From contig JBBDMM010000018.1 of the NCBI GenBank assembly GCA_040878325.1, forward strand, positions 83,083-147,082: a DNA stretch of 64,000 bases, in the 5' to 3' direction. Each line of letters starts with the position of its first letter. Positions within the stretch are counted from its first letter, which is position 1. Shown piece by piece: positions 1 through 64,000 of the stretch. The notes beneath the pieces were generated by a model that saw nothing but the letters and a program-made list of their open reading frames with translations, was not told the origin of the DNA and made no database searches. The stretch comes from Acidimicrobiia bacterium (GTDB lineage: Bacteria; Actinomycetota; Acidimicrobiia; Spongiisociales; UBA11373). The position numbers and the translations under genes were made by a program.

Positions 1-1
1 G

Positions 2-166
2 TACACCCGGCCCGCCGACTTTCGCGGCTGGGTGGTCCCTGAAATCCTGTTGTCCGGCGACCACGCCCGAATCGAGGAGTGGCGGCGCCAAGCACGGGTG
101 GAGCGCACCAGAGCAAGGCGTCCCGACTTGATGGCGGATTTCCAGGAGGACGGCGACACCGTCTAG
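2..166 (+). CDS. trmD: tRNA (guanine37-N1)-methyltransferase TrmD, C-terminal fragment (5' end outside window)
   Basis: Translation [36 protein letters not shown] matches the conserved TrmD C-terminus. It lies upstream of rplS as in the canonical trmD-rplS arrangement, and the stop is TAG at 164-166. Confidence 0.8.
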
Positions 167-202
167 AATCCGGCCCTCGGGCGCTCGCCCGTGGAGGATC
201 CG

Positions 203-553
203 ATGAACACGCTCGATCAGGTCGAGGACGCCTACAAGCGCGACAACATTCCCGATTTCGGACCCGGGGATACCGTTCGCGTGAACGTTCGCGTCGTCGA
301 GGGCGGCCGGGAGCGGGTCCAGGTGTTCGAGGGCAATGTCATCGCCCGCAGCGGCGGCGGCCTGCGCGAGTCGTTCACGGTTCGCAAGATCTCGTTCGGG
401 ATCGGGGTGGAGCGGATCTTCCCGGTCCATGCCCCGATCATCTCTTCGATCGAGGTGATGCGTCGCGGCAAGGTCCGTCGCGCCAAGCTCTACTACCTCC
501 GGGACCGAGTCGGCCAGAAGGCCACCCGGATCAAGGAAAAGCGCGAGACCTGA
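203..553 (+). CDS. rplS: 50S ribosomal protein L19
   Basis: [27 protein letters not shown]... is typical L19. GGAGGA RBS at 193-198. The ORF-track start at 191 is an upstream GTG. Confidence 0.9.
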
Positions 554-569
554 GAGTCTCCAGCCTCCA

Positions 570-675
570 GTCCCCAGTCAAGAGCGTCCTCCTCCGCCGT
601 CCTCGGCGGGGGAGGTGGCGCCGCCGTTTCGGCGGTGACGGAGGGGGCACTGAGACAGCGTGCGGCCCAACGCGG
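570..675. repeat. Copy 1 of dispersed ~95-nt GC-rich multi-hairpin element (+ orientation), 3' of rplS
   Basis: The core aagagcgtcctcctccgccgtcctcggcgggggaggtggcgccgccgtttcggcggtgacggagggggcactgagacagcgtgcgg is shared with copies at 25384, 35752, 35862(rc) and 63191(rc). It contains inverted repeats cctcctccgccg/cggcgggggagg and gccgccg/cggcgg. Confidence 0.55.
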
Positions 676-746
676 TTTCGCCCTTCGCCTTTCGCTCCTC
701 TTGACTCTTGAATCTTGAGTCTCCAGACCACCGCTACCGTCTCGCC

Positions 747-1469
747 GTGACTTCCGACCTTCCGCCGGATCGGCGCGAGCCGCCCGATGACGATCCGGAT
801 GACTTCTTCGGCGTTCCTCCCGAATCGGATGCCGATGCGTTGGAGCGTCTGCGGGTAGAGGCCCAGGGGCGAGGCGAGCGCTCCGATGCGGTCCGGTCGT
901 TCTGGAAGGAGCTGCCCTTTCTGATCGTGGTGGCCCTGGTGGTCGCCGTGATCATCAAGACATTCCTGATTCAGGCGTTCTATATCCCATCGGCTTCGAT
1001 GCGGGAGACCCTCATCGAGGGGGACCGGGTGATGGTCAACAAGCTCTCGTATCGCTTCGGTGAGCCCTCGCGAGGCGACATCGTCGTGTTCGAGTCGCCG
1101 CTCGATCCTGGCGACGACAGCGAGTCGTTCGTTGGGGCAGTCATCCGCCATATCGGTGAGGCGCTCGGGCTCTCGACACCCGACTCCGCCCTCATCAAGC
1201 GGGTGATCGCCATCGAGGGTCAGGTGATCGAGATCTCGGGCAACGCCGTGCTGATCGATGGGGTGCCCATCGCCGAGCCCTACCTGAACGACCGGGTGCA
1301 GATGGGCGACTTCGGCCCATTGACGGTCCCCGACGGATTCGTTTTCGTGATGGGCGACAACCGCAACCAGAGTGAGGACAGCCGCCGCTTCGGCCCGGTC
1401 CCCGTCTCCGACATCATCGGCCGCGCCTTCGTAAGAGTGTGGCCCCCCAGCCGATGGGGAGGGCTGTAG
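747..1469 (+). CDS. lepB: Signal peptidase I
   Basis: Motifs IPSASMRETL and GDNRNQSEDSR, plus a TM segment LPFLIVVALVVAVII. The start is uncertain: the ORF-track TTG at 708 lies inside a repeat tract, and GTG 747 was chosen. Confidence 0.8.
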   Translation: MTSDLPPDRREPPDDDPDDFFGVPPESDADALERLRVEAQGRGERSDAVRSFWKELPFLIVVALVVAVIIKTFLIQAFYIPSASMRETLIEGDRVMVNKLSYRFGEPSRGDIVVFESPLDPGDDSESFVGAVIRHIGEALGLSTPDSALIKRVIAIEGQVIEISGNAVLIDGVPIAEPYLNDRVQMGDFGPLTVPDGFVFVMGDNRNQSEDSRRFGPVPVSDIIGRAFVRVWPPSRWGGL

Positions 1470-1670
1470 TCGGCCGCCTCTGGCGGCCTCCCGCAATTCG
1501 CAAATCGCAATTCGCAATTCGACAGAACCCCGAACGCTTCCTTTAGGGATTGCTCGAATCTTGCGGATGGCGGATGGTGGATGGCGGAAGGCGGAAGGCC
1601 GTCCTGCTGGCGACTGGAGACTGGTGACTGGCGACTCCTCTCCTGTCACCCCCACCTGATATTGATGTCC
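1470..1670. repeat. Tract of degenerate tandem repeats phased at 7 nt (gcaattc x4, gcggatg/gcggaag x5, gactggn x4)
   Basis: Direct reading gives gcaattc gcaaatc gcaattc gcaattc ... gcggatg gcggatg gtggatg gcggaag gcggaag ... gactgga gactggt gactggc gactcct. A single 7-nt phase is held over about 170 nt. Confidence 0.7.
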
Positions 1671-1759
1671 AATGCACCGAACCCTTCCGAACGCGCCGGC
1701 GTTAACATTCATGGCATGCTCCGGCGAATCCGCTGGACCCTCAGGAGACCCTGCCAACC

Positions 1760-2077
1760 ATGAGCGAAGAAGACCTCGAGCGGTACGAATCGGACGTCGA
1801 GCTGCAGATCTATCGGGAGTACCGCGACGTACTTCCGATGTTCAAGTTTGTGATCGAGACCGAGCGGCGCTTCTACCTGGCGAACGCGGTCGACCTCAAC
1901 ACCCGCGAGGCCGGCGGTTCGGTCTACTTCGAGCTTCGGCTCGAGGACGCCTGGGTGTGGGACATGTACCGTCCGGCGCGGTTCCTCGAGAACGTCCGCG
2001 TGCTGACATTCCGCGACGTCAACGTCGAGGAACTCGAGCATCCGGAGATGCAGCCGCCCGACACCGACGAGGCCTAG
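1760..2077 (+). CDS. DUF2469 family protein (conserved actinobacterial protein downstream of lepB)
   Basis: MSEEDLERYESDVELQIYREYRDVLPMFKFVIETERRFYLANAVDL...VWDMYRPARF matches the DUF2469 consensus. Confidence 0.8.
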   Translation: MSEEDLERYESDVELQIYREYRDVLPMFKFVIETERRFYLANAVDLNTREAGGSVYFELRLEDAWVWDMYRPARFLENVRVLTFRDVNVEELEHPEMQPPDTDEA

Positions 2078-2379
2078 GGGCCCGCGGCGAGGCGATCGCT
2101 CTCGCCTTCCTGCGACGCCGGGGTGCCCGACTGATCGCGGCGAACGTCCGGTCGGGTCGCGGGGAGATCGATCTGCTGGTGCGCCTCGACGGTCGAGTGG
2201 TTGCGGTCGAGGTCAAGACCCGGGTGGGTGTCGATCCGCTCACCCAGATGACCGAACTGAAGCATGACCGTCTCCGCCGGGCCGCCCATCATGCCAACCC
2301 GCGACCGACCCGGATCGACGTGGTCGCGGTGATGTTCGACACCACCGGCGCAACCATTCGGTGGGTGAGGGGGATTTGA
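1957..2379 (+). CDS. yraN: YraN family (UPF0102) predicted endonuclease
   Basis: LGARGEAIALAFLRRRGARLIAANVRSGRGEIDLLVRLDGRVVAVEVKTR...IDVVAV matches YraN. The reading frame is open from upstream and overlaps the DUF2469 gene. The true start is unresolved, since no ATG/GTG/TTG lies near the conserved N-terminus; GTG 1957 is the nearest. Confidence 0.55.
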   Translation: MGHVPSGAVPRERPRADIPRRQRRGTRASGDAAARHRRGLGARGEAIALAFLRRRGARLIAANVRSGRGEIDLLVRLDGRVVAVEVKTRVGVDPLTQMTELKHDRLRRAAHHANPRPTRIDVVAVMFDTTGATIRWVRGI

Positions 2380-2494
2380 GGAGGTCTACGGTTGACGGTG
2401 CCCCGAGTTGACTCGTCCGTCTGGCCGTGGTCCCTCGACCGTCGACCACTTTGGTTGACCGCCCTGACCGCCTAACCCTGATCTACCGTCTCGG

Positions 2495-2719
2495 GTGATG
2501 CATTCGCGCGGACTCGAACCCGAGATCGTCACGCCCGTGCAGCCGTATGCGGCGCGGAAGCGTTACGTGTGCCCGGGCTGTGAGGGTTTCGTCGAGCCGG
2601 GGGAGGGGCACCTGGTGGTGGTCCCGGAGGATTGGCCCGATCTCCGCCGCCACTGGCATCGCGCCTGCTGGCATCTCGAGCAGCGCCGCCGCCATGGCCG
2701 GCCGCCCGAGACGGAGTAG
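2495..2719 (+). CDS. Hypothetical small Cys/His-containing protein (CPGC...HRACWH), possible zinc ribbon
   Basis: 74-aa ORF in a non-repeat, lower-GC stretch. No family recognised. Confidence 0.3.
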   Translation: MMHSRGLEPEIVTPVQPYAARKRYVCPGCEGFVEPGEGHLVVVPEDWPDLRRHWHRACWHLEQRRRHGRPPETE

Positions 2720-2830
2720 AGCGATACGCGATAAGCAATTCGCGATACGACGAAAACCTGCCAAGCGCGGGCAGCGCCGGCTTGCGCTCTTTCTGGCTGG
2801 AGCCGGAGCTGGAGCCGGAGCTGTTCAACC
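2720..2830. repeat. Repeat tract phased at 7 nt (gcgatac gcgataa gcaattc gcgatac; ggagcc/ggagct x4)
   Basis: Seen directly; same architecture as the other spacers. Confidence 0.6.
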
Positions 2831-2935
2831 CATCATCGCCCAGACGACCAACCCGGTCGCGACCAGCATCGCTCCGACGACCAGGGCGATGTCGAGGCGG
2901 TTGGTGCGATGCTTGCGGAACGGGTTGAAGCCCAT
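2825..2935 (-). CDS. Candidate 36-aa single-TM small protein (MGFNPFRKHRTNRLDIALVVGAMLVATGLVVWAMMG)
   Basis: ATG...TGA ORF below the ORF-track size cutoff. GC3 is about 90%, which is typical of coding sequence in this genome, and there is a hydrophobic helix. Divergent from the hydratase gene. Confidence 0.3.
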   Translation of the reverse strand: MGFNPFRKHRTNRLDIALVVGAMLVATGLVVWAMMG

Positions 2936-2979
2936 GCAGGGATCGTAGGTGGGCACCGCCGGCCGGTATTCTCCGATGA

Positions 2980-3747
2980 ATGTTCGCGGTGCGCGACGAG
3001 GGGCCGGTGCGATGGCTGACCATCGAGAATCCGGCGCGGCGCAACGCCATTCCGTTCGGTGCCTGGCCCGACCTGGCCGCTCGGTTCGCCGACTTCGCCT
3101 CGTCTGAAGCCCGGGTGCTCGTGGTTATCGGTGCGGGAGAGGATTTCTGCTCCGGTGCCGATGTCGGATCTGGAATGACCTCGGGCGGTAGCGCGGCGGC
3201 GTACGCCACGATGGCGGAAGTGGGGGCGGCGGCGGCGGCGCTTCATCGGCTCACCAAGCCGACGATCGCTGCCGTCGATGGGGTGGCCGTTGGTGCAGGG
3301 ATGAACCTTGCGCTGGGCTGCGACATCGTTATCGCCTCCGACCGCGCCCGTTTCAGCGAGATCTTCGTCAAGCGGGGGCTGACACTCGACTTCGGCGGCA
3401 CCTGGCTGCTTCCCCGGCTCGTCGGCCTCGCCCGCGCCAAGGAAATTGCCCTGACGGGTCGCATGGTCGGCGCGAGCGAGGCTCTCGCCTACGGGATGAT
3501 CGCCGCCGTGGTGGCACCGGAGAACCTTGCCGCAACCGCAGCCGACATGGCCGGGGAGATCGCCGCCGGGGCGCCGCTGGCTCAGCGCTTTGCCAAGCAG
3601 GGGATCGACCGATCGTTCGAGATGTCGTTCGACGAGTCATTGGCATACGAGCAGCAGGCGCAGACCGTCCTCTTCAATTCCGAGGACCTCATCGAGGGCG
3701 TCACCTCCTTCATGGAGAAGCGCTCTCCGGATTTCAAGGGACGATGA
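2980..3747 (+). CDS. Enoyl-CoA hydratase/isomerase family protein
   Basis: Crotonase-fold motifs: LTIENPARRNAI, GAGEDFCSGADV, GVAVGAGMNLALGCDIVIA. Confidence 0.85.
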   Translation: MFAVRDEGPVRWLTIENPARRNAIPFGAWPDLAARFADFASSEARVLVVIGAGEDFCSGADVGSGMTSGGSAAAYATMAEVGAAAAALHRLTKPTIAAVDGVAVGAGMNLALGCDIVIASDRARFSEIFVKRGLTLDFGGTWLLPRLVGLARAKEIALTGRMVGASEALAYGMIAAVVAPENLAATAADMAGEIAAGAPLAQRFAKQGIDRSFEMSFDESLAYEQQAQTVLFNSEDLIEGVTSFMEKRSPDFKGR

Positions 3748-3809
3748 GCACCGCCTGAGTCCGGCTCACCCCACTGTTCTGCGTCGTACCCCGCGCGTAC
3801 TTTGCCCTC

Positions 3810-5285
3810 ATGTTCGCTTCAGTCACCTCATCTGCCCTCGTCGGCGTCGAGCCCCGGCCCGTTCGAGTCGAAGCACACGTCTCCGGCACCGCGGGAGGCC
3901 GCGACCGGTTCAACATCGTCGGCCTGCCCGACGCCTCCATACGCGAGGCCCGTCAGCGGGTCCAGTCGGCGATCCTCGCCACCGGGCATCCCTTTCCCGA
4001 CCGCCGCATCACGGTCAACCTTGCACCGGCCGACTTGCCCAAGGTTGGATCGGCGTACGACCTGCCCATTGCGCTGGGAGTCCTGGCGGCCATCGGCGGA
4101 CTCCCGGCCTATGCCACCAAGGTCGTGGCCCTGGGCGAACTCGCTCTCGACGGTGCGGTGCGGGCGGTGCGCGGCGGGCTTGCCGCCGGGATCGTCGCTG
4201 CCCGCCGGGGTATGCCCTGCATCGTGGGGGTCGACGGCGGCGCCGAGGCGGCGTTGTCGGGGGCCGATGTTCGGGGGGTCACCAGCCTGGCTCACGCCAT
4301 GTCGGTGTGCCGCGGTGAAGACCGAGGTCTTCCGGCGCCGGAAGCGGCGCCACCCATCGAAACCTGCCTCGATCTGTCATCGGTGCGGGGGCAGGCGACG
4401 GCCCGGCGCGCCCTGGAGGTGGCGGCGGCCGGCGGCCACCATTTGCTGTTCGTGGGCCCACCGGGAGCGGGCAAGACGATGCTGGCACGGGCGATGCCCG
4501 GTGTGCTGCCCGACCTTTCCCCGGCGGAGGCACTCGAGGTGGCCCAAGCCCACTCGGCCGCGGGCCGCCCTCCCGCGGTGGGACGCCGCCCACCGTTTCG
4601 GAGCCCGCATCACAGCGCCACCCCGGCAGCCATTCTCGGTGGAGGGTCGGGAGTGCCCGTTCCGGGGGAACTGACCCTTGCCGACCGCGGTGTTCTCTTC
4701 CTCGATGAACTGGCCGAATTCCCGTCGCATCTTCTCGACACCCTGCGCCAGCCGATCGAGGAGGGTCGAGTGCATATCGCCCGCAAGGGGGTGTCGGTGG
4801 CGTTCCCGTGTCGGGTGCAGTTGGTGGCAGCCACCAACCCCTGCCCCTGCGGATATCTGGGGGACGGTCGCACGCCCTGCCGATGCTCGCGGCCGGCGGT
4901 CGACAAGTATCGGACCCGCCTATCGGGCCCGTTGCTCGACCGGTTCGACCTGCGGGTCACCGTGCCTCGGGTCGAGGCGGCCGAACTGCTGGGAGCGGGC
5001 GGTGAGCCATCGGCCGCCATCCGTTCTCGGGTGCTGGAGGCTCGTCAGATTCAGCAGGACCGCGGGGTGCTCAACCGATCGTTGAGCCGCGACCAGCTCG
5101 ACGGGCTTCCGTGGGACGTCGACGCCGGGCGGATGCTGGCGTTGGCAATGGATCGGCAGGCACTCACCGGCCGGGGATGGGACCGGGTGCGCAAGACCGC
5201 CCGAACGATCGCCGATCTCGAAGGCGCCGAACAGGCCGGGGGCAATCATGTGGCCGAGGCGCTCGCCCTCAGGAGCGTGTTGTGA
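3810..5285 (+). CDS. comM: YifB/ComM family Mg-chelatase-like AAA+ ATPase
   Basis: N-terminal Lon-like domain, Walker A GPPGAGKT, and C-terminal ChlI-like domain with a CPCG zinc motif. Confidence 0.9.
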   Translation: MFASVTSSALVGVEPRPVRVEAHVSGTAGGRDRFNIVGLPDASIREARQRVQSAILATGHPFPDRRITVNLAPADLPKVGSAYDLPIALGVLAAIGGLPAYATKVVALGELALDGAVRAVRGGLAAGIVAARRGMPCIVGVDGGAEAALSGADVRGVTSLAHAMSVCRGEDRGLPAPEAAPPIETCLDLSSVRGQATARRALEVAAAGGHHLLFVGPPGAGKTMLARAMPGVLPDLSPAEALEVAQAHSAAGRPPAVGRRPPFRSPHHSATPAAILGGGSGVPVPGELTLADRGVLFLDELAEFPSHLLDTLRQPIEEGRVHIARKGVSVAFPCRVQLVAATNPCPCGYLGDGRTPCRCSRPAVDKYRTRLSGPLLDRFDLRVTVPRVEAAELLGAGGEPSAAIRSRVLEARQIQQDRGVLNRSLSRDQLDGLPWDVDAGRMLALAMDRQALTGRGWDRVRKTARTIADLEGAEQAGGNHVAEALALRSVL

Positions 5286-6331
5286 GCCGCGATGATCGGG
5301 TCGGGGTGGCGTTCTTGGGTCTTCATCCCGACCGGGCCCGCACCGAGGTCGAGCGCCACGGGTCGGTGGCTTCGGTGCTGCGCCTCGCTGCCCGCGCCCG
5401 GCTCGACGGCATCGCACCCCACCGGGTGGTTCCGCCCGCGGAGCGTGTCGAGGCGATGGAGCGGGCGGGCTGCCGGCCGGTGCTCCTGGGGGATCCCGAC
5501 TACCCCACCGCTCTTGCCGAGCTCGGCGACCCACCCGATGTCCTGTTCGTGCGCGGTTCGCTTCCCATGGTTCCCGGGGTGGCGGTGGTCGGCACCAGGC
5601 GCTGCACCGGCTACGGCAGGCGGTTGGCGACAGCGTTCGGGAGAGCGATCGCGGGGGCGGGGTGGCCTCTGATCTCGGGGCTGGCGCGGGGTATCGACGG
5701 CGCCGCCCATCGGGGAACCCTCGAGGCCAGTGGCATTGGGGTGGCCGTGCTGGGATCAGGGTCGGATGTCCTCTACCCGCCAGATCATCGGGAACTCCAC
5801 GACGGGTTGCTCGAATCGGGTGGCGCGGTGATAACCGAGTATCCGCCGGGCACTCGTCCCGACGGATGGCGCTTCCCGCCCCGCAACCGCATCATTTCGG
5901 GTCTCTCGGCGGCGGTCGTGGTCGTGGAGGCCGCGGTGACCGGTGGTGCGCTGGTGACGGCGATGCGCGCCGGGGAACAGGGACGCGCGCTATTCGCGGT
6001 GCCGGGCGACGTCGATCGGGAAGCCTCGGTTGGCTGCAACATGTTGATCAGAGACGGCGCGGTCCCCGTGCTCGGCGCCGAAGACCTGATCGAGGCTCTC
6101 TCCCTGGTCCTGGGCCCTCCCCGACGAATGACCCCTGCAGCCACGGCCGCTTCGGTAACCGGGGTGGACGCCCTGGTGCTGGCCGCCACCGGGACCCCGG
6201 TCACCGCTGATCGCCTGGCAGAGATCGTCGGGTTGCCGGTTTCGGAGGTCCTCGGCGCCATCGCCCGTCTCGAACTCGCCGGCCATGTCGTGACAGGTGA
6301 TGGGGTGGTCGCCGCGGCCGATCAGCGGTAG
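5282..6331 (+). CDS. dprA: DNA-processing protein DprA
   Basis: GLARGIDGAAHRGTL...PPRNRIISGLS...ALFAVPGD. GTG at 5282 overlaps the comM stop (GTGA). Confidence 0.85.
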   Translation: MSRDDRVGVAFLGLHPDRARTEVERHGSVASVLRLAARARLDGIAPHRVVPPAERVEAMERAGCRPVLLGDPDYPTALAELGDPPDVLFVRGSLPMVPGVAVVGTRRCTGYGRRLATAFGRAIAGAGWPLISGLARGIDGAAHRGTLEASGIGVAVLGSGSDVLYPPDHRELHDGLLESGGAVITEYPPGTRPDGWRFPPRNRIISGLSAAVVVVEAAVTGGALVTAMRAGEQGRALFAVPGDVDREASVGCNMLIRDGAVPVLGAEDLIEALSLVLGPPRRMTPAATAASVTGVDALVLAATGTPVTADRLAEIVGLPVSEVLGAIARLELAGHVVTGDGVVAAADQR

Positions 6332-6391
6332 ATCCGAACTGCCCAGTTAACGGTCGTTGACCGGGCGGGCTGGCCCCGCCACGATGGAACC

Positions 6392-7285
6392 ATGGCGAAG
6401 ATCCCCGAGCTCCCCGGATGGGCGCGGATGCGTGTCGATGACTTCCTCGGCCGCCTCTCGGCCCAGCGAGGCTTGTCGGCGAACACGGTCGCGGCCTACC
6501 GGCGAGATCTCGCCCAATTCTTCGACTTCTGCGAGCGCCTCGGGCTCGATTCGATCGAATCGGTGGATCGGCGGGTGGTGAGGAGGTTCCAGGCCCAGTT
6601 GGTGAGCCGGCAGTACGTCGCCGCCTCTATCGCCCGCAAGGCTTCGGCGGTGCGGTCCTTCTACCGGGACGCGGTTCGTCGACACGATGTGGCGGTGGAT
6701 CCGTCGGCCGGCCTTCCGCCGCGTAAACGGCCGTCACGCCTTCCGAGGGCGATAGCCGCGCGTCCCCTCGGCGAGATGCTCGATGCCCTGGTGGGTGATG
6801 ACCCGATCGACGTCCGCGACCGCGCCACACTCGAGCTGCTCTACGGGACGGGGATGCGCGTGTCTGAACTGGCTTCGCTGACCGTCGAAGACGTGGAGGG
6901 GGTCGATCTCGTCCGGGTCCGCGGCAAGGGAGACAAGGAACGGGTCGTCCCCCTCGCCGGCCAGGCCCGGAAGTGGGTCGACCGGTACCTCGAGGCGGGG
7001 CGTCCCGAACTGGTGGGTGAGGGCTCAGATCGCCACTTGTGGTTGGGGGCGAAAGGTGGCCCGCTCGGTGCCCGGGGGGTGCGTCACCTGGTCCAGCGCC
7101 GCCTCGGGACGTTCCCTCACGCCCTCCGACACTCCTTCGCAACCCACCTGCTCGAAGGAGGCGCCGACCTTCGCACGGTGCAGGAGTTGCTGGGCCACAT
7201 TGAACTCGCGACGACGCAGACTTACACTGCTGTATCCCGTTCCCACCTCAAGGCGGCATATGAGCGATCGCACCCGCGCGCCTGA
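6392..7285 (+). CDS. xerC: Tyrosine site-specific recombinase XerC/XerD
   Basis: N-terminal SAM-like domain, and a catalytic region [25 protein letters not shown]...TQTYT with the active-site Tyr. Confidence 0.9.
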
Positions 7286-8054
7286 GCCCACCGAACCGGA
7301 CATCGCCGAGCATTGGCGGCGGTTCAAGAAGACTGGCGACCCCGCGGCCCGCGAGGGCCTGATCCTCCATTTCTCGCCGCTCGTCAAGTTCGTGGCGGGT
7401 CGCGTCGGTGTTGGGCTTCCTCGCAACGTGGAACAGTCCGACCTCGCCTCGTACGGGATGTTCGGCTTGATAGACGCGATCGACAAGTTCGAGCCCGAGC
7501 GGAACATCAAGTTCGAGACCTACGCGGTCAATCGCATCAAGGGGGCCATCCTCGATGAGTTGCGGGCGCTCGACTGGGTGCCGCGATCGGTGCGGGCCCG
7601 AGCCCGCGAGATCCAGCGGTCCCTCGATGAGCTGGAACACCGGCTGAAGCGGAGCGCCACCGAAGAAGAGCTGTCCGATCACATGAGCATTCCGCTCGAG
7701 ACCCTGCAGACACAACTCGGCGAGATCGCCGGGCTCGGTTTCGTCGCCCTCGATGAACTGGTCGACGCCAGCGATCGGGGCTCGGCGACGATGGGCGATC
7801 TTCTCTCCGACCCCCGTGTCGGCGAGCTGGGGTCCGAGCAGGAGCAGCAGGAGAACCGTTACTTCCTCACCGACGCCATCAATCGCCTCCCTGAGCGCGA
7901 ACGCCTGGTGATCACCCTCTACTACTACGAGGGGCTCACCCTCGCCGAGATCGGCGGCGTCCTCGGCGTCACCGAGTCGCGCATCTGCCAGATCCACACC
8001 AAGTCGGTGATGTCCCTCCGCAACCGAATGCTGGAGCCAGGCCAGAAGCCTTAA
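7260..8054 (+). CDS. FliA/WhiG family RNA polymerase sigma factor (sigma-28 type)
   Basis: Region 2 [13 protein letters not shown]...[15 protein letters not shown] and region 4 [30 protein letters not shown] 7260 overlaps the xerC 3' end by 26 nt. Confidence 0.8.
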
Positions 8055-8320
8055 GAAGTCGCCAGTCTCCAGCCTCCAGCCTCCAGCCTAAGAACCGGCT
8101 CCAGCTCCGGCTCCAGCCAGAAAGAACCGGCCTTCCGCCTTCAGCAAGAAGACCTTGGTCCGGGTTTCGCTTTTCGCCTTTCGCATCCTGAATTCCGCCT
8201 CTCGCGAGTCGCACGCTCGCAACTCGCCCACTCTCCACCCGCCGTCGTATCGCGTATCGCGAGTCCCGTATTCAGCATTGCGGGTTGGGGATTGCTGGCC
8301 TCTACACTCCACTCCAATCA
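8055..8320. repeat. Repeat tract phased at 7 nt filling the sigma-rpsB spacer (ccagcct x3, ccggctccagct x2, ttcgctt/ttcgcct, cgcctct cgcgagt cgcacgc...)
   Basis: Seen directly; the 7-nt phase is maintained across about 250 nt. Confidence 0.65.
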
Positions 8321-8417
8321 CTCACGTTGATCGCACCCTTCTGCGGTCGGAGCGCTTGCGCTCCGCGAAGGCCAAAGGATCGGCGGAAGAGACCAACCGC
8401 GAACATGGGAGGTAACG

Positions 8418-9138
8418 GTGGCCGGTGTCACCATGAAGCAGCTGCTCGAAGCGGGGGTCCACTTCGGGCATCAGACAAGGCGTTGGGACCCCAAGATGCG
8501 CCCGTACATTTTCTCGGAGCGCAACGGCATCCACATCATCGACCTCCGCCAGACCCTCGAGGCCGCCCAGGGCGCTTACGCGTTCGTCCGCGACCTGGTG
8601 GCGACTGGTGGGGTGGTGCTCTTCGTGGGCACCAAGAAGCAGGCGCAGTCGGTGGTCGAGGAGGCGGCGGTCAAGGCGGGCATGCCGTTCGTCAACCAGC
8701 GCTGGCTCGGCGGGATGCTCACCAATTTCCAGACGATCCACAAGCGCATCCTCTACATGCGCGAACTCGAGCGCATGGACGAGTCCGGCGAGATGGACTC
8801 GCTCCCCAAGAAGGAGCGGCTGCGGCTGCGCCGTGAGCTCGAGAAGCTGGTCACCGTGCTCGGCGGGGTGCGCGATCTGCAGCGGGCGCCGGATGCAGTG
8901 TTCATCGTCGATGTGCGCACGGAGCACATCGCCGTCACTGAAGCGAGCCGCCTCGAGATCCCGATCATCGCCGTGGTCGACACCAACTGCGACCCCGACC
9001 TGATCGACTTCGTCATCCCCGGCAACGACGACGCCATCCGGGCGGCGCAGCTGATGACGAACGTGATCGCCGACGCCTGTGTGGAGGGAGCCGAGCTGGC
9101 CGGCGCCCGCTCCAAGGACCGGGATCCGGTGAAAGAGG

Positions 9139-9146
<8 letters not shown>
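8418..9146 (+). CDS. rpsB: 30S ribosomal protein S2
   Basis: [35 protein letters not shown] upstream of GTG. Confidence 0.95.
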
Positions 9147-10463
<1,317 letters not shown>

Positions 10464-10518
10464 TGCCGGTGACGGCGATCGGGCGGAGTGTCACCGCCGG
10501 GCACCACAGGAGGCACGG

Positions 10519-11070
10519 GTGATCGACGAGCTACTCCGCGAAGCCGAAGCAAAGATGCATCAGGCGATCGAGCACGTCCGGGGCGAGTTCGGTTCGGTGC
10601 GAACCGGTCGGGCGAATCCATCGATCCTCCACCGGGTGCACGTGGATTACTACGGCACGCCAACGCCTCTGCAACAGCTCGCCTCGGTCTCTGTTCCCGA
10701 ATCCCAGCTGCTCGTGATCGCTCCCTACGACCGGGGGTCGCTCGGTGAGATCGAACGGGCCATTCAGTCGTCAGGCCTGGGGTTGAACCCATCGAATGAC
10801 GGGACCGTGATCAGGCTGTCGTTCCCGCCACTCAACGAGGAACGGCGCCGGGAATTGATCAAGGTCGTCCGCCACATGGCGGAGGAGGGGCGGGTTGCCA
10901 TCCGCAACATACGCCGCCACACCAAGTCCGATCTCGAAGCACTCGAAGGCGAGGTGTCGGAGGACGACGTACGGCGGGGAGAGGCCCGCCTCCAGGAGAT
11001 CACCGACGGTCACACGAGTCGGATCGACGAGCTGCTCGAGCACAAAGAGGCCGAACTGCTGGAGGTGTGA
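10519..11070 (+). CDS. frr: Ribosome recycling factor
   Basis: VIDELLREAEAKMHQAIEHVRGEFGSVRTGRANPSIL. GTG 10519 is preceded by an AGGAGG RBS. The ORF-track start at 10414 is an upstream in-frame extension. Confidence 0.9.
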   Translation: MIDELLREAEAKMHQAIEHVRGEFGSVRTGRANPSILHRVHVDYYGTPTPLQQLASVSVPESQLLVIAPYDRGSLGEIERAIQSSGLGLNPSNDGTVIRLSFPPLNEERRRELIKVVRHMAEEGRVAIRNIRRHTKSDLEALEGEVSEDDVRRGEARLQEITDGHTSRIDELLEHKEAELLEV

Positions 11071-13721
11071 GCCCCGGCAGGCGAGGAGGCGGCGTGAGCG
11101 ACAGGGGAGACAACGACTTTCAGCCCCATCCGGGCGACCCCTGGCATCCCACGTGGGATAGCGCATACGCTGTCGATCGGCCCGTCGATGCTCCCGAAGC
11201 GGATGAGTCCGACCCGGACGGATCTGCTTCCGGAAAGACCAAGCGGGCAAAGCGCGGTCGCCTTGGACGTCGTCGCAAGGATTCCCCGGCTGAGGCGGCA
11301 AGTGACGTCGAAGAGGAGTCGATCGACGATCCGACCCGCGGTGAGGTCGACTTCGATCTCCCGGCGGCGCCGGTAGCCGAGCCGCCGACCGAGGACCGCG
11401 CCCCACTTCCCGCCTGGCTGGCTGAGTCCGGGCCCGACTCCCCGGCCGCACCCGCGCTCGAGGTCGAATTGCCGTCGTGGGTCGGCGGCGCGACTGCCGG
11501 TGCCGATGACGCCGGTGGCGAGTTCCCCGATCAGGTCTTCGACGACCAGGACGAAGGCGACGACGAGTTGGACGACGGAATCAGCGCGCCGGCCGCGGTC
11601 GAGGCATCGGACGAAATTGCGTCGGTACCCCCTCGTGAAGTTCCCGATGACCTGGCGGCGGTGCTCGACGCGCTCGGCGACGACGGCGACGAGATCGAAG
11701 TCCTCGCGGTGGAAGCCTTCGAAGTCGAAGCCGAGGAAGAGGATCCGGAGGAGTTGCCCGATCTCGAGTCACTCGTCGGAGCAGTCGGCGGCTTCCAGGA
11801 CCCCTCGCCCGAGGACGCCGCGGCTCGCTCCGAGTACGGGGTTGCCGGGCGGGATGCGTTCGATGCGCTGAAAGACCCCGATGGATCCGATGACCTCGGC
11901 GACTGGCATCAGTTTGCGGGAGCCACCGGCGACGAGTCGGAGACGCTGCCCATCGAGGTGGTGGTTGATCCCCCGGTGCCTGAGCCGCGCGAAGGTGGGA
12001 AGCGCGGTCGTTGGTTCCGGCGCAAGGTCGAGGAAGCCGACGAGTCGGAGGTCGTCGCCGAGGAGGCGGCCGATTGGGCCGATGACGGCACTGCGATTCC
12101 GGCGGGATGGTTCGCCGAGATCGACGAAGACACCGTGGTCACGCCCCCGGTCGAGCCCCCCGACACCGAGTATCCGGAACCCGACGAGATAGTCGCGGTG
12201 GCGCCGACCGACCTCGGGTCGGATGAGGTCGAGGAGTTGCCGGTGGCGCTGGCGCCGGGGGATTGGTCGGATGAGGTCGAGGAGTTGCCGGCGGCACCGG
12301 TGGCGGGGGATTGGTCGGATGAGGGTGAGGAGTTGCCGGTGGTGCCGGTGGCGCCGTTGGATTGGTCGGTTGAGGGGGAGGTGCTGCGTTCGAATCTCCC
12401 TGCCGCGCCGCAGCCGGGACTCTTCGACGACCGGCATGCCACGGAGGAGTTCGATCCTATCGCTGCAGGCATCGGTGGGGTCGCTCCCGACATTTCCGCA
12501 ACCCCGGATTGGGAAGACGACCGGGCCGGGGAAGCACCAGTGGCGCAAGGGTTAGCCCCCCTGGGCTTCGACGACGGTGAATCGGCCGGTCACGACGAGG
12601 AGCTCACCTCGGACGAGGATGACGAGGGATACGAAGACCGCTGGGTGACTGGCCCCATCGATCTCGGCGGCGAGTACCTCGGGGCGGCCGATGACTCTGG
12701 CGCCTACGAGTCCATCGACGAACTCGACGACGCCACCTATCGGACCTCGTCGACGACCGAACACCGCGGCCTCGCCGAGGAGATCGCCCTCACGGGCGAC
12801 GAGGAGCACGAATGGCAGGCAATGGCCGCGGCGATGCCCGGGGTCGAATCGGGCGTGGTCGGTTTCGAGGATGTGGCCGACCTCGGCGACGACGAGGAGT
12901 ACCTCGATACCAGGGTGCGGTCGGATTTGGGCACCCGGATCCTCACCGGAGTCGTGCTCGGCGGCTTCTTCCTCGGCTCGCTGTGGGTCGCCCCCGAAGC
13001 CCTGGCGGGTTTCATCGCAATCATCCTGCTGCTGGGACTCGGTGAATTCTTCGCAACCGTGCGCCGACGCGGCTGGCGGCCGCTGGCCCTCTTCGGATTT
13101 CTGGGCGCCATCTCGATGCTGGCTACCACCTGGTTCCATGGCCCGATCGCTGTCGCCGCCACGCTGGCGATGACGACGGTCGTGACGTTCTTTGTGTTCG
13201 CCTTCTCGCCGCTGCGCCGGGATGCGCTGACCAACGGCGGTCTCACCGTTCTCGGCCTGGCGTGGGTCGTCGGCACCGCGGCGTTCGTGTACCCGATCCT
13301 GGCCAACGAGGACTATCGGGTCCTGGTGATTGCCATCGTCGTCGTGACCGCAGCCATGGACATCGGCGCATACGCCGTCGGTCGGGCGTGGGGGGTTCGC
13401 GCGCTTGCGCCCGTCCTCTCCCCGAACAAGTCGGTGGAGGGCCTGGTCGGAGGGATCGGCTTGTGCATGCTCGCCGCAGCCGCCGTGGGCAACTTCCTCG
13501 AGCCATTCGACCTGCTCTCCGGCATCGGGTTGGGGATCGTCGTGGTATTCGCCGCGCCCCTGGGCGACCTGGCCGAATCGATGTTCAAGCGAAGCCTCGG
13601 AGTGAAGGACATGGGGTCGATCCTCCCCGGGCACGGCGGAATCCTCGACCGGGTCGATGCCCTCCTCTTCGTGATTCCTGCAGCGTGGGCGTTCTATCAG
13701 ACCGTCGGGTTCCTGGGGTGA
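11067..13721 (+). CDS. cdsA: Phosphatidate cytidylyltransferase (CdsA) with ~590-aa acidic low-complexity N-terminal extension
   Basis: The C-terminal ~290 aa is canonical CdsA (multiple TM helices, SVEGLVGG...AESMFKRSLGVKDMGSILPGHGGILDR). The N-terminal part is D/E/P/A-rich with DWSDEVEELP repeats. The frame is continuously open from GTG 11067, which overlaps the frr stop. The true start is unverified. Confidence 0.75.
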   Translation: MSPGRRGGGVSDRGDNDFQPHPGDPWHPTWDSAYAVDRPVDAPEADESDPDGSASGKTKRAKRGRLGRRRKDSPAEAASDVEEESIDDPTRGEVDFDLPAAPVAEPPTEDRAPLPAWLAESGPDSPAAPALEVELPSWVGGATAGADDAGGEFPDQVFDDQDEGDDELDDGISAPAAVEASDEIASVPPREVPDDLAAVLDALGDDGDEIEVLAVEAFEVEAEEEDPEELPDLESLVGAVGGFQDPSPEDAAARSEYGVAGRDAFDALKDPDGSDDLGDWHQFAGATGDESETLPIEVVVDPPVPEPREGGKRGRWFRRKVEEADESEVVAEEAADWADDGTAIPAGWFAEIDEDTVVTPPVEPPDTEYPEPDEIVAVAPTDLGSDEVEELPVALAPGDWSDEVEELPAAPVAGDWSDEGEELPVVPVAPLDWSVEGEVLRSNLPAAPQPGLFDDRHATEEFDPIAAGIGGVAPDISATPDWEDDRAGEAPVAQGLAPLGFDDGESAGHDEELTSDEDDEGYEDRWVTGPIDLGGEYLGAADDSGAYESIDELDDATYRTSSTTEHRGLAEEIALTGDEEHEWQAMAAAMPGVESGVVGFEDVADLGDDEEYLDTRVRSDLGTRILTGVVLGGFFLGSLWVAPEALAGFIAIILLLGLGEFFATVRRRGWRPLALFGFLGAISMLATTWFHGPIAVAATLAMTTVVTFFVFAFSPLRRDALTNGGLTVLGLAWVVGTAAFVYPILANEDYRVLVIAIVVVTAAMDIGAYAVGRAWGVRALAPVLSPNKSVEGLVGGIGLCMLAAAAVGNFLEPFDLLSGIGLGIVVVFAAPLGDLAESMFKRSLGVKDMGSILPGHGGILDRVDALLFVIPAAWAFYQTVGFLG
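12215..12386. repeat. 48-bp tandem repeat x3.5 inside the cdsA N-terminal extension (encodes DWSDEVEELPxxPVAx)
   Basis: gattggtcggatgaggtcgaggagttgccggyggcrccggtggcgsss repeated head-to-tail. Confidence 0.8.
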
Positions 13722-14860
13722 AGCCGCTAGTCGTCCTCGGGGCGACCGGCTCGATCGGTCGCCAGACCCTCGCCGTCGCCGATCATCTCGGGTGCGAAGT
13801 GGTGGGCATCGCGGCTCGCCGGGGCTCCGAGCAGCTGCTCGAGATCGCCCGCACCCGACCCGAGGCCCTGGTGGCGGTTGCCGCGCCCACCAATAGCGAA
13901 CGAGAGATGTTCGAGGCCGCGTTGGGGGCAAGGGTCCGCTTCGGCCCGGAGTCCCTGGTCGAGATGGCGTCGACAAGCGGGACCATCGTGGTCAACGGCG
14001 TCGTCGGCGCGGTGGGCTTGCCGGTATCGGTCGCCGCCCTGGAGGCCGGCAACCGTCTCGCCCTCGCCAACAAAGAGAGCCTGGTGGTGGGCGGCCCGGT
14101 GGTGACGGCAGCATTGGAGCGGGGCGGCGGCGAGCTCATCCCGGTCGATTCGGAACACAGTGCGCTCCACCAATGCTTGGTCGGCGAGGATCTGGCCGAC
14201 GTGCGTCGGGTGGTTCTCACCGCGTCTGGTGGCCCATTCCGCGGGATGTCCGTGGGGCAGCTGGCCGAAGTGACGGTCGAACAGGCGCTCGAGCATCCGA
14301 CCTGGAAGATGGGGCCGCGGATCACCGTCGACTCGGCGACGCTCATGAACAAGGCGTTCGAGGTGATCGAAGCCCACTATCTGTTCGGATTGGGCTACGA
14401 CGCGATCGACGTGGTCGTCCATCCCCAGAGCATCATCCACGCCTTGGTCGAGTTCGTCGACGGATCGCTGAAGGCGCACCTCGGCGACCCGGACATGCGG
14501 GTCCCCATTCAGTATGCCCTGACCGGTCCCGGCCGGGCCCCGGGCCTCGCCGACCCCTTCACCCTGGCGGGGCGCAACCTGACCTTCGAGCCCCCCGATC
14601 TCGACGCCTTCCCCTGCCTGCGGGTCGGCTACGAGGCAGGGCGGGTGGGCGGCTCGGCGACGACGACCCTCAACGCCGCCGACGAGATCGCGGTGCACGC
14701 CTTCCTGGACCGCAAGATCGGCTTCTCGTCGATCCCCATTGTCGTCGAGCGCACCCTGGAGACGGTCGGGGTGAGCGCCCTCACCACTGTCGACGACGTG
14801 ATGGAGGTGGATCGCGAATCGAGGGCGGTCGCGACGGGGTATCTCGGATCTTCGTGTTGA
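13718..14860 (+). CDS. dxr: 1-deoxy-D-xylulose-5-phosphate reductoisomerase
   Basis: VKPLVVLGATGSIGRQTL...LANKESLV...SGGPFRG. GTG overlaps the cdsA stop. Confidence 0.9.
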   Translation: MKPLVVLGATGSIGRQTLAVADHLGCEVVGIAARRGSEQLLEIARTRPEALVAVAAPTNSEREMFEAALGARVRFGPESLVEMASTSGTIVVNGVVGAVGLPVSVAALEAGNRLALANKESLVVGGPVVTAALERGGGELIPVDSEHSALHQCLVGEDLADVRRVVLTASGGPFRGMSVGQLAEVTVEQALEHPTWKMGPRITVDSATLMNKAFEVIEAHYLFGLGYDAIDVVVHPQSIIHALVEFVDGSLKAHLGDPDMRVPIQYALTGPGRAPGLADPFTLAGRNLTFEPPDLDAFPCLRVGYEAGRVGGSATTTLNAADEIAVHAFLDRKIGFSSIPIVVERTLETVGVSALTTVDDVMEVDRESRAVATGYLGSSC

Positions 14861-14906
14861 ATGCGGCCGGTAGCGTGAAGTCACCTCGGAATCGGAGCGC
14901 CCTGCT

Positions 14907-16016
14907 GTGATCGGCGGCCTCATCGTCCTGTTCGGAATCATCACCATGGTGATGGTCCACGAGGGTGGGCACTTCATCGCTGCCAAGGCGACGGGAATGA
15001 AGGCGACCGAGTTCTTCTTCGGCTTCGGACCGAAGCTGTGGTCCTTCCGCAAGGGTGAGACCGAGTACGGGGTGAAGGCGATCCCGCTCGGCGGGTACGT
15101 GCGCATCATCGGCATGAACCCCTACGAGGAGGTCGCGGCCGAGGACTTCGGCCGCACCTATCGCGAGAAGCCGTTCTGGCAGAAGTCGATCGTGGTGCTC
15201 GCCGGCGTGGCCAGCCACTTCGTGGTGGCCTTCTTGCTCTTCTTCCTGGTCGCCTCGGTGATCGGAACGGGAGCGGCGACGACCACCGTGATGGCGGTGC
15301 AACCGACGCTCGAGGGTGGGGCAGCCACCCCGGCAGCGATGGCCGGCATCAGGAGCGGCGACCGCATCGTGTCGATCGATGGCATGGCCGTCGACACCTG
15401 GCCAGGGCTGGTCGATGTCATCGCCGCCCATCCCGGCGACACGGTGGACCTGGTCGTGGAGCGCGACGGCGTTCAGCTGCAGCTCGAGGCGACGCTGGCG
15501 TCGGTTCCCGACGGCGACGGCGGTACCCGCGGCTTTCTCGGTGTCGAGCCGGTGAGGAGGACCGTGCGAGTGGGGCCGATCGAGGGGATCGGCCACTCCG
15601 CCTCGGCCATCGGGGAGGCAACCGTGCTCTCCGCCCAGGGCTTATGGAGCCTGGTGTCGGGTTTCGGCGATCTGGTGGCCGCCACGATCTCGGGTGACAC
15701 CGACCGCATCAACGAGCGGCGCCCTGCCAGCCCGATCGGGCTGATCCGCATCGGGGCGGAAACCCAGCAGTTCGGCCTCTCGTTCACGCTCGAACTGGTT
15801 GCCCTCATCAACATCTTCGTCGGGCTCTTCAACGTGATCCCGGTGTATCCGCTCGACGGCGGTCACTTTTCGGTGGCGCTCTATGAGAAGGTCCGCGGCC
15901 GGCCCGCCGATGTGAGGAAGCTCGCTCCGATCGCCGCGGTCGTGGTGCTCTTCATGGTCCTGCTCGGGGTGCTCGCCATCTACCTCGACATCGCCGACCC
16001 GTTCCGCCTCCAATGA
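14907..16016 (+). CDS. M50 family site-2 zinc metalloprotease (RseP/Rip1-like)
   Basis: HEGGH motif in the first TM segment, a PDZ-like middle domain, and a C-terminal LDGG motif. Confidence 0.85.
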   Translation: MIGGLIVLFGIITMVMVHEGGHFIAAKATGMKATEFFFGFGPKLWSFRKGETEYGVKAIPLGGYVRIIGMNPYEEVAAEDFGRTYREKPFWQKSIVVLAGVASHFVVAFLLFFLVASVIGTGAATTTVMAVQPTLEGGAATPAAMAGIRSGDRIVSIDGMAVDTWPGLVDVIAAHPGDTVDLVVERDGVQLQLEATLASVPDGDGGTRGFLGVEPVRRTVRVGPIEGIGHSASAIGEATVLSAQGLWSLVSGFGDLVAATISGDTDRINERRPASPIGLIRIGAETQQFGLSFTLELVALINIFVGLFNVIPVYPLDGGHFSVALYEKVRGRPADVRKLAPIAAVVVLFMVLLGVLAIYLDIADPFRLQ

Positions 16017-17221
16017 TCGAGCGCCGCAAGACCCGTGGCCTGATGGTGGGCAAGGTGGCCGTCGGCGGGGGAGCCCCGGTGACGGTTCAGTCGATGACGA
16101 CCACGAAGACCGCCGATGTCGATGGCACCCTTGCGCAGGTGTACGCGCTGGCCGGGGCAGGCGCCGACATCGTTCGGATCACCTGTAACGACGCCGACGC
16201 CGCAGCTGGTCTGGCCGAAATCGTGCCGCGATCGCCGGTGCCCATCATCGCCGACATCCACTTCCAGTACCGGCTGGCGCTGGCTGCCCTCGAGGCGGGG
16301 GTCGACGGTCTCCGGCTCAATCCCGGGAACATCCGCAACCCGGCGCACATCAAGGAGGTGGCGATCGCCGCCCGCGAGCGGGGGGTGCCCATCCGGGTCG
16401 GGGTGAACGCCGGTTCCCTCGACAAGGATCTGCTCGCGAAGCATGGTGCGCCCGTTCCCGAGGCGCTGGTGGAGTCCGCCCTCCACGAGATCAGGCTGCT
16501 CGAGGAGGTCGATTTCCACGACATCAAGATCTCTGTGAAACACAGCCATGTGCCTTCGATGGTCGATTCGTATCGGCTGCTCGCCGACCGGATCGACTAC
16601 CCGCTCCACCTCGGGGTCACCGAAGCCGGCCCCCCGCCGTCGGGGCTGATGAAGTCGGTCGCCGGGATCGCCACCCTGCTGCTCGAAGGAATCGGCGACA
16701 CCATCCGGTTCTCACTCACCGCCGACCCGGTCGAGGAGGCGGAGGCCGGCAGGAAGCTCCTCGAGCAATTGGGGCTCCGCGAGCGGGCGAGCCTCGACCT
16801 GATCGCCTGCCCGTCGTGCGGACGGGCCGAGATCGACGTGGTGGCGGTGGCAGCCGAGGCGATGCGGCGCCTCGAAGCCGAGAAGCTGCCGATCCAGGTG
16901 GCGGTGATGGGTTGTGTGGTGAACGGCCCCGGGGAGGCCCGCGAGGCCGATATCGGGATCGCCGCCGGCCGGGGCAAGGGCCACCTGTTCATCAAGGGAA
17001 ACGTGGTTCGGGTGGTCCCGGAAGCAGAAATGGTGGATGCCCTTGTCGACGAGGCGCGCAAGCTGGTTGCAGAGGGGGTCGACGCCCGGCTGGCGGCCGC
17101 AGACGTCGGAGCCGGGGAACTCGCTGAGCAGACCGCTCGCGAGCTGCTCGAGTTCCAGGGCGATGCGAATCAGGTGGCCGAGTTGCGAGAACGCGTGGCG
17201 AAGGTGGCGCGGGGGGAGTAG
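16013..17221 (+). CDS. ispG: 4-hydroxy-3-methylbut-2-enyl diphosphate synthase (flavodoxin)
   Basis: RRKTRGLMVGKVAVGGGAPVTVQSMTTT... and a CPSCGR cluster motif. ATG overlaps the upstream stop (ATGA). Confidence 0.95.
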   Translation: MIERRKTRGLMVGKVAVGGGAPVTVQSMTTTKTADVDGTLAQVYALAGAGADIVRITCNDADAAAGLAEIVPRSPVPIIADIHFQYRLALAALEAGVDGLRLNPGNIRNPAHIKEVAIAARERGVPIRVGVNAGSLDKDLLAKHGAPVPEALVESALHEIRLLEEVDFHDIKISVKHSHVPSMVDSYRLLADRIDYPLHLGVTEAGPPPSGLMKSVAGIATLLLEGIGDTIRFSLTADPVEEAEAGRKLLEQLGLRERASLDLIACPSCGRAEIDVVAVAAEAMRRLEAEKLPIQVAVMGCVVNGPGEAREADIGIAAGRGKGHLFIKGNVVRVVPEAEMVDALVDEARKLVAEGVDARLAAADVGAGELAEQTARELLEFQGDANQVAELRERVAKVARGE

Positions 17222-17356
17222 GGCCGTCACCAGTCATGGGCTAGGGGGCGTACGCCGCCGTTGCCCGTTGGTGGGTCGTCACTTGCCAATGGTCTCTCAG
17301 GCGGGGTGCTAGTACCTCTCGGGGTCACCGTCGTCCCCGGCGGGGGAGTCGACGCG

Positions 17357-17875
17357 CTACACGAACAGCTGAACGTCGGCGTCGGCGGCGAAGTCGAGGA
17401 AGGCTGCGGCGCCGGCGATCTCACACCCGGGGATGAGGTCGGACTCCTCGACGCCCATCACGCCCATCGTGGTGGAGCAGGCGAAGAGGCGGACCCCTTG
17501 GCTCTGGGCCATCTCGAGGAACTCGCCCACGGTCGGCATGTTGGATCGCCGCATCCACCGGCGCATCATCGTCGTCGCCGCCCTTGTCGCCCCCGGAAGG
17601 GCCCCGAGGAGGTTGGGCACCCGAATCGGGCCCGACGGGTTGGCAAGCGATGCCACCTTGAGGCGCGAAGTGCGCTTCTCGTGGAGGATGTCGAGTCCGT
17701 AGAAGGTGAAGTAGATTCCTGCCTCCCACCCGAGGCTCACCGCCGTCGTGGCGAGGATCAACGGTGGGTACGCCTGGTCGAGCGTGCCCTTGGAGGCGAC
17801 CATGGCGAGTCGACGGGTCCTGGCATCGTGGCCGGCATTGGCGATGAGGCGTCGCGCCTCTGCCGCGGTCGTCAT
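17357..17875 (-). CDS. DsrE/DsrF-like (YchN-fold) sulfur-relay family protein
   Basis: MTTAAEARRLIANAGH...RRLAMVASKGTLDQAYPPLILATTA...VRLFACSTTM, with a conserved Cys. ATG overlaps the tusA stop (ATGA). Confidence 0.7.
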   Translation of the reverse strand: MTTAAEARRLIANAGHDARTRRLAMVASKGTLDQAYPPLILATTAVSLGWEAGIYFTFYGLDILHEKRTSRLKVASLANPSGPIRVPNLLGALPGATRAATTMMRRWMRRSNMPTVGEFLEMAQSQGVRLFACSTTMGVMGVEESDLIPGCEIAGAAAFLDFAADADVQLFV

Positions 17876-18138
17876 CGTCCCGCCCCCTTCTCGATCCAGA
17901 ACACCTGGGTGCCCCCGCGGTCGTCGGAGCGGGTCAGAATGTCGCCGCGCTGTCGGGCCATGGCGGGGATGTCCTCGAGGGACCCGCGGTCGGTGCAGAT
18001 GAGCTCGAGCACCTGTCCCGGCTCCAGGCTCTTGAGGGCCAGGGCCGCCTTGTACACGGGGAGCGGGCACAGCAGCCCGCTGGTATCGAGGGTGACGGCA
18101 GCCTCGGGATCGCCGGTGGTGGTGTCGGTGTCGGTCAT
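17872..18138 (-). CDS. TusA-like sulfurtransferase (SirA/YedF/YeeD family)
   Basis: 88 aa with the signature LLCPLPV (CPxP) motif. AAAGGA RBS. Confidence 0.75.
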   Translation of the reverse strand: MTDTDTTTGDPEAAVTLDTSGLLCPLPVYKAALALKSLEPGQVLELICTDRGSLEDIPAMARQRGDILTRSDDRGGTQVFWIEKGAGR

Positions 18139-18151
18139 GGGTGGTGTCCTT

Positions 18152-19123
18152 TCAGACGGTAGGAAGGCCCTCGTCTCCGAGAATCTCCGCGAAGTAGCTC
18201 GCGTATTTGAGCCCGGAGTCGGGGGAGACGCCGACGACCATGCCCTCGGCGTCGGCGAATCCCTGGAGGGCGGCGTGGACGATGGCCCCCGTGGAGGGGC
18301 CGACGGTGAGCGCCTCCTCCCGGTAGATGCGCCGGGTGGTGTCGTAGGCGGGCCCGTCGTCGACCCGGATCATCTCGTCGACCACGCTGCGGTCGAAGAT
18401 GGCCGGCTCGGCCGATTCGGCGAGCGACTTGAGGCCGGGGAGCCGGTGCCCCGGCTGCGGCTCGACGCCGATGACCCGGATCGTGGGGTCCTGTTCCTTC
18501 AGGAACCGGCCGACTCCGGTCAGGGTGCCCCCGGTGCCGAGGCCGGCGACAAACACCCGCACCCGCCCCTCGGTCTGCGCCCAGATCTCCGGTCCGGTGG
18601 TCTCGTAGTGGGCGGCGACGTTGTCCGGGTTGCCGTACTGGTCGGTCATCACGAACCGGTCGTCGGAGGCGGCAATCGACCGGGCGAGGGCGATGGCGCC
18701 GTCTTTGGGGTGGTCGACGGGGCACAGGTCGTCGGGGGTCTCCCACACCTCGGCGCCGAGCATGCGCAGCAGCACCTTCTTCTCCTCGGGGACCCCGTCG
18801 GGGATGGTCACGGTGAGGCGGCACCCGGCCAGCGAGGCGAGGGCGGCGAGGGCGATGCCGGTGTTCCCCGACGACGCCTCGACGATCTCGCGGCCCTCCA
18901 GCTCGCCGCGGGCGGCGAGGCCGGCGATGAGGTGGGCGGCGGCGCGGTCCTTGATCGACCCGAACGGGTTCAGCCATTCGAGCTTCAGATAGAGCCGCAT
19001 GCCGGCCGGGGCGATGCGCCCGAGGCGGACGAGAGGCGTCGGGTTGTCGGGGCCGGGCAGCATGTGGCGCACGTCCTCGTAGCGACGCAGACTGCGGTCG
19101 GTGGTGCTGATCTGTGCAGTCAT
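18152..19123 (-). CDS. cysM: PLP-dependent cysteine synthase, CysM-like (O-phosphoserine/O-acetylserine sulfhydrylase clade)
   Basis: NPFGSIKDRAA, SSGNTGIALA, DQYGNPDNVAAHYETTGPEI, GLGTGGTLTGVGRFL; closest in pattern to mycobacterial CysM. ATG 19123 with an AGGAG RBS. The ORF-track start at 19243 is an upstream extension. Confidence 0.85.
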   Translation of the reverse strand: MTAQISTTDRSLRRYEDVRHMLPGPDNPTPLVRLGRIAPAGMRLYLKLEWLNPFGSIKDRAAAHLIAGLAARGELEGREIVEASSGNTGIALAALASLAGCRLTVTIPDGVPEEKKVLLRMLGAEVWETPDDLCPVDHPKDGAIALARSIAASDDRFVMTDQYGNPDNVAAHYETTGPEIWAQTEGRVRVFVAGLGTGGTLTGVGRFLKEQDPTIRVIGVEPQPGHRLPGLKSLAESAEPAIFDRSVVDEMIRVDDGPAYDTTRRIYREEALTVGPSTGAIVHAALQGFADAEGMVVGVSPDSGLKYASYFAEILGDEGLPTV

Positions 19124-19149
19124 CGGGTCTCCTGGGGTGGTGACGCGAA

Positions 19150-19183
19150 GAACCCGCATCGGACTGTGCGCCGGTGCGGGTTC
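19150..19183 (-). promoter_or_regulatory. Perfect 9-bp-stem hairpin (gaacccgca-N16-tgcgggttc) in the cysM 5' leader, about 30 nt upstream of the start codon
   Basis: Inverted repeat seen directly. It lies between the putative promoter and the RBS. Confidence 0.3.
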
Positions 19184-19277
19184 GGGGGTCCTGTGGCTTG
19201 GTCGGAGGTCAGGGAGCCATCCCGCGCGGCGCTGTGCTCTCACAGCAGCAGCATTGGCACGGGGTGGCGAGGTGACT

Positions 19278-19306
19278 CACCATCGGCATGGTATCGCCCC
19301 GACGCT
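19278..19306 (-). promoter_or_regulatory. Putative sigma-70-like promoter for the cysM operon (TTGACG-N16-TACCAT on the - strand)
   Basis: Hexamers seen on the - strand. It would give a leader of about 150 nt. Confidence 0.3.
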
Positions 19307-19652
19307 GTTCGTCAAGATCGGATCGCCAGTCGTCTTCCATTCCCCCACCTCACGCAACAGAGGTCAAGACCGATTTGCCACCCATCGCCCTCCGGTGGCG
19401 AGGACTCGGAAGTTGGCCTCGCTGAGGATGTCGATCGTCTGCTCCCTGACGCGTTCCCACGTGTGCCGCAGGGTGCCGCCGACCTCCAGCGATCATCCCT
19501 CGCCGAGTCGGTCGCCGAGGTCTGAAAGCGCTCCCCGGAGAGTCCCCCTTGCGGGAGGCGGGAGGCGTGGCCATGGCCCAAGGCGGCCGGGAGCCGCCAG
19601 AAGGCGGAAGGCCCTCTTGCTGGAGACTGGAGACTTCCTATCCTCGCCTCTC

Positions 19653-21365
19653 ATGCGATGGTCACGCGCCTTCATTCCCACGCTTCGGGAGGATCCGACC
19701 GACGCCGAGTCGGCCAATCACCGGTTGCTGGTGCGCGGCGGCTTCATTCGGCGGCTGATGGCGGGGTCGTGGTCGCTGTTGCCGCTCGGCAAGCGGGTCG
19801 CCGACAAGGTGGAGCGGATCATCCGCGAGGAGATGAATCGCATCGGCGGCCAGGAGATGCTGCTCCCGGTGGTACACCCCGCCGATCCCTGGAAGAAGAC
19901 CGGCCGCTGGGACGACGTCGAGGGCATCGTGGTGAAGTTCCAGGATCGCAAGGAGAGCGATCTGCTCCTGGCGATCACCCACGAGGAGATCTTCACGCTG
20001 ATCGCCGCGGAGCTCTCGTCGTACCGGCAGCTCCCGCAGCTCTGGTACCACCTGCAGACCAAGTTCCGTGACGAGCCCCGGCCCAGGGGAGGCCTCCTCC
20101 GGGTACGCGAATTCACCATGAAGGATTCGTACTCCTTCGATGTCGACCGGGCGGGCCTCGACGTGCAATTCGAGGCGCACCGCGGTGCCTACTCGAGGAT
20201 CTTCGAGCGTCTCGGGCTGGAGGTGATCCCGGTGCAAGCCTCGTCGGGGACGATGGGCGGCAAGGAGTCGGTCGAGTTCATGGTGGAGAGCGAGGCCGGC
20301 GAGGACGACATCGTGGTGTGCCCCAACTGCGGGTACGCCGCCAACACCGAACGGGCCACATCGGGGGCCCCGCCCGTCGAGGACGAGCCGTGGGAGGGTG
20401 AGCCGGCGGAGTTCGATACCCCGGGGATCCGGACTATCGCAGCCCTGGCCGACGCCTTCGACTTCGCCTCCCCCGAGCAGCAGATCAAGACGCTTGCCTA
20501 CGTCGTCGGGGGCGAGCTGACGCTGATCCTGCTTCCCGGGCACCACGAGTTGATGGAACAGAAGCTGATCGACGGCCTGGGGACGTTCGATCTCCGTCCC
20601 GCCCACGACGACGAGATCGTCGCCGCCCTCGGTGCCCACCCCGGCAGCCTGGGTGCTGTTGGAGTCCGCCACCTCCGGGTTATCGCCGACCCGGCACTGC
20701 GGGGACGCTTCAACATGGTGACCGGGGCCAACCGAGACGACTGGCACCTGCGCGGCGTAGACGTGGAGCGGGACATTGCAGTCGACCAGTGGCTCGGCGT
20801 ACGGCTCACGAAGCTCGGGGACCCATGCATTGAGTGCGGGTCGCCCGTGCAGGTGCTCCGTTCCATCGAGGTGGGCCACATCTTCAAACTCGGCACCAAG
20901 TACGCCGAGGCGCTCGGGGCGCGCGTTGTCGACGAGCAGGGCGAGGAGCGCGTCATCTGGATGGGGTCGTACGGCATCGGCGTCGGCCGCAGCGTGGCGG
21001 CGATCGTCGAATCGTCTTTCGACGACAAGGGGATCGTCTGGCCGACGGCGATGGCCCCGTACGAGGCGGTGGTGACCGTGATCAAGATGGACGACGTCCC
21101 CACCGTGGCGGCGGCAGATGCGATCTATCAGGGGTTGGGGGACGCGGGCATCGATGTGATCATCGACGACCGTGAGGAACGGCCCGGGGTGAAATTCGCC
21201 GACGCAGAACTGATCGGCATCCCGTATCGTGTGACCGTCGGCCCCAAGGGCCTGGCCTCCGGAACGGTGGAGATCACCCGACGGAGGGACGGTGTCACCG
21301 AGTCGGTGCCCGTCGACCAGGCCGTGGCGACGGTGGCCAAGGCGGTCCTGGCGGAGCGACGCTGA
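19653..21365 (+). CDS. proS: Proline--tRNA ligase (bacterial type with editing domain)
   Basis: MRWSRAFIPTLREDPTDAESANHRLLVRGGFIRRL...; class II motifs. The ORF-track start at 19101 is an upstream extension across the divergent spacer. Confidence 0.9.
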   Translation: MRWSRAFIPTLREDPTDAESANHRLLVRGGFIRRLMAGSWSLLPLGKRVADKVERIIREEMNRIGGQEMLLPVVHPADPWKKTGRWDDVEGIVVKFQDRKESDLLLAITHEEIFTLIAAELSSYRQLPQLWYHLQTKFRDEPRPRGGLLRVREFTMKDSYSFDVDRAGLDVQFEAHRGAYSRIFERLGLEVIPVQASSGTMGGKESVEFMVESEAGEDDIVVCPNCGYAANTERATSGAPPVEDEPWEGEPAEFDTPGIRTIAALADAFDFASPEQQIKTLAYVVGGELTLILLPGHHELMEQKLIDGLGTFDLRPAHDDEIVAALGAHPGSLGAVGVRHLRVIADPALRGRFNMVTGANRDDWHLRGVDVERDIAVDQWLGVRLTKLGDPCIECGSPVQVLRSIEVGHIFKLGTKYAEALGARVVDEQGEERVIWMGSYGIGVGRSVAAIVESSFDDKGIVWPTAMAPYEAVVTVIKMDDVPTVAAADAIYQGLGDAGIDVIIDDREERPGVKFADAELIGIPYRVTVGPKGLASGTVEITRRRDGVTESVPVDQAVATVAKAVLAERR

Positions 21366-21459
21366 CGGCTTCCTCGAACCGAGAACCTCTCAAATTCGTG
21401 GCGTTTTCTGGGGAAAACCGCCTGGTATACTCACGCGTCAAGCGAGAGGACGCGTAGAG

Positions 21460-21488
21460 GTGGGTCTTCCGAACCCACTTCTCTTTTT
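21460..21488 (+). terminator. Rho-independent terminator-like hairpin plus T-tract (gtgggt cttccga acccac ttctcttttt), between proS and rimP
   Basis: 6-bp GC stem, 7-nt loop, T-rich tail. It lies 15 nt upstream of the rimP RBS. Confidence 0.5.
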
Positions 21489-21503
21489 GTGAGGAGTCGA
21501 CGG

Positions 21504-21995
21504 ATGGTCGAGGCGGATGGCCGGCTCTGGGAGACCCTGGAGCCGTTTCTCGTTGCGGAGGGAGCAGAGCTCGACGACGTCGAGCTGCTCGGCCGCGGCG
21601 CGGGCCGCATCGTCCGGGTGACCGTCGACGCCGCAGGCGGCATCGGCGTCGATCGTCTCGCCGACCTCTCGAAGGGCCTTTCCCGCCTCCTCGACGAAGA
21701 AGAGGTTCTCGACGGCCCGTACACCCTCGAGGTCAGCTCTCCCGGGCTCGAGCGCCGCCTCCGCCGTCCGGCTCATTTCGGCAAGGCCATCGGACGCGAG
21801 GTCATCATCAAGACCCGCGAGCCCATCGAGGGCGCCCAGAGCCATCGGGGGATTCTGAACGCGGTCGTGGACGACTCGGTAGCCGTCGCTGTCGACGGCC
21901 GGGATGTCCGCATCCCTCTCTCCGAGGTCGCACAGGCGAAGACCGTCTTTCGGTGGGAGAAGCCTGCCAAGCCCGGCAAACGAGGTGCGGCATGA
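21504..21995 (+). CDS. rimP: Ribosome maturation factor RimP
   Basis: MVEADGRLWETLEPFLVAEGAELDDVELL...YTLEVSSPGLERRL. GAGGAG RBS. Confidence 0.85.
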   Translation: MVEADGRLWETLEPFLVAEGAELDDVELLGRGAGRIVRVTVDAAGGIGVDRLADLSKGLSRLLDEEEVLDGPYTLEVSSPGLERRLRRPAHFGKAIGREVIIKTREPIEGAQSHRGILNAVVDDSVAVAVDGRDVRIPLSEVAQAKTVFRWEKPAKPGKRGAA

Positions 21996-23185
21996 ACGAG
22001 AATTTCATGGAAGAACTCGACCTTCTCGAGCGCGAGAAGGGCGTGCCCAAGGAGATGATCCTCGACGCCCTGGCCAACGCCCTCGTATCGGCCTACAAGC
22101 GGAGCCCGGGAGCGGCTGAAGAGGCGCGGGTGACCATCGACCAGGACTCGGGCGAGATCACCGTGTATGGCCAGGAACTCGACGAAGACGGCAACGTCAC
22201 CCGTGAGTGGGAAGACACCCCCAGCGACTTCGGCCGCATCGGCGCCCAGACCGCCAAGCAGGTCATCCTGCAGCGGCTGCGCGACGCCAAGCGAGCCCAG
22301 GTGTTCGACATATACGAGGGCCGTGAAGGCGACCTGGTGACCGGGATCGTCCAGCAGTCCGACCATCGCACCGTGATCCTCGACCTCGGCAATGCCGAAG
22401 CCGTGATGCCCGCGGGCGAGCGCATCGCTTACGAACGGCTCGAGCGGGGTGCCCGGGTGAAGGCCCTCATCCTCGAGGTGCGAGCCGAGCCCAAGGGCCC
22501 GCAGATCGTGGTCAGCCGCAGCCACCCCGACTTCATCAGGAGGCTCTTCGAGCTCGAAGTGCCCGAGTTGGTCGAAGGCACCATCGAGATCAGGGCGATT
22601 GCTCGCGATGCCGGCCATCGCACCAAGATCGCGGTCGCATCGAACGATTCCAACGTCGATCCGGTCGGCGCATGCGTCGGTGCTCGCGGATCCCGGGTTC
22701 GTCAGGTGGTCAACGAGCTGCGTGGCGAGAAGGTCGACATCGTGGAGTGGCGTGAGGACGTCAAGCAGTTCATTGCCGAAGCCCTGAGCCCCGCCAAGGT
22801 GCGCTCGGTGACCCTCGACGACGAGGCGATGGAGGCCATCGTGGTGGTGCCCGACCACCAGCTGTCGCTCGCCATCGGCAAGGAGGGCCAGAACGCTCGC
22901 CTCGCCGCCCGGCTCAGCGGCTACCGCATCGACATTCGCCCCGAGAACGAGCCCGAGCCCGAAATCGCCCCCGCCGCAGCCCCCGCGGAAGAGGCCCCTG
23001 CAGCCGCAGCCGCCGAGACACCCGAAGCCGCCGACGAAGTCGAGGCCGCGGTGGCCGCAGCCGGCGAGGAAGCCGCCGACTCGGACGACTCGGACGACTC
23101 AGATGAAGTCGACTCCGACCCGTCTTCCGACGACGAACCCGCCGCATCGTCCGACGAGGACGAGGAGCCGGCGCCCGGGGCCTGA
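21992..23185 (+). CDS. nusA: Transcription termination/antitermination factor NusA (acidic C-terminal tail)
   Basis: MNENFMEELDLLEREKGVPKEMILDAL...; S1, KH domains. ATG overlaps the rimP stop. Confidence 0.9.
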   Translation: MNENFMEELDLLEREKGVPKEMILDALANALVSAYKRSPGAAEEARVTIDQDSGEITVYGQELDEDGNVTREWEDTPSDFGRIGAQTAKQVILQRLRDAKRAQVFDIYEGREGDLVTGIVQQSDHRTVILDLGNAEAVMPAGERIAYERLERGARVKALILEVRAEPKGPQIVVSRSHPDFIRRLFELEVPELVEGTIEIRAIARDAGHRTKIAVASNDSNVDPVGACVGARGSRVRQVVNELRGEKVDIVEWREDVKQFIAEALSPAKVRSVTLDDEAMEAIVVVPDHQLSLAIGKEGQNARLAARLSGYRIDIRPENEPEPEIAPAAAPAEEAPAAAAAETPEAADEVEAAVAAAGEEAADSDDSDDSDEVDSDPSSDDEPAASSDEDEEPAPGA

Positions 23186-23227
23186 CCCCGTGCGTGGCAC
23201 AATGACGAAGACCCCCGGAGGCTGATC

Positions 23228-25363
23228 ATGCGCGTCTACGAACTTGCCCGTGACCTGGGCATGGAATCGAAGGATGTGCTGGCGCGCGTCCATGAGTTGG
23301 GCGTCGATGCCAAGACCGCTTCGTCCGGCATTTCCGACGACGATGCCGCACTCGTCAGACTCTCCTACGAAGAGGAGAAGGCGGCAACTGCGGCACCTGC
23401 CGCGCCCGCTGCTCCCACCCCCGCCGCCGAACCCGCCGCGGTGACCCTCGAGGTGGTCGTCGACGAAGACGACGACGATGACGTCGATGAGGACGGTGCC
23501 GAGGACGGCGATGGCGACGGCCCCGAGATGCGGGCAAAGTCCGGCAAGCGCAAGGGGCGGCTGGTCGGCGACGACGGCCCCGCGCCGCGCCGGCCGGTGA
23601 CCGTGCGCGAAGGCATCACCGTCCAGGAGTTCTCCGACCTCACCCGCCGCCCGGTAGGGATCGTGGTTCGGGAACTGATCACCCGCGGCCTGATGGCTGG
23701 CGCCACCCAGCCGATCCCTGTCGAGATGCTCGAAGTGGTGGGGGAGGCCCTGGGTTACGACGTGACCGTGGAGAAGGCCGTTGCCCCGGCCGTCGTCCCG
23801 GATGAGCCGTTGGTGCGTCCCAAGCGCGAATTCGCCGACGATCCCGCCACCCTGAAGCTGCGTCCCCCGGTCGTCACCGTGATGGGCCACGTCGACCACG
23901 GCAAGACCCAGCTGCTCGACACCATCCGGCGCACCAACGTCGTCGCCGGCGAGGCAGGCCGCATCACCCAGCACATCGGCGCCTATCAGGCAGGCATCGG
24001 CGACAAGAAGATCACCTTCATCGACACTCCCGGCCACGAGGCGTTCACCTCGCTGCGTGCCCGTGGGGCGGAAGTGACCGACGTCGTCGTTCTCGTGGTC
24101 GGTGCCGACGATGGCGTCATGCCGCAGACGGTGGAGGCGATCAGCCACGCCAAGGCCGCCGGGGTGCCGATCGTGATCGCCATAAACAAGATGGACCTCC
24201 CCGGCGCCGATCCCGCCACGGTCCGGGCCCAGCTCACCGAGCACGGCATCATCGTCGAAGGCCTCGGCGGCGACGTCATCAGTGCTGAGGTCTCCGCCCT
24301 CACCGGCCAGGGCATCGAGCAGCTGCTCGAGTACCTCGGCCTCATCGCCGAGATCGAAGAATTCTCGGCGAACCCGGATGCTCCGGCCTCCGGCACGGTC
24401 ATCGAGTCCCAGCTCGAAAAGGGTCGGGGTCCGGTGACCACCCTCATCGTGCAGCGCGGCACCCTCAATCGGGGTGATGCCATCGTCGCCGGAGCGGTCT
24501 CCGGGCGGGTGCGGGCGATGTTCGATCATGCCGGCGAGCAGATCGAAACCGCCGGGCCGAGCACTCCTGTGGTCGTCATGGGATGGGACGACGTCCCCCA
24601 GGCAGGAGACTTCTTCGAGGCAGTCGCCGATGACAAGACCGCACGGGCGATGGCCGCCGATCGGGAAACGGCGACGCGCGACCGAGATCTGTTCGTGCCC
24701 ACGGCGGCCGCTCGCCTCAGCCAGTTGCTCGACGACCTCCGTACCGCCGACGACGCCGAGTTGCCGATCATCGTGAAGGCCGATGCCCATGGGTCGCTCG
24801 AGGCGATCCGGGATTCGGTTGCCAAGATCGGCCGCGAAGGCGGGTCCATTTCGATCATCCACGCCGCAGTCGGCGGCATCACCGAGACCGACGTCCTTCT
24901 TGCGGAGACCACCAACGCCATCGTGTTCGGCTTCAACGTGCGCCCCGACGCCAACTCCCGCAAGGCGGCAGAGGCGGCCGGGGTCGAGGTCCGGACCTAC
25001 CGGATCATCTACGAACTGCTCGACGACATCGAAGCGATCCTCGTGGGGCGCCTCGCCCCCGACGAGGTCGAGCGTGTCACCGGTTCTGCCGAAGTTCGGG
25101 CAACCTTCCGGGCGCCGCGCTTCGGCACCATCGCCGGCTCGTATGTCACCGAGGGCGAGATCACCCGCGGTTCCAAGGTGCGGCTGGTACGTAACGGCGT
25201 CGTCGTATACGACGGCGTCATCGCCTCCCTCCGGCGCTTCAAGGACGACGTCCGCTCGGTCGCCTCCGGCTTCGAATGCGGTATCGCCCTGGAGAACTTC
25301 CGCGACGTAAAGGAAGGCGACGTGATGGAGACGTACGAGGTGCGAGAGGTAGCGCGGACGTAG
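23228..25363 (+). CDS. infB: Translation initiation factor IF-2
   Basis: [18 protein letters not shown]...[14 protein letters not shown]... Confidence 0.9.
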
Positions 25364-25383
25364 GGACGCCACCAGCCTCCCAC

Positions 25384-25472
25384 AAGAGCGTCCTCCCCCG
25401 GCTTCCGGGGGAGGTGCCGAAGCGAAGCGAGGCGGAGGGGGCAGCGGAGACAGCGTGCGGTCCGACGACGGA
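25384..25472. repeat. Copy 2 of the ~95-nt GC-rich hairpin element (+ orientation), 3' of infB
   Basis: aagagcgtcctcccccggcttccgggggaggtgccgaagcgaagcgaggcggagggggcagcggagacagcgtgcggtccgacgacgg aligns to the 570 and 35752 copies. Confidence 0.55.
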
Positions 25473-25575
25473 GCCTTCTCCAGGAACCGGGACAGTCCTG
25501 CTCGCACCGATTGACTTTCTGGCGAATCGCCAATCGCCAATTGCCTTTCGCGCCGAGCAAAGCGAGGCTTCTTCC

Positions 25576-25863
25576 ATGCACGCCGCCGCTCTCCGCATCG
25601 AGATCCGTCTGTCTGACGTTCATTCGCTCAAGGGGAAGCGGGCGATCTTGCGGCCGGTGATTCGGCGGCTGCGGGCGATGGAGTTGTCGGTGAGCGAGGT
25701 GGATCACCAGGACACCTGGCAACGCGCCACACTGGGGGTGGCCGTTATCGCCCCGCAGGCGGGGCGGCTCGACGAGGTGGTGGCGACCGTGCAGCGCTCG
25801 CTCCTGGAGGATCCGACGATCGAGGTCATCGAAGTGGACGTGACGCACATGGAGATTCCGTGA
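25576..25863 (+). CDS. DUF503 family protein (YlxP-like, between infB and rbfA)
   Basis: MHAAALRIEIRLSDVHSLKGKRAILRPVI...; conserved position in the nusA-infB operon. Confidence 0.8.
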   Translation: MHAAALRIEIRLSDVHSLKGKRAILRPVIRRLRAMELSVSEVDHQDTWQRATLGVAVIAPQAGRLDEVVATVQRSLLEDPTIEVIEVDVTHMEIP

Positions 25864-26240
25864 CCCGCGGCGGCCCGCGTATGAGGCGCGTCAACGAGCT
25901 CCTGCGAGAGGTGATCGCCGATGAGGTGGCCCGCCTCAAGGATCCCGGTCTCGGGTTCGTCACCATCACCGGGGTCGACACCTCGCCCGACCTGCGCGCG
26001 GCCCGGGTCTACTATTCGGTGCTCGGCGACGCCGGCCAGCAGAAGGAGACTGCCGCCGCCCTGGAGAGGGCTTCGTCGCGAATCCGGGCCGCTACCGGCG
26101 GCCAGGTGCGCATGAAGTACCTGCCGAGGATCGAGTTCGAGTTGGACGAGTCGATCGAGCGCGGCGTCCGAATGGAGGCGCTCTTTCGTCAACTGGGAGA
26201 GGAGGAGTCCGATGAAGGAAGCCCTGCGGAAGGCGGCTGA
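25860..26240 (+). CDS. rbfA: Ribosome-binding factor A
   Basis: RRVNELLREVIADEVARLKDPGLGFVTITGVDTSPDLRAARVYYSV. The start is GTG 25860 (GTGA overlap) or ATG 25881. Confidence 0.85.
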   Translation: MTRGGPRMRRVNELLREVIADEVARLKDPGLGFVTITGVDTSPDLRAARVYYSVLGDAGQQKETAAALERASSRIRAATGGQVRMKYLPRIEFELDESIERGVRMEALFRQLGEEESDEGSPAEGG

Positions 26241-27168
26241 AGTCATCGAGGCCGCCGACACGCTGGCGATCTCCTGCCATGTGTCTCCCGACGGCGACGC
26301 CCTCGGTTCTGCCCTCGGGCTCGCCCATGCGGCGATCGCCGCCGGCAAGGGCGCGGTGGTGTCCTTCGGTACCCCCTTCGTGGTACCTCCGTCGCTCGGC
26401 TTCCTCGACGGCTCTCCGTTGGTGAAGCCCAAGGACTTCCCCGAGGAACCAGCGGTCATGGTGGTCTTCGATGTGGGGTCCTTCGACCGCCTGGTAGAGC
26501 TCGGATCCTCGGCGAAGCGGGCCGGCACTTTGATCGTGGTCGACCACCACGTGACCAACCAGGGTTTCGGCGACGTGCAGATCATCGACGGGTCGGTGGC
26601 GGCATCGGGCCAGTTGGCGGTCTACCTCCTCGACGAATTGGGATGGACGATCGATGAGAAGGTGGCGACCTGTCTGCTCACGGCCATCGTCACCGATACC
26701 GGCCGCTTTCAGTACTCCTCCACCTCCCCCGAGACCCTGCGGGTGGCCGCCCGGTTGGTCGAGGCGGGGGCCCGTCCCGAGATGATCGGACAGCACGTCT
26801 ACGAGTCGGTGGCGTTCGGATACCTGAAGGCGTCGTCCCTGGTGCTCGGGCGGGCCGAGCTCGACGAAGACCTTGCCATGGTGTGGTCGTGGGTGGGCCA
26901 CCAGGACCTGTCCAGCTCGGGCGCCCGCTATGAGGACCTCGACGGCCTGATCGACGACATCCGGATCGCCCGAGAGGCCGAGGTGGCGGTGCTCCTCAAA
27001 GAGGTCGACAAGGGGTGGAAGGTGAGCATGCGGTCCCGCGGCGGGGTCGACGTCGGCTCCATCGCGGTGGCCCACGGCGGTGGCGGCCATCACAACGCCT
27101 CGGGTTTCACGGCCACCGGCACCGTCGACGAGATAGTCGAGGCGATCCGGGCGCAACTTCGTGGTTGA
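26212..27168 (+). CDS. nrnA: DHH/DHHA1 family phosphoesterase (NrnA-type bifunctional oligoribonuclease/pAp phosphatase)
   Basis: ISCHVSPDGDALGS, DHH at VVDHH, and a C-terminal GGGH motif. Confidence 0.8.
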   Translation: MKEALRKAAEVIEAADTLAISCHVSPDGDALGSALGLAHAAIAAGKGAVVSFGTPFVVPPSLGFLDGSPLVKPKDFPEEPAVMVVFDVGSFDRLVELGSSAKRAGTLIVVDHHVTNQGFGDVQIIDGSVAASGQLAVYLLDELGWTIDEKVATCLLTAIVTDTGRFQYSSTSPETLRVAARLVEAGARPEMIGQHVYESVAFGYLKASSLVLGRAELDEDLAMVWSWVGHQDLSSSGARYEDLDGLIDDIRIAREAEVAVLLKEVDKGWKVSMRSRGGVDVGSIAVAHGGGGHHNASGFTATGTVDEIVEAIRAQLRG

Positions 27169-28048
27169 CGGGTTTCTCCTCGTCGACAAACCGACGGGAT
27201 GGACCTCGCACGATGTCGTTGCCCGGGCGCGGTCGTTGCTCAGGGAGCGCAAGATCGGTCATGCGGGCACGCTCGACCCGATGGCCACCGGCCTCCTGGT
27301 GCTGGGGGTCGGCCGGGCTACCCGGCTGATTCGTTTCGCCCAGGAGGGCGTCAAGGTCTACGAGGCCACTGCCCTGTTCGGAGTGGCCACCGACACCCTC
27401 GACGCCGATGGGGGGATTCTGTCGCGCGACGAGATGCATGTCACCGAGGACGAGGTTCGCGTCGCGGTCAAGCGCTTCATCGGGCGGATCCCGCAAGTGC
27501 CTCCGATGGTCTCGGCCAAGAAGGTCGATGGCCGTCGGCTGTACGAAATGGCGCGGGTGGGGCTCGAGGTCGAGCGCGAGCCGGTGATGGTGCAAATCCA
27601 CGATATCGAGGTGCTCGACGTGTCGCCGGGGCCATACCCCGAGGTCGAATTGCGGGTCCGGTGCGGCACCGGAACCTATGTGAGGACTCTGGCCGACGAC
27701 ATTGCCGCCGCGCTCGGCGGGCGGGCGCACCTGACGGCGCTCCGCCGAACCTCCACCGGCTCGCTTTCGGTGGACGATGCCCACACGATCGAGCAACTGG
27801 CCGCTGCGGCCGACGGCGGCAGCATCGCCGACCTGGTCATGCCGTCTGCCGAGGCCCTTTGCGATCTGCCCGCGGTGACCGTTGCCTCCGACACTGCGGT
27901 CGCGGTCGGCCACGGGTCGGTCTTCCCGGCGGCGGCGCTGGGAATCGACCAGGCGGGGCATCACCGCATCCTCGACGGCAGCGGCAACCTGCTGGCGGTT
28001 TACCAGTCCGACGGCCGCCGCGCCTCGCCAGAGGTGGTGCTGGCGTGA
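27161..28048 (+). CDS. truB: tRNA pseudouridine(55) synthase
   Basis: GFLLVDKPTGWTSHDVVARAR...GHAGTLDPMATGLLVL. Confidence 0.9.
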   Translation: MVDGFLLVDKPTGWTSHDVVARARSLLRERKIGHAGTLDPMATGLLVLGVGRATRLIRFAQEGVKVYEATALFGVATDTLDADGGILSRDEMHVTEDEVRVAVKRFIGRIPQVPPMVSAKKVDGRRLYEMARVGLEVEREPVMVQIHDIEVLDVSPGPYPEVELRVRCGTGTYVRTLADDIAAALGGRAHLTALRRTSTGSLSVDDAHTIEQLAAAADGGSIADLVMPSAEALCDLPAVTVASDTAVAVGHGSVFPAAALGIDQAGHHRILDGSGNLLAVYQSDGRRASPEVVLA

Positions 28049-28971
28049 AGGTGCTTCGCGGCGATCCGGCGGGATGGATTTTGGGGGCGGGTCGCGGTGC
28101 GTTCGCGGTGGGGGTGTTCGATGGGGTCCACCTCGGGCATCGCCACATCCTGTCGGTGCTCCGCGATCGCGCGGCGGAGACGGGTCTCACCCCGAAGGTG
28201 CTGACATTCGAGCCGCACCCGTTGAGGATCGTCGCCCCCGATCACGCTCCGGCGATGCTCACCGGCATCGACCATCGGCTCGAGCTGCTGGCGGCACTCG
28301 GGGTGGAGGTGACCGCGGTTCTCGAGTTCGACGAGAAGGTGCGGGAGTGGACCCCGGCCAGGTTCCTTGCCGAGACGCTGGCCGGGCCGCTGGCGGCAGA
28401 ACTGGTGGTGGTGGGCGAGGACTTCCGGTTTGGCAAGGACCGCATCGGGGATGTCGCCATGCTCGGCGAGCTGGGGAGCCGGCTGGGTCTGAAGTCCGAA
28501 GTCGTGTCGTTGGTCGGCGGCGACACGCCGGTTTCGTCGACCCGGATTCGGGAGATGATCATCGCCGGCGACGTCAGCGGCGCGGCGGTGTCACTCGCCC
28601 GGCCCCATGAGCTCTGGGGGGAGGTGGTGCCGGGTGATGGGCGGGGCCGCACCATCGGGATCCCGACCGCCAACCTGGCGGTGCCACCGGAGATGGCGAT
28701 CCCGCAACGGGGGGTATACGCCGTGACCGTCGGCCGCCACGCCGACGAGGCGTTGCCTGCGGTCGCCAACGTCGGGGTCCGACCCACCTTCGGCGGGGAG
28801 GTCGAGACCATCGAAGCCCACCTGTTCGACTTCGATGCCGACCTCTACGGCCAACACCTGCGGGTGCGTTTCATCGATCGGATCCGCGGCGAGCAGAAGT
28901 TCGAGAGTGCCGAGGCACTCGTCCAGCAGATCGGCCGCGACATCGAGTGGGCCCGTCACCTGCTCACCTGA
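28045..28971 (+). CDS. ribF: Bifunctional riboflavin kinase / FMN adenylyltransferase
   Basis: AVGVFDGVHLGHRHIL...GRTIGIPTANL. GTG overlaps the truB stop. Confidence 0.9.
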   Translation: MKVLRGDPAGWILGAGRGAFAVGVFDGVHLGHRHILSVLRDRAAETGLTPKVLTFEPHPLRIVAPDHAPAMLTGIDHRLELLAALGVEVTAVLEFDEKVREWTPARFLAETLAGPLAAELVVVGEDFRFGKDRIGDVAMLGELGSRLGLKSEVVSLVGGDTPVSSTRIREMIIAGDVSGAAVSLARPHELWGEVVPGDGRGRTIGIPTANLAVPPEMAIPQRGVYAVTVGRHADEALPAVANVGVRPTFGGEVETIEAHLFDFDADLYGQHLRVRFIDRIRGEQKFESAEALVQQIGRDIEWARHLLT

Positions 28972-28992
28972 ACCGCCTTCGAGTCGCCCCCC

Positions 28993-30099
28993 TTGACTGG
29001 AGTGGTGTGGCGGGGCACCCTGCCCTCCCCGCCCTTCCCCGGAAGGGGCACCGTGGTCTCTTTGCTGGTGGCCTCCCTGTGGCTGGGTGGCCTGGGTCTC
29101 ACCGAGGGGGAGCAGCCGGTGGTGCCGACCGACACCAGGCCCCCGGCGGAGGAGCCGGCGGTGCCCGCCGGCGACCGTCCAACGAACCCCATCGTTCCCG
29201 CCGCCATCGGGATGGGGGCGATGCTCGGCCTGTTGCTTTCCCGGCGGGAGGGGCCGGGGGCGGCCCTGATGCTGGAGGCACCCGAGGAGAACCTCGTGGT
29301 CTTCGTCCCGGGTCACGGTCACGGTCCGGGCCAGCAGGTGTTCGACGACCTGGTCGACCTGATGGGGATCGACCCCGAGGACGCCCGCTTCTTCGACTAC
29401 CGGCTCGCCGGAGGATGGCCAGATGCAGAGATGGCGTCGCAGCACCTCCCTGTCAGAGACGCCGCCTCGTCCCTCAACTCGTATCTCGATGCGGTGGCTG
29501 AAGAGGGGCGGCCGATCTACCTGGTCGGGTTCAGCAAGGGAGGCGCCACCGTCGCCCACTTGATCGCCGCCTGGGACGACGGGGCGTATGGGCCGAATGA
29601 TTCGGTCACCGGCGCCGCCCTGCTCGACCCCCCGCTGGCGGCGGGATCGCTCGGCTGGGCGCAGAGCGCCGGGCGTTTCTGGGGATCGGTCCCCGACGAC
29701 GGAGGCTACGACCCGGTGCGCTGCGACTTCATCTGGGTCGGGTGCGAGGACGCCCGGGACAACCTCGGCGACGCATCCGGGGTCGACGTGGTGGTCGTTC
29801 GTAATCCCCGCGCGGGGGTGACGTCCTTCTCGGACTTTCCCGAGGCGCTGCGCATCTACAACGCCGTCGACGAGGGGCCAGGGCTCTGGGACCAGCTGTG
29901 GCGCAACCCGTTCGGCCTGCCAGCCCGGATCTCCCAGGCGCATCATGCCGTTCTCGACGACCCGGAGGTGGCCCGGTGCCTGGTCGCAGAGATGTGGGAC
30001 CCCGGATCGTGCGAACTACCCCGCCACGAGCCCTTCCGCTACCCGGTCTGGCGCCAGCCAGTAGCCGCGCGAGCCCATCGAGGGATATGGCCGATCTAG
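28993..30099 (+). CDS. Secreted/membrane-anchored alpha/beta-hydrolase-fold protein (lipase/esterase-like, GFSKGG nucleophile elbow)
   Basis: N-terminal hydrophobic segment [15 protein letters not shown], and a GxSxG motif. An alternative GTG start at 29053 lies just after a small hairpin. Confidence 0.55.
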
Positions 30100-30114
30100 G
30101 TGCAGGCTCGCCTT

Positions 30115-30168
30115 CGGCTTCCGGCATCCGCAAGAAATGCGGCGGCCGGCCCCGAGGAAGCCTTTAGT
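30115..30168 (+). terminator. Terminator-like nested hairpin (ggcttcc...ccgcaagaaatgcgg...ggaagcc) followed by tttagt
   Basis: Inverted repeats seen directly, immediately 3' of the hydrolase gene. Confidence 0.35.
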
Positions 30169-30172
30169 GGCG

Positions 30173-30215
30173 TCGCGCATTGCGCATTGCGCATTGCGCA
30201 TTGCGTATCGCGTTC
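30173..30215. repeat. gcgcatt x4 heptamer tandem repeat (then gcgtatc gcg)
   Basis: Perfect 7-nt tandem copies, seen directly. Confidence 0.8.
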
Positions 30216-30286
30216 GACGGAATGGACCCCCTCGTACGTCTGTTACAGTTCATGTCGCTAGAGGAGTTCTCCTCCAGCGCTTTCCC

Positions 30287-30544
30287 ATGAAAGACACCAA
30301 GACCATCGTCGCCGAGCACGGCAAACACGCCACGGACACGGGTGCGCCCGAGGTCCAGGTGGCGCTGCTCACCGAGAAGATCAATCATCTCACCGAGCAT
30401 CTGAAGGTCCACACCAAGGACCATCACAGCCGCCGTGGTCTCCTGATGATGGTGGGCCAGCGTCGCCGGCTGCTCGACTACCTGCGTAGGCAGGACGTCG
30501 AGCGCTATCGCGACATCATCGCCCGTCTGGGTCTGCGCCGCTGA
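30287..30544 (+). CDS. rpsO: 30S ribosomal protein S15
   Basis: [53 protein letters not shown]. Confidence 0.9.
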
Positions 30545-30697
30545 AATCTCGCCTTTGGGTCGGGTTTCGTGGTTGCATGGGGGGCACAGAATGACGGAGG
30601 GCGGCCTCGTCAGTTGCTAGTTGCCACCCCTCGACACGTATCGAGGCGTGACCACTGGTAATTGACGGCCCGCTCTCCACAACAGAAAAGAGAGAGC

Positions 30698-33133
30698 GTG
30701 TCCGAAGTATCCGCACGCACCACAGTCGGTGCGGTCGAGATCGAGTTCACCACCGGACGGTTGGCCCTTCAGGCCGACGGTGCCGTGGTCGCCAAGGCGG
30801 GGGGAACAGAAATCCTCGCCACCGCAGTCGCCAACCGGCGTCTTCGTGAAGGGGTCGACTTCTTCCCCCTCACCGTCGATGTCGAGGAGCGCATGTATGC
30901 CGCCGGGAAGATCCCCGGGTCGTTCTTCCGCCGTGAAGGCCGTCCCACCGACCGGGCGGTCCTCACCTGCCGCCTCATCGACCGGCCGCTGCGCCCGTCG
31001 TTTCGCGAGGGGTATCGATCTGAGACGCACATCGTCGCCACGATCATGTCGGTCGACGAGGTCAACCCTTATGACGTGATCGCCCTGAATGCGGCCTCGG
31101 CGGCGCTGATGGTCAGCCCGATTCCGTTCGAGGGGCCGATCGCCGCAGTGCGCTTGGCGTACTTGCACGGCGAGTGGATTCCGATGCCGTCGTTCGAGCA
31201 GCTGAATGAGGCGGTCTTCGACCTGGTCGTCGCCGGCAAGCGCAATGCCGAAGGCAACGTGGACATCGCGATGGTGGAAGCGGGGGCAACAGAAAACGCC
31301 CTCCGCTTCATCGAAGATGGCCAGGCGCCCACCGATGAGGCTGCGGTCGCCCGCGGGCTCGAGGAGAGCAAGGCGTACATCGCCGCTCTGCTCGATGCCC
31401 AGATCGAGCTGCGCTCGCAGGTGGAGATCCCCGAGATGGAGTGGCCGGTCGTCACCGACTACTCCGACGAGCTCTACGGCCGCATCGAAACCCTCGCCAA
31501 GGCACGCCTTTCCGAGGTGTACCGGATCGAGGGCAAGCAAGACCGCAACACGGCCGAGGACGAAACCCTCGTCGCGGTGCTGGCCGAGGCCGGCCTCGCC
31601 GAGGGCGACGACGATTTCGGCGCCGCCAAGCGGGCCTTCAAGTCGGTCGCCAAGAAGGTGATGCGCCAGCGCGTTATCGACGATGGCATCCGGCTCGACG
31701 GTCGCGGCATCGGTGATGTCCGTCCGATCGTCGTCGACACCGGGTTGGTGTCGCGGGCCCATGGGTCGGCGCTCTTCCAGCGCGGTGAGACCCAGGTGCT
31801 CAACGTGACAACGGTCGGCATGCTCCGGATGGAGCAGTTGCTCGACACCATCTCGATGGAGGAGAGGAAGCGGTACATGCACCACTACAACTTCCCGCCC
31901 TTCTCCACCGGCGAGGTCGGCTTCATGCGCGGCCCCAAGCGGCGGGAGGTGGGCCACGGGGCCCTGGCCGAGAAGGCGGTCCATCCGATCGTGCCGACGG
32001 CAGACGAGTTCCCCTACGCCTTCCGCCTCGTATCCGAGGTGCTGTCGAGCAACGGGTCGTCGTCGATGGCCTCGGTCTGTGGTTCGAGCCTCTCGCTGAT
32101 GGATGCGGGCGTGCCGGTGAAGGCCGCGGTCGCCGGGGTGGCGATGGGCCTCATCGCCCACGACGGCAACTTCGTGACGCTCACCGACATCCTCGGTGCC
32201 GAGGACGCCCTTGGCGACATGGACTTCAAGGTGGCCGGCACTGCCGACGTCATCACCGCCCTGCAGCTCGACACCAAGATCGAGTCGCTGCCGGCGGAGG
32301 TGCTGTCGCAGGCTCTCGACCAGGCACGGACCGCCCGGCTCCACATCCTCGGTGAGATGAACAAGGTCATCTCGAAGCCGAGGGCGGAGTTGAGCGCCAA
32401 CGCCCCGCGTATCGAGGCGGTGCAGGTGCCCAAGGACAAGCTCGGCGAGATCATCGGCCCCAAGGGCAAGGTCATCCGCGAGATCGAAGAGAAGACCGGT
32501 GCCACGCTCGAGATCGACGACGACGGCACGGTGCGTATCGGCGCAACCGACGGAGAGTCGCTGCAGAAGGCCAAGGACTGGGTGTTGGCGATCGCCTTCC
32601 CGCCCGAGGCCGTGGTCGGCAAGGAGTACGAGGGCGAAGTGGTGAACATCACCAAGTTCGGTGCTTTCGTCAACATCCTGCCGGGCAGGGACGGGCTGCT
32701 GCACATCTCGAAGATCGGCGGCAACAAGCGGATCGACAACGTCGAGGACGTGTACTCGCTGGGTGACAAGGTCCAGGTCGTGGTCCGTGAGATCGACGAC
32801 CGGGGCAAGGTAAGCCTCGACGTCGCCGGCGCCGAGGTTCCCTCGGGCGACGACGACGACAACTCGGCCCCCGAACCGGGCAACAGCGACCGCGGCGAGC
32901 GCGACCGGACCCCCGACCGCGCCCCCCGCGGCGGCCGCGACGGCGCCAGCGGCGGCGGCAGCAGCGATCGTGGCAACCGCGATGGCGGCGCCAGCCGCGA
33001 TCGGGGAAGCCGTGACCGCGGCGGAGACCGCAGCGGCAGCCGGGGAGGCGACCGCAAGCCGGCCGCCGCCCCCGCCGAGAAGCCCGGCCGTTCGGTCGTC
33101 TCCTTCGAAGAGGAGTTCGAAAGCGGGAAGTAG
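30698..33133 (+). CDS. pnp: Polyribonucleotide nucleotidyltransferase (PNPase) with C-terminal RG/SD-rich tail
   Basis: Two RNase PH domains, KH and S1 domains. GTG 30698 after a purine-rich RBS. About 90 aa of GGRDG/SRDRG repeats at the C-terminus. Confidence 0.9.
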   Translation: MSEVSARTTVGAVEIEFTTGRLALQADGAVVAKAGGTEILATAVANRRLREGVDFFPLTVDVEERMYAAGKIPGSFFRREGRPTDRAVLTCRLIDRPLRPSFREGYRSETHIVATIMSVDEVNPYDVIALNAASAALMVSPIPFEGPIAAVRLAYLHGEWIPMPSFEQLNEAVFDLVVAGKRNAEGNVDIAMVEAGATENALRFIEDGQAPTDEAAVARGLEESKAYIAALLDAQIELRSQVEIPEMEWPVVTDYSDELYGRIETLAKARLSEVYRIEGKQDRNTAEDETLVAVLAEAGLAEGDDDFGAAKRAFKSVAKKVMRQRVIDDGIRLDGRGIGDVRPIVVDTGLVSRAHGSALFQRGETQVLNVTTVGMLRMEQLLDTISMEERKRYMHHYNFPPFSTGEVGFMRGPKRREVGHGALAEKAVHPIVPTADEFPYAFRLVSEVLSSNGSSSMASVCGSSLSLMDAGVPVKAAVAGVAMGLIAHDGNFVTLTDILGAEDALGDMDFKVAGTADVITALQLDTKIESLPAEVLSQALDQARTARLHILGEMNKVISKPRAELSANAPRIEAVQVPKDKLGEIIGPKGKVIREIEEKTGATLEIDDDGTVRIGATDGESLQKAKDWVLAIAFPPEAVVGKEYEGEVVNITKFGAFVNILPGRDGLLHISKIGGNKRIDNVEDVYSLGDKVQVVVREIDDRGKVSLDVAGAEVPSGDDDDNSAPEPGNSDRGERDRTPDRAPRGGRDGASGGGSSDRGNRDGGASRDRGSRDRGGDRSGSRGGDRKPAAAPAEKPGRSVVSFEEEFESGK

Positions 33134-33175
33134 CAAGGCGGCCAACGGCCGCCCCGCGATCTGGCGATTAGCCCA

Positions 33176-33217
33176 GAAGCGGTTGGGGTCTTACGGGGTC
33201 CCAACCGCTTCTTTATG
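33176..33217 (+). terminator. Rho-independent terminator of pnp (12-bp perfect stem gaagcggttggg / cccaaccgcttc plus tttat)
   Basis: Perfect inverted repeat followed by a T-tract, 40 nt after the pnp stop. Confidence 0.6.
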
Positions 33218-33261
33218 GGTGACCAGGTCAATTCTTTCGGGCGAAATGCCGATGTGGGGGG

Positions 33262-33453
33262 ATGAAGGTTCGTTCATTCATCGCCTGCTTCCTGATCGTC
33301 ACCGCGTGTGGCGGTGGGGGTGATCCGTCGGTGCCCGCAGGGCAGGACGACGGGCTCATCACCGGAAATGTCGAGCGGTCCCAAGAGGTCGCCGACCAGG
33401 CGAGCGATCGGGAGAGCGAACTCGAACAGATCGTGGAGGACATGGGGGGATAG
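33262..33453 (+). CDS. Hypothetical small lipoprotein (signal peptide plus LIVTAC lipobox, acidic mature part)
   Basis: 63-aa ORF in a locally lower-GC segment. MKVRSFIACFLIVTACGGGG. Confidence 0.35.
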   Translation: MKVRSFIACFLIVTACGGGGDPSVPAGQDDGLITGNVERSQEVADQASDRESELEQIVEDMGG

Positions 33454-33454
33454 C

Positions 33455-33577
33455 CCCCAGCCTCCATCCTCCAGCAAGAGGCGCGCTAGTCGGGTTCTGC
33501 CTTTCGCTCTTCGCCTTTCGCATCCCATAAGGCGCTCTGTCGCGGTGCGCATCGCGCATCGCGCATTGCATTGCGCA
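33455..33577. repeat. Repeat tract phased at 7 nt (ccagcct/ccatcct, ttcgctc ttcgcct ttcgcat, gcgcatc gcgcatc gcgcatt gcattgc gcatcga)
   Basis: Seen directly. Confidence 0.6.
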
Positions 33578-33593
33578 TCGAACATATGTTCGG
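33578..33593 (+). promoter_or_regulatory. LexA operator (actinobacterial/Cheo-type SOS box TCGAAC-ATAT-GTTCGG), followed by a TAAGAT -10-like hexamer
   Basis: Perfect CGAAC-N4-GTTCG palindrome 10 nt upstream of the imuA' start. Established consensus for Gram-positive/actinobacterial LexA. Confidence 0.6.
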
Positions 33594-33602
33594 TAAGATC
33601 GA

Positions 33603-34265
33603 GTGCCCTTGGACCGGGCATCTCTTCTCCTCGCCGGCGCAACAAGTGCCCCTTCTCACGAACCGGCCGCGCCCTTCGCCATCCAGGCAGAGCCCGGCCG
33701 GGTGCTCGGCCTGGTGGGGCCCGCCGGTTTTGGGCTCACCCGTCTCGGCCTGAGCCTGCTCGCCGCCCCTTCCCTCACCGGGATGGTCGCCGTGGTCGAT
33801 GTCCGGGGCTGGTTGTGCCCGGTGGCCGCCTGGGAGGTGGGGGTCGACCCCGAGCGGCTGGTGATGGTTCGCTGCCCCGATCGTCGGGCATGGCGGCAGG
33901 TCACCGCTTCCCTCCTCGAAGGCTTTCCCGTCGTCTTCGCCGAAGTGCCCGTGGGCACCGCTGAGGCCGACCTGCGTCGCCTCGCCGCCCTGTCACGGGC
34001 GCGGCGGGCGGCATTGCTGCTTCGCCCGGTTTCGGGTGACCTCCCTGCCGGAGTGCTCCATCTGCGGATCGAGGCGACGGCGGTCCGTTGGGAGGGGGTG
34101 GACCGCGGCCATGGCGCCCTGCTGCGGCGCCACCTCACCCTGCTCGCCTCGGGCAAGGGGGCTCGGGGCATCGAGCGGGTAGTGGAGATGGAGGACGATG
34201 GCACGCACGCTGTGCGTCTGGTTCCCGGACTGGCCGTTGCGCCGTCCGGACTCGCCGCCGGATAG
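33603..34265 (+). CDS. ImuA'-like (RecA-fold/SulA-like) mutasome accessory protein
   Basis: About 220 aa with a degenerate P-loop-like GLVGPAGFGLTRLGL. It lies immediately upstream of, and overlapping, an ImuB-like gene and downstream of a LexA box. The start (GTG 33603) would make the transcript near-leaderless. Confidence 0.55.
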   Translation: MPLDRASLLLAGATSAPSHEPAAPFAIQAEPGRVLGLVGPAGFGLTRLGLSLLAAPSLTGMVAVVDVRGWLCPVAAWEVGVDPERLVMVRCPDRRAWRQVTASLLEGFPVVFAEVPVGTAEADLRRLAALSRARRAALLLRPVSGDLPAGVLHLRIEATAVRWEGVDRGHGALLRRHLTLLASGKGARGIERVVEMEDDGTHAVRLVPGLAVAPSGLAAG

Positions 34266-35658
34266 GCCCTGCCAGGTCGTCGACGACAAGGGGATGGTGG
34301 TGGCGGCCACCGCCGATGCCGTCGACGCCGGGGTCCGCACCGGCATGCGTCGTCGCGAGGCGGAGGCGCTCTGTCCCAATGCGGTCACCCTCGTGGCCGA
34401 CCCCGGCGCCGAGGCGGTGGCCTTCGAGCCGGTGGCCGTTGCCATCGAAGCCGTGGTGCCCCGGATGGAGTTGGCTGCCCCCGGCCTGGTGTTCGTGCCC
34501 GCCGCCGGGGCAGTCCACTACTACGGGTCCGAGGATGCTCTGGTGGGGAAGATGGTGGCGGCGGTGGAGGCGATGGCGCCAGGGGGCCGCTTCGGACTGG
34601 CCGACGGGCCTTTCGCCGCCCGGCTGGCCGCCGAGGCTGCAGTAGAGGAGCCCCTGATCGTCGTCGACACCGCCGCCTTCCTCGCCGGGCTGGATGTCGC
34701 CACCCTGGGGGCGGACGATCTGGTCGCCACCTTCCGGTGGTTGGGAGTAGGCACCCTCGGAGACCTCGCCTCCCTGCCCCGCGCCGCCATCGCCTCCCGA
34801 TTCGGGCCGATCGGATTGGATGCCCACCGCATCGCCAGCGGGGAGGATCGTCCGGTCGAGCCGCGACGGATCGGCGAAGAGATCGCGGTGGAAGAGGTCT
34901 TCGAGCATCCACTCGAGGACTTCGAGCGGGCATCGTTCGCGGCCCGGGGGCTGGCGGGGAGGCTCCTCGAGGCGGTGGCGCCCACCGGGGGGATGCCCCA
35001 CCGGGTGGAGGTGGAGGCCGAGTCGGCCCTGGGGGAGCTGCGCACCCGCACCTGGCGGAGTGCCCATCCGTTCTCCGAAGCGGAACTGGCCGAGCGGGTC
35101 CGGTGGCAGATCAGGGCGTGGATCGAATCGGGCGGGGTGCCCGGGGGGATCATCCGGATCCGCTTGGCCCCCGCCGACCTGTCCGACCTCGGTCGGCAAC
35201 TCAAACTGGGGGAGGACGCCGCCTCCGAGGATGATGCCCGCCGGGCCCTCAGCCGGGCCCAGGGGCTGATCGGCCCCGACGCGGTGCTCCAGGCGATGCC
35301 CCAAGGAGGACGCGACCCGGGGGAGCGGGTCCACTGGTACCGATGGGGCGAACCGCCGGGCGCCGAGGCGCGGGACCCGAAGGCCCCCTGGCCGGGAAGG
35401 CTGTCCCAGCCCTCACCCGCCCTGGTGCCCCCCGACCCGCGGCCCTTCGAAGTCGAATGGGAAGACGGCTTCCCCACCAGGGTCCGCCTGGGGAGCCGCT
35501 GGGAGCCGGTCCTCGGCTGGGCCGGCCCCTGGCGCCGGACCGGCAAGTGGTGGGAAGGTGAGCCCGCCGCCGACCGCTATCAGATCGTCACCTCCGCCGG
35601 CGCCTTCCTGTGCGAGGTGAGGGAAGAGAGGTGTTGGTTGGTGGGGGTGTATGACTAG
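34198..35658 (+). CDS. imuB: ImuB-like Y-family DNA polymerase paralogue (catalytically inactive type)
   Basis: N-terminus MARTLCVWFPDWPLRR is the hallmark ImuB/DinB-fold start. The palm/fingers region is alignable to Y-family polymerases. The gene overlaps imuA' by 68 nt. Confidence 0.75.
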   Translation: MARTLCVWFPDWPLRRPDSPPDRPCQVVDDKGMVVAATADAVDAGVRTGMRRREAEALCPNAVTLVADPGAEAVAFEPVAVAIEAVVPRMELAAPGLVFVPAAGAVHYYGSEDALVGKMVAAVEAMAPGGRFGLADGPFAARLAAEAAVEEPLIVVDTAAFLAGLDVATLGADDLVATFRWLGVGTLGDLASLPRAAIASRFGPIGLDAHRIASGEDRPVEPRRIGEEIAVEEVFEHPLEDFERASFAARGLAGRLLEAVAPTGGMPHRVEVEAESALGELRTRTWRSAHPFSEAELAERVRWQIRAWIESGGVPGGIIRIRLAPADLSDLGRQLKLGEDAASEDDARRALSRAQGLIGPDAVLQAMPQGGRDPGERVHWYRWGEPPGAEARDPKAPWPGRLSQPSPALVPPDPRPFEVEWEDGFPTRVRLGSRWEPVLGWAGPWRRTGKWWEGEPAADRYQIVTSAGAFLCEVREERCWLVGVYD

Positions 35659-35745
35659 CGGCCGCCTTCGGCGGCCAGGCGATTGGCGATTGGCGATTGG
35701 CAAGAAAGAAGAGAAGAGTCTTATCTCCTCCCGGAACCCGGAGGA
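35659..35745. repeat. Repeat tract phased at 7 nt (ggcgatt x3, then aagaaga gaagagt cttatct)
   Basis: Seen directly. Confidence 0.7.
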
Positions 35746-35751
35746 GATAAG

Positions 35752-35847
35752 AAGAGCGTCCTCCTCCGTCGTCTTCGACGGGGGAGGTGGCGCCGCCGTC
35801 TTCGGCGGTGACGGAGGGGGCGGCGGAGACAGCGGGCGGTCGGACGA
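35752..35847. repeat. Copy 3 of the ~95-nt GC-rich hairpin element (+ orientation), 3' of imuB
   Basis: aagagcgtcctcctccgtcgtcttcgacgggggaggtggcgccgccgtcttcggcggtgacggagggggcggcggagacagcgggcggtcggacgac; about 90% identical to the copy at 570. Confidence 0.6.
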
Positions 35848-35861
35848 CTTCTTCAAGAACC

Positions 35862-35948
35862 GGGTCCAGTCCCTCTCGCAGGGTCAGCCGCCCCCCCTCC
35901 CCCCTTCGGGGTACTCCCCCCGGAAGCCGGAGGGAGACGTCGGGAAGG
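35862..35948. repeat. Copy 4 of the element in - orientation (3' of recQ), forming an inverted pair with copy 3
   Basis: ctcgcagggtcagccgcccc...ccggaagccggagggag; its reverse complement contains ccggcttccgggggga, matching the 25384 copy, and the 5' end matches the 63191 copy. Confidence 0.5.
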
Positions 35949-35968
35949 TGAGGTCCTCGTGCTTCTCG

Positions 35969-37630
35969 CTAATCGCCCAGCACCTCCAGGAACGCCTCCC
36001 CATACGACTCGAGTTTCATCGGGCCTACCCCGCTGACTTCGAGCAACTCGGATCTCGATTGCGGTCTCCGGGCGACCATGTCTCTCAGGGTGGCGTCACT
36101 GAAGATCACATACGCGGGAACGCCTCGTTTGTCGGCGAGTTGCTTGCGAAGTTCGCGGAGGCGGTTGAACAACGGGTCGTCGGCTACTCCCGCTTTGACG
36201 TTCCTCGCCGCGCGTTGGTCCTTCTTGGTGGTCACATCGAGAGTCGATCCCCGGCACGAGTCGCACGAGTCGTCGCACTGGTCGATCGTCTCGCCGAAGT
36301 AGCCGACCAGATTGCGCCAGCGGCAGCGGGGATTCTCCGCCCAGTGGTACATCCGGCGGATCTGCTCGCTGCGCAGGTCGGCGCCGGCCTCGCCCGCCCA
36401 GAGGCGTTCCCGGCCGATCACGTCGGACCACGAGTAGAAGAGCACGCAGTCGCTGGGCAGTCCGTCCCGTCCCGCCCGGCCGATCTCCTGGTAGTACGAC
36501 TCGACCGACGCCGGCATGTCGCGGTGGATCACGAAGCGGATGTTCGACTTGTCGATCCCCATCCCGAAGGCCACGGTGGCGCACACCACCCCCACCTCGT
36601 CGCGGATGAAGGCGTCCTGCACGCGGGTGCGGTCATCCGACGACATCCCGGCGTGATAGGCGAGTGCGGGGACGCCCTGCTTGCGGAGGTAGTCGGCGGT
36701 CGACTCGGCCGCCTTGCGTGACAGGGTGTACACGATGCCGCTCTCGCCCTTCCGGTCCTTGCAGATCTGTCCGATCGCACTGCGCGTGTTCACCTTCTTG
36801 CCGTCGGGCTGTTCACCCTTCTTGACGACGTGGAGGTTCAGGTTGGGGCGGAAGAAGGAGCCCCGCAGCATCAGCGGATCCTCCAACCCGAGTTGGTCGA
36901 CGATGTCGCGGGTGACCTCGGCGGTGGCGGTGGCGGTGAGGGCGAGCACCGGGACGCCGAACCGGCCCTTCAACCCGCGCAGATTGCGATAGGACGGGCG
37001 GAAGTCGTGGCCCCACTGGCTGATGCAGTGCGCCTCGTCGACGGCGATGAGCCGCAGGTCGACCCCTTCGAGGGCGGCGCCCACCGAGGCGTCGATCCCT
37101 TCCGGGGCGGCGTACACCAACTCGTACTCGCCCCGACGCATGCGGTCGACCCGCTGCCGCCGTTCCTCCGGTTCGAGGCTGGAGTTGAGGAAGGTCGCCC
37201 GCATCCCCACCTCGTCCAACCCATCGACCTGGTCCTTCATCAGCGCGATCAGCGGAGAGATCACCAGGGTGGTCCCGCCGAGCAGCCGGGCGGTCAGTTG
37301 AAAGGTGAGCGACTTACCGGCGCCGGTCGGCATGATCCCGATGCAGTCGCGGCCGATGAGCAGGGCGGAGATGATCTCCCGCTGGCCAGGCCGAAACTCG
37401 GAGAATCCGAAGACTTCCCGGAGGGCGGCGTCGAGGTCGTCGCTGATCGTCGATTGGAGTTGTGCGCCGACCTGGCGCAGCCGGGCGATGGAGTCGGGCG
37501 TGAAGTCCTCAGGCTGGTCCTGCCATCGGGCTCGCAATGCAGCGAGCTCGCGACGGGCGCTCGCCGGGTCGCGCGTTGCGAGCGCACCGAGGCCCGTGAT
37601 CCGGTCGGTGAGTTCGGCGGGCTCGGTCAT
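35969..37630 (-). CDS. recQ: ATP-dependent DNA helicase RecQ (helicase, RQC zinc motif, HRDC domain)
   Basis: [57 protein letters not shown], and a C-terminal [18 protein letters not shown]. Confidence 0.9.
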
Positions 37631-37764
37631 CGGAAGGGACGGTACCTTCCGACACCGTCACAGCATCCGGCTCGCCGAGGACGTTGCCCAGGTAGCCTCC
37701 GATTCGTGGCCCACAGCCTTACGTTGTTGCTCCTCCCCGGGCGGGTGCGTCGCCCCATGGCCCG

Positions 37765-39390
37765 ATGAGATTGGAGCGGCAGGGCACCTCGGCGCGCCGG
37801 GCCGCCTTCAACCGGGTGGCCGGCCACGGCGGGCTGCGGCGGACGCTGCTTGCCTACCTCGCCTTCTGCAGCGTCGAGTTCGCCGCCTGGGTGGCCGTCC
37901 TCGTCTACGCCATGTCGGAGGGCGATGCCACGACGGTGGCGATCGTGGCCGTCGTGCAGCTCGTTCCGGCTGCGCTGCTCGCCCCCGTGCTCGCCTCACG
38001 GCTGGATCGCATCCGTCGCGGCGCCGTGCTCCGGGTTGCGTACGGTGCGGTCACGGTGCTGCTGGCCGCCACCGCCGTGGCGATGCTGGTCGGCCTTGCC
38101 CTCCCGGTCGTCGTGGGCATGTCGATGCTGGCGACTGTCGTGATCGCCATGGGTCGCCCCGCCCACTTCAGCATCGTTCCCCGTCTCGTCGACGAACCCG
38201 AGGACCTGGTGGCGGCCAACGTCGTCTCCACCTCTGCCGATGCCATGGGCACTCTCCTCGGGCCCGGCATGGCCGGTCTGATCATGGCGCTGGCGTCGCC
38301 CGGATTCGCCGTGTTGGCGAGCGCCGTCTTGATGGCGTTTGGTGTGGCGATCATCGTGTCCTTGCGGATACCCGACGACGACTCTTCCGCTGGGACATCG
38401 GGGGACCGGCTTTCGGAACTGGTCGACGACGAGCCGACCACTCGTGTGGCCACCCCCATCCTCATCGGCGCGATGTTGGGAGTCATCGCCGGGGCCAGCG
38501 ACGTCCTCATCGTCGTACTCGCTCTCGACATACTGGCGCTCGGCGACGCCGGCGCCGGCTACCTCAACGCCGCGTTGGGTCTTGGGGGCGTGCTCGGCAG
38601 CGTCGTGGCGGCCTCGCTGGTAGGGGCGAAGAGGTTGGGCCCCGCTCTGGTCCTCGGGGCGGCTGTTGCCGCCACTGCGATGGCCCTGATCTCCGTGGTT
38701 CCAGTTGCCCCATTGCTGATCGGAGTGCTGGGTCTCGGGTATTCGGTGGCCGAGGTCGCCAATCGCACGCTGCTCCAGCGGACCGCTCCGATGAGAGGCC
38801 TGGGAGCCGCCTTCGGGCGACTCGAAGGGGCCATGCTCATCGGCCTCGCGCTGGGGTCGATGACCTCCCCCTTTGTGATCGACCGCGTCGGTGGCGAGGG
38901 AGCGTTCGGCGTCTTCGGGCTCCTGTTCTTCGTGGTCGTCGTCAGGCGGTGGGGCAGCCTCCGCCGCGCCGACGCCTCGTTCGAGGTGCCAATGAGGGTG
39001 CTCGAGATCCTGCGGGGGGCGACCATGTTCGCTCCGCTTGCTCCGCCGATGATCGAGCGTCTCGCCCGAGGCGGCCGCCTGATGACGGTTGCCGCCGGCA
39101 CGGCGATTCTGACCCAGGGTGAGCAGAGCACGGAGATGTATGTGATCGGTGATGGCGTGGTGTCGATAGTGCGAGACGGTGCGGAGTTGCGGTCCCTCGA
39201 AACCGGCGACGTGTTCGGGGAGATCGCCTTGCTCACCGACGCCCCCCGGAATGCCACGGTGGTGGCAACCGTCCCGACCACCGTGGTTCGCCTCGAGCGG
39301 GAAGTCGTGATGGAAGCATTGGCCGCCAACCGCGGCAGCCGACGGGCGTTGGGCCGTCTGGCGGCATCGCGGATGACTCGGGGCAACTGA
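37765..39390 (+). CDS. MFS-type transporter fused to a C-terminal cyclic-nucleotide-binding (CAP effector) domain
   Basis: About 12 predicted TM helices across 400 aa, then GDVFGEIALLTDAPRNATVVA, which is the typical cNMP-binding beta-roll signature. Confidence 0.7.
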   Translation: MRLERQGTSARRAAFNRVAGHGGLRRTLLAYLAFCSVEFAAWVAVLVYAMSEGDATTVAIVAVVQLVPAALLAPVLASRLDRIRRGAVLRVAYGAVTVLLAATAVAMLVGLALPVVVGMSMLATVVIAMGRPAHFSIVPRLVDEPEDLVAANVVSTSADAMGTLLGPGMAGLIMALASPGFAVLASAVLMAFGVAIIVSLRIPDDDSSAGTSGDRLSELVDDEPTTRVATPILIGAMLGVIAGASDVLIVVLALDILALGDAGAGYLNAALGLGGVLGSVVAASLVGAKRLGPALVLGAAVAATAMALISVVPVAPLLIGVLGLGYSVAEVANRTLLQRTAPMRGLGAAFGRLEGAMLIGLALGSMTSPFVIDRVGGEGAFGVFGLLFFVVVVRRWGSLRRADASFEVPMRVLEILRGATMFAPLAPPMIERLARGGRLMTVAAGTAILTQGEQSTEMYVIGDGVVSIVRDGAELRSLETGDVFGEIALLTDAPRNATVVATVPTTVVRLEREVVMEALAANRGSRRALGRLAASRMTRGN

Positions 39391-39473
39391 GCGGGTCAGC
39401 GCCTGGCCGGACCTCTAGTACCGACAGCGAGGTCGTGAGACGATCCTGATGGTTACGAGAGTGTGTGTACAGT

Positions 39474-39710
39474 ATGCGCATGGCGCGCCTCAACATCTAC
39501 TTCCCGGATGATCTAGCCCGAGCCGCCAAGGCGTCGGGGCTCAATATCTCGGGTCTCGCCCAGGAGGCAGTTCGCTCGGCCCTGGCGGCATCGGCCACCG
39601 ACGATTGGTTCGATGCGATGGCCCGGCTGAGTCCCCTTGACATCGACCCCGTACTGGTCAGGGACGCCGTTGCGGGCGCCAAAGACGACCTCGAGCGGGG
39701 CCGTGGCTGA
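39474..39710 (+). CDS. Ribbon-helix-helix type II antitoxin (VapB-like)
   Basis: MRMARLNIYFPDDLARAAKASGLNISGLAQEAVRSAL. It lies directly upstream of a PIN-domain gene; ATG 39474/39480. Confidence 0.6.
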   Translation: MRMARLNIYFPDDLARAAKASGLNISGLAQEAVRSALAASATDDWFDAMARLSPLDIDPVLVRDAVAGAKDDLERGRG

Positions 39711-39720
39711 GGGATTGATC

Positions 39721-40095
39721 ATGGACGCGTCGGCGATGGTTGACGTGCTCGTCGGCGCCAGAACCTCACAGGCGATTCGTGACCATACGAGGGGTCGAGT
39801 GCTCCACGCCCCGGGCCATTTCGATGCAGAGGTGCTGTCTGCGATCGGACGGCTGCATCGCGCCGGCGCCATCTCGGCGAAGGCGGCGACCGCACGGTTG
39901 AGGTCGCTGGCGGCATCGCCCGTTCAGCGACATCCACTCGACTCTCTGGTCGGGGAAGCGTGGTCGCGACGTCATAACCTTCGGCTAACCGACGCGCTGT
40001 ATGCGGCGCTTTCCGAACGGCTGAACCTGCCGATCATCACCACGGACGCATCCTTCGTTTCAGCAGCGCCTGGGGCGATCCTCGTGGAGCCCTGA
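39721..40095 (+). CDS. PIN-domain toxin (VapC-like)
   Basis: MDASAMVDVL...D...PIITTD; the acidic residues of the PIN fold are present. ATG lies 10 nt after the antitoxin stop. Confidence 0.7.
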   Translation: MDASAMVDVLVGARTSQAIRDHTRGRVLHAPGHFDAEVLSAIGRLHRAGAISAKAATARLRSLAASPVQRHPLDSLVGEAWSRRHNLRLTDALYAALSERLNLPIITTDASFVSAAPGAILVEP

Positions 40096-40101
40096 ATTCG
40101 A

Positions 40102-40851
40102 TCAGAACTCAGGGAAGGCTCTGGCGAGCTGGTCGGCGATCAGCTCCCGCCCCCCCGCCGCCATCGGACCCTTCTTTCCGAGTCGCTTGATGAGTCCGCG
40201 CGGTGACGCCACCAAGACTCCGTTGACCCATTCCGTCCGAAACAGGCTGGCCCAATCGCCTTCTACGAAGCAGAGCACACTCCGCACCGGAACTTCATAC
40301 TCGAGGCTGGCCTTTACGATCTTGCCCTCCTCGCCGGCCTTTTCGAGGTCCTCCTTACGATTGCGGCCCCCGACAATAAGCCGCTTCTTCTCCAGGAACG
40401 GCGCCTTGATCTCGATCGTCCCTGACCATTTCTTGGCGTTGATGACAAACACGCCGCTTGCCGCTACCACGATGTGGTCGATGTTCCTCTTGGAGCCGGG
40501 GATGATGCGGTCATGGAGGGTCTCGATGTCCCGATCGGCTTCGCGTTTGCGGTCGAGCAGGCCGCCGAGGACGATCTCGCCCTCCTCTCCCTTTCGCCAG
40601 GTCTGGCCCCGTCGCTCGCCTCGCTTGACCGCCTCCGCTCCGGCCGATCGACCCGCTACGCCGCGGCGGATCCGATCGATGGGCACGAGATCGAATGGGT
40701 CCGCCACCGGTGCTGGACACACGATGCAGCGGACGGTGCTCGCCGCCGGATCCCAATGCGCCTTGGTCCCCACTTCCATCGGGTGATCACAATCCGCGCA
40801 ACGGCCGGCGTATTTGAGTGTGATGACCCTCCGTTCCTGATTCTGGAGCAT
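40102..40851 (-). CDS. NERD (nuclease-related domain) protein with N-terminal Cys-rich zinc-ribbon
   Basis: NIDHIVVAASGVFVINAKKW is the NERD core. N-terminal CADCDH...CIVC. Confidence 0.7.
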   Translation of the reverse strand: MLQNQERRVITLKYAGRCADCDHPMEVGTKAHWDPAASTVRCIVCPAPVADPFDLVPIDRIRRGVAGRSAGAEAVKRGERRGQTWRKGEEGEIVLGGLLDRKREADRDIETLHDRIIPGSKRNIDHIVVAASGVFVINAKKWSGTIEIKAPFLEKKRLIVGGRNRKEDLEKAGEEGKIVKASLEYEVPVRSVLCFVEGDWASLFRTEWVNGVLVASPRGLIKRLGKKGPMAAGGRELIADQLARAFPEF

Positions 40852-40893
40852 GGGGGCGTCATCGGCACGTTCCTCCCAGAATCTTGAACAGAA

Positions 40894-41571
40894 TTAGGAG
40901 GATTCTGCCACCCAGACGATGTGAGAGAGCAGGGCGCCCCGATACTCGGCGGTGATCTCCCAGCAGCCTGGAGTGGGAAGCACCAACCCGGTCACCATGA
41001 AGGTCCCGGTGTCTGCACGGCCTCCGTTGTTGGCCCGGGAAGCGGTCGCGGTCGGGGCGTCCCCGTCGAGCCGAACCGCCGTGACTATGAGCTCGGGTGC
41101 CGCGAAGTCGTGAGACGCCGTCCTGAAGTGCCTGCTCCAGTAGAAGAGCTTGTCGCCCGGGGCGTATATCGCCGCACCAGTGGACGGGATGACCGTCCAG
41201 AGATCCTCCGTGCCGTACCAGTGGCCCTCGTGGATAGGAACCTCGCCGGGCGGGGTCGCGGGCCACGGCTCGGGTGGGACCAGGTACGGCGGGGTGGCGA
41301 AGGTCACCGGGCATTCGCCACCCGTGACCGGCCAGGGGCCGCCGTCCCTGACGAAGACGACCGTTGCCGCCACCAGCGCCAAAGCCGCCGCCGGTATTAG
41401 ATAGCGGGCAAGCCCCCTCGTTACCGGGGTCGCGGGTTCGGCGCCCACGGCTACTTCGGTGCTCGCAAGGGTGCGGTCACGAGCGCGCGTGCCAGCCGGC
41501 GAACGCACCCATCGGTCGCCCTGATCCCCGGAAACCGGGTTCAGGTGATCGAGGTCGATGCGGCGCTTCAT
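40894..41571 (-). CDS. Putative membrane-anchored anti-sigma factor (single TM, extracytoplasmic domain)
   Basis: ATG overlaps the stop of the upstream ECF sigma gene (ATGA). TM segment ARYLIPAAALALVAATVVFV. Confidence 0.5.
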   Translation of the reverse strand: MKRRIDLDHLNPVSGDQGDRWVRSPAGTRARDRTLASTEVAVGAEPATPVTRGLARYLIPAAALALVAATVVFVRDGGPWPVTGGECPVTFATPPYLVPPEPWPATPPGEVPIHEGHWYGTEDLWTVIPSTGAAIYAPGDKLFYWSRHFRTASHDFAAPELIVTAVRLDGDAPTATASRANNGGRADTGTFMVTGLVLPTPGCWEITAEYRGALLSHIVWVAESS

Positions 41572-42062
41572 GGAGTTTCCTCTCCGGATTGGGCGGCCAT
41601 CGCCTTGGCGAGACGGCGTCTCGCCCGCGACAGACGCATGCGGTAGGAGGGGGAGGACACTCCGAGAGCACGCGCCGCGTCACCGGCGTCGAGCCCTTCC
41701 CAGGCCGCCAGCAGGAGCACCTCGCGGTCATCCTCGCTGAGCGCGTCGAGGGCAGCCCTGGCGGCGAGCCGCGCGTCCGGGTCGGGGTTGTGGAGCGACC
41801 CTGAACCAGTGGTCAGACGATCCACGAGACCCTGGAAACGATCGCCCGATCGCCTTCGGTCGCCGATGACCCGCCGCGCCACGCCGTAGAGCCAGGGGAG
41901 CTCACGCGAGGGTCGGCTCCCTCGGTTCCTCCACGCCACGACAAAGGTGTCGGCGACGACGTCATCGGCCGCATCACGGCCGACCCGGCGGGCGGCATAG
42001 GCATAGATCTTCCCGGCGTGCTGGTTCCACATGGCCTCGAGCCACTCTCGGTCGTCGTTCAT
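41568..42062 (-). CDS. ECF-family RNA polymerase sigma factor
   Basis: Region 2 IYAYAARRVGRDAADDVVADTFVVAW and region 4 LSEDDREVLLLAAWEGLDAGDAARALGVSSPSYRMRLSRARRRL. Start at MNDDREW. Confidence 0.8.
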   Translation of the reverse strand: MNDDREWLEAMWNQHAGKIYAYAARRVGRDAADDVVADTFVVAWRNRGSRPSRELPWLYGVARRVIGDRRRSGDRFQGLVDRLTTGSGSLHNPDPDARLAARAALDALSEDDREVLLLAAWEGLDAGDAARALGVSSPSYRMRLSRARRRLAKAMAAQSGEETP

Positions 42063-42144
42063 CCCTCGGAAGGGTATGTGGCCGGCAGGGCTGGTATCGC
42101 AACAGCGCAGGGCCGCTGGGCGCACGCCCGTTACCCTTTGCCTT

Positions 42145-42750
42145 ATGGATCGCCACGCCTGGGACGAGCGTTACCGCGACAAGGAACTGCTGTGGACCGC
42201 CGAGCCCAATCGGTTTCTGGTGGAGATCGCATCAGGACTGGAGCCGGGTACCGCACTCGACCTCGCCGGCGGTGAGGGACGCAACGCCGTGTGGCTCGCC
42301 GAACAAGGGTGGCGGGTGACGGTGCTCGACTGGTCGAAGGTCGCCCTGGAGAAGGGCCGCACCCTGGCCGAGGCGCGCGGGGTGACATCCGAGGTCAGCT
42401 TCATGGAGGCGGACCTGCTCGCCTGGGAACCGGCCAAGGCGACAGCCAACCTGGTCCTGATCGTCTACCTGCAGATCCCGGCGGAGCATCGAGCGAGCGT
42501 GTGGCGCAACGCCGCTGCCGCGGTGTGCGACGGAGGCCGCCTGGTGGTGATCGGGCACGATTCGAGCAACCTCGTCGACGGATACGGCGGACCCCAGGAC
42601 CCGGCGGTGCTGTTCACCGCCGACGAGGTCGCCGCGGTGGTGGCGAAGACCCTTTCGGTGGAGCGGTCAGAACGGGTGGACCGGCCGGTCGACACCGAGG
42701 ACGGCATGCGGGTCGCCCTCGACAACGTGACGGTGGCGGTCAGGTCCTGA
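42145..42750 (+). CDS. Class I SAM-dependent methyltransferase
   Basis: LDLAGGEGRNAVWLAEQGWRVTVLD is the glycine-rich SAM-binding motif I. Confidence 0.75.
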   Translation: MDRHAWDERYRDKELLWTAEPNRFLVEIASGLEPGTALDLAGGEGRNAVWLAEQGWRVTVLDWSKVALEKGRTLAEARGVTSEVSFMEADLLAWEPAKATANLVLIVYLQIPAEHRASVWRNAAAAVCDGGRLVVIGHDSSNLVDGYGGPQDPAVLFTADEVAAVVAKTLSVERSERVDRPVDTEDGMRVALDNVTVAVRS

Positions 42751-43474
42751 TCTGCTCGTAGGTGGCGGCGACGACCTCCCGCACCTGGTCGCGTAGTCCG
42801 TCGATGTCCCCGGGTCCTATCGCCGTGGTGGGGATCGGATCGTGGATGACCAGCCGCACGTTCCCGCCGTAGATGAGCTTGCCGCCGGGACGCCACACCT
42901 TCTCGGCCCCGGTAATGGTCATCGGCACCACCGGCAGCCCGTTGTCGATGGCGATGCGGAACGCCCCCTTCTTGAAGGCCTTCATCTCGGCATCCTTCGA
43001 CCGGGTTCCCTCGGGGTAGATCACCAGCGATAGCCCGGCCGCGACCACCTGGGTCACCTGCTCGTTGATCGACCGGTGGGCGGCGGTGCCCGCCTGGCGG
43101 TCGGTGCGGACGATGTGGATCGCCTTCATCGCCCCGCCGAGAACCGGCACCCGGAACAGCTCTTTCTTGGCGAGGAATCGGATCGGCACCGGGAGGTGGC
43201 GGGCGATCACCGGGACGTCGATGTTGGAGATGTGGTTGCCGGTGAACACATACGACGCCGCCGGGTCGATCTTCTCGAGCCCCTCCACCGTGGCACGGGT
43301 GCCGGTAACGGCGAGGAACACTCCGCCCCAAACCCGCATCAGCCGGGTTACCTGCCGGGTGCGGGGGCGGATCTTGAGCAGGACGATGATGTAGGTGCCG
43401 AGGATGATCGTCGTCAGGGCGACGACGGTGAGGGCAAATACGGTGCGAATCGGCGCCAGGAGGCGGCGGATCAT
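42740..43474 (-). CDS. plsC: 1-acyl-sn-glycerol-3-phosphate acyltransferase
   Basis: NHISNIDVP (HX4D), and EGTRS. Confidence 0.8.
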   Translation of the reverse strand: MIRRLLAPIRTVFALTVVALTTIILGTYIIVLLKIRPRTRQVTRLMRVWGGVFLAVTGTRATVEGLEKIDPAASYVFTGNHISNIDVPVIARHLPVPIRFLAKKELFRVPVLGGAMKAIHIVRTDRQAGTAAHRSINEQVTQVVAAGLSLVIYPEGTRSKDAEMKAFKKGAFRIAIDNGLPVVPMTITGAEKVWRPGGKLIYGGNVRLVIHDPIPTTAIGPGDIDGLRDQVREVVAATYEQIRT

Positions 43475-44273
43475 GGCGGTAGGCTACCGACCCGTGCCCG
43501 ACGTCCTGTACTCAGTGGCCGACCATGTCGCCACCATCACCATTAACCGGCCCGAGAAGAAGAACGCCTTCACGGTCGACATGTTCGACCTGCTCGGCGA
43601 TCTGCTCAATCAGGCTGCGGCTGATCGTGAGGTGCGCTGCATCGTCCTCACCGGGTCGGGCGATGCCTTCTCCGCCGGTCTCGACTTTGCCGAGGCGGCG
43701 AACCAGATCGACCGTCTCGACGAAGTGGCGTTCACCTTCGAACCTCAACGCTCCCCGGCGGTGATCCTCCAGCAACTCGAGGTGCCGGTGATCGCCGCGG
43801 TGAACGGCGCCGCTGCCGGATACGCCGTGGGCCTGGCGATCAACGCCGACATCCGGGTGATGGCCCGCACCGCCCGCTTCGTCCCCGCCACCAAGCGCAA
43901 TCTGCTCCCCGAGAGCGGTGACACCTGGCTGCTGCCCCGGCTCGCCGGATGGGAGCAGGCGGCCCGCTTCTACTTCCTCGGCGAGGACATGAGCGGCGAC
44001 CAGGCGTTCGCCGCCGGGATTGTCTCGGAGTTGGCTGAGGATTCGGACGGGGCCAAGGCGCGGGCAGCCGAGCTGGCGGCGCAGGTGGTGGCGATGCCGC
44101 CTCAGGCGGTTCGAGCCGCCAAGCGCCTGATGCGGGCCGGGCGCACCGACGAGTACTCCGAGCATGTGCAGCGGGCGTTGCTCCAACTGCTGCCGATGTT
44201 CCGCACCAAGGACTTCGCCGAGGCGATCGCCGCCTTCTTCGAGAAGCGCCCACCGAACTTCACCGGAGAGTGA
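43473..44273 (+). CDS. Enoyl-CoA hydratase/isomerase family protein
   Basis: ITINRPEKKNAF, LTGSGDAFSAGLD. Confidence 0.8.
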   Translation: MAVGYRPVPDVLYSVADHVATITINRPEKKNAFTVDMFDLLGDLLNQAAADREVRCIVLTGSGDAFSAGLDFAEAANQIDRLDEVAFTFEPQRSPAVILQQLEVPVIAAVNGAAAGYAVGLAINADIRVMARTARFVPATKRNLLPESGDTWLLPRLAGWEQAARFYFLGEDMSGDQAFAAGIVSELAEDSDGAKARAAELAAQVVAMPPQAVRAAKRLMRAGRTDEYSEHVQRALLQLLPMFRTKDFAEAIAAFFEKRPPNFTGE

Positions 44274-45355
44274 GGCGCCTCACCGTGGTCCAGGCCCGGC
44301 GGGCCGCCCTCGCCGCCCAGGGACTGGCCGCGCCGCGCCCCAAGTCACCCAACCTCAGTCACCTGACCAGGGCGATCCGCACCGCCGGGGTGCTGCAGAT
44401 CGACTCGGTGAACGTCGTCGAGCGGGCCCACCATCTCACCCTGTTCTCCCGACTCGGCCCCTACGACACCGGGTTGTTGTGGCGGGCACTCGACGAGCGG
44501 CGCATCTTCGAGTACTGGGGGCGGATGGCGTCGTTCTGCCCCATCGAGGACGTGTACCGCCAGGTGGCCGAGCGGGGGCCGCTGACCGCGTCCGACCTGG
44601 ACGAACCGGGCGACCGGGGCGGTCCCTGGTGGGGATGGGCCGACGGCAAGGTGGCCCTCGAGCACCTGTTCGGCGCGGGGAAGGTGGCAGTTTCCCACCG
44701 CAACAATTTCACCCGGTACTACGACATCATCGAACGGGTGGTGCCGGAGCAGCATCGCGGCGCGAAGACCCTGGAGCCGCGTGAGGCTCAGAAGCAGTTG
44801 TTGGTGAACGCCACCCGGTCGTTGGCGGTGGGGACCGCCCGGGACATCGTCGACTACTACTGGATTAGGCCGGCGACCGGAAGGCCGCTGCTCGCAGAAC
44901 TCGTCGACAAGGGCTCGATCGTCGAAGTTGAAGTCGAGGGCTGGAAGGAGCCGGCCTACATCGACCCGGCGACCCGGATCCCCCGCTCGGTCGACGCCCG
45001 GACCCTGATCAACCCCTTCGATACCTACGCCTGGAATCGCGATCGCCTCGAACGACTCCACGGGTTCCAGTACCGGATCGAGATCTATGTCCCCGCTCCG
45101 AAGCGAACCTTCGGGTACTACGTGTTCCCGTTCCTCCTCGGCGACGACCTGGTCGCCCGGGTCGACCTCAAGGCCGATCGCAAAGCCGGCGTGTTGCGGA
45201 TACCGGGAGCGTTTCTCGAAACGGGCCAGGATGCCAAGCGAGTGGCGCGGGAGTTGGCGATCGAACTGGCCGAGATGGCGCGGTGGTTGGGTCTCGGCGA
45301 GATCGAAGTGGGACCCAAGGGCGACCTGGCGGGAGAGTTACGCCGGGCGGTGTAG
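44270..45355 (+). CDS. Winged-helix DUF1006/YcaQ (AlkZ-like) family protein
   Basis: About 360 aa with YcaQ-like conservation (VLQIDSVNVVERAHHLTLFSR...). Confidence 0.65.
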   Translation: MRRLTVVQARRAALAAQGLAAPRPKSPNLSHLTRAIRTAGVLQIDSVNVVERAHHLTLFSRLGPYDTGLLWRALDERRIFEYWGRMASFCPIEDVYRQVAERGPLTASDLDEPGDRGGPWWGWADGKVALEHLFGAGKVAVSHRNNFTRYYDIIERVVPEQHRGAKTLEPREAQKQLLVNATRSLAVGTARDIVDYYWIRPATGRPLLAELVDKGSIVEVEVEGWKEPAYIDPATRIPRSVDARTLINPFDTYAWNRDRLERLHGFQYRIEIYVPAPKRTFGYYVFPFLLGDDLVARVDLKADRKAGVLRIPGAFLETGQDAKRVARELAIELAEMARWLGLGEIEVGPKGDLAGELRRAV

Positions 45356-45369
45356 GGTCCGATCGCGCC

Positions 45370-46449
45370 TCACCGACGCGGAGCAACCGACTCCATCACC
45401 CGGTCGTACTCCGGGGCCAGCCTGTCCCAGGAGAAGCGGGCCATGGCGGCAGCCAGCCCATGCGGGGCGATCGGTTCGGCGAGCGCCGTCTTCAGCGCGT
45501 CGACCAACCCGTCCTCGCTGTAGAGCACGGTGTCGTGGTACTCGGGAGGAACGATCCAGGGGTAGGAGAGCCGATGGGGCAGCACCGGCCGGCATCCGGC
45601 GGCGATCGCTTCGACCACGGAGACCCCGAAGAACTCCTGCCGGGCGGTGGACACCACCACATCCGAGCCGGCCACCAGGCTCCGGTACTGGTCGAGGGGT
45701 GCCTCCCCGTCGTAGACGATCCGGTCGCCGGCGACCTGGCGCAGCCGGATCAGGGCGGGCGGCGGGTTGGGCGGCCGGGCGCCCAGCAGCACCAGCTCAA
45801 AGTCGGCTCCATCGTCGATCAGCGCCTCGATTGCGGCGGCGAAGGCGTCGGCGTCCTTGTCGTGGTCCCAGCGGTGGTTCCACAGGATCCGGGGCGGTCT
45901 TTCCCGAGGCGCCCGGTCGCCGATCCAGGACAGGTCGACCCCTACCGGCAGCACTTCGCTGCGGGCGGCGACCTCGCCGATCAGGTGGTCGTGGGTCAGG
46001 TCGGGGAAGTTGCGGAGCAGCCGGGGAAGCTGGTCGAAGAACACCTCGAAGTGGTAATCCGAGTTGAACAGCACCCGATCGGCGGCGACTGCCGACAGCC
46101 AGTTGGTCACCGCGTAGGAAAGGTCGGGCTCGCTCTCGGCGGGTGGGGGGTAGGTGAGCTGCGATTCGTGGAAGTAGAGGACCGTCGGGGGATCACCGAG
46201 GTGTGGCCGGGCGAAGAAGCGGAACTGGGGCAGGTCGATCATGTCGGAGGCAAGCACCACATCGGGCCGCCAACCGTCGAGTTCGGCGAGCGACCCGGCA
46301 AGTGTCAGCGCCGCCCCCCGGACCCTCCATTTCCACCATCGCCCCGGGTGGGTGACCAGCCGAACCTCGTGATTCGAGTGGGCGGCGTAACCCTCCGCCC
46401 AGGCTCGATGCGACCCGACGAAGTACGGCTCGACCAGGAGGACATTCAC
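45370..46449 (-). CDS. DUF3524-containing family-1 glycosyltransferase (queuosine-tRNA mannosyltransferase-like)
   Basis: VNVLLVEPYFVGSHRAWAEGY is the N-terminal DUF3524 signature. C-terminal GT1 EFFGVSVVEA. The first 196 codons of the track ORF are an upstream extension. Confidence 0.6.
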   Translation of the reverse strand: MNVLLVEPYFVGSHRAWAEGYAAHSNHEVRLVTHPGRWWKWRVRGAALTLAGSLAELDGWRPDVVLASDMIDLPQFRFFARPHLGDPPTVLYFHESQLTYPPPAESEPDLSYAVTNWLSAVAADRVLFNSDYHFEVFFDQLPRLLRNFPDLTHDHLIGEVAARSEVLPVGVDLSWIGDRAPRERPPRILWNHRWDHDKDADAFAAAIEALIDDGADFELVLLGARPPNPPPALIRLRQVAGDRIVYDGEAPLDQYRSLVAGSDVVVSTARQEFFGVSVVEAIAAGCRPVLPHRLSYPWIVPPEYHDTVLYSEDGLVDALKTALAEPIAPHGLAAAMARFSWDRLAPEYDRVMESVAPRR

Positions 46450-46478
46450 TTGAGGCTGGGCACCCGCACCCGGCGACG

Positions 46479-47606
46479 TTACCGCTGGCGCCCGACTCTT
46501 CCAGATGACTCCGGTTCCCGATCGGATTCGCTCTCGGCGCTCGCCGGGTAGAAGCGATGGCGTGCCCACAGGGCGACGTAGACGAGCCCGACCAGGACCG
46601 GCACCTCGATCAATGGGCCGACCACCCCGGCGAGCGCCTGACCCGAGGTGACCCCGTAGACGCCGATGGCCACCGCGATCGCCAGTTCGAAGTTGTTGGA
46701 CGCCGCGGTGAAGGCGATCGAAGCGTTGCGGGGGTATTCGATCCGCATCCGCAATCCGATGGCGAACGACACCACCCACATCACGAAGAAGTAGATGAGC
46801 AGTGGCAGAGCGATGCGGGCGACATCGAAAGGCTTGGCGGTGATCGTCTCGCCCTGGAGGGCGAAGAGCACCACGATGGTGAACAGCAACCCGTAGAGGG
46901 CCCAGGGTGCGATGCGAGGGATGAAGCGCTCCTCGTACCACTCGACCCCTTTGGCCCGCTCGCCCCATACCCGCGTGAGCCACCCGGCTACCAGGGGGAT
47001 GCCTAGGAAGATGAGCACGATGCGGGCGATTTCCCACAGCGACACATCGAGCGTGTCGGTGTCGAGACCCAGCCAGGTGGGGAGCAGCTGAAGGTAGAAG
47101 TAGCCGAGCAGCGAGTAGGCGACGATCTGGAAGATCGAGTTGAGAGCCACCAGCACCACCGCGGCTTCCCGGTCTCCGCAGGCGAGGTCGTTCCAGATGA
47201 GCACCATGGCGATGCAGCGGGCCAGTCCGATGATGATCAGCCCGGTGCGGTACTCGGGCAGGTCGGGCAGGAGCAGCCAGGCGAGGGTGAACATCAAAGC
47301 GGGGCCGATCACCCAGTTGAGTACCAGGGAGAGGGTGAGCATCTGCCGGTCGGCGGCCACCTCGGTCACCTTCGAGTACCGCACCTTGGCCAGCACGGGG
47401 TACATCATCGCCAGCAGCCCGAGGGCGATCGGCAGCGACACCGAACCGATCTTGATCGTGTCCAGCGCGTCATTCAGCGCGGGGAACAGCCGCCCGAGGC
47501 CGATTCCCATCGCCATGGCGAGGAGGATCCACGCCGGCAGGAACCGATCCAGCACCGACAGGCGGGCGAGAACCGCCTGCTCCTCGACGGGGTGTGCCGA
47601 GGTCAC
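46479..47606 (-). CDS. acr3: ACR3 family arsenite efflux transporter
   Basis: LSVLDRFLPAWILLAMAMGIGLG... with the typical ACR3 topology. GTG overlaps the upstream stop (GTGA). Confidence 0.85.
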   Translation of the reverse strand: MTSAHPVEEQAVLARLSVLDRFLPAWILLAMAMGIGLGRLFPALNDALDTIKIGSVSLPIALGLLAMMYPVLAKVRYSKVTEVAADRQMLTLSLVLNWVIGPALMFTLAWLLLPDLPEYRTGLIIIGLARCIAMVLIWNDLACGDREAAVVLVALNSIFQIVAYSLLGYFYLQLLPTWLGLDTDTLDVSLWEIARIVLIFLGIPLVAGWLTRVWGERAKGVEWYEERFIPRIAPWALYGLLFTIVVLFALQGETITAKPFDVARIALPLLIYFFVMWVVSFAIGLRMRIEYPRNASIAFTAASNNFELAIAVAIGVYGVTSGQALAGVVGPLIEVPVLVGLVYVALWARHRFYPASAESESDREPESSGRVGRQR

Positions 47607-47851
47607 GACCCGGTTCCGGCGAGGATCGTCATGAGTTCCGCCACCTTGGGCACCCGTCCACTGAACACCACCCGATCGTCGACGACGAGGGCGGGGGTGC
47701 TCATCACGCCGTATCCGGCGATCTGGATGTAATCGGTGACCATCTCCACTGTCCCGTCCGCGCCCAGTTGGGTGAGCGCTTCGTTGGTCCGGTCCTCGAG
47801 GGTGTGACAGCTGGCGCATCCGGCGCCGAGCACTTTGATATGCACAATCAT
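47603..47851 (-). CDS. Thioredoxin-fold redox-active disulfide protein (TM0996/MTH895-like, CxxC)
   Basis: MIVHIKVLGAGCASCHTLE...TPALVVDDRVVFSGRVP. AAAGGA RBS. Confidence 0.65.
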   Translation of the reverse strand: MIVHIKVLGAGCASCHTLEDRTNEALTQLGADGTVEMVTDYIQIAGYGVMSTPALVVDDRVVFSGRVPKVAELMTILAGTGS

Positions 47852-47858
47852 GTCCTTT

Positions 47859-48920
47859 CTACAGCACGGCGTTGAACAGGTAACCAACGGCGAGGATGCC
47901 CACTGCGACGACTCCGACGAAGATCGCCAGCAGCCGCGGCTTGAGGACCCTTCGCAGCAGCACCATCTCGGGGAGCGAGAGGGCAACCACCGACATCATG
48001 AAGGCGAGCGAGGTGCCCAGGGCCACCCCCTTGGCATGGAGCGCCTCGACCAGGGGAATGGTGCCGGCGGCGTTCGAATAGAGGGGGATCCCGACCAACA
48101 CCGCCACCGGGAGGGCGAGGGGATTGTCGGGTCCGGCGTATCGAGCGAAGAAGTCCTCCGGGGCCCACCCGTGGATCACCGCGCCGATGCCGATACCGGC
48201 GAGGAGGTATGGCCAGACGCGACGGAAGATCGCCGCCATCTCCCGGCGGCCGATGGCGAACCGTGCCTGCCACGAGAGATGCTGACCCGCCGCACCCGCC
48301 CCGCCGACCCGCGCCTCGTATACGAACCCTTCGACCCACCGTTCCAGACCGAGCCGCCCGATGGTGACACCGGCGGCGAGGGCGATGGCGAGGCCGGCAG
48401 TGATGTAGAGGGCAGCCACTTGCCATCCGAAGGTGCCGCCGATCAGCACCACCGCCACCTCGTTGACGAGGGGGCTGGCGATCAAGAAGGTCATGGTGAT
48501 CCCGAGGGGCACCCCGGCCGCCACGAACCCGATGAACACCGGGACTGCCGAGCACGAGCAGAAGGGGGTGGCGACGCCGAGGACCGCGGCCAGCGCGTAC
48601 CCGGCGATTTGGTGGCGACCACCGAGGAGTTGCCGGGTGCGCTCGACGGAGATGAAGGTCCGCAAGACGGCGACGGCGAAAATGATCCCGCTGAGGAGCA
48701 GGGCGATCTTCACCGAGTCGTACAGGAAGAAGTGGACCGACCCCGCGAGGTGGGAGCCTGCTTCCAAGCCGGCGAGGTCGTGGACCGCCCAGTCCCACAG
48801 TGGGCGATTGCCGGCGTACGCGGCAACCCAGATGACCGTGGCGACGGCCAGCCCGAGCCATGGCGACCTGCCCGTCGACCGGCGCGCCGGCAGTCGGTCT
48901 TCGATGGCAGTACCGCTCAT
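47859..48920 (-). CDS. arsP: ArsP-like permease (organoarsenical efflux permease, TPFCSCS motif)
   Basis: The conserved TPFCSCSAVP motif characteristic of ArsP, and multiple TM helices. ATG overlaps the arsR stop. Confidence 0.7.
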   Translation of the reverse strand: MSGTAIEDRLPARRSTGRSPWLGLAVATVIWVAAYAGNRPLWDWAVHDLAGLEAGSHLAGSVHFFLYDSVKIALLLSGIIFAVAVLRTFISVERTRQLLGGRHQIAGYALAAVLGVATPFCSCSAVPVFIGFVAAGVPLGITMTFLIASPLVNEVAVVLIGGTFGWQVAALYITAGLAIALAAGVTIGRLGLERWVEGFVYEARVGGAGAAGQHLSWQARFAIGRREMAAIFRRVWPYLLAGIGIGAVIHGWAPEDFFARYAGPDNPLALPVAVLVGIPLYSNAAGTIPLVEALHAKGVALGTSLAFMMSVVALSLPEMVLLRRVLKPRLLAIFVGVVAVGILAVGYLFNAVL

Positions 48921-49213
48921 GAGCCGCGCTCCGACGGGATTGCCGACCGCAGGCGGTCGAGCGTCTCGGGGGCGAGGCAGTAGTCGACCCACCGCCCTCG
49001 TCGCTCTCCGACGATGAGCCCCGCTTCCCGCAGCACCCGTAGGTGATAGGACAACAGGTTGGGGGCGACCTCGATCGCCTCCAGCAAGTCGCAGACGCAC
49101 TGGTGCCCGTCGACCAGCGCCGCCAGCACCCGCAGCCGGATCGGGTCGCCCAACGCCGAGAAGCCGTCGGCCGCCGATTCGATGGTTATCGATTCAACAT
49201 CGGCTGAAGTCAT
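48917..49213 (-). CDS. arsR: ArsR/SmtB family metalloregulatory repressor
   Basis: Metal-binding HQCVCDL, and HTH LLSYHLRVLREAGLI. Confidence 0.8.
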   Translation of the reverse strand: MTSADVESITIESAADGFSALGDPIRLRVLAALVDGHQCVCDLLEAIEVAPNLLSYHLRVLREAGLIVGERRGRWVDYCLAPETLDRLRSAIPSERGS

Positions 49214-49454
49214 GACCCGATCGTGTCAGGCCAGCCCTGCAGGGGATATGGGCGAAGGTCCCTATTTGCGTGGAATACACCGCGCCAGGCCCCATCACCG
49301 GTCCCCCCGGCGGGGCCATGTCTAGGAGCAGCTCAAGCCCTCGGAAACCCTGTCGAGAGTTGGCCGTTGCTCAGGTCCCATTCCCGGATCACACCACCAG
49401 GCATCGGTGGTCAGTGATCGTGGAGCCGTAAGGGTGATGGAACGGCGAACGACC

Positions 49455-49483
49455 TTCTCATGTTGGTATACGTTGCGTATACT
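49455..49483 (+). promoter_or_regulatory. Promoter (TTCTCA-N17-TATACT) overlapping the palindromic operator GTATAC-GTTGC-GTATAC; the transcript would be leaderless
   Basis: Hexamers and palindrome seen directly. The -10 ends 7 nt before the antitoxin ATG at 49491. Confidence 0.45.
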
Positions 49484-49490
49484 CATCGGT

Positions 49491-49742
49491 ATGACAACCC
49501 CAATCCCAACTCGATTCACCGACGAGGAACTCGCACTCATCGACGAACTCGTGACCAGAGGCATCGGAGACAGCCGATCGGCGGTGATCCGCCGCGGCAT
49601 CCATCACCTCGCCGATGCCGTTCGCCGAACTCAGATCGGTGAAGCCATAGCGCAGTCGTATCGCGAACAGCCCCAGAGCGCCGAGGACGACGCCCTCGCC
49701 ATGGCCAGCGCCATCGCAATGACGGAGGCGGAGCCGTGGTAG
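49491..49742 (+). CDS. Ribbon-helix-helix antitoxin (MazE/ParD-like)
   Basis: MTTPIPTRFTDEELALIDELVTRGIGDSRSAVIRRGIHHL. It lies upstream of, and overlapping, a MazF-like gene. Confidence 0.6.
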   Translation: MTTPIPTRFTDEELALIDELVTRGIGDSRSAVIRRGIHHLADAVRRTQIGEAIAQSYREQPQSAEDDALAMASAIAMTEAEPW

Positions 49743-50047
49743 CCCAGACCGAACTCTGGTTGATGGAGACCCCCAACCAGAAGCGCAGACCGGTGCTCGT
49801 AGTCACCCGCGACGAGGTCATCGCGGTCCTGAGCAACATCATCGTGGCTCCCATCACCAGCACGATCCGCGCCATCCCCACCTGTATTCCGGTCGGACCG
49901 GACGAAGGCATCGACCACGACAGCGTGGCCACCTTCGACAACCTCGCCGCCGTGCCCAAATCGGTGCTCACCACACGCCTCGGCAAGCTCGGCCCCGATG
50001 GGCACCGGCGGATCTGCATGGCCCTCGAAGCAGTCGCCAACTGCTGA
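49736..50047 (+). CDS. mazF: MazF/PemK family endoribonuclease toxin
   Basis: ELWLMETPNQKRRPVLVVTRD...IIVAPITS. GTG start overlaps the antitoxin 3' end. Confidence 0.7.
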   Translation: MVAQTELWLMETPNQKRRPVLVVTRDEVIAVLSNIIVAPITSTIRAIPTCIPVGPDEGIDHDSVATFDNLAAVPKSVLTTRLGKLGPDGHRRICMALEAVANC

Positions 50048-50209
50048 TCAACGCCACCAAGAGCCCCTCGGCACCGGCTGGGAGTTCCCCGCCGTGCAGG
50101 TTCCGTTCTGGATCGGGCCATGACGCGGCTGTGGCGCGCAGTCGCCCACTGCCATCTTGTGACGATCCCACACCTTGACGACGACCTAGGCACTCATACA
50201 CTCGCCGCC

Positions 50210-50668
50210 ATGCACTCAACCACACTCGTCCGCAGCCTCATTGCCTTCAGTCTCGTTCTGGTTGCCGCGTGTGGAGGAGGAAGCGGAGATGGCGGGTCGA
50301 CGACCACGTCCGCCCTCATCGAGGCTGTTTCGTTCGAGGAGATCGCCGAAGTCCTCGCCGCCGGAGGACTCGTGTGTGAGCCACTCCTCCAGTCCTCGGG
50401 GTCGCTAGTCGGCGACGAACCGACCGCGACCTGCGGGACGACCAGCGGTTCGATTTCCCTTGCCCTATGGCCCGAGGGGATCGACGCAGACGGGATGGAG
50501 GCCTTCGCCCGCTCGACTCTCTGCTCACGCGTCAGCGCCTGGATGTACGTAGACGTCGTGTCGTGGACCGCGCAACCGCCCGTCGTCAACAACGCCCAGG
50601 ACCAGGCGCTCTTGGACGCAATCGTCGCCGCCAGCGGCGGCACCATCGTCTCGGTGCCCTGCTCCTGA
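50210..50668 (+). CDS. Hypothetical lipoprotein (signal peptide, LVAAC lipobox)
   Basis: MHSTTLVRSLIAFSLVLVAACGGGSG. Confidence 0.5.
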   Translation: MHSTTLVRSLIAFSLVLVAACGGGSGDGGSTTTSALIEAVSFEEIAEVLAAGGLVCEPLLQSSGSLVGDEPTATCGTTSGSISLALWPEGIDADGMEAFARSTLCSRVSAWMYVDVVSWTAQPPVVNNAQDQALLDAIVAASGGTIVSVPCS

Positions 50669-50831
50669 CCGACGAGTGCCGTCAGTCCGACGGGGGCCGT
50701 TCCCACCAACGTCACATTGGCGGTTGTCGGAAGTCCCTAGGCGTAGCGGGCTCGTCCGCAGCCGGATAGCCAAGCTCCGACCACTCCCGCCTACCCTTGC
50801 CTTCTCGACGGGCGGCAAGAGGATTGAACGC

Positions 50832-51737
50832 ATGATCGACTTTCAGGATCGGGTCGCGCTGGTCACCGGGGCGGGTAGGGGCCTTGGGGCCAGTCATGCC
50901 CGCTTGCTCGCTTCCCGCGGCGCCGCCGTGGTGGTCAACGACCCCGGGGTGGCTACCGACGGCACCGCATCGGAGGCTCGTCCTGCTGATGAGGTGGTCG
51001 CCGAGATCAAGGAGGCGGGTGGAGCCGCCGTCGCCGACTACGGGAGCGTCTCCGACCCCGAGCAGGCCGAAGCCATGGTGCAGAGGGCGATCGACGAGTT
51101 CGGGCGGATCGACATCGTGGTCAACAACGCCGGGATCCTGCGCGACAAGGCGTTCCACAATCTCGAGTGGCCCAACCTCGAGGCGGTCCTCGACGTGCAC
51201 CTCAAGGGTGCCTTCTTCGTCACCAGGCCCGCCTTTCGGCACATGCGCGAGCAGTCCTATGGGCGGATCGTGGTGACCTCCTCCAACTCGGGGCTGCTGG
51301 GCAACTTCGGCCAGGCCAACTACGGCGCCGCCAAGATGGGGCTGGTCGGGCTGATGAACGTGCTGGCCATCGAGGGCGCCAAGTACGACATCAAGGTGAA
51401 CGCGGTGGCCCCCGTTGCCGCCACCCGGATGACCGAGGACATCCTCGGGCCTATCGCCGAGAAACTCGACCCGTCGCAGGTTTCGCCGGTGGTCGCCTTC
51501 CTCTGCTCGGAGGCGTGCCCGGTGACCGCCGAGGTCTTCTCGGCGGCAGGTGGGGTGGTGAGCCGGATGTTCGTCGGGCTCACCCCGGGCTGGTTCAAGC
51601 ATCCCGAGAAGGAAGGTGCCCTCACTCTCGAGGACATCGCCGAGCACTTCGACGAGATCCGCGACGAGACCGGCTACATCGTCCCCGCCTCCAACCAGGA
51701 CGAGCTGCAGAAGCTCGCCCCGCTGCTCTTCTCGTGA
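50832..51737 (+). CDS. SDR family oxidoreductase (HSD17B4-like 3-hydroxyacyl-CoA dehydrogenase type)
   Basis: VTGAGRGLG, NNAGILRD, YGRIVVTSSNSGLLGNFGQANYGAAK. Confidence 0.8.
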   Translation: MIDFQDRVALVTGAGRGLGASHARLLASRGAAVVVNDPGVATDGTASEARPADEVVAEIKEAGGAAVADYGSVSDPEQAEAMVQRAIDEFGRIDIVVNNAGILRDKAFHNLEWPNLEAVLDVHLKGAFFVTRPAFRHMREQSYGRIVVTSSNSGLLGNFGQANYGAAKMGLVGLMNVLAIEGAKYDIKVNAVAPVAATRMTEDILGPIAEKLDPSQVSPVVAFLCSEACPVTAEVFSAAGGVVSRMFVGLTPGWFKHPEKEGALTLEDIAEHFDEIRDETGYIVPASNQDELQKLAPLLFS

Positions 51738-51777
51738 GAGGGCCAGCGGACTCGCCCGCCAGCACGCCAGCCACCAA

Positions 51778-52344
51778 GTGACTCCCGGCGAAACCGATAC
51801 CCCCGGCACAACGGCGGGGAAGGCGGAGTGGCGGCAGTGGGTCCGTCGGGTGCGGGGCGACATCGACTGGCCATCCGTATCCGAAGCGGTGGTCGCCGCC
51901 CTTCATGAGTGGATTCCCCCCGACAGCCGGGTGCTGCTCTACGACCCGCTGCCCGACGAGGTCGACCTGCTTCCCCTGGTCGCGTCGTTCGCGACCTTCG
52001 TCACCCGCACCCCGGACGATGGGGGGCTGACGGTTCATCCGTACGACTCGGTGCGTGAGGTTCATCGTCTCGGGTTCTCCCAGCCGATCGATGGATCGCC
52101 GGAGATCGATCCGGCCGACATCGATGTGGTGCTGCTCCCCGGGCTGGCATTCGACCGGGCCGGGGTGCGGTTGGGCAGGGGAGGGGGCCATTACGACCGG
52201 CTGCTTCCCCGGCTGCCGCCCGACTGCGCGCTCGTCGGCGTCGCCTCCGATGCGGTGGTGGTCGATCGGCTTCCCCGAGAGGAACACGATGTGCTGGTCA
52301 CCCATCTAGCGACCGAATCCGGCGTGGGTATGGTCCGCCGATGA
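51778..52344 (+). CDS. 5-formyltetrahydrofolate cyclo-ligase
   Basis: VVLLPGLAFDRAGVRLGRGGGHYDR. GTG start assumed. Confidence 0.7.
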   Translation: MTPGETDTPGTTAGKAEWRQWVRRVRGDIDWPSVSEAVVAALHEWIPPDSRVLLYDPLPDEVDLLPLVASFATFVTRTPDDGGLTVHPYDSVREVHRLGFSQPIDGSPEIDPADIDVVLLPGLAFDRAGVRLGRGGGHYDRLLPRLPPDCALVGVASDAVVVDRLPREEHDVLVTHLATESGVGMVRR

Positions 52345-54047
52345 CCGCCGACCTCGTCGCCGCCGCCCGGACCTGGATCGCCGGTGATCCCGATCCGATC
52401 ACCCGGGCTGAGTTGGAGGCGCTCCTCGACGACCCGGAGGCGCTCGAAGACCGCATGGGAGCCGTCCTCCGCTTCGGCACCGCCGGCATCCGTGGCCAGG
52501 TGGGGGCCGGGTCGAATCGGATGAACCGGGCCACGGTGATCCGGGTCACCCGGGGGATCGCCGACTATCTGATTGCCCGTGGCCGCGGTGCCGGGCCGGT
52601 GGTCGTCGGGTTCGACGGGCGCACCGACAGCGAGCAGTTCGCCGAAGACGCCGTGGGGGTGTTCGCCGCCGCCGGCATCCCCACCCGCTGGTTCCCGGCG
52701 GTGACCCCGACACCGCTGGTGGCGTACGCCGCGCTGATGGAGGGGGCGGAGATGGCGGTGGTGGTCACCGCCAGCCACAACCCGCCCGCCGACAACGGGT
52801 ACAAGGCGTACGACGCCAACGGCGCCCAGATCATCCCCCCGGTCGACACCGACATCGCCGCCGCCATCGACGCGGTCGGCCCCGCAGCCGCGGTGCCCCG
52901 GATCGGGGGGGTCTTCGAGGACGGGCACGAGTTCGCCCTCCCCATCGGGCTGGAGGCGGAGGAGCGTTACGTCGAGGAGGTCTTTGCCTTCCGGGGCGAT
53001 CCCCCCGCGGGCGCCCCGATCCGCCTCGCATATACCGCCCTCCACGGGGTGGGCGGCCCATTGGCGATCCGCATCCTCGCCGCCGGCGGCCACGGCGACG
53101 TCCATGTGGTCGAGGAGCAGTGGGCGCCCGACGGGCGCTTCCCCACGGTCGCCTTCCCCAACCCAGAGGAGCCGGGCGCCCTCGACCTGGCCGAGGCGCT
53201 GGGCACCCGGGTGGGGGCCGATGCGGTGCTGGCCAACGACCCCGACGGCGACCGGCTGGGGGTGAGCCTTCCTCACGACGGCGGCTGGACCCAGTTGAGC
53301 GGCAATCAGATCGGCATTCTCCTCGGCGACTTCATCCTCGAACGGACTGCCGGCGATGGCCGTCTGGTGGTGAGCAGCGTGGTCTCGTCGCCGATGCTGG
53401 GCGCAGTGGCCGCCCACCACGGCGCCCGCCACGAGGTGACCCTCACCGGGTTCAAGTGGATCTGCAACGCCGCCCTGGCGCTCGAGGAGCAGGGCCTGCG
53501 GTTCGTCTTCGGCTTCGAGGAGGCGCTGGGATACACCGTGGGCCCGGTGGTACACGACAAGGACGGCTTCTCGGCGGCGTTGTGGTTCGCCGACCTGGTG
53601 GCCGTCGAGAAGGCGCGGGGGAGGGCCGTGTTCGATCACCTCGCCGACCTCTATGTGCGAGACGGGCTGTGGGTGAGCGTCCCCCGCAGCGTGGTCCGCG
53701 CCGGCGCCGACGGGGTCGAGGAGATCGCCGCCGCCATGGACCGCCTCGCCGGGTCGCAGCCGACGACGCTGGGAGGGCTGGCCGTCACCGGGTTCACCGA
53801 CTACCGGCAGGGAGCCGCCGACCGCCCCTTCTGGCTCCCCGCGACCCCGCTGGTCGATTTTTCACTCGAGGGCGGCAGCCGGGTGCTGGTCCGCCCCAGC
53901 GGCACCGAACCCAAACTGAAGGTGTATGCCGACATCCGGGGGTCGGCCGCTTCGATCGACGAGGTCCCCGCGGCCGAGGCCGAGGCCCGCCGGGTGGCCG
54001 CCGCCGCCGGTGACGATCTGCTCGACTTCCTGGGATGGGGTGGGTGA
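52341..54047 (+). CDS. Phospho-sugar mutase (phosphoglucomutase/phosphomannomutase family)
   Basis: FGTAGIRG, the TASHNP active-site serine loop, and the GEES-equivalent FEEALG. Confidence 0.85.
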   Translation: MTADLVAAARTWIAGDPDPITRAELEALLDDPEALEDRMGAVLRFGTAGIRGQVGAGSNRMNRATVIRVTRGIADYLIARGRGAGPVVVGFDGRTDSEQFAEDAVGVFAAAGIPTRWFPAVTPTPLVAYAALMEGAEMAVVVTASHNPPADNGYKAYDANGAQIIPPVDTDIAAAIDAVGPAAAVPRIGGVFEDGHEFALPIGLEAEERYVEEVFAFRGDPPAGAPIRLAYTALHGVGGPLAIRILAAGGHGDVHVVEEQWAPDGRFPTVAFPNPEEPGALDLAEALGTRVGADAVLANDPDGDRLGVSLPHDGGWTQLSGNQIGILLGDFILERTAGDGRLVVSSVVSSPMLGAVAAHHGARHEVTLTGFKWICNAALALEEQGLRFVFGFEEALGYTVGPVVHDKDGFSAALWFADLVAVEKARGRAVFDHLADLYVRDGLWVSVPRSVVRAGADGVEEIAAAMDRLAGSQPTTLGGLAVTGFTDYRQGAADRPFWLPATPLVDFSLEGGSRVLVRPSGTEPKLKVYADIRGSAASIDEVPAAEAEARRVAAAAGDDLLDFLGWGG

Positions 54048-54655
54048 GGCCGCTCGTCGCCCTGGTGCGGCGGGTTCCGGCGGTGGCCTGGTTCACCGCC
54101 GCTCATGTGGTGGTGTTCACCATCGTCGGGGTGGCCCGAGGCCAGACCTTCCTGTGGATCTACCTGCCCCTACTGGCGGCTTCTATCGCCGTCGTGGTGT
54201 GGATCGATCACAAGTGGGGGCCGATCCCCACGGTGCTGCTGTGGCTGCTGTCGATATGGGCGGCGATGCATCTCGCCGGGGGACTGGCCCCCGACCCCAG
54301 CGGCCGACGCGACATCCTCTACAACTGGTGGCTGCTCGACGGATACCTGAAATGGGACCATGTGGTCCACGGCTTCGGCATCGGCGTTGCCACCGCGGTG
54401 CTGGCGTACGCGGCGCGTGATACGGATCGTCCCCTGTGGTGGGCGTTCCTGTTCGCCCAGGGGATCGGCGTGGTCAACGAGACAGTCGAGAACATCTTTG
54501 CGGCGTTGGTGGAGGGGTCGAACGTGGGGGATGCGGCTAACACGGCCTGGGACCTCGGCTGGCACCTCATCGGTTCGCTGATGGCGATCGTATGGATGAG
54601 CAAACGGGGGATTCCGGGCACAGGCCCGGCCCGACCCGAATTGGAGGGTGCATGA
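54035..54655 (+). CDS. Hypothetical polytopic membrane protein
   Basis: Six hydrophobic segments. The start overlaps the upstream stop. Confidence 0.5.
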   Translation: MGWVRPLVALVRRVPAVAWFTAAHVVVFTIVGVARGQTFLWIYLPLLAASIAVVVWIDHKWGPIPTVLLWLLSIWAAMHLAGGLAPDPSGRRDILYNWWLLDGYLKWDHVVHGFGIGVATAVLAYAARDTDRPLWWAFLFAQGIGVVNETVENIFAALVEGSNVGDAANTAWDLGWHLIGSLMAIVWMSKRGIPGTGPARPELEGA

Positions 54656-55128
54656 CGATTCCGGAGGCATCGCAACGGGTGATCGAAGGCGGCCGGGCAC
54701 TGGGCGTGGAGATCGACATCCACGTGTTCCCCGAAGGCACCAAGACCTCCGCCGACGCCGCCGCCGCCATCGGCTGCGACCTGTCGGCGATCGCCAAATC
54801 GATCGTCTTCACCCTCGACGACCGAGAGCAAGTGGTGGTCTTCGCCAGCGGCGACACCAGGATCGACGTGGGGAAACTCGCGGCGGTGGTTGGTGTCGAT
54901 TCGGTACGCCGAGCCACGCTGGAGGAGGCCAGGGAGGCCACCGGATTCGCCCCCGGAGGCACGCCGCCGTTCGGATACCCCGGCCCGGTCAGGGTGTTCG
55001 CTGATGAGGCCTTGCGACGCCACGATTTGGTGTGGGCGGCAGGCGGCACGCCGACGACGGTGTTCCCGATCAAGTTGGAGGAGTTGGTCCGCGCGGCAGG
55101 AGCGGAGTGGGTGGAGGTGAGTGAGTAG
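54652..55128 (+). CDS. ybaK: YbaK/ProX-family aminoacyl-tRNA deacylase
   Basis: IGCDLSAIAKSIVF...VVVFASGDTRID...GGTPPFG. GGAGGG RBS; ATGA overlap. Confidence 0.8.
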   Translation: MTIPEASQRVIEGGRALGVEIDIHVFPEGTKTSADAAAAIGCDLSAIAKSIVFTLDDREQVVVFASGDTRIDVGKLAAVVGVDSVRRATLEEAREATGFAPGGTPPFGYPGPVRVFADEALRRHDLVWAAGGTPTTVFPIKLEELVRAAGAEWVEVSE

Positions 55129-55193
55129 GCGTGGGCGTGGAGGTTCGAGTCGGCTCTCCGACACCCCCCGCACCCTGGCTCGCGACTTGCCTC

Positions 55194-56498
55194 TCAGGCC
55201 GCGATCCATTCCGCCATGACGTCCGCTGCTTGGATCGTGTTGGTGCAGTACTGCTTGAGGAAGGCCGCGTCGAGCTCCTGGTCGAGGGGGATCGCTTCGG
55301 CGGCGGCCAGGGCTCGGGTGCCGTCGAAGTCGACGTAGGAGACCCTGGCGGTCAGTTCTTCGGCGCTGCGCCCGAACGCTGCTCCCGGCAGGAGGGCGAC
55401 GCCGGTGTCGACGAGCAGTTGTTCGCAGAGATCGGTGGAGGTCCGCACGCCCCGTTCGGCAAGCGGCGCTCGAAGCGGTGAGAAGTCCGGGAAGAGGTAG
55501 AACGCCCCCTGCGGACCGGGGACGAACACGCCGGCCGAGCGGAGCCTCTCGGCGAAGGCGGCACCGAGCGCCCGCAGGATGCGCCGCGCATTGACCAGAT
55601 AGCGGGTGAGTTCACTTCCCCCTTGGAAGGCGCGGACGGCTGCGAACTGGATCGGCGCGCTCGTCGACGTGTAGGTCTCGCTGGCGACGGCCGCCATCGC
55701 TTCGCGCAGCCAGCCGAGCGCCCGCGGGAACGTGAAGGTTCCGAGGCGCCAACCCCCGGCGCCACACCACTTGCTGAGACCGCCACTGATGATGGTGCCC
55801 TCGGGGTAGAAGCTGGCGATCGAGACATGTCGCCCCTGATGATCGAGTTCGCCGTAGATCTCGTCGGAAAGAAGGATCACCCGGTACCGGCGTGCCACGG
55901 CCGCGAGTTCCTGGAGGGCTTCGATGTCGTATGTCTGGCCGGTGGGATTCGACGGATAGTTGAGCAGCACCAGCCGCGGTCGAGAGGGGTCTTCCCGGCA
56001 AACGGCGTCGAGTTCAGCCGGCTGCAGCGGCCAGCCGTGTTCGGCGGTGGTCGGCACCCAACGAACCTTGCGTCCGATGATGTGCGCCTGCGGGGCGTAG
56101 GACACCCAGCTCGGCGTCGGGATCACCAGGTCGCCGTAGTACACCAACTGGGCGAGGAACATGAGTTCCTTGGATCCCGGCCCGATGAGCACATCGTCGG
56201 CAGTGCACCCGATGCCGTACCGGCGCTCGTAGTAGTTCGACACCGCATCCCGGAGGGCGGGAAGGCCGGCAACGTCGAGGTAGTCCTTCTGGTGGGCGTT
56301 GGCGCGGAGTTCGTCGACCACGGGTTGGGGGATCGGGAAGGGAGACTGGCCGAGACCGAGCCGGTAGACATGCCGGCCCTCCGATTGCAGCCGCTTGCTC
56401 CGCTCGTTGATGGCGAGGGTGGCCGAGTGTCCGAGTCCCCGGACGTTGAGGTTGAGATTGATCGGGTGGGCGAAATCGCCTGAAGCCATGCGGGTCAT
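55194..56498 (-). CDS. PLP-dependent aminotransferase (class I/II fold)
   Basis: LGLGQSPFP, NYPSNPTG, SGGLSKWCGAGGWRLG (PLP lysine region). Confidence 0.8.
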   Translation of the reverse strand: MTRMASGDFAHPINLNLNVRGLGHSATLAINERSKRLQSEGRHVYRLGLGQSPFPIPQPVVDELRANAHQKDYLDVAGLPALRDAVSNYYERRYGIGCTADDVLIGPGSKELMFLAQLVYYGDLVIPTPSWVSYAPQAHIIGRKVRWVPTTAEHGWPLQPAELDAVCREDPSRPRLVLLNYPSNPTGQTYDIEALQELAAVARRYRVILLSDEIYGELDHQGRHVSIASFYPEGTIISGGLSKWCGAGGWRLGTFTFPRALGWLREAMAAVASETYTSTSAPIQFAAVRAFQGGSELTRYLVNARRILRALGAAFAERLRSAGVFVPGPQGAFYLFPDFSPLRAPLAERGVRTSTDLCEQLLVDTGVALLPGAAFGRSAEELTARVSYVDFDGTRALAAAEAIPLDQELDAAFLKQYCTNTIQAADVMAEWIAA

Positions 56499-56625
56499 GG
56501 TACGAGAGCACCCCCGATCCCGCAGGAGTCGCTCGTGTCGGTGGTCCGAAGGGTTTGCGGCGACCTCCGCGCCCCAATCGGGCCACCCGAATCCCCGAGC
56601 CACCTTCCCCCTACCCTTCCATCCC

Positions 56626-57954
56626 ATGCCCACCACCCGCTACGCCCGCAGCGGTGATGTCAACATCGCCTATCAGGTCGTCGGCGACGGATCGCGCGAC
56701 CTGGTCTACGTCCCCGGCTGGGTATCGAACATCGAAGTGATGTGGGAGGACCCCGGGCTGGCTCGATTCCTGGAGCACCTGGCCGGGTTTGCCCGGCTGA
56801 TCGCTTTCGACAAGCGGGGGACGGGACTGTCGGACCCGGTGCCGGTGGAGCATCTCCCCACCCTGGAGACCCGGATGGACGACCTGCGTGCGGTGATGGA
56901 CGCCGTTGGGTCGGAGCGGGCGACGCTGTTCGGCCACTCCGAAGGGGGCAGCATGTGCGTGTTGTTCGCCGCCACCTACCCGGACCGGGTGGACGGGCTG
57001 ATCCTCACCGGTTCGTACGCGGCGCGGATTCGCAGTCCGGAGTACCCGTGGGCGCCGACTTGGGAAGAACGCCTCGTCGAGATCGAGCAAACCGAGGCCA
57101 CCTGGGGCACCGTCGACCCGACCGACTACAACGCCCCGAGCCGCGCAAACGACCCAGCGTTTCGTCAGTGGATGATGCGCTACACCCGCCTCTCCGCCAG
57201 CCCACGGGCTGCGGCGGCGCTGTTGCGAATGAACTCGCAGATCGATGTCACCCAGGTGTTGCCCGCACTGCGCGTGCCGGCGTTGCTGTTGTACCGGACC
57301 CACGATCCCGACGTGAACGTGGAGGAGGGCCGTTGGATCGCCTCGCGGATCCCGGGGGCACGATTCGTGGAACTCGAGGGGGCCGACCACATGTTCTGGG
57401 CCGGTGACAGTGACGTGATCCTCCAGGAGATCGAGGAGTTCGTCACCGGGCATCGTCCCGGGCTGGCGGCCGATCGGGTGCTGGCCACGGTGCTGTTCAC
57501 CGATCTGGTCGGCTCCACCGAGCGCGCCGCGACCATGGGGGACCGGGCGTGGGGCGATTTGTTGGAGCGGCACCACAAGTTGGTGCGCTCCAGCCTGGCG
57601 CGTTGGCGGGGCAGAGAGGTAGGCACCTGGGGTGACGGATTCTTCGCCACCTTCGACGGGCCGGTGCGCGCGATCCAGTGTGCCCGCGCCATCGCAGCCG
57701 AAATGAAGTCCCTCGGGCTCGAGGTTCGAGCCGGGCTCCATACCGGCGAGGTCGAAATGGTGGGCGCCGATGTCACCGGACTCGCGGTCAATATCGGGGC
57801 CCGGGTGGGCGCATTGGCGGGTCCGGGGGAGGTGCTGGTGTCACGAACGGTGAAGGATCTGGTCGCAGGTTCGGGTCTGGAGTTCGAGTCGCGCGGCCTC
57901 CAGGAGTTGAAGGGCGTACCCGATCGCTGGGAGGTGTTCGCGGTCGCGGGGTGA
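56626..57954 (+). CDS. Alpha/beta-hydrolase fused to class III adenylate/guanylate cyclase domain (LipJ-like)
   Basis: N-terminus GHSEGG (GxSxG). C-terminus VLFTDLVGST...GDGFFATFDG...HTGEV... cyclase homology domain. Confidence 0.8.
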   Translation: MPTTRYARSGDVNIAYQVVGDGSRDLVYVPGWVSNIEVMWEDPGLARFLEHLAGFARLIAFDKRGTGLSDPVPVEHLPTLETRMDDLRAVMDAVGSERATLFGHSEGGSMCVLFAATYPDRVDGLILTGSYAARIRSPEYPWAPTWEERLVEIEQTEATWGTVDPTDYNAPSRANDPAFRQWMMRYTRLSASPRAAAALLRMNSQIDVTQVLPALRVPALLLYRTHDPDVNVEEGRWIASRIPGARFVELEGADHMFWAGDSDVILQEIEEFVTGHRPGLAADRVLATVLFTDLVGSTERAATMGDRAWGDLLERHHKLVRSSLARWRGREVGTWGDGFFATFDGPVRAIQCARAIAAEMKSLGLEVRAGLHTGEVEMVGADVTGLAVNIGARVGALAGPGEVLVSRTVKDLVAGSGLEFESRGLQELKGVPDRWEVFAVAG

Positions 57955-57978
57955 GGGCGGGCCCCGCCCGTCCGTCGC

Positions 57979-58118
57979 CTGTCGGCAATCGCCAAATCGA
58001 ATCGTGTTCGCCCTCGATGGCCAGGAACAAGTGGTGGTCTTCGCCCGCCACGTCACCAGGATCGACATGGGCGGGTTGACTGCGATTGCCGGAGCCGATG
58101 GAGCGCTATCGAGTCGCC
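57979..58118 (+). pseudogene. Non-coding relic: ~140-bp duplicated fragment of ybaK (about 80% identical to 54781-54920)
   Basis: ctgtcggcaatcgccaaatcga...caagtggtggtcttcgcc...caccaggatcgac aligns base-for-base with the intact ybaK. Confidence 0.55.
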
Positions 58119-58140
58119 TGTGCGGTGACATACTCCTCGA

Positions 58141-58794
58141 ATGGATCGCACTGAGCGGCGTTCTCGTTCCGACCATGTCCTCGCTGGGTACGCCAGCGGA
58201 CCTGGGGCGACGAGCCGTGAGCGGGACGCCGCACTCGCTCGCTCCGAGAGCGCTCGCATGGTCATCCTCGTCGAGGGGATCAGCGATCTGATGGCTCTCG
58301 ATGCCGTCGCCCAGCGCCAGGGGCGCGACCTGGTGCAAGAGGGCATCGTCGTCCTACCCGTTGGGGGCGCACACGCTTTCGGGCGGCACCTCGAACTGCT
58401 TGGCGATCATCAAATCGGGCTGAGGTGCCTCGTCGATGAAGCCGAGGAGGCCATCGTTCGGGCTGCGACCACTGCGACTGCAGGGGTCGGGGGCGCCACG
58501 AGTCCAGTTGGGGAGCGCATCGACATGTTCGTGTGTGTCGAGGACCTGGAGCACGAACTGATCCGAGCGGTGACACCGTCGAGGGTCGGGGCGATCCTGG
58601 AGCGGGAAGCAGATCTCGGGTCGTTCCGGATTCTCCAGAAGCAGCCGGCGTGGCGTGACGGTGATTTGGTGGCGCAGCTGCGTCGATTCCTGGGAGCCGG
58701 CGCCCGCCGCAAACTCCGCTACGCCCGGCTTCTGGCTCTCGAGCTCGAACTCGGGGACGTCCCTCGTCCACTTGCCGGCGCGCTGGAGGTCTGA
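58141..58794 (+). CDS. Stand-alone TOPRIM-domain protein (OLD/RNase M5-like nuclease fold, no ATPase domain)
   Basis: MVILVEGISDLMALD (catalytic Glu), ...VVLPVGG..., acidic CVEDLEHE. The start is ATG 58141 or 58258. Confidence 0.5.
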   Translation: MDRTERRSRSDHVLAGYASGPGATSRERDAALARSESARMVILVEGISDLMALDAVAQRQGRDLVQEGIVVLPVGGAHAFGRHLELLGDHQIGLRCLVDEAEEAIVRAATTATAGVGGATSPVGERIDMFVCVEDLEHELIRAVTPSRVGAILEREADLGSFRILQKQPAWRDGDLVAQLRRFLGAGARRKLRYARLLALELELGDVPRPLAGALEV

Positions 58795-58987
58795 TTACTA
58801 GTCCGTCGGGCCTGGACTGTCGTCGGCTAGGGTTCGCTCTCGATCCGGGCCTGCCGTCGCCCGGGGAAGGGAGGCCAAAATGAGCACGCTCCTATTCATC
58901 GCTCCTTCGCCGCTTCCCGACTTGTTCGTCTGACACTCACTTTCGATCTCCTCGGGATGCGGCTCACGCCCATCCAAAGGAGACCTC

Positions 58988-59740
58988 TTGTCCGACGACC
59001 CGTCTGAGTATTTCATCGACGAGCTGTACATCAGCTCGGTTATCCGACCCATCAAGAGCGGCAAGGAAGCAAACGTGTTGTTGTGCCGCGCCAACGCCGA
59101 TCTCGCCGGCGCCGACCTCGCCGCCCTCAAGGTCTATGTTCCGTCGGACAATCGGGACTTCCGCCACGACGCCGTATACCGCGCCGGGGAGTGGATTCCT
59201 GACGCCCGCGCCCGTCGCGCCATGGACACGAAGACCCGTTTCGGCAGGAAGGTCCAGGCCGGCACCTGGGTGGACCGCGAGTGGCAGGCCATGAGTCGCC
59301 TCCACGCCGCGGGCGTTTCCGTTCCGAGACCGATCGCCAGAAGCGACGACGCCATCCTCATGGCCTATGTGGGCGACGAGGACGGACCCGCCCCGCTCCT
59401 GCGGGCGTATCGGCCGGTGGACCCGGGCGCGGCCGAACTCCTGCTCGATCAGGTGCTCGCTGCCGCGCGATCGATGCTGCGCCTCGGCATCGTCCACGCC
59501 GACCTGTCCCCCTACAACGTCCTGGTGTGGGAGGGTCGAGCCGTCGTGATCGACCTCCCCCAGGCGGTGGACCCATCACAGAACCCGGAGGCCGATGAGC
59601 TCTTCCGCCGGGATATCGCCCGAATCTGCACTTGGGCGGCTCGCCACGGCGTGGCTCGTGATGCCCGTGAGGTCGCCGCCGACCTGTGGGAGTCGTGGCG
59701 ATACGCGGAGAGCATCCCGGAGGACCTGCGCTGGCCGTGA
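58988..59740 (+). CDS. RIO1-family atypical serine protein kinase
   Basis: KSGKEANVLLC, LKVY, MAYVGDEDGPAPLL, LGIVHADLSPYNVLV, VIDLPQAVD. TTG start with an AAGGAG RBS. Confidence 0.8.
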   Translation: MSDDPSEYFIDELYISSVIRPIKSGKEANVLLCRANADLAGADLAALKVYVPSDNRDFRHDAVYRAGEWIPDARARRAMDTKTRFGRKVQAGTWVDREWQAMSRLHAAGVSVPRPIARSDDAILMAYVGDEDGPAPLLRAYRPVDPGAAELLLDQVLAAARSMLRLGIVHADLSPYNVLVWEGRAVVIDLPQAVDPSQNPEADELFRRDIARICTWAARHGVARDAREVAADLWESWRYAESIPEDLRWP

Positions 59741-59817
59741 GATGGTGGACTGAGCCTGACCCCAAGCGCCCAGAAACGGGTGTACGCGGCGCGCCGGTCG
59801 CCGCGTAGTCTCACGCC

Positions 59818-60207
59818 GTGGCTATTCGCCTCGATCACACCATCCTCGAGGTCGACGACCTGGCCGAGTCGCTCGCGTTCTATCGAGATGTCGTTGGGTT
59901 GGCCCACGGGGGAACGAATGGTCCCTTCGAGGTCATGCTCGTCACTGCTGACCTGGCGATCGATCTCTACGAGGGCCCCGTCGACTCGTCCCGCCACCTG
60001 GCCTTCGGCATGGATCGCGACACCTTCGATGCCACCTTCGAGCGGATCCGGGCTGCCGGCATCACATTCGGCAATGGGCCGAGCAAGGCGAGCAACATGA
60101 AGGGACCGGGCCGATCCTCCGGGGTACACGGGGCGACCGCGTCCGTGTACTTCGAGGACCCCAACGGGCACATGCTCGAGATCCTCACCTACGACCTGGG
60201 GTCCTGA
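59818..60207 (+). CDS. VOC/glyoxalase-bleomycin resistance family protein
   Basis: IRLDHTILEVDDLAESLAFYRDVVG...HLAFG...YFEDPNGHMLEI. Confidence 0.8.
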   Translation: MAIRLDHTILEVDDLAESLAFYRDVVGLAHGGTNGPFEVMLVTADLAIDLYEGPVDSSRHLAFGMDRDTFDATFERIRAAGITFGNGPSKASNMKGPGRSSGVHGATASVYFEDPNGHMLEILTYDLGS

Positions 60208-60289
60208 ACCCGGCCCGGGTCACCCCGACCAGCATCGCCCGGCGCGTGTAGCCTCGGCTGCTAGCAGCCTCAGCAGAGAGGGGATCGGA

Positions 60290-60721
60290 ATGACTTCCGA
60301 CGCAACACCACCCGCACCACCCCCGGCGAGTTCGGGCGGGGGCTCGGGCGGCATGGATTTCTCGAGCCTGAGTCAGGGTGAGAAGCTCGTCGGTCTCGGC
60401 GCGCTGGCGGTGATCGCGGTGTATGTGATCTTCGAGTTGATCACCGAGGACTACTTCGTCAACTACATCGCGATCCTGCTCGCAGCCTTCATCCTCGGCG
60501 TCTTGTGGATGAAGCTGCAGCGCCCGGGCACGAGGTTGGCCGTGCCGCCGTCATCGTTGCTGCGCGTATCCGGCTATCTGCTCCTCGTGTTCGGTGTGGT
60601 CCTGTTCATCGACCAACTCAAGGATGACATCTTCGACGCACCGGGAGCGACCGTCGCGGCCGCGTTGATCCTGTACGGAGCATGCGCCCTTGCGGGCTAC
60701 GGGGCCAAGCAGCTCGACTAG
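60290..60721 (+). CDS. Hypothetical membrane protein (Pro/Gly-rich N-terminus, 4 TM helices)
   Basis: GAGGGG RBS and hydrophobic helices. Confidence 0.55.
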   Translation: MTSDATPPAPPPASSGGGSGGMDFSSLSQGEKLVGLGALAVIAVYVIFELITEDYFVNYIAILLAAFILGVLWMKLQRPGTRLAVPPSSLLRVSGYLLLVFGVVLFIDQLKDDIFDAPGATVAAALILYGACALAGYGAKQLD

Positions 60722-61085
60722 AGAGGTCTGGCAGCGGGTCGTCTTCCCCTGACCCCGCGACGCCCGCGCGAATAGCGTTGCGGGAGCAGGCTTCGAAGCA
60801 CGCCGGACCGAACTGGTCGAACGACCGGGTACGATCAGCCCTCCGTTCGATCAAGGAGCCGCGCCTGTCCACCTCTCATCTCTGTAGCGGCAAATGGCGT
60901 CCCGGGCCGGTCAAGGACTGCCCGAAGCACACGCGCCTCAGCAAGAAGCAGAAGTCGGTGTACCGCAGCGCCGACCAGCAGCCGGGCGGATCGTCGGGCT
61001 CAGACGCTGGCAAGTCGTCGAGTTCAGGTTCCAAGGACTGATTGTCAGGCCTTGATCATCCTTCGGTGACGATACCGACTGACCC

Positions 61086-62096
61086 TCAGACCTCGATGAC
61101 CACGTTGCCGACCTTTTGGCCCGTCTCCACGAAGCGGTAGGCCTCGACGATTTGGTCGAGGGGATAGGTGCGGTCGATCACCGGCTTGAAGGTGCCGGAG
61201 AGGATCTGCTCGCGTAGCCATTGCAGGGTCTCGGTGTCGAGGCTCGGGCCGCCGAACCTCTGGCGGCGGCCGCGGAACAGCTTGGTGATCCCCGCCAAGA
61301 TCAGCCACCAGGCGAACACCGGGACGAACATGAACGGCGCGTGGAGCAGCGGGCGGTCGGTTGCCACATAGATGCCCTTCGGCTTCAACAGGTGCCGGCA
61401 CTTGAGGAACGAATACTTTCCCACCGCGTCGTAGACGACGTCGTATCGCTCGCGGTCCTTGGTGAAGTCCTCGGTTTGGTAGTCGATCACCCGGTCGGCT
61501 CCCAGTGTCTTGACCAGCTCGAGGTTCGCCGTGCCGCACACCGCGGTCACCTTCGCCCCTTTGGCCTTCGCCAGTTGCACCGCCGCCGAGCCGATCGCCC
61601 CGGTAGCGCCGTAGATCAGGATCGAGTCACCCGCCTTCAGGTTGGTGGCGTGGATCATGCTCACCGCGTAGTGCGACCCCTCGGTGCTCGGCGCCGCCTC
61701 GACGTAGCTCCGGCCCTCCGGGATCGGCATCGTCAGCGGGCGGCCCGCTTTCACGGTCATGTACTCGGCATGGGCGCCGAAGGTGCCCTCGCACCACCCC
61801 ATTATTCGGTCACCCGCCTGGAACGCGGTGACATCCTTACCCATCCCCACCACGTCACCGGCGAACTCAGTGCCGAGGATCGGCCTCTTGGGCCGGCGAA
61901 GGCCACTGAAGAACCGGATGACAAACGGGCTTGCCGCCCGGTAGCCACAGTCGGTCCGATTCACGGTGGTGGCCCGCACTCGCACCAGCAACTCGTCGTC
62001 CTGCGGGGCCGGGACGGCGACCTGTTCGATCCGCACTCGGTCGATCGGGCCGTAGCGGCGGCACACGGCTGCCTTCATCATGGCTGCGGGGGTCAT
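61086..62096 (-). CDS. Zinc-type/MDR NAD(P)-dependent alcohol dehydrogenase / quinone oxidoreductase
   Basis: MKAAVCRRYGP..., and the GATGAIGSAAVQLAKAKGAKV Rossmann motif. GAGGAAAG RBS before ATG 62096. Confidence 0.85.
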   Translation of the reverse strand: MTPAAMMKAAVCRRYGPIDRVRIEQVAVPAPQDDELLVRVRATTVNRTDCGYRAASPFVIRFFSGLRRPKRPILGTEFAGDVVGMGKDVTAFQAGDRIMGWCEGTFGAHAEYMTVKAGRPLTMPIPEGRSYVEAAPSTEGSHYAVSMIHATNLKAGDSILIYGATGAIGSAAVQLAKAKGAKVTAVCGTANLELVKTLGADRVIDYQTEDFTKDRERYDVVYDAVGKYSFLKCRHLLKPKGIYVATDRPLLHAPFMFVPVFAWWLILAGITKLFRGRRQRFGGPSLDTETLQWLREQILSGTFKPVIDRTYPLDQIVEAYRFVETGQKVGNVVIEV

Positions 62097-62152
62097 CGTT
62101 CTTTCCTCACTCTGGCTCAGTTCGGTGGGGCGATTCGAGGGAGAGCCCATCG

Positions 62153-62341
62153 TCAGCGCAGCTCCCTGAAGAACCGGATGAGAAACGGCTTCCCGCTCCG
62201 GTCGATGTCGATCGAGTCGATGGGTCTCTTGGCGGCCGGTGCCCGGTTGGTGCCGGCGGTAGTCGGTTCTGCTCTCTGGAAAACGATCACGTCAGGTGGT
62301 CCAGCCACCATGACTACTGCTGCCACTACTCGAGTTGTCAT
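62153..62341 (-). pseudogene. Truncated N-terminal fragment of a paralogous MDR dehydrogenase (about 62 codons ending ...FLIRFFRELR*)
   Basis: ctgaagaaccggatgagaaacgg... parallels ctgaagaaccggatgacaaacgg... at 61900-61945 within the intact gene. The encoded peptide aligns to the N-terminus (..PFVIRFFSGLR). Confidence 0.4.
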
Positions 62342-62344
62342 GTC

Positions 62345-63085
62345 CTAATTCCTCTCTGTGGTCGTCCGGTGGATCGGGCCGCCGTCGCGCCAAGCCTTGC
62401 CTGCTTTGAACAACTCGGGCGGTCGGCCGCCTTCAGGGCCGGGGCGTGCGCGGCGGCCGGTGGGGATCACCCAGCCTTCTTCGCCGAGGACGGCGCGTCG
62501 GAAGTTGGCGGCGTCGAGTTGGACGCCCCAGATGGCCTCGTATACGGCGCGGAGTTCGGCGATCGTGAAAATCGTCCCGACGAAAGCGGTGGCGATGCCG
62601 GACGTCTCGAGTTCGACGCGAGCCCGGTCGATGGCGTCGTGGAGTATGCGGAGGTGGTCGAACGCCAGCTCGATTTCCTCGTTGAGTACCTGCGACACCG
62701 GCACCAGGGCGGCGTCGGCGGCGTCGGATCCGGCCACCACCGCGCCCACATCGCGCAGTACTGCCAGGTAGCCGACGGTCACCACATTCATCCGCGGGTC
62801 GCGGCCGGGGTCGCCGTAGGCGCCGAACTGGGTGAGCAAGCGAGCGGCGTCGACACCGGTCTCCTCGGAGAGTTCCCGCTTTGCCGCTTCGTCCAAGGTC
62901 TCGTGCGGGCGCTTGAATCCGCCGGGGATGGCCCACATTCCCTCGAAGGGGTCCTCGCCGCGTCGAATGAGCAGTACCTGCAGCCCACTGTGGTTCATCG
63001 TGAGGATCACGATGTCGACGGTGACGGCGAACGGGGGAAAGTTCGAGGGGTCGTATCCGACCGGGGGATCAGTTCGTGTCGTCAT
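62345..63085 (-). CDS. Nudix hydrolase with C-terminal winged-helix domain (NrtR-like)
   Basis: Nudix box GGFKRPHETLDEAAKRELSEETG. C-terminus FTIAELRAVYEAIWG...ANFRRAV as in NrtR. ATG 63085 or 63097. Confidence 0.7.
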   Translation of the reverse strand: MTTRTDPPVGYDPSNFPPFAVTVDIVILTMNHSGLQVLLIRRGEDPFEGMWAIPGGFKRPHETLDEAAKRELSEETGVDAARLLTQFGAYGDPGRDPRMNVVTVGYLAVLRDVGAVVAGSDAADAALVPVSQVLNEEIELAFDHLRILHDAIDRARVELETSGIATAFVGTIFTIAELRAVYEAIWGVQLDAANFRRAVLGEEGWVIPTGRRARPGPEGGRPPELFKAGKAWRDGGPIHRTTTERN

Positions 63086-63190
63086 GACTGGAACCATATC
63101 ACATGGTTATGGTCGTGTCGACTAGAACATTTACGAGAGGCGATGGGCGAATCGAGAAGGGGATTGGCAATCGAGGTCTTGAAGTCGTCA

Positions 63191-63290
63191 GAGTGCTCGC
63201 AGGGTCAGCTGCCCCCTCCGCCTCGCTTCGCTTCGGCACCTCCCCCGCCCCAGGCGGCAGGGGAGGACCCTGGCCTCCCTCAACCGTCCA
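63191..63290. repeat. Copy 5 of the ~95-nt GC-rich hairpin element (- orientation), 3' of the ABC ATPase gene
   Basis: Its reverse complement contains ggaggtgccgaagcgaagcgaggcggagggggcag, matching the 25384 copy. Confidence 0.55.
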
Positions 63291-64000
63291 ACAGGGCGAA
63301 TGCCTCCGGGGGGACTTCGAGCCGGACCACCTGGCCGGGGGTGATTGGTTGGTGATGGGGTACCCGGATGGTGCCGCCGGTCACGCTGACCGCGATCAGG
63401 TAACCGGGGCCTTCGAATACCGAGTCCTCGACCACGCCTTCGGTGGTTCCGTCGGGGGCGATGCGGACCGCCTCTTCGCGGATCACCGCGCGGGCGTGGC
63501 GGCCCTCGCCGTGGCCCAGTCGAACTCCGTCGCGGCCCACCGTCACGTCGGCGATAGTCGAGAGGCCGAGGAGGCGGGCGGCGGCTTCGGTGCCGGGGGC
63601 CCGCCACAGGCGCTCGGGGGTGCCGACCCGGGCGATCGTGCCGCCTTCGAGGAGGGCGATCCGGTCGGCGACGGCGAAGGCCTCATCGGGGTCGTGGGTG
63701 ACATGGAGGGCGGGGATACCGGCCGAGCGGAGGGCGGCGCGCAGGTCGCCGGCCAGTTCGCGGCGGAAGGCTCGGTCGAGGGAGCCGAGCGGCTCGTCCA
63801 TCAGCAGCAGCCGGGGGCGGGCGGCGAGCGCACGGGCCACTGCCACTCGCTGTGCCTGGCCTCCCGAGAGTTCGCCCACCCGGCGCCGCTCGTACCCGCC
63901 GAGGCCCACCCGCTCCAGCTCTTCGACCACCCGGGCTCGTCGCTGCGGCGCGGGCAGGTCGGCGATCCCGAAGGCGACGTTGGCGGCGACGTCGAGATGC
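63280..64000 (-). CDS. ABC transporter ATP-binding protein, C-terminal part with TOBE-like domain (5' end outside window)
   Basis: LSGGQAQRVAVARALAARPRLLLMDEPLGSLD (signature/Walker B), and the H-loop HVTHD. Confidence 0.8.
   Translation of the reverse strand, partial: HLDVAANVAFGIADLPAPQRRARVVEELERVGLGGYERRRVGELSGGQAQRVAVARALAARPRLLLMDEPLGSLDRAFRRELAGDLRAALRSAGIPALHVTHDPDEAFAVADRIALLEGGTIARVGTPERLWRAPGTEAAARLLGLSTIADVTVGRDGVRLGHGEGRHARAVIREEAVRIAPDGTTEGVVEDSVFEGPGYLIAVSVTGGTIRVPHHQPITPGQVVRLEVPPEAFALLDG

What the first reader, a model, noticed from the sequence alone, without database searches (positions are those of the whole stretch)
570..675. Dispersed ~95-nt GC-rich multi-hairpin element: five copies, each immediately 3' of a gene in that gene's orientation
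Copies at 570-675 (+, after rplS), 25384-25472 (+, after infB), 35752-35847 (+, after imuB), 35862-35948 (-, after recQ) and 63191-63290 (-, after the ABC ATPase gene). They share aagagcgtcctcc..ccg..cgggggaggtg..[gcgccgccg-tttc-cggcggtgac | ccgaagcgaagcgaggc]..ggagggggc..gagacagcgkgcgg. Each contains two or three strong inverted repeats (for example cctcctccgccg/cggcgggggagg). Every copy sits immediately after a stop codon in the orientation of the upstream gene. That placement fits a terminator-like or 3'-UTR processing element, a REP/MITE-like mobile element, or a small RNA family. Each copy is also flanked by the heptamer tracts.
Basis: seen in the sequence. Interest (0 to 1): 0.7.

Follow-up and report, generated by a model that had tools for sequence, protein, structure and literature searches.

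The report
Mobile hairpin repeat linked to DUF559
The five copies are real members of a GC-rich, multi-hairpin intergenic repeat family that comes and goes between related genomes, occurs in many bacterial phyla, and elsewhere brackets small DUF559 (Vsr-like) nuclease genes, a pairing I could not find described in the literature.

Summary
A covariance model built only from copies in other bacteria finds exactly the five reported copies in the 64 kb window (E 3e-13 to 2e-8). The unit is 85-95 nt: hairpin 1 (CCTCC../..GGAGG), TG, a variable hairpin 2, a GGAGGGGGC box, and a short lineage-specific tail hairpin. Both main hairpins show compensatory changes.

The rule "always 3' of a gene in that gene's orientation" does not generalise. 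Between same-direction genes, copies are co-oriented 29 versus 24 times family-wide and 22 versus 13 times in close relatives. No copy has a hairpin followed by a T-run, and nothing matches Rfam.

Orthologous spacers differ by presence or absence of the element, and one relative has three tandem units where the window has none. The same architecture occurs in Alphaproteobacteria, Actinomycetota, Rhodothermales, Chloroflexi, Deinococcus and Neisseria.

In 23 loci it lies within about 300 nt of a DUF559 gene, on one side or both (a look-alike in two more). The usual arrangement is one copy just upstream in gene orientation and an inverted copy downstream. In Deinococcus this cassette has 56-bp inverted ends and is missing from a related plasmid.

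Best reading: a REP/BIME-like non-autonomous mobile repeat. The partner nuclease is probably DUF559, but that step is inferred.

The parts
580..675 (+). Copy c1, between rplS and a signal-peptidase gene. Leader AAGAGC, hairpin 1 at 588-615, hairpin 2 at 619-638, G-box GGAGGGGGC at 640-648, tail hairpin to 675.
   Evidence: Sequence; model R1 hit 586-648, E 3e-9; fold.
25384..25470 (+). Copy c2, between infB and a DUF503 gene. The middle segment is the CCGAAGCGAAGCGAGGC variant. This spacer has no element in the related contig L178.
   Evidence: (E 2.6e-13).
35752..35848 (+). Copy c3, after the ImuB-like gene. It is the left half of a tail-to-tail doublet with c4.
   Evidence: (E 2.5e-10).
35862..35944 (-). 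Copy c4, after recQ. A divergent variant (GTCTCCC..GGGGGGAGTACCCC..GGAGGGGGGG) with tail type B (GGCGGCTGACCCTGCG). A similar variant lies about 160 nt upstream of a DUF559 gene in an Acidimicrobiia MAG (L200).
   Evidence: (E 1.8e-8).
63184..63274 (-). Copy c5, between the ABC ATPase gene and a NUDIX/NrtR gene, both on the minus strand. Tail type B.
   Evidence: (E 1.3e-10).
555..579 (.). Heptamer tract (AGTCTCC x3.6) abutting the 5' end of c1. Further tracts at 677-695 and 698-722 lie 3' of c1. They neighbour the element but are not part of the conserved unit.
   Evidence: The conservation profile shows the unit starts 2-6 nt before GTCC.
35678..35752 (.). GGCGATT x3.4 tract plus a small AT-richer hairpin (35719-35752) just 5' of c3. 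This block, c3 and the start of c4 recur together at a non-orthologous locus (L188, 78% identity over about 250 nt).

Best explanation
The five copies are non-autonomous members of a widespread family of interspersed palindromic DNA repeats. In kind this family resembles REP/BIME/REPIN elements.

Each unit can fold, as a single strand, into two or three GC-rich hairpins followed by a G-rich box. Copies are gained, lost and tandemly amplified in intergenic spacers. Selection leaves them mainly where they do no harm, downstream of genes.

Longer relatives of the same repeat bracket a small DUF559 gene, which encodes a Vsr-like PD-(D/E)XK nuclease, as inverted ends. I infer that this nuclease recognises the hairpin/G-box module and drives spread of both the cassette and the solo repeats. 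That would be the role a RAYT transposase plays for REPs.

- Shown: family membership, hairpin covariation, intergenic restriction, presence/absence polymorphism, the physical link to DUF559 genes, and insertion polymorphism of one DUF559 cassette.
- Inferred: that DUF559 binds or cuts the repeat, and the route of copying.
- Plausible but untested: effects on mRNA 3' ends. These would be secondary.
For: - Family. I estimate about 0.2 expected by chance, assuming equal base frequencies. A lineage-specific pattern hit 70 metagenome contigs.
- Structure. In hairpin 2, 4 of 5 pairs change on both sides. When divergent copies are added, 8 of 9 pairs of hairpin 1 do too. 93% of cells are paired against 43-61% when partners are slid, and 0 of 500 shuffles reach the observed value.
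- Position. 0 of 87 lineage copies lie inside called genes. Convergent versus divergent spacers are 29:12 and 17:11.
- Mobility. The c2 spacer is empty in L178. The window spacer 30094-30219 has no element, while its orthologue in L123 has three tandem 174-bp units. The c3/c4 spacer holds two plus-strand copies in L172. A Logan assembly breaks 60 nt after rplS, inside c1.
- DUF559 link. All 9 DUF559 genes found in the 121 pattern-selected loci have model hits beside them.
- DUF559 link, reciprocal test. DUF559 genes chosen without regard to the repeat also have it: 7 of 8 plasmid or chromid genes at E below 1e-3 and the eighth at 0.012; 4 of 4 contexts of the closest homologues; and Neisseria. 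In the window itself the model gave no false hit at that level in 64 kb.
- Cassette. In Deinococcus psychrotolerans the DUF559 gene has 56-bp near-perfect inverted ends and sits between paaD and paaZ. The same spacer in Deinococcus sp. QL22 is 83 nt and empty.
- Nuclease. These ORFs match Pfam DUF559 at E 3e-26 to 3e-36. The nearest solved structure is 3HRL. A Caulobacter DUF559 protein causes DNA damage in vivo (PMC12907096).
Against: - No DUF559 gene is present in the window or in about 0.5 Mb of the closest metagenome contigs. The link is therefore shown for the family, not for this genome.
- No target-site duplication or exact insertion junction could be defined.
- Orientation of the flanking copies around DUF559 is not uniform. 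In Deinococcus the heads face inward; in most other loci the tails do.
- The published view of DUF559/VsrA is T:G mismatch repair, not transposition.
- Wobble pairs favour one strand (G.T 28 versus A.C 4 in hairpin 2; the sense strand folds better in 156 of 189 copies). This could equally point to an RNA-level constraint, and the copies counted are not independent.
Confidence: 0.7

Rival explanations
1. The element is mainly a transcription terminator or mRNA 3'-end stabiliser. Its GC-rich hairpins would stop RNA polymerase or block 3' exonucleases, and this function would explain why it is kept after genes.
For: All five window copies follow a co-oriented gene. Convergent spacers are favoured over divergent ones, 46 to 23 in total. 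The hairpins are stable and covary. Wobble pairs favour the sense strand. High-GC Actinomycetota are known to use terminators without clear U-tracts (general knowledge).
Against: - No copy has a T-run after a stem.
- Between same-direction genes, orientation is 29 versus 24 family-wide and 22 versus 13 in the lineage.
- 23 copies sit in divergent, promoter-side spacers.
- c1 and c2 lie between same-strand neighbours (rplS and a signal-peptidase gene; infB and a DUF503 gene).
- Orthologous spacers do without the element.
- Three tandem copies occur in L123.
Confidence: 0.12
2. The DUF559 gene is a free-standing, homing-endonuclease-like parasite that targets the repeat. It would insert between or next to copies, while the repeats themselves spread by another route such as another transposase, replication slippage or recombination.
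For: - Vsr-like nucleases include true homing endonucleases (PMC2677866, PMC3239194).
- Tail-to-tail doublets such as c3/c4 look like empty versions of the copy-gene-inverted-copy arrangement.
- Several DUF559 reading frames run on into the downstream inverted copy.
- DUF559 genes appear far rarer than the repeats (23 loci with a gene versus several hundred copies in 1.42 Mb).
Against: - A same-orientation copy sits just upstream of the start codon in about 16 of 19 loci. A simple random hit into a doublet does not predict this.
- The Deinococcus cassette appears with its inverted ends at a site that lacks them in the relative.
Confidence: 0.2
3. It is a family of small RNAs or a cis-regulatory RNA, for example a leader that controls DUF559 translation through its Shine-Dalgarno-like GGAGG boxes and the CCUCC arm that can pair with them.
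For: GGGGGAGGTG and GGAGGGGGC are Shine-Dalgarno-like, and the 5' arm resembles the anti-Shine-Dalgarno sequence (read directly from the sequence). In L022 the G-box ends 4 nt before the ATG. Covariation is present.
Against: There is no Rfam match, even at relaxed thresholds. Hundreds of solo copies are not next to any start codon. Orientation is not tied to transcription. Spacing to the DUF559 start varies from 4 to about 160 nt.
Confidence: 0.05

Closest known systems
REP / BIME / REPIN elements with their RAYT transposases (Enterobacteria, Pseudomonas, Stenotrophomonas; PMC2817692, PMC3733652)
   Same: Short GC-rich imperfect palindromes. High copy number and strictly extragenic. Enriched downstream of genes and between convergent genes. 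Occur singly, as inverted doublets and in clusters. A low-copy nuclease gene is bracketed by inverted copies of the repeat.
   Different: - There is no GTAG head.
- The unit is longer and has several hairpins plus a G-box.
- The bracketed gene is a PD-(D/E)XK Vsr-like DUF559 gene, not an HUH Y1 transposase.
- No RAYT-like ORF was found in 1.42 Mb around the copies (the query sequence was recalled from memory).
CGTC-tagged REPs (Di Nocera et al. 2013, PMC3733652)
   Same: Mostly found in Alphaproteobacteria. Head-to-head dimers are common. They are reported to lack a dedicated transposase. The window's lineage copies do begin GCGTCC, so the tag CGTC is present.
   Different: The published definition is an 8-9 bp stem starting with A/T pairs, a 4-5 nt loop and a CCA tail. 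Here the stem starts CCTCC, is 9-14 bp long, and is followed by hairpin 2 and the G-box. Outside the lineage the base before GTCC varies.
E. coli BoxC repeats (56 bp, about 22-32 copies, function unknown; PMC2267715 table)
   Same: The E. coli DUF559 gene (ycjD) is followed by CCCTCTCC..GGAGAGGG..TTA..GGGTGAGGGG elements. These have the same layout: a C-rich arm, a loop, a G-rich arm and a G-box. That sequence is dispersed at a median of 16 and up to 29 places per genome in all 5,426 complete E. coli genomes. This fits the BoxC copy number.
   Different: The identification as BoxC rests on copy number and on my memory that BoxC was first seen next to envM/fabI. Model R1 does not score the E. 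coli copies significantly (E 0.27). There is no hairpin 2.
Vsr-like homing endonucleases (I-Bth0305I family; PMC2677866, PMC3239194) and Caulobacter VsrA (PMC12907096)
   Same: Same nuclease superfamily as DUF559 (grouped as Vsr/DUF559/DUF2726, structures 1cw0, 3hrl, 3r3p, in PMC3424549). They show that this fold can serve selfish-element mobility and can damage DNA in vivo.
   Different: Those enzymes sit in introns or inteins, or act in mismatch repair. None is described with flanking interspersed repeats.
Caulobacter CIR / Brucella Bru-RS repeats (as summarised in PMC2229807)
   Same: About 110-bp intergenic repeats conserved across Alphaproteobacteria, with two hairpin arms joined by a linker.
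   Different: CIRs are defined by GANTC methylation sites in a loop. None of the five window cores contains GANTC (direct reading). The CIR consensus was not available to me, so identity could not be tested.

Membership tests
REP/REPIN-RAYT | Short imperfect palindrome, extragenic, many copies | tested here: met
   Five copies in 64 kb. 0 of 87 lineage copies lie inside called genes. Hairpins are supported by covariation.
REP/REPIN-RAYT | Conserved GTAG tetranucleotide at the 5' end | tested here: not met
   The 5' end is (A)AGAGC-GTCCTCC in the lineage and N-GTCCTCC elsewhere.
REP/REPIN-RAYT | Copies flank a RAYT (Y1 HUH transposase) gene | tested here: not met
   tblastn with E. coli YafM found no hit at E up to 1 in 206 loci, 1.42 Mb. 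Caveat: the query sequence was recalled from memory. A DUF559 query found 23 loci in the same set.
REP/REPIN-RAYT | Inverted doublets able to form a long hairpin | tested here: met
   c3/c4 are tail-to-tail. Head-to-head pairs occur in L004, L051, L094, L104 and L105.
CGTC-tagged REP | 5' CGTC tag | tested here: inconclusive
   Present in the lineage (C at position -1 carries 1.9 bits). Not conserved family-wide.
CGTC-tagged REP | 8-9 bp stem starting with A/T pairs, 4-5 nt loop, CCA tail | tested here: not met
   Definition from PMC3733652. Here the stem starts CCTCC, is 9-14 bp long, and has no CCA tail.
MITE | Terminal inverted repeats at the two ends of the unit | tested here: not met
   The unit ends (AAGAGCGTCC... 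and ...GCGCGCCGACGCG) are not inverted copies of each other.
MITE | Target-site duplication | tested here: inconclusive
   No consistent direct repeat flanks the unit. The filled/empty pairs available are too diverged to define junctions.
Intrinsic terminator | GC-rich hairpin directly followed by a T/U run | tested here: not met
   No terminator-like site overlaps any of the five copies.
Any Rfam family | Score at or above the family's gathering threshold | tested here: not met
   No hits in the window. The relaxed scan gave only chance hairpin matches far below threshold.
E. coli BoxC | Sequence or structure match to the BoxC consensus | tested here: inconclusive
   The layout is the same by eye and the copy number fits. 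R1 scores E 0.27. The BoxC consensus was not available in the library.
Caulobacter CIR | GANTC site in a hairpin loop | tested here: not met
   No GANTC occurs within the five window cores (direct reading). The CIR consensus was not available.
DUF559-bracketing repeat (family proposed here) | Same model-defined module lying beside a DUF559 ORF | tested here: met
   Met for the family. Not met in the window itself: there is no DUF559 ORF in the 64 kb.

The most novel reading that the evidence does not exclude
A previously unrecognised kind of REPtron-like system. In it, a small Vsr-like PD-(D/E)XK nuclease (DUF559), rather than an HUH tyrosine transposase, is the partner of an interspersed hairpin-plus-G-box repeat. 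The system would be present in Actinomycetota, Alpha-, Beta- and Gammaproteobacteria, Deinococcota and Cyanobacteria. E. coli BoxC with ycjD would be one instance. It could give a function to DUF559 and supply a missing enzyme for 'orphan' palindromic repeats.
Probability: 0.35. Interest if true: 0.85.

Novelty: new variant of a known kind. Interest (0 to 1): 0.62.

Why it matters
Interspersed palindromic repeats are common, but only the GTAG REPs have a known mobilising enzyme. Di Nocera et al. explicitly left other families without one.

Here a repeat family shared by several phyla is tied, in both directions of testing, to an abundant domain of unknown function. Its only functional data point is DNA damage in Caulobacter.

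If the link is functional, three things follow:
- DUF559 gets a role.
- The origin of BoxC-like repeats is explained.
- A nuclease fold is added to the short list of enzymes that spread non-autonomous repeats.

The practical point is that these repeats break short-read assemblies and can be misread as terminators or small RNAs.

Tried and rejected
- Rfam at gathering and relaxed thresholds found nothing.
- A full-text search for the core sequence found only unrelated primers.
- Searches for DUF559, for Vsr-like with repeats, and for REPIN/RAYT with Vsr found no paper linking them.
- Canonical terminator scans were negative.
- The single-sequence fold z-scores are unremarkable (-2.7 to +0.7) because the sequence is so GC-rich. 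The structure rests on covariation, not on energy.
- A RAYT search found nothing.
- The search for exact empty and filled sites among near-identical contigs found only a heptamer copy-number difference and one replaced cassette. It gave no clean junction.
- I considered the heptamer tracts as target-site footprints. I dropped the idea because the tracts on the two sides usually differ, and 174 of 266 tracts are not near a copy.
- CGTC-REP membership was rejected on stem, loop and tail.
- CIR identity could not be tested because the paper is not held.
- My gene calls come from a home-made codon-bias caller, so the orientation counts are approximate.

Full report

Yes. The five stretches align with 39 invariant columns, and pairwise repeat detection recovers them (D8, D11, I1, I5, I9, I10).

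I built a covariance model (R1) from 26 short copies taken only from other organisms. Run on the whole window with filters off, it gave exactly five strong hits, with E from 2.6e-13 to 1.8e-8. The sixth hit (E 0.006) is the antisense reading of hairpin 1 of copy 2.

The element starts 27, 21, 94, 25 and about 6 nt after the upstream stop codon.

**2. Anatomy**

Anchored conservation profiles over 71 lineage copies show a sharp 5' edge. Information appears at GC just before GTCC, with a weak AAGA before that. The 3' edge lies about 27 nt past the G-box.

The unit reads:
- leader (A)AGAGC;
- hairpin 1, CCTCC(N4-9)-loop-(N4-9)GGAGG;
- TG;
- hairpin 2, whose sequence is free but whose pairing is kept, or the variant CCGAAGCGAAGCGAGGC;
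- GGAGGGGGC;
- a tail, GGCGGAGACAGCGTGCGCG..CGCG (type A) or GGCGGCTGACCCTGCG (type B), which forms a short third hairpin.

Single-sequence folding energies are not unusual for such GC-rich DNA (z from -2.7 to +0.7). Covariation is the evidence for structure. In hairpin 2, four of five pairs change on both sides. After adding divergent copies, eight of nine pairs in hairpin 1 do as well. Then 93% of cells are paired, against 43-61% when partners are slid, and 0 of 500 shuffles reach the observed score. That alignment was fitted to the model, which favours the structure somewhat.

Wobble pairs favour one strand: G.T 28 versus A.C 4 in hairpin 2, and the sense strand folds better in 156 of 189 copies. 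Many of these copies are related, so the counts are not independent.

**3. Distribution**

The pattern GTCCTCC-N8-30-GGGGGAGGTG-N10-40-GGAGGGGGC has 26 fixed bases. I estimate about 0.2 chance matches in 596 Gb, assuming equal base frequencies.

The hits are in Caulobacterales and Hyphomonadaceae, other Alphaproteobacteria, Acidimicrobiia and other Actinomycetota, Rhodothermales, Chloroflexi, Bradymonadales and a few others.

A lineage-specific pattern that includes tail type A hit 70 contigs from four JGI metagenomes. Several of these are syntenic with the window at 72-85% identity.

**4. Position and orientation**

I used a self-trained codon-bias gene caller, which reproduces the window's genes well.

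A copy between convergent genes is always co-oriented with its upstream gene, and a copy between divergent genes never is. Only copies between same-direction genes carry orientation information.

| Set | Co-oriented | Anti-oriented | Convergent | Divergent |
|---|---|---|---|---|
| Family-wide | 29 | 24 | 29 | 12 |
| Close lineage | 22 | 13 | 17 | 11 |

Neither orientation split is significant. The window's 5/5 therefore amounts to three informative copies (chance 1/8).

Position is not random. 0 of 87 lineage copies lie inside called genes. Convergent spacers beat divergent ones 46 to 23, although a genome has equal numbers of each. None of the five copies has a T-run after a stem. Rfam has no match.

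**5. Gain, loss and amplification**

- The infB-DUF503 spacer carries c2 in the window but only heptamer tracts in the related contig L178.
- The window spacer 30094-30219 has no element. Its orthologue in L123 has three tandem 174-bp units, each with a copy plus heptamer tracts.
- The ImuB-RecQ spacer has a tail-to-tail pair in the window and two plus-strand copies in L172.
- A block of about 250 nt (GGCGATT tract, small hairpin, c3, start of c4) recurs at a non-orthologous locus, L188, at 78% identity.
- Between conserved heptamer tracts, L182 and L154 carry different element variants.
- A Logan assembly with an identical rplS breaks 60 nt past the stop, inside c1.

**6. The DUF559 link**

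In locus L105, four copies surround a 117-aa ORF that matches Pfam DUF559 at E 3e-30.

tblastn found DUF559 ORFs in 9 of the 121 pattern-selected loci. Model hits lie beside all nine.

The recurrent layout is a copy in gene orientation just upstream, with the G-box 4 to about 50 nt before the start codon. This copy is often preceded by an oppositely oriented copy, and an inverted copy lies at or overlapping the stop. Several reading frames run on into that downstream copy.

For the reciprocal test I took DUF559 genes without regard to the repeat:
- Eight genes from plasmids and chromids. Seven have R1 hits at E below 1e-3 within about 270 nt. The eighth (Sphingobium) scores 0.012 and shows the same layout by eye.
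- Four contexts of the closest homologues of the L105 protein, one from an Acidimicrobiia MAG. All are positive, with E from 8e-5 to 1e-12.
- Neisseria gonorrhoeae. Positive at 6e-4.
- E. coli ycjD and a Synechocystis gene. Both have look-alike CCCTCTCC..GGAGAGGG..GGGTGAGGGG elements, but R1 does not score them.

The stem sequence changes with lineage (CCTCC/GGAGG, CCTTCTCC/GGAGAAGG, CCCCTCCC/GGGAGGGG) while the layout stays the same.

In Deinococcus psychrotolerans the gene has 56-bp near-perfect inverted ends and sits between paaD and paaZ. In Deinococcus sp. QL22 the same spacer is 83 nt with no cassette.

No DUF559 gene is present in the window or in the 70 lineage contigs. A RAYT query found nothing in 1.42 Mb (that query was recalled from memory).

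**7. Mechanism**

Shown:
- a structured palindromic repeat that is intergenic, polymorphic and amplifiable;
- a physical link between this repeat and DUF559 genes;
- a DUF559 cassette that is itself polymorphic in insertion.

Inferred:
- DUF559 belongs to the Vsr/DUF559 clade of PD-(D/E)XK nucleases (PMC3424549), its nearest solved structure is 3HRL, and the Caulobacter DUF559 protein VsrA causes SOS induction (PMC12907096). I infer that it recognises the hairpin/G-box module and nicks it, starting copying of the cassette and, in trans, of solo units.
- A variant I cannot exclude is that the gene is a homing-type parasite of the repeats.
- T.G pairs recur at fixed places in hairpin 1 (CCCCTGC/GCGGGGG), which is suggestive for a Vsr-like enzyme. 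This is speculation.
- Effects on mRNA 3' ends are likely to be by-products.

**8. Comparison with known families**

In kind this is a REP/BIME/REPIN-like element, but it fails the GTAG and RAYT criteria. It also does not fit the published CGTC-REP definition, although its lineage copies start CGTC.

The sequence next to E. coli ycjD is dispersed at a median of 16 places per genome in all 5,426 complete genomes. This fits BoxC (22-32 copies; PMC2267715). My recollection, not a tool result, is that BoxC was first described next to envM/fabI, the neighbour of ycjD.

I found no paper connecting DUF559 with interspersed repeats.

**9. Verdict**

The terminator and small-RNA readings are not supported. 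The REP/MITE-like reading is supported and extended. The family is a new variant of a known kind. Its link to DUF559 appears to be unreported and is directly testable.

Noticed in passing
window 555-579, 677-722, 1492-1636, 2721-2749, 8062-8261, 19551-19635, 25525-25545, 30175-30205, 33452-33578, 35678-35701; also loci L122-L191: Intergenic spacers are full of short tandem arrays with period 7 and many different units. There are 266 such arrays with 169 distinct units in 535 kb of lineage DNA, far more than for period 6 (58) or period 8 (28). 56 of 87 element copies have an array adjacent, but 174 arrays are not near any copy. The arrays vary in copy number: L146 and L165 are otherwise identical and differ by 13 extra CGTCTCC units.
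   Followed up: partly
L208 (E. coli, ycjD region) 815-844 and 997-1040; all E. coli genomes: The E. coli DUF559 gene ycjD is followed by CCCTCTCC..GGAGAGGG..GGGTGAGGGG elements. That sequence occurs at a median of 16 and up to 29 places in every one of 5,426 complete genomes. It is probably the old 'BoxC' repeat, whose function is unknown.
   Followed up: partly
L196 483-1003 versus L206 516-598: A cassette of about 520 bp, made of a DUF559 gene with 56-bp near-perfect inverted ends, lies between paaD and paaZ in Deinococcus psychrotolerans. It is absent from the same spacer in Deinococcus sp. QL22.
   Followed up: yes
L123 2440-2960: Three head-to-tail 174-bp units, each holding one element copy plus GCAATTC and GGCGGAA heptamer tracts. 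The window's orthologous spacer (30094-30219) has none.
   Followed up: yes
window 35719-35752: A 13-bp AT-richer hairpin (TCTTATCTCCTCC..GGAGGAGATAAGA) with a T-rich run on the minus strand. It is the only terminator-like site near any copy and could end recQ transcripts. It travels with c3 in the composite seen in L188.
   Followed up: partly
window 2788-2818 and 8095-8125: A perfect 31-nt inverted repeat (TCTTTCTGGCTGGAGCCGGAGCTGGAGCCGG) whose arms are 5.3 kb apart, both in repeat-rich spacers. A second, 85% complementary pair lies at 1606-1639 and 8054-8087.
   Followed up: no
window 12217-12375: A 48-bp tandem repeat (3.2 copies, 82% matches) inside the long ORF 11094-13721. The period is a multiple of three, so it is probably a repeated peptide segment.
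   Followed up: no
window 54802-54872 and 58001-58071: A 71-nt direct repeat at 83% identity, 3.2 kb apart, within called coding regions. It may reflect paralogous genes.
   Followed up: no
L001 (Logan SRR27977662 contig) and one search hit table: Short-read assemblies break at these repeats. The contig with an identical rplS ends inside c1. Many DUF559 homologues are known only from contigs of 0.5-2 kb.
   Followed up: partly

What the first reader, a model, noticed from the sequence alone, without database searches (positions are those of the whole stretch)
1470..1670. Intergenic spacers are built from degenerate repeats phased at 7 nt
The lepB-DUF2469 spacer reads in one continuous 7-nt register for about 170 nt: gcaattc gcaaatc gcaattc gcaattc / gcggatg gcggatg gtggatg gcggaag gcggaag / gactgga gactggt gactggc gactcct. 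The same heptamer-phased architecture, using different word families (ccagcct, ttcgcct, ggcgatt, gcgcatt, cgatacg, ggagcc/ggagct), fills at least ten spacers: 541-575, 676-730, 2720-2830, 8055-8320, 19570-19650, 25476-25575, 30173-30215, 33455-33577, 35659-35745. Coding regions show none of it. Spacers in high-GC bacteria are not normally low-complexity at a fixed 7-nt period. This points to a genome-specific mechanism (a slippage bias, nucleoid-protein phasing, or spacer-generating recombination), or to a structural DNA feature. I do not recognise it as a described repeat class.
Basis: seen in the sequence. Interest (0 to 1): 0.75.

Follow-up and report, generated by a model that had tools for sequence, protein, structure and literature searches.

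The report
Heptamer microsatellite arrays in intergenic spacers
The spacers between genes in this uncultured Acidimicrobiia genome really do carry short tandem arrays of 7-nt words, but this is a new lineage showing an already described and still unexplained bacterial repeat class (heptanucleotide simple-sequence repeats, like cyanobacterial STRRs), not a new kind of element.

Summary
The core observation holds. The window has 18 period-7 tandem arrays, all non-coding. Lag-7 autocorrelation in spacers gives z=8.2, and no other non-triplet period behaves this way. The "continuous register" and "built from" claims are overstated: arrays are discrete 16-37 nt blocks covering 6% of non-coding bases. 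The feature is not genome-specific. In 1.36 Mb of related Acidimicrobiia loci, period 7 gives 67 strong arrays against 0-1 for periods 4, 5, 8, 10 and 11. Actinomycetes outgroups have 1 in 0.44 Mb. Arrays turn over fast: the orthologous lepB-DUF2469 spacer has no arrays in five relatives and different arrays in four. Two >99% identical strains differ only by a 70-nt (10x7) array indel. The words form a tight mutational network and recur with their flanks in other spacers, in both orientations. About 22% of arrays have an inverted partner that makes a long hairpin. One family, (CCAGYCT)n, starts 2-9 nt after stop codons in sense orientation at 8 or more different gene ends. Best reading: STRR/LSSR-type heptanucleotide microsatellites, generated by slippage and dispersed among 3'-proximal spacer regions. 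Why the unit is 7 nt, and whether the post-stop family is functional, remain open.

The parts
1471..1488 (+). Short GC-rich hairpin (cggccgcc-tctg-gcggcc) directly after the lepB stop codon. A near-identical hairpin follows the stop at 35659-35676.
   Evidence: Sequence read. Paired in the MFE structure.
1492..1521 (+). Array CGCAATT x4.3. This is the 5' arm of a predicted imperfect foldback with the array at 1563-1599.
   Evidence: TRF and scan. Fold (191 nt, -79.2 kcal/mol, z=-2.3). The sense strand folds better than the antisense strand (-35.7 vs -24.0 kcal/mol) because of G.U pairs.
1563..1599 (+). Array GCGGATG x3 followed by GCGGAAG x2 (5.3 copies in total). A variant word has been re-amplified next to its parent.
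   Evidence: TRF. Sequence.
1607..1636 (+). Array GACTGGN / CTGGCGA x4.3. This is the G-rich orientation of the CCAGYCT family.
   Evidence: TRF. Family assignment.
555..579 (+). Array AGTCTCC / AGCCTCC / AGTCCCC x3.6, starting 1-2 nt after the rplS stop codon in sense orientation. The same array is present after rplS in L081 and L082.
   Evidence: Gene identity (L19).
677..722 (+). Arrays TTCGCCY x2.7 (677-695) and CTCTTGA x3.6 (698-722). The second is the inverted counterpart of the TCAAGAG at 575-581 that bounds the GC-rich core element.
2721..2749 (+). Array GCGATAC x4.1 (72% matches), starting 1 nt after the stop of the small gene at 2495-2719.
2788..2823 (+). Period-6/12 array GGAGCC/GGAGCT with its flank. 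A perfect 31-nt inverted copy lies at 8095-8125.
   Evidence: period 12 and 6. (100% over 31 nt).
8057..8089 (+). Array CCAGYCT x4, starting 2-7 nt after the stop of the sigma-70 gene in sense orientation, followed by AAGAACCGG.
   Evidence: Gene identity.
8165..8184 (+). Array TTTCGCY x2.9. The array plus its 'atcc' flank recurs at 33502-33525 (96%).
8246..8261 (+). Array CGTATCG x2.3, the same canonical word as the array at 2721.
19551..19567 (+). Array GCGGGAG x2.4 in the divergent spacer upstream of proS.
19620..19635 (+). Array CTGGAGA x2.3 in the proS 5'UTR, 19 nt upstream of the true ATG at 19654.
   Evidence: ProRS domains.
25525..25545 (+). Array AATCGCC x3. The array plus flank is an inverted copy (91%) of 35677-35708.
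30175..30205 (+). Array GCGCATT x4.4, perfect, upstream of rpsO.
   Evidence: S15 identity.
33452..33578 (+). Three arrays in the same word order as spacer 8055: AGCCTCC x3.4 (33452-33475, abutting a stop codon), GCCTTTC x3.3 (33499-33521) and GCGCATC/GCGCATT x5 (33546-33578).
35678..35701 (+). Array GGCGATT x3.4, perfect, following a stop-adjacent hairpin at 35659-35676.
583..662 (+). GC-rich structured 'core' dispersed repeat, interleaved with the arrays. It is a separate element family. Other copies lie at 25387-25457 (+), 35755-35836 (+), 35875-35941 (-) and 63196-63271 (-).

Best explanation
These are heptanucleotide microsatellites of the STRR / long-SSR type.

SHOWN. (i) They are tandem arrays of exactly 7-nt units, confined to non-coding DNA. 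(ii) They occur across a subset of Acidimicrobiia and are essentially absent from Actinomycetes outgroups. (iii) They gain and lose whole units and decay by point mutation, and variant units are re-amplified side by side. (iv) They sit in the hypervariable, stop-codon-proximal part of spacers, while the ~125 nt next to the downstream gene stay conserved. (v) The words of one genome are a closely related family, and arrays with their flanks recur in other spacers in either orientation.

INFERRED. Arrays grow and shrink by slipped-strand mispairing or unequal exchange during replication or repair. A lineage-specific property of the replication/repair machinery favours a 7-nt slip; this is Mrazek's polymerase-footprint idea. 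Loops of this size escape repair. Short array modules are copied between spacers by template switching or ectopic recombination, or by hitch-hiking with the small REP/MITE-like elements that share these spacers.

Most arrays are probably neutral or selfish filler of 3'UTR/inter-operon DNA. Where complementary arrays pair (about a fifth of cases) they give long 3'UTR hairpins that may stabilise or delimit transcripts. The post-stop (CCAGYCT)n family may have been co-opted as a cis-element.
For: - Unit-length specificity: 67 strong period-7 arrays against 0, 0, 1, 0, 0 for periods 4, 5, 8, 10, 11 in 1.36 Mb of Acidimicrobiia loci. Outgroups have 1 in 0.44 Mb.
- Non-coding restriction: 9 of 87 arrays fall in coding sequence, which makes up 86% of the DNA, p~1e-57.
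- Turnover at one orthologous spacer: no arrays and ~110 nt in L002, L003, L004, L006 and L007. Different arrays and 195-290 nt in the window, L001, L008 and L019. Close relatives at 91-93% mix words from a shared vocabulary.
- Whole-unit polymorphism: the only indel in 3.2 kb between >99% identical L001 and L083 is 70 nt (10x7) in a CCAAGAG/CCGAGAA array.
- Decay and re-amplification: TTGCTAA x6 perfect against 3 degenerate units, and TCTGATG x10.6 against about 1 unit, in L097/L098.
- Related vocabulary: mean nearest-neighbour distance 0.58 against 1.66 +/- 0.17. There are 25 word pairs at distance <=1 against 4.4 expected.
- Dispersed array-plus-flank copies: 25515-25546 matches rc 35677-35708, 8165-8188 matches 33502-33525, and 2788-2818 equals rc 8095-8125.
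- Position: 34% of arrays in co-directional spacers start within 15 nt of the upstream stop, against 5% within 15 nt of the downstream start.
- Foldbacks: 16 of 73 arrays have an inverted copy within 200 nt, against 1-2 for control words. Folds give z=-3.9 and -5.0 in L081 and -2.3 in the window.
- Literature: the same syndrome, and the slippage hypothesis, are described for other phyla. Repair efficiency drops for loops longer than 3 nt.
Against: - Generic slippage does not explain why 7 nt is favoured so sharply over 5, 6 and 8 nt.
- It also does not explain why sister Actinomycetota, which from my own knowledge share the MutS/L-less NucS repair background, lack the arrays.
- The (CCAGYCT)n family has strand and position specificity that neutral slippage does not predict: 11 of ~19 intergenic occurrences start 2-9 nt after a stop in sense orientation, and none do so in the opposite orientation.
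- Its CCAG core is far less variable than unit positions 5-7 (with a selection caveat).
- Arrays are confined to the housekeeping half of the window.
- Only one clean strain-level polymorphism could be found, and it comes from short-read assemblies. The pooled indel spectrum was uninformative.
Confidence: 0.55

Rival explanations
1. The arrays, or at least the (CCAGYCT)n-AAGAR post-stop family, are functional cis-elements. In this view they are multivalent binding sites in the 3'UTR RNA or in DNA for a lineage-specific protein that reads a 3-4 nt core at 7-nt spacing. The period would then be set by the protein rather than by the polymerase.
For: - Strand and position specificity at 8 or more non-orthologous gene ends in genomes as distant as 76-85% on DUF2469.
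- A conserved CCAG core with variable positions 5-7, chi-square p~6e-9.
- Many other words share a GCG core plus 4 variable nt.
- Arrays are restricted to the conserved translation/housekeeping cluster.
- MacGregor proposed regulator binding for the TAACTGA repeats.
Against: - Array presence, word and copy number are not conserved at orthologous spacers, even among close relatives.
- Arrays as a whole have no consistent strand composition: sense C-G skew +0.08, p~0.1.
- No candidate protein is known.
- Members of the CCAG family were partly picked by eye.
- Rehm et al. found no regulatory role for the analogous repeats.
Confidence: 0.2
2. The arrays are parts or footprints of small non-autonomous mobile elements, of foldback/MITE or REP/BIME type, that target gene 3' ends. 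In this view the spacers are mosaics of such modules, and the tandem structure arises at element termini.
For: - Perfect or near-perfect dispersed copies of arrays with their flanks, in both orientations.
- Inverted array pairs resemble foldback elements.
- A genome-specific GC-rich structured repeat has 5 copies in 64 kb, all sense-oriented just 3' of stop codons and absent from relatives.
- In spacer 554-707 this core is bounded by TCAAGAG...CTCTTGA x3 and sits inside an AGTCTCC array whose phase resumes on the far side.
- The linker AGAACCGG occurs 9 times against 2.8 expected.
Against: - No consistent element boundaries or target-site duplications could be defined. The candidate duplication is only 3 nt.
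- Each relative has a different word combination at the same spacer, rather than presence or absence of one element.
- Unit-wise copy-number change occurs without any element.
- No transposase or RAYT was looked for genome-wide, because only a 64-kb window is available.
Confidence: 0.15
3. The arrays act as transcription termination signals. C-rich, G-poor arrays right after stop codons would load Rho (rut-like), and inverted array pairs would act as hairpin terminators lacking a U-tract.
For: - Stop-adjacent arrays lean C-rich: mean skew +0.18, with 12 C-rich against 6 G-rich.
- CCAGYCT is 57% C and 14% G.
- Three spacers have C>G over the 80 nt after the stop, with skews of 0.23-0.32.
- Canonical hairpin-plus-T-tract terminators are not enriched in the window: 9 against 7.6 expected, and 11 against 6.8.
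Against: - There is no general C>G bubble after stop codons: mean skew -0.003 over 26 gene ends.
- Many arrays are G-rich or balanced on the sense strand.
- Arrays are short (16-37 nt) compared with a rut site of roughly 70-80 nt (own knowledge).
- Arrays also occur in 5'UTRs and divergent spacers.
Confidence: 0.07
4. The arrays are assembly or sequencing artefacts.
For: Eight of 95 arrays in related loci lie at contig ends, so repeats do disturb assembly.
Against: - Arrays are shorter than a sequencing read.
- They occur in dozens of independent assemblies made with different assemblers, including contigs from hundreds of kb up to Mb scale.
- Orthologous arrays are shared between independent samples, for example the rplS array in the window, L081 and L082.
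Confidence: 0.01

Closest known systems
Heptanucleotide long simple sequence repeats (LSSR; Mrazek, Guo & Shah 2007), including cyanobacterial STRRs (tandem heptanucleotides of Calothrix PCC 7601, Mazel 1990)
   Same: - Tandem head-to-tail 7-nt units.
- Strong excess of 7 nt over neighbouring unit lengths.
- Intergenic location.
- A few recurrent word families per genome.
- Lineage-restricted, patchy distribution.
- Function and the reason for 7 nt unknown.
   Different: - The host is Acidimicrobiia, a high-GC class of Actinomycetota. I found nothing on it in the searchable literature.
- The words differ, apart from single units such as AGTCCCC.
- Arrays here are short (2-5 copies in the window, up to 12-18 in relatives).
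- Several different words are concatenated in one spacer.
GGGAATC (Xanthomonas) and GGGGA(C/T)T (Nostoc) repeats (Rehm et al. 2015, PMC4692102)
   Same: - Non-coding bias.
- Proximity to ORF ends.
- Under-representation between divergent genes. Here the densities are 0.32/kb between divergent genes against 0.54/kb between co-directional genes.
- Occasional inverted pairs.
- Extensive length and sequence variation between close relatives.
- No function found.
   Different: - Those repeats are G3-4 tracts that form G-quadruplexes, with a preference for four units.
- The arrays here have at most GG runs or only two GGG tracts, so canonical G4 formation is not expected.
- Here there are many word families rather than one.
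TAACTGA direct repeats of marine Beggiatoaceae, some Cyanobacteria and Bacteroidetes (MacGregor 2015, PMC4679880)
   Same: - Intergenic heptamer direct repeats of 2-6 copies.
- Also found in ribosomal-protein operons.
- Suspected to be post-transcriptional protein-binding sites.
   Different: - There, a single word lies mostly within a few nt upstream of start codons.
- Here there are many words, mostly at the stop-codon side of the spacer: 34% lie within 15 nt of the stop against 5% within 15 nt of the start.
REP / BIME / REPIN extragenic palindromic repeats
   Same: - Mosaic combinations of short modules in 3'-proximal intergenic DNA.
- Both orientations occur.
- Hairpin-forming.
- Dispersed near-identical copies.
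   Different: - REPs are 20-40 nt imperfect palindromes, not tandem 7-mers.
- They are mobilised by RAYT transposases, which could not be assessed here.
- The resemblance fits the GC-rich core element better than it fits the arrays.
Phase-variation (contingency-locus) SSRs of host-adapted pathogens
   Same: Hypermutable tandem repeats that change by whole units through slippage.
   Different: - Those have 1-5 nt units (occasionally 7) inside ORFs or promoters of surface or virulence genes, and they switch expression.
- Here the arrays lie after the stop codons of housekeeping genes (L19, signal peptidase, sigma factor, IF-2).
- Copy-number change here cannot shift a reading frame or alter promoter spacing.

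Membership tests
Heptanucleotide LSSR / STRR-type repeats | Head-to-tail tandem repeats with a 7-nt unit, longer than chance expectation | tested here: met
   TRF gives 18 non-coding arrays. Lag-7 z=8.2 against dinucleotide shuffles. My stringent scan finds 6 arrays for period 7 and no non-coding array for any other period.
Heptanucleotide LSSR / STRR-type repeats | Heptanucleotide units dominate over other unit lengths of 4-11 nt | tested here: met
   67 period-7 arrays against 0-3 for periods 4, 5, 6, 8, 10 and 11 in 1.36 Mb of Acidimicrobiia loci.
Heptanucleotide LSSR / STRR-type repeats | Predominantly intergenic | tested here: met
   9 of 87 placed arrays overlap called genes, although 86% of the DNA is coding. 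None of the window's real arrays is in a CDS.
Heptanucleotide LSSR / STRR-type repeats | A limited set of recurrent words dispersed at many loci of one genome | tested here: met
   Five canonical words occur at two loci each in 64 kb. The word network is much tighter than random, nearest-neighbour distance 0.58 against 1.66.
Cyanobacterial STRR1-3 specifically | Specific heptamers and a heterocystous-cyanobacterial host. The word sequences (CCCCAGT, TTGGTCA, CAACAGT) are recalled from memory and were not verified in a held paper. | tested here: not met
   The host is Acidimicrobiia. The dominant words are different, and only isolated units or a single array in L107 (AACAGTC) coincide. That is within chance for about 90 word classes.
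G-quadruplex-forming heptamer repeats (Rehm 2015) | At least four G3+ tracts per array | tested here: not met
   1563-1599 contains only GG runs, and 19551-19567 has two GGG tracts (sequence).
REP / REPIN | 20-40 nt imperfect palindromic unit, often as inverted doublets | tested here: not met
   The arrays are direct tandem 7-mers. Only 22% have an inverted partner. The separate GC-rich core does contain a conserved 11-13 bp hairpin, but it is a different element.
REP / REPIN | Associated RAYT (IS200/IS605-like) transposase in the genome | not testable with these tools
   Only a 64-kb window of an unidentified genome is available. No exact protein match was found in the contig index.
Contingency-locus (phase-variation) SSR | The repeat lies within an ORF or between promoter elements, so unit changes switch expression | tested here: not met
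   Arrays lie after stop codons or in distal spacer parts of housekeeping genes.
Any Rfam RNA family | Match to a curated covariance model | tested here: not met
   0 hits at gathering thresholds over the whole window. Only two chance-level hits (E about 0.6-0.7), in coding sequence, at the permissive threshold over 1-36500.
Rho utilisation (rut) sites | An extended (~70-80 nt) C-rich, G-poor unstructured tract downstream of the stop codon | tested here: inconclusive
   Three of 26 gene ends have skew of at least 0.23, but the mean is -0.003. The array skew is +0.08, p~0.1.

The most novel reading that the evidence does not exclude
The 7-nt period may not be a passive polymerase footprint. It may instead reflect a dedicated, lineage-restricted activity. 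One possibility is a multimeric nucleic-acid-binding protein that reads a 3-4 nt core (CCAG, GCG) every 7 nt in 3'UTRs. Another is a repeat-adding or repeat-copying enzyme that seeds arrays right after stop codons. The (CCAGYCT)n-AAGAR module would then be a previously unrecognised gene-end signal in Acidimicrobiia. The same class of factor might explain the heptamer repeats of Nostocales, Xanthomonas and Beggiatoaceae.
Probability: 0.12. Interest if true: 0.8.

Novelty: new member of a known kind. Interest (0 to 1): 0.42.

Why it matters
Why heptanucleotides in particular dominate long simple-sequence repeats in scattered bacterial lineages has been open since the cyanobacterial STRRs (1990) and the 2007 survey.

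This window adds an independent high-GC lineage with a very clean signal: 67 arrays at period 7 against 0-1 at neighbouring non-triplet periods. It also has close relatives that lack the arrays, and a word family with a fixed position and strand relative to stop codons.

That combination makes two things testable. First, phylogenetic profiling of array-rich against array-poor Acidimicrobiia, together with the other heptamer-rich phyla, could look for a shared replication/repair or binding factor. Second, direct tests could establish whether post-stop arrays affect transcript 3' ends.

Practically, the arrays are hypervariable markers for strain typing, as STRR-PCR is in Nostoc. They are also a cause of contig breaks in MAGs.

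Tried and rejected
- Rfam search at gathering and permissive thresholds: nothing in the spacers.
- tRNA/tmRNA scan: none.
- Exact-protein contig look-up to identify the source genome: no record.
- Search for an identical strain in metagenomes to measure copy-number polymorphism at the window's own arrays: the best relative is only 92% on DUF2469 and about 75-81% at the DNA level. Polymorphism could therefore only be shown in relatives.
- Pooled indel-length spectrum across 75 alignable locus pairs: no enrichment of 7n. Nearly all alignable pairs are array-poor genomes, so this is uninformative rather than negative.
- Rho/rut hypothesis: array C-G skew and post-stop skew are both weak.
- Canonical intrinsic terminators: not enriched and not associated with arrays.
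- Sense against antisense folding asymmetry of inverted pairs: only 3 usable pairs, 2 of which favour the sense strand. Too few to conclude.
- 'Continuous register' claim: rejected as untestable between unrelated words, and contradicted by non-periodic gaps and the masking test.
- G-quadruplex reading: rejected from the sequence, which lacks G3 tracts.
- Arrays containing the stop codon itself (TAGCTGG, TGAGCTN and CAGGTAG in relatives): considered as 'three-frame stop' devices. Rejected as a general explanation because most window words contain no stop codon.
- Resemblance to the STRR words recalled from memory: judged to be within chance.
Full report
**1. What is in the sequence**

The flagged spacer (1470-1759) lies between a signal peptidase gene (lepB) and a DUF2469 gene (Pfam). 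Read from the lepB stop, it contains:
- a short GC hairpin at 1471-1488;
- an array CGCAATT x4.3 at 1492-1521;
- 41 non-periodic nt;
- an array GCGGATG x3 / GCGGAAG x2 at 1563-1599;
- 7 nt;
- an array GACTGGN x4.3 at 1607-1636;
- about 125 nt without periodicity, up to the DUF2469 ATG.

Across the window TRF lists 18 period-7 arrays, all non-coding. The one that my gene call placed at the start of proS is in fact in the 5'UTR, because the real start is the ATG at 19654.

Three independent measures confirm the period:
- Lag-7 identity in spacers is 0.316 against 0.2755 +/- 0.005 for dinucleotide shuffles, z=8.2. Lag 6 gives z=3.7, from the GGAGCC/GGAGCT 6/12-mers. Other lags give |z|<2.
- Coding DNA shows only period 3.
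- A stringent scan finds six period-7 arrays, all non-coding, and no non-coding array for any other period from 4 to 12.

Arrays cover 6.3% of non-coding bases and 4-35% of each array-bearing spacer. After masking them the residual lag-7 signal is weak, z about 1.5. 'One continuous register' across different words is not a meaningful statement, because rotation of each word is arbitrary and the arrays are separated by aperiodic sequence.

**2. It is a clade property, not a genome quirk or an artefact**

The window comes from an uncultured Acidimicrobiia bacterium. The best relatives are 91-93% identical on DUF2469. There is no exact match in the contig index.

In 135 Acidimicrobiia-like loci (1.36 Mb), arrays with at least 3 copies and TRF score of at least 40 number 67 for period 7. 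The counts for periods 4, 5, 8, 10 and 11 are 0, 0, 1, 0 and 0, and period 6 has 3. In 26 Actinomycetes outgroup loci (0.44 Mb) there is one period-7 array.

Array-rich and array-poor genomes are interleaved. L081, L082, L103, L019, L008, L048, L060, L071, L080, L097 and L098 are rich. L002-L007 and L085/L087 are nearly empty. The arrays occur in many independent assemblies, including contigs of hundreds of kb, so they are not artefacts. Eight of 95 arrays lie at contig ends, so they do break assemblies.

**3. Dynamics**

Gene order around lepB is conserved, but the lepB-DUF2469 spacer is not:
- It is 109-126 nt with no arrays in L002, L003, L004, L006 and L007.
- It is 195-290 nt with entirely different arrays, inserted 1-8 nt after the lepB stop, in the window, L001, L008 (AGATYTC x10, GATGCCT x5.6) and L019 (GTCACCC x4.4 ... 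GACGGGA x4.4).
- Among relatives at 91-93% the same spacer carries different combinations of a shared vocabulary: CGCAATT/TTGCGAA, AGCCTCC, TCCGCCT and GGCGGAT.
- The ~125 nt next to the DUF2469 start, which look like promoter and 5'UTR, are conserved.

L001 and L083 are >99% identical over 3.2 kb. Their only indel is 70 nt (10x7) within a CCAAGAG/CCGAGAA array. In L097/L098 (about 91% identical), one orthologous array is TTGCTAA x6 perfect in one genome and three degenerate units in the other. A second is TCTGATG x10.6 against about one unit.

Within arrays, variant units sit in blocks, for example GCGGATG x3 followed by GCGGAAG x2. These are the signatures of microsatellite birth, unit-wise expansion and contraction, mutational decay and re-amplification.

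**4. The arrays are not independent local inventions**

The 19 array words of the window form a mutational network. The mean rotation- and strand-invariant nearest-neighbour distance is 0.58, against 1.66 +/- 0.17 for random heptamers of the same composition. There are 25 pairs at distance <=1 against 4.4 expected, with a maximum of 15 in 2000 trials. Five canonical words occur at two loci each.

Arrays recur together with their flanks:
- 25515-25546 matches rc 35677-35708 (91%).
- 8165-8188 matches 33502-33525 (96%).
- 2788-2818 equals rc 8095-8125 (100% over 31 nt).

The order of word families is similar in spacers 554, 8055 and 33454: CCAGYCT, then AAGAR, then TTTCGCC, then GCGYATY. So short array modules are copied between spacers, in either orientation.

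They share the spacers with another repeat, a GC-rich structured core of about 75-110 nt. A covariance model finds five copies in the window. All five lie just 3' of a stop codon in sense orientation. The first hairpin shows compensatory changes. No relative has a copy. The spacers are thus mosaics, reminiscent of BIMEs, but I could not define element boundaries or target-site duplications.

**5. Position, strand and structure**

- Arrays are depleted from coding DNA: 9 of 87 against 86% coding, p~1e-57.
- They are somewhat rarer between divergent genes (0.32/kb) than in co-directional (0.54/kb) or convergent (0.58/kb) spacers.
- In co-directional spacers, 34% begin within 15 nt of the upstream stop and 5% end within 15 nt of the downstream start.
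- 16 of 73 arrays have an inverted copy (14 nt, at most 2 mismatches) within 200 nt, against 1-2 for reverse-only or complement-only control words.
- Such pairs fold into long hairpins: z=-3.9 and -5.0 for the two L081 pairs.
- In the flagged spacer, arrays 1492-1521 and 1563-1599 pair imperfectly (z=-2.3). The pairing is better on the sense strand (-35.7 against -24.0 kcal/mol).
- Arrays as a whole have no consistent sense-strand composition (skew +0.08, p~0.1).
- There is no general C>G tract after stop codons, and T-tract terminators are not enriched.

One family stands out. (CCAGYCT)n begins 2-9 nt after a stop codon, with the C-rich strand as sense, in 11 of about 19 intergenic occurrences. 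It never does so in the opposite orientation. This covers at least 8 different gene ends: rplS, lepB, a sigma factor, yraN and others. It is seen in genomes down to 76% DUF2469 identity, and is often followed by AAGAR. The CCAG core is nearly invariant while positions 5-7 vary, with the caveat that I partly chose the family members by eye.

Finally, arrays occur in 9 of 15 spacers of at least 100 nt in the first 36 kb. That half is the conserved translation/housekeeping cluster: L19, S2, ProRS, IF-2, S15 and PNPase. They occur in 0 of 10 such spacers in the accessory-gene half (Fisher p=0.003).

**6. Interpretation**

The best-supported explanation is that these are heptanucleotide microsatellites of the type described as long SSRs or STRRs.

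Shown:
- tandem 7-nt structure;
- extreme unit-length specificity;
- non-coding restriction;
- clade-level distribution;
- unit-wise polymorphism;
- rapid turnover;
- a related vocabulary with dispersed copies.

Inferred:
- generation by slipped-strand mispairing or unequal exchange, with a lineage-specific 7-nt bias. This is the polymerase-footprint idea attributed to Mrazek et al. 2007;
- tolerance because loops longer than 3 nt are poorly repaired;
- dispersal by template switching, ectopic recombination or hitch-hiking with small mobile repeats;
- an incidental or co-opted structural role for foldback pairs in 3'UTRs.

Simple slippage does not explain three things:
- why the unit is exactly 7 nt;
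- why sister Actinomycetota lack the arrays;
- why the CCAGYCT family is tied to stop codons in one orientation.

Those points keep a functional or dedicated-machinery reading alive, at roughly 0.1-0.2.

**7. Comparison with what is known**

- The heptanucleotide bias of bacterial long SSRs, the tandem heptanucleotides of Calothrix, the GGGAATC / GGGGA(C/T)T repeats of Xanthomonas and Nostoc, and the TAACTGA repeats of Beggiatoaceae are published.
- Rehm et al. list the same properties found here: non-coding location, ORF-proximal position, depletion between divergent genes, inverted pairs, variability between close relatives, and no function found.
- The arrays meet every general defining feature of that class.
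- They do not meet the specific features of cyanobacterial STRR1-3, G4-forming repeats, REP/REPINs or contingency loci (see the membership table).
- I found no report for Acidimicrobiia in the searchable library.

It is a new member, in a new host lineage, of a known but mechanistically unexplained repeat class. It has two features worth following up: the post-stop CCAGYCT module, and the sharp contrast between array-rich and array-poor close relatives.

Noticed in passing
window 583-662 (+), 25387-25457 (+), 35755-35836 (+), 35875-35941 (-), 63196-63271 (-): A GC-rich structured dispersed repeat of about 75-110 nt. It has a CCUCCUCCGCCG/CGGCGGGGGAGG hairpin with compensatory changes, a second small hairpin, and GGAGGGGG as an alternative partner. 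All five copies lie just downstream of a stop codon in the sense orientation of that gene. Two pairs are 94-100% identical over 40-70 nt. It is absent from all related loci and from Rfam. It looks like a recently amplified REP/MITE-like or terminator-like element.
   Followed up: partly
window 2788-2818 vs 8095-8125: A perfect 31-nt inverted duplicate consisting of a GGAGCC/GGAGCT 6/12-nt array plus its flank, in two unrelated spacers 5 kb apart.
   Followed up: partly
window 2495-2719: A small conserved gene (74 aa, no Pfam hit) is on the + strand here and in L001, L081, L082, L083 and L103. It is inverted (minus strand) in L003-L008, L019, L085, L087 and L107. This is a clade-specific inversion of a single gene flanked by repeat-bearing spacers.
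   Followed up: no
window 1471-1488 and 35659-35676; L001 2046-2063: Nearly identical short GC hairpins (cggccgcc-NNNN-ggcggcc) sit immediately after stop codons and are followed by heptamer arrays. There is no T-tract.
   Followed up: no
window 12217-12375: A 48-nt tandem repeat x3.2 (82% matches) inside the large ORF at 11067-13721, corresponding to a 16-aa protein repeat.
   Followed up: no
window 33454-34197 and 34198-35658: A 744-nt stretch that I left unannotated (GC 0.70, with possible ORFs at 33603-34265 or 33308-33964) precedes an IMS-family (ImuB-like Y-family polymerase) gene. It may be an ImuA'-like gene of a mutagenesis cassette. A RecQ helicase gene converges on it.
   Followed up: no
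window 63134-63175: A 19-nt repeat x2.2 (cgagaggcgatgggcgaat / cgagaaggggattggcaat) containing GGCGAT/GGCAAT motifs related to the GGCGATT array word. It is the only array-like feature in the 36-64 kb half.
   Followed up: no
L051 8117-8141, L080 2353-2385, L081 13086-13135, L103 1156-1180: In several relatives the array unit contains the stop codon of the upstream ORF (TAGCTGG, TGAGCTN, CAGGTAG). Because 7 is not a multiple of 3, such arrays place stops in all three frames within 21 nt.
   Followed up: partly
window 8091, 8123, 35856 (and 25468 variant); L081 13107: The linker motif (A)AGAACCGG recurs between array blocks, 9 times in the window against 2.8 expected. AAGAR linkers appear to be single units of the YCAAGAR heptamer family, which is amplified elsewhere (window 698-722, L001 2911-2930 and 3233).
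   Followed up: partly
window 58258-58794: A short ORF with only an OLD-like TOPRIM domain (residues 2-60). It is possibly a fragment of a defence-type nuclease gene, in the accessory half of the window.
   Followed up: no

What the first reader, a model, noticed from the sequence alone, without database searches (positions are those of the whole stretch)
11067..12850. CdsA carries a ~590-aa acidic, intrinsically disordered N-terminal extension
The frame is open from the frr stop through to the canonical CdsA membrane domain. The extension is D/E/P/A-rich (about 30% acidic), has no hydrophobic segments, and contains the tandem DWSDEVEELP repeats. Ordinary CdsA is about 280-300 aa. Such an appendage on an essential integral-membrane lipid enzyme could be a cytoplasmic tether or scaffold, or it could be an upstream ORF merged by a missing stop. 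No internal stop is present in 1.7 kb, which argues that it is real.
Basis: seen in the sequence. Interest (0 to 1): 0.55.

Follow-up and report, generated by a model that had tools for sequence, protein, structure and literature searches.

The report
CdsA with giant acidic disordered tail
An essential membrane lipid enzyme (CdsA) of an uncultured Acidimicrobiia bacterium really does carry a roughly 610-residue, strongly acidic, floppy cytoplasmic tail; this tail is conserved and under selection in dozens of related genomes, and its function is not known.

Summary
One open frame runs from the frr stop into a catalytically intact CdsA domain (Pfam PF01148, aa 623-879).

- **Start codon:** the real start is GTG 11094, not 11067. 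It has a GAGGAGG Shine-Dalgarno site that is conserved in 24 related loci. The protein is 875 aa, as in the public record.
- **Translated and selected:** Ka/Ks is 0.32-0.33 in two independent comparisons, against 0.07-0.08 for the core. No other frame has both low Ka/Ks and no stops. All indels keep the frame.
- **Composition:** D+E is 28%, against 6% expected from the base composition. Net charge is -139. There are no hydrophobic segments, and AlphaFold2 pLDDT is below 50 throughout.
- **Spread:** 76 species-level genomes, all uncultured and nearly all labelled Acidimicrobiia or Actinomycetota, have CdsA with an acidic tail. Tail length ranges from 105 aa or less to more than 1,400 aa. Every complete copy is fused to CdsA.
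- **Internal structure:** the tail has a conserved N-terminal PHPGDPWHP cap, Trp-acidic islands, two basic-aromatic patches and a family-wide motif next to the membrane. Fast-evolving acidic spacers separate these and grow by tandem duplication.
- **Function (inferred):** a cytoplasmic tether or interaction hub, possibly regulating the enzyme.
- **Status:** no domain-family model, solved structure or paper covers the tail. I rate it a new variant of a known enzyme, of moderate interest.

The parts
11083..11089 (+). Shine-Dalgarno sequence GAGGAGG, 4 nt upstream of the start codon
   Evidence: Seen in the sequence. The same GAGGAGG plus GTG arrangement is present in all 24 loci that carry the N-terminal motif.
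11094..13721 (+). Long-form cdsA gene: 875 codons plus stop, with a GTG start
   Evidence: The stop overlaps the dxr start by 4 nt, as in relatives.
11115..11159 (+). N-terminal cap motif DFQPHPGDPWHPTWD (aa 17-31 in 884-aa numbering)
   Evidence: Its columns are invariant or nearly invariant in alignments A1 and A2. It is present in 24 loci.
11235..11279 (+). Basic patch 1, KTKRAKRGRLGRRRK (aa 57-71). Relatives have KKRRRGLFRRRR.
   Evidence: It is one of only two net-positive 15-aa windows in the tail. It is conserved in alignment A1.
11403..11504 (+). Conserved island PLPAWL...LEVELPSWVGGATAGA (aa 113-146)
   Evidence: V133, W138 and G140 are nearly invariant in A1; the same V, P, W, G and T columns are invariant in A2.
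11802..11921 (+). Conserved island PSPEDAAARSEYGVAGRDAFDALK...LGDWHQFAG (aa 246-285)
   Evidence: The YGVAG core has V259 and A260 invariant and Y257 and G258 nearly invariant in A1; all four are invariant in A2. AlphaFold2 predicts short low-confidence helices here.
12000..12026 (+). Basic-aromatic patch 2, KRGRWFRRK (aa 312-320). Relatives have RRRGIWPFRRRR.
   Evidence: It is the second net-positive window in the tail. R313 is nearly invariant.
12069..12185 (+). Trp-acidic island ADWADDGTAIPAGWFAEIDEDTVVTPP..PDTEYPEPD (aa 335-373)
   Evidence: F349, A350, V357 and P365 are invariant; W337, D340, P345, E354 and P370 are nearly invariant. One of the two peptide patterns used to find genomes came from this island.
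12217..12375 (+). Tandem repeat with a 48-nt (16-aa) unit and 3.2 copies (SDEVEELPxxPVAGDW), inside a variable spacer
   Evidence: Found by Tandem Repeats Finder. L006 differs here by insertions of 9 and 14 residues. More distant relatives have different repeats.
12636..12677 (+). Conserved island DRWVTGPIDLGGEY (aa 524-537)
   Evidence: W526 is nearly invariant in A1 and invariant in A2.
12732..12887 (+). Juxtamembrane motif found across the family: ATYRTSSTTEHRGLAEEIALTGDEEHEWQAMAAAMPGVESGVVGFEDVADLG (aa 556-607)
   Evidence: Ka/Ks is 0.074 against L001 and 0.23 against L006. It is present in nearly all of the 76 genomes and in a 109-sequence alignment. pLDDT is only 47-73 even with the deep alignment.
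12933..13703 (+). CdsA catalytic membrane domain (Pfam PF01148, aa 623-879; nine predicted helices)
   Evidence: The residues that bind metal and form the active site are conserved.

Best explanation
**Shown.**
- The region 11094-12930 is the translated N-terminal tail of a catalytically intact phosphatidate cytidylyltransferase (CdsA).
- The tail is about 610 residues long, strongly polyanionic (net charge per residue -0.23) and predicted to be disordered.
- It is conserved as an N-terminal fusion to CdsA across a clade of uncultured Acidimicrobiia.
- It has a modular layout. An N-terminal proline/histidine/tryptophan cap (PHPGDPWHP), several tryptophan-acidic islands, two short basic-aromatic patches and a motif next to the membrane (TxEHRGLAEE...AMPGVxSGVVGFEDV) are conserved. 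The acidic spacers between them evolve faster and change length by tandem duplication.

**Inferred from topology.** The tail is cytoplasmic. It is attached directly to helix M1. In TmCdsA, the N-terminal region of M1 together with the B-loop lines the substrate tunnel.

**Inferred mechanism (about 0.35 confidence).** The tail acts as a flexible, charge-extended tether. Its conserved linear motifs would recruit partner proteins, for example downstream phospholipid synthases or localisation factors, or contact the membrane, bringing them to the site of CDP-diacylglycerol synthesis. The juxtamembrane motif is the element best placed to modulate access to the active-site funnel. The negative charge itself also appears to be selected, probably to keep the chain extended and away from the anionic membrane and from nucleic acids.
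For: **Coding and selection**
- Ka/Ks of the tail is 0.32 against L001 and 0.33 against L006. The core gives 0.07-0.08.
- Substitutions by codon position are 25/26/59.
- Only this frame combines low Ka/Ks with zero stops.

**Start site**
- A conserved Shine-Dalgarno site plus GTG is present in all 24 loci with the N-terminal cap.

**Conservation of the fusion**
- All 13 homologues carry both the tail and PF01148.
- 76 species-level genomes carry it, with tails bounded at 105 aa or less up to about 1,230 aa and 20-36% D+E in nearly all intact tails.
- A profile of the tail alone found only 90 proteins among 1.84 billion. In every complete one the junction motif lies about 270 aa from the C-terminus, so it is followed by CdsA.
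- Gene order rpsB-tsf-pyrH-frr-cdsA-dxr-rseP-ispG is kept.

**Acidity is selected rather than a by-product of GC content**
- D+E is 28%, against 6.4 +/- 1.0% in composition-matched shuffles. K+R is 5%, against 17%.
- Other genes in the window have 7-17% D+E.

**Disorder**
- No hydrophobic segment.
- pLDDT is below 50 for essentially all of aa 1-619.
- The junction stays at 47-73 even when the core exceeds 90 with a 109-sequence alignment.

**Motif islands**
- Invariant and nearly invariant columns, rich in tryptophan, are listed.

**Active enzyme**
- The equivalents of TmCdsA D144, K167, D219, E222, K226, D246 and D249 are present.
- The model superposes on 4Q2E/4Q2G with a TM-score of 0.80.

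**Topology**
- The TmCdsA N-terminus is cytoplasmic, and M1 plus the B-loop line the tunnel (PMC4083444).
Against: - No partner, localisation or activity data exist. All relatives are metagenome-assembled genomes, and no cultured isolate was found.
- AlphaFold2 does not dock any tail element onto the core. A regulatory contact is therefore not predicted, although a monomer model could not show contacts that depend on the dimer or on a partner.
- Some clade members have tails of only about 100-135 aa that lack the N-terminal cap and islands. The long part is therefore dispensable for CdsA function in related organisms.
- Translation of the full-length product has not been observed directly.
Confidence: 0.5

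Rival explanations
1. Artefact. The long ORF is an upstream ORF or non-coding spacer joined to an ordinary cdsA by a missing stop, an assembly error, or the chance openness of a GC-rich frame.
For: GC-rich genomes do give long chance ORFs. The window holds many stop-free stretches longer than 300 codons, and the antisense frames across this region are open for 226-474 codons.
Against: - P(no stop by chance) is about 5e-7.
- Ka/Ks is 0.32-0.33 in two comparisons.
- Conserved protein islands and frame-preserving indels are seen in 13 homologues and 76 genomes from independent assemblies.
- A conserved Shine-Dalgarno site plus start codon is present.
- Every apparent split is an N-run, a contig end or a frameshifted call.
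Confidence: 0.02
2. Two products. The cell mainly uses an ordinary short CdsA. This would be made either from an internal start (ATG 12822 or 12834, or GTG 12915) or by proteolytic removal of the tail, as reported for Plasmodium CDS. The long form would then be a minor species, a precursor or a separately acting fragment.
For: - M590 is nearly invariant among close relatives.
- Plasmodium CDS is processed, and its N-terminal extension is nevertheless essential (PMC7018664).
- Some clade members manage with tails of about 100 aa.
Against: - There is no convincing Shine-Dalgarno site at a useful distance from the internal ATG or GTG codons. GAGGAG lies 14-16 nt upstream.
- No promoter-like site lies inside the gene.
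- The methionine is replaced by Ile or Leu in distant relatives such as P0014 and P0096.
- The junction motif upstream of these codons is as constrained as the core against L001 (Ka/Ks 0.074), so it is part of the functional protein.
Confidence: 0.15
3. Pure polyelectrolyte brush. The tail works through bulk charge and size alone, with no specific partners. Possible roles are keeping CdsA out of crowded or nucleoid-occluded regions, sensing or generating membrane curvature by steric pressure, or buffering Mg2+/K+ near an enzyme that needs both.
For: - Composition is conserved while length (about 100 to over 1,400 aa) and spacer sequence are not: D+E is 20-36% in nearly all intact tails.
- Acidity far exceeds the compositional expectation.
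- Spacers grow by tandem duplication.
- TmCdsA uses a Mg2+-K+ centre (PMC4083444).
Against: A charge-only function does not explain the invariant Trp/Pro/His-containing islands, the conserved N-terminal cap at a fixed distance from the start codon, or the two conserved basic-aromatic patches.
Confidence: 0.2
4. Autoregulatory lipid sensor. The two basic-aromatic patches bind anionic lipid, either the substrate phosphatidic acid or the PG/CL/PI products, while the acidic bulk is repelled by it. The conformation of the tail would then report membrane surface charge, and the juxtamembrane motif would gate the active-site funnel accordingly.
For: - There are exactly two conserved polybasic-aromatic patches in an otherwise polyanionic chain.
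- The tail joins M1, whose N-terminal region lines the substrate tunnel (PMC4083444).
- The junction motif is the most constrained and most widely conserved tail element.
Against: - This is entirely inferential.
- AlphaFold2 places no tail element on the core with any confidence.
- Relatives with short tails lack the basic patches.
Confidence: 0.15
5. The tail is outside the cytoplasm, as an acidic surface polymer.
For: Negatively charged N-terminal tails can in principle be translocated.
Against: - There is no signal peptide or hydrophobic segment before aa 624.
- Arg residues flank M1 on the N-terminal side, and RRRGWRP follows the second helix (sequence).
- The TmCdsA N-terminus is cytoplasmic in a nine-helix fold, and the model matches that fold.
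Confidence: 0.03

Closest known systems
Bacterial CdsA / phosphatidate cytidylyltransferase (Pfam PF01148; Thermotoga maritima TmCdsA, PDB 4Q2E/4Q2G)
   Same: The C-terminal 262 residues are an ordinary CdsA.
- Pfam match with E 7.6e-54.
- A nine-helix model with TM-score 0.80 to 4Q2G.
- All metal-binding and active-site residues are conserved.
- The usual frr-cdsA-dxr gene order.
   Different: TmCdsA is about 270 aa and begins a few residues before M1, and E. coli CdsA lacks a hydrophilic N-terminus (PMC4083444, PMC7018664). Here about 610 disordered acidic residues precede M1. The protein scores below the NCBIfam equivalog cut-off for E. coli-type CdsA (89 against 385 bits).
Apicomplexan CDP-DAG synthases with long N-terminal extensions (Plasmodium, Toxoplasma), and the shorter hydrophilic N-termini of eukaryotic CDS1/2
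   Same: The same enzyme family carries a long, poorly conserved hydrophilic N-terminal extension ahead of the first membrane helix. In Plasmodium the extension is essential even though the catalytic part alone is active (PMC7018664).
   Different: The two arose independently, and I saw no sequence relation: the tail profile found only CdsA-linked relatives of this tail among 1.84 billion proteins. The apicomplexan protein is proteolytically processed. No such information exists here.
Acidic N-terminal A-domain of E. coli FtsY (from my own knowledge, not tested here)
   Same: It is a bacterial example of a long, highly acidic, disordered N-terminal region on a protein that works at the membrane.
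   Different: It is about 200 aa long, sits on a peripheral GTPase rather than an integral enzyme, and has no sequence relation to this tail. It is an analogy only.

Membership tests
CdsA / CTP_transf_1 (PF01148) | Match to the family profile above the curated cut-off | tested here: met
   183.7 bits against a cut-off of 24. It covers aa 623-879 and profile positions 2-263 of 264.
CdsA / CTP_transf_1 (PF01148) | Metal-binding dyad and accessory active-site residues (TmCdsA D219, D249, E222, K226, D246, K167, D144) | tested here: met
   The alignment to 4Q2G gives D834, D864, E837, K841, D861, K788 and D765 (residue roles from PMC4083444). All except E837 (nearly invariant) are invariant in alignment A1.
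CdsA / CTP_transf_1 (PF01148) | Nine-helix CdsA fold | tested here: met
   AlphaFold2 with 109 sequences gives core pLDDT above 90. Foldseek finds 4Q2G and 4Q2E with E about 1e-8 and a TM-score of 0.80 normalised to the target.
CdsA / CTP_transf_1 (PF01148) | CDP-diacylglycerol synthase activity | not testable with these tools
   This needs an enzyme assay or complementation of a cdsA mutant.
NCBIfam NF008635 (PRK11624, E. coli-type CdsA equivalog) | Score above the equivalog cut-off | tested here: not met
   89 bits against a cut-off of 385, matching only aa 753-872. It belongs to the family but is not an E. coli-type equivalog by that model.
Intrinsically disordered region carrying short linear motifs | Low hydrophobicity, high net charge and no predicted fold | tested here: met
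   Net charge per residue is -0.23 and the fraction of charged residues is 0.33. The highest 19-residue Kyte-Doolittle mean is 0.87. pLDDT is below 50 over nearly all of aa 1-619. Pfam and NCBIfam match nothing in the tail at E up to 1, and phmmer against the PDB nothing at E up to 0.01.
Intrinsically disordered region carrying short linear motifs | Faster evolution than the folded domain, many indels and repeats, and short conserved islands | tested here: met
   Ka/Ks is 0.33 against 0.08. Lengths range from about 100 to over 1,400 aa, and repeats are lineage specific. Invariant islands are listed.
Intrinsically disordered region carrying short linear motifs | Experimentally shown disorder and motif-partner binding | not testable with these tools
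   This needs NMR, SAXS or CD, and interaction assays.
Apicomplexan-type extended CDS | Homologous N-terminal extension, proteolytic processing, and essentiality of the extension | tested here: inconclusive
   The tail profile search found no relative outside the CdsA-linked relatives of this tail, which argues against homology. Processing and essentiality cannot be tested here.

The most novel reading that the evidence does not exclude
The tail is a previously unrecognised regulatory or organising module for bacterial phospholipid synthesis. On this reading it is a polyanionic disordered hub whose conserved Trp/Pro-acidic motifs, basic-aromatic patches and juxtamembrane motif assemble partners. 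Alternatively, or in addition, they sense anionic lipid and so control the committed CDP-DAG step. It would be a bacterial counterpart, evolved independently, of the essential N-terminal extension of apicomplexan CDS.
Probability: 0.25. Interest if true: 0.7.

Novelty: new variant of a known kind. Interest (0 to 1): 0.5.

Why it matters
- CdsA catalyses the committed step to all CDP-DAG-derived phospholipids. In bacteria it is regarded as a bare membrane enzyme of about 270-300 aa with no regulatory appendage.
- Here a whole clade of environmentally widespread, uncultured Acidimicrobiia has added an acidic disordered tail of 100 to over 1,400 residues. The tail is under purifying selection and holds a fixed set of conserved short motifs.
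- Disordered regions of this length are rare in bacteria, especially on essential integral membrane enzymes.
- If the motifs recruit partners or gate the active site, this would be a tractable example of regulation of lipid synthesis by a disordered region in bacteria. It would also be an independent parallel to the unexplained essential extension of Plasmodium CDS.
- There is a practical point too. Public annotation calls these proteins plain "phosphatidate cytidylyltransferase", and gene callers sometimes truncate them or misplace their starts.

Tried and rejected
- **GC3 as a coding test.** It is inconclusive, because the first codon position is 59% G. The reverse-complement frame then shows "GC3" of 0.80-0.81 and long shadow ORFs at 10771..11451, 11769..12548 and 12552..13976 (-). 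I replaced it with Ka/Ks in all six frames.
- **Split versions** in L011, L031 and L035. These are scaffold gaps (runs of N), not real stops.
- **Tail-profile hits without a CdsA domain** (P0021, P0044, P0046, P0096, P0099). These are contig-end truncations inside or before M1, or frameshifted Arg-rich calls.
- **Domain and structure searches on the tail.** Pfam and NCBIfam found nothing in it at E up to 1, and phmmer against the PDB found nothing at E up to 0.01.
- **RNA and signal scans.** Rfam over 10000-14500 gave no match. There are no promoter-like or terminator-like sites in 10400-13900.
- **Internal start codons.** None has a well-spaced Shine-Dalgarno site.
- **AlphaFold2, full length.** The model is uninformative for the tail (pLDDT below 50). 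The junction plus core with 109 sequences gave a confident core, but the junction motif did not dock.
- **Conserved motifs elsewhere in the window.** None occurs outside this gene. Only trivial RRGxxRR strings appear, in non-coding frames.
- **Literature.** Searches for CdsA extensions in Actinobacteria or Acidimicrobiia found nothing relevant.
- **Proteome-wide acidity**, such as a halophile signature. Rejected, because other ORFs in the window have 7-17% D+E.


Full report
**1. Checking the observation**

The ORF list shows one open frame at 11067..13721 (+) of 884 codons, between frr (ending at 11070) and dxr. Pfam places the cytidylyltransferase (CdsA) domain only at aa 623-879 (E 7.6e-54). 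More than 600 residues therefore precede the enzyme.

For aa 10-622, D+E is 28.1%, K+R 5.4% and net charge -139. The highest 19-residue hydropathy mean before aa 600 is 0.87, against more than 1.6 for each membrane helix of the core.

It has a 48-nt (16-aa) unit and 3.2 copies at 12217-12375.

From the region's base composition, 14.3 stop codons are expected in 613 codons, so P(none) is about 5e-7. The other five frames hold 2-21 stops.

**2. Start codon**

The GTG at 11067 overlaps the frr stop and has no ribosome-binding site. GAGGAGG lies at 11083-11089, four bases before a GTG at 11094. Homologues begin at exactly this point (MSDRG.., VSDR..), and the public record for the identical protein is 875 aa (P0001).

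All 24 loci that encode the N-terminal motif PHPGDPWHP have the same GAGGAGG followed by GTG (once TTG) 4-6 nt downstream. The gene is therefore 11094..13721, 875 codons.

**3. Is the tail really coding?**

GC3 in frame is 0.66-0.86 over most of the tail, dipping to 0.56 near its start. This test is weak here. The first codon position is 59% G, so the reverse-complement frame imitates a coding signal and carries long shadow ORFs. I therefore used substitution patterns.

- Against the 89%-identical relative on L001 (aa 230-884 available), Ka/Ks is 0.32 for the tail, 0.074 for the juxtamembrane segment and 0.074 for the core.
- Against the independently assembled L006 (90% identity, full length), the whole tail gives 0.33 and the core 0.08.
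- Substitutions fall 25/26/59 on codon positions 1/2/3.
- Of the six frames, only the annotated one combines Ka/Ks below 1 with no stops.
- The proteins align end to end, so every indel preserves the frame.

The tail is translated and under purifying selection, though the constraint is weaker than on the core.

**4. Relatives**

A search with the whole protein found 13 relatives of 654-1163 aa at 29-90% identity (two are incomplete at the N-terminus). All have a long N-terminal region plus PF01148. Their contigs keep the order rpsB-tsf-pyrH-frr-[long cdsA]-dxr-rseP-ispG.

A scan of one genome per species, using an alignment of the tail alone, returned 76 loci. All are from metagenome-assembled genomes, nearly all labelled Acidimicrobiia or Actinomycetota, and none is from a cultured isolate.

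In those loci the ORF that holds the CdsA domain has an upstream part bounded at 105 aa or less in the shortest cases and reaching about 1,230 aa in the longest. D+E is 20-36% in nearly all intact tails, and 13-19% in a few whose start is uncertain.

A profile of the tail alone, run against 1.84 billion representative proteins, found only 90 hits (E <= 1e-3). In every complete protein the last tail motif lies about 270 residues from the C-terminus, so it is followed by CdsA. The longest is 1687 aa, with the domain at 1426-1681.

Hits without the domain are contig-end fragments or frameshifted calls. Three apparently split loci contain runs of N. I found no case where the tail is a separate gene or is fused to anything else.

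**5. Anatomy of the tail**

Alignments A1 and A2 show that the tail is not uniform low-complexity sequence. The conserved islands, in 884-aa numbering, are:

| Element | Position (aa) |
|---|---|
| N-terminal cap DFQPHPGDPWHPTWD | 17-31 |
| Basic patch KTKRAKRGRLGRRRK | 57-71 |
| PLPAWL...LPSWVG | 113-146 |
| SEYGVAG..AFDAL..DW | 246-285 |
| Basic-aromatic patch KRGRWFRRK | 312-320 |
| DW..IPxxWFAEIDEDxVV.PP..ETEWPE-type island | 335-373 |
| WVTGPIDLG | 524-537 |
| Juxtamembrane motif TTEHRGLAEEI..EWQAMAAAMPGVESGVVGFEDVADLG | 556-607 |

Tryptophan is strikingly frequent among the invariant columns. The two basic patches are the only net-positive 15-residue windows in the whole tail.

The juxtamembrane motif is the element shared by essentially all members, including those with short tails. 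Between the islands lie acidic spacers that differ in length and carry lineage-specific tandem repeats. The 16-aa repeat of the window differs from L006 by insertions of 9 and 14 residues there, and is replaced by unrelated repeats in P0004.

The acidity is not a side effect of GC content. Composition-matched shuffles of the same DNA give 6.4 +/- 1.0% D+E and 17% K+R, against 28% and 5% observed. Other genes in the window have 7-17% D+E.

**6. Structure**

- AlphaFold2 on the full-length protein gives pLDDT below 50 for essentially the whole tail. Only short low-confidence helices appear, at some islands.
- With a 109-sequence alignment of junction plus core, the core is modelled at pLDDT above 90. 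It matches TmCdsA (4Q2G/4Q2E) with a TM-score of 0.80.
- The juxtamembrane motif stays at 47-73 and does not dock. This is the usual behaviour of a conserved linear motif that folds only on a partner, on the dimer mate or on the membrane.
- The residues that bind the Mg2+-K+ centre in TmCdsA, and the accessory residues, are all present. D219, D249, E222, K226, D246, K167 and D144 correspond to D834, D864, E837, K841, D861, K788 and D765. The enzyme should be active.

**7. Topology**

Arginines flank the first helix on its N-terminal side, the loop after it is short and uncharged, and RRRGWRP follows the second helix (sequence). By the positive-inside rule the N-terminus is cytoplasmic.

The TmCdsA paper reaches the same orientation for the nine-helix fold. 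It also reports that the N-terminal region of M1 interacts with the B-loop to form the side tunnel of the substrate cavity (PMC4083444). The tail is therefore cytoplasmic, and its last conserved motif hangs at the mouth of the active-site funnel.

**8. How it most likely works**

What is shown: a translated, selected, disordered, polyanionic cytoplasmic tail that carries conserved linear motifs and is always fused to an intact CdsA.

What is inferred: the conserved islands are binding sites for proteins or membrane, strung on charge-extended spacers. The tail would then act as a tether or hub that brings partners to the site of CDP-DAG synthesis. The juxtamembrane motif is the element best placed to influence substrate access.

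The rivals are:
- a pure charge brush with no specific partners;
- an anionic-lipid sensor that uses the two basic-aromatic patches;
- a two-product arrangement, through an internal start or through cleavage, as in Plasmodium.

For an internal start I found no well-spaced ribosome-binding site and no promoter-like site, but only protein data can exclude it. The artefact reading and the extracytoplasmic reading are effectively excluded.

**9. Comparison with what is known**

By profile, active-site residues, fold and gene context, the C-terminal part is a member of the CdsA family (see the membership table). It falls below NCBI's E. coli-type equivalog cut-off.

The tail matches no Pfam or NCBIfam model and no PDB sequence. 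Four literature searches found nothing on it.

The nearest analogue is the long N-terminal extension of apicomplexan CDS. That extension is essential in Plasmodium and is poorly conserved in sequence (PMC7018664). The resemblance is one of architecture, not of ancestry.

**10. Verdict**

It is a new variant of a known enzyme: a clade-wide elaboration of CdsA in Acidimicrobiia, already in public databases but not recognised as unusual. Interest is moderate (0.5). It is surprising for a bacterial lipid enzyme and open to experiment, but its function is unknown and all carriers are uncultured.

Noticed in passing
window 21953-23185 (+) and 23228-25363 (+): The NusA-like ORF ends in an acidic tail of about 80 aa (..SDDSDDSDEVDSDPSSDDEPAASSDEDEEPAPGA). 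The IF-2-like ORF has an acidic run ([22 protein letters not shown]) near aa 75-100. Both proteins were identified by eye from the translation, not by a family search.
   Followed up: partly
window 10771-11451 (-), 11769-12548 (-), 12552-13976 (-): Long antisense ORFs of 226-474 aa lie opposite cdsA. The two opposite the tail have coding-like 'GC3' (0.80-0.81). They are shadows of the sense frame, which has 59% G at the first codon position. Over the tail (aa 230-560), the antisense frames in the comparison with L001 show stops and/or Ka/Ks above 1.
   Followed up: yes
window 13718-13721: The cdsA stop overlaps the start of dxr by 4 nt (a 380-aa dxr ending at 14860). The same overlap is seen in L001-L005, which suggests translational coupling within a conserved rpsB-tsf-pyrH-frr-cdsA-dxr-rseP-ispG block.
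   Followed up: partly
window 10414-11070 (+): The mechanical frr ORF is 218 aa, but frr in relatives is 183 aa. The true start is probably the GTG giving VIDELLREAEAKM.., about 35 codons downstream of the listed ATG.
   Followed up: no
P0042 (1687 aa); L058, L060, L034: Some relatives have far longer tails: about 1,420 aa in P0042 and about 1,000-1,230 aa in L034, L058 and L060. Others with the same juxtamembrane motif are bounded at 105-135 aa (for example L039, L040 and L049). Tail length thus varies more than ten-fold within the clade.
   Followed up: partly
P0004 (relative), tail region: P0004 carries two spacer repeat families unrelated to the window's repeat (ELPAEPAFE-type and LVEVEPVDEGLDVE-type). 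Repeat expansion has therefore happened independently in the same spacers.
   Followed up: no
L021, L069, L076, L027, L073 (record titles): A few loci with the Acidimicrobiia-type cdsA sit in bins labelled Kiloniellaceae, Kiloniellales, Saprospiraceae or Acidobacteria. These are most likely binning or labelling errors rather than horizontal transfer.
   Followed up: no
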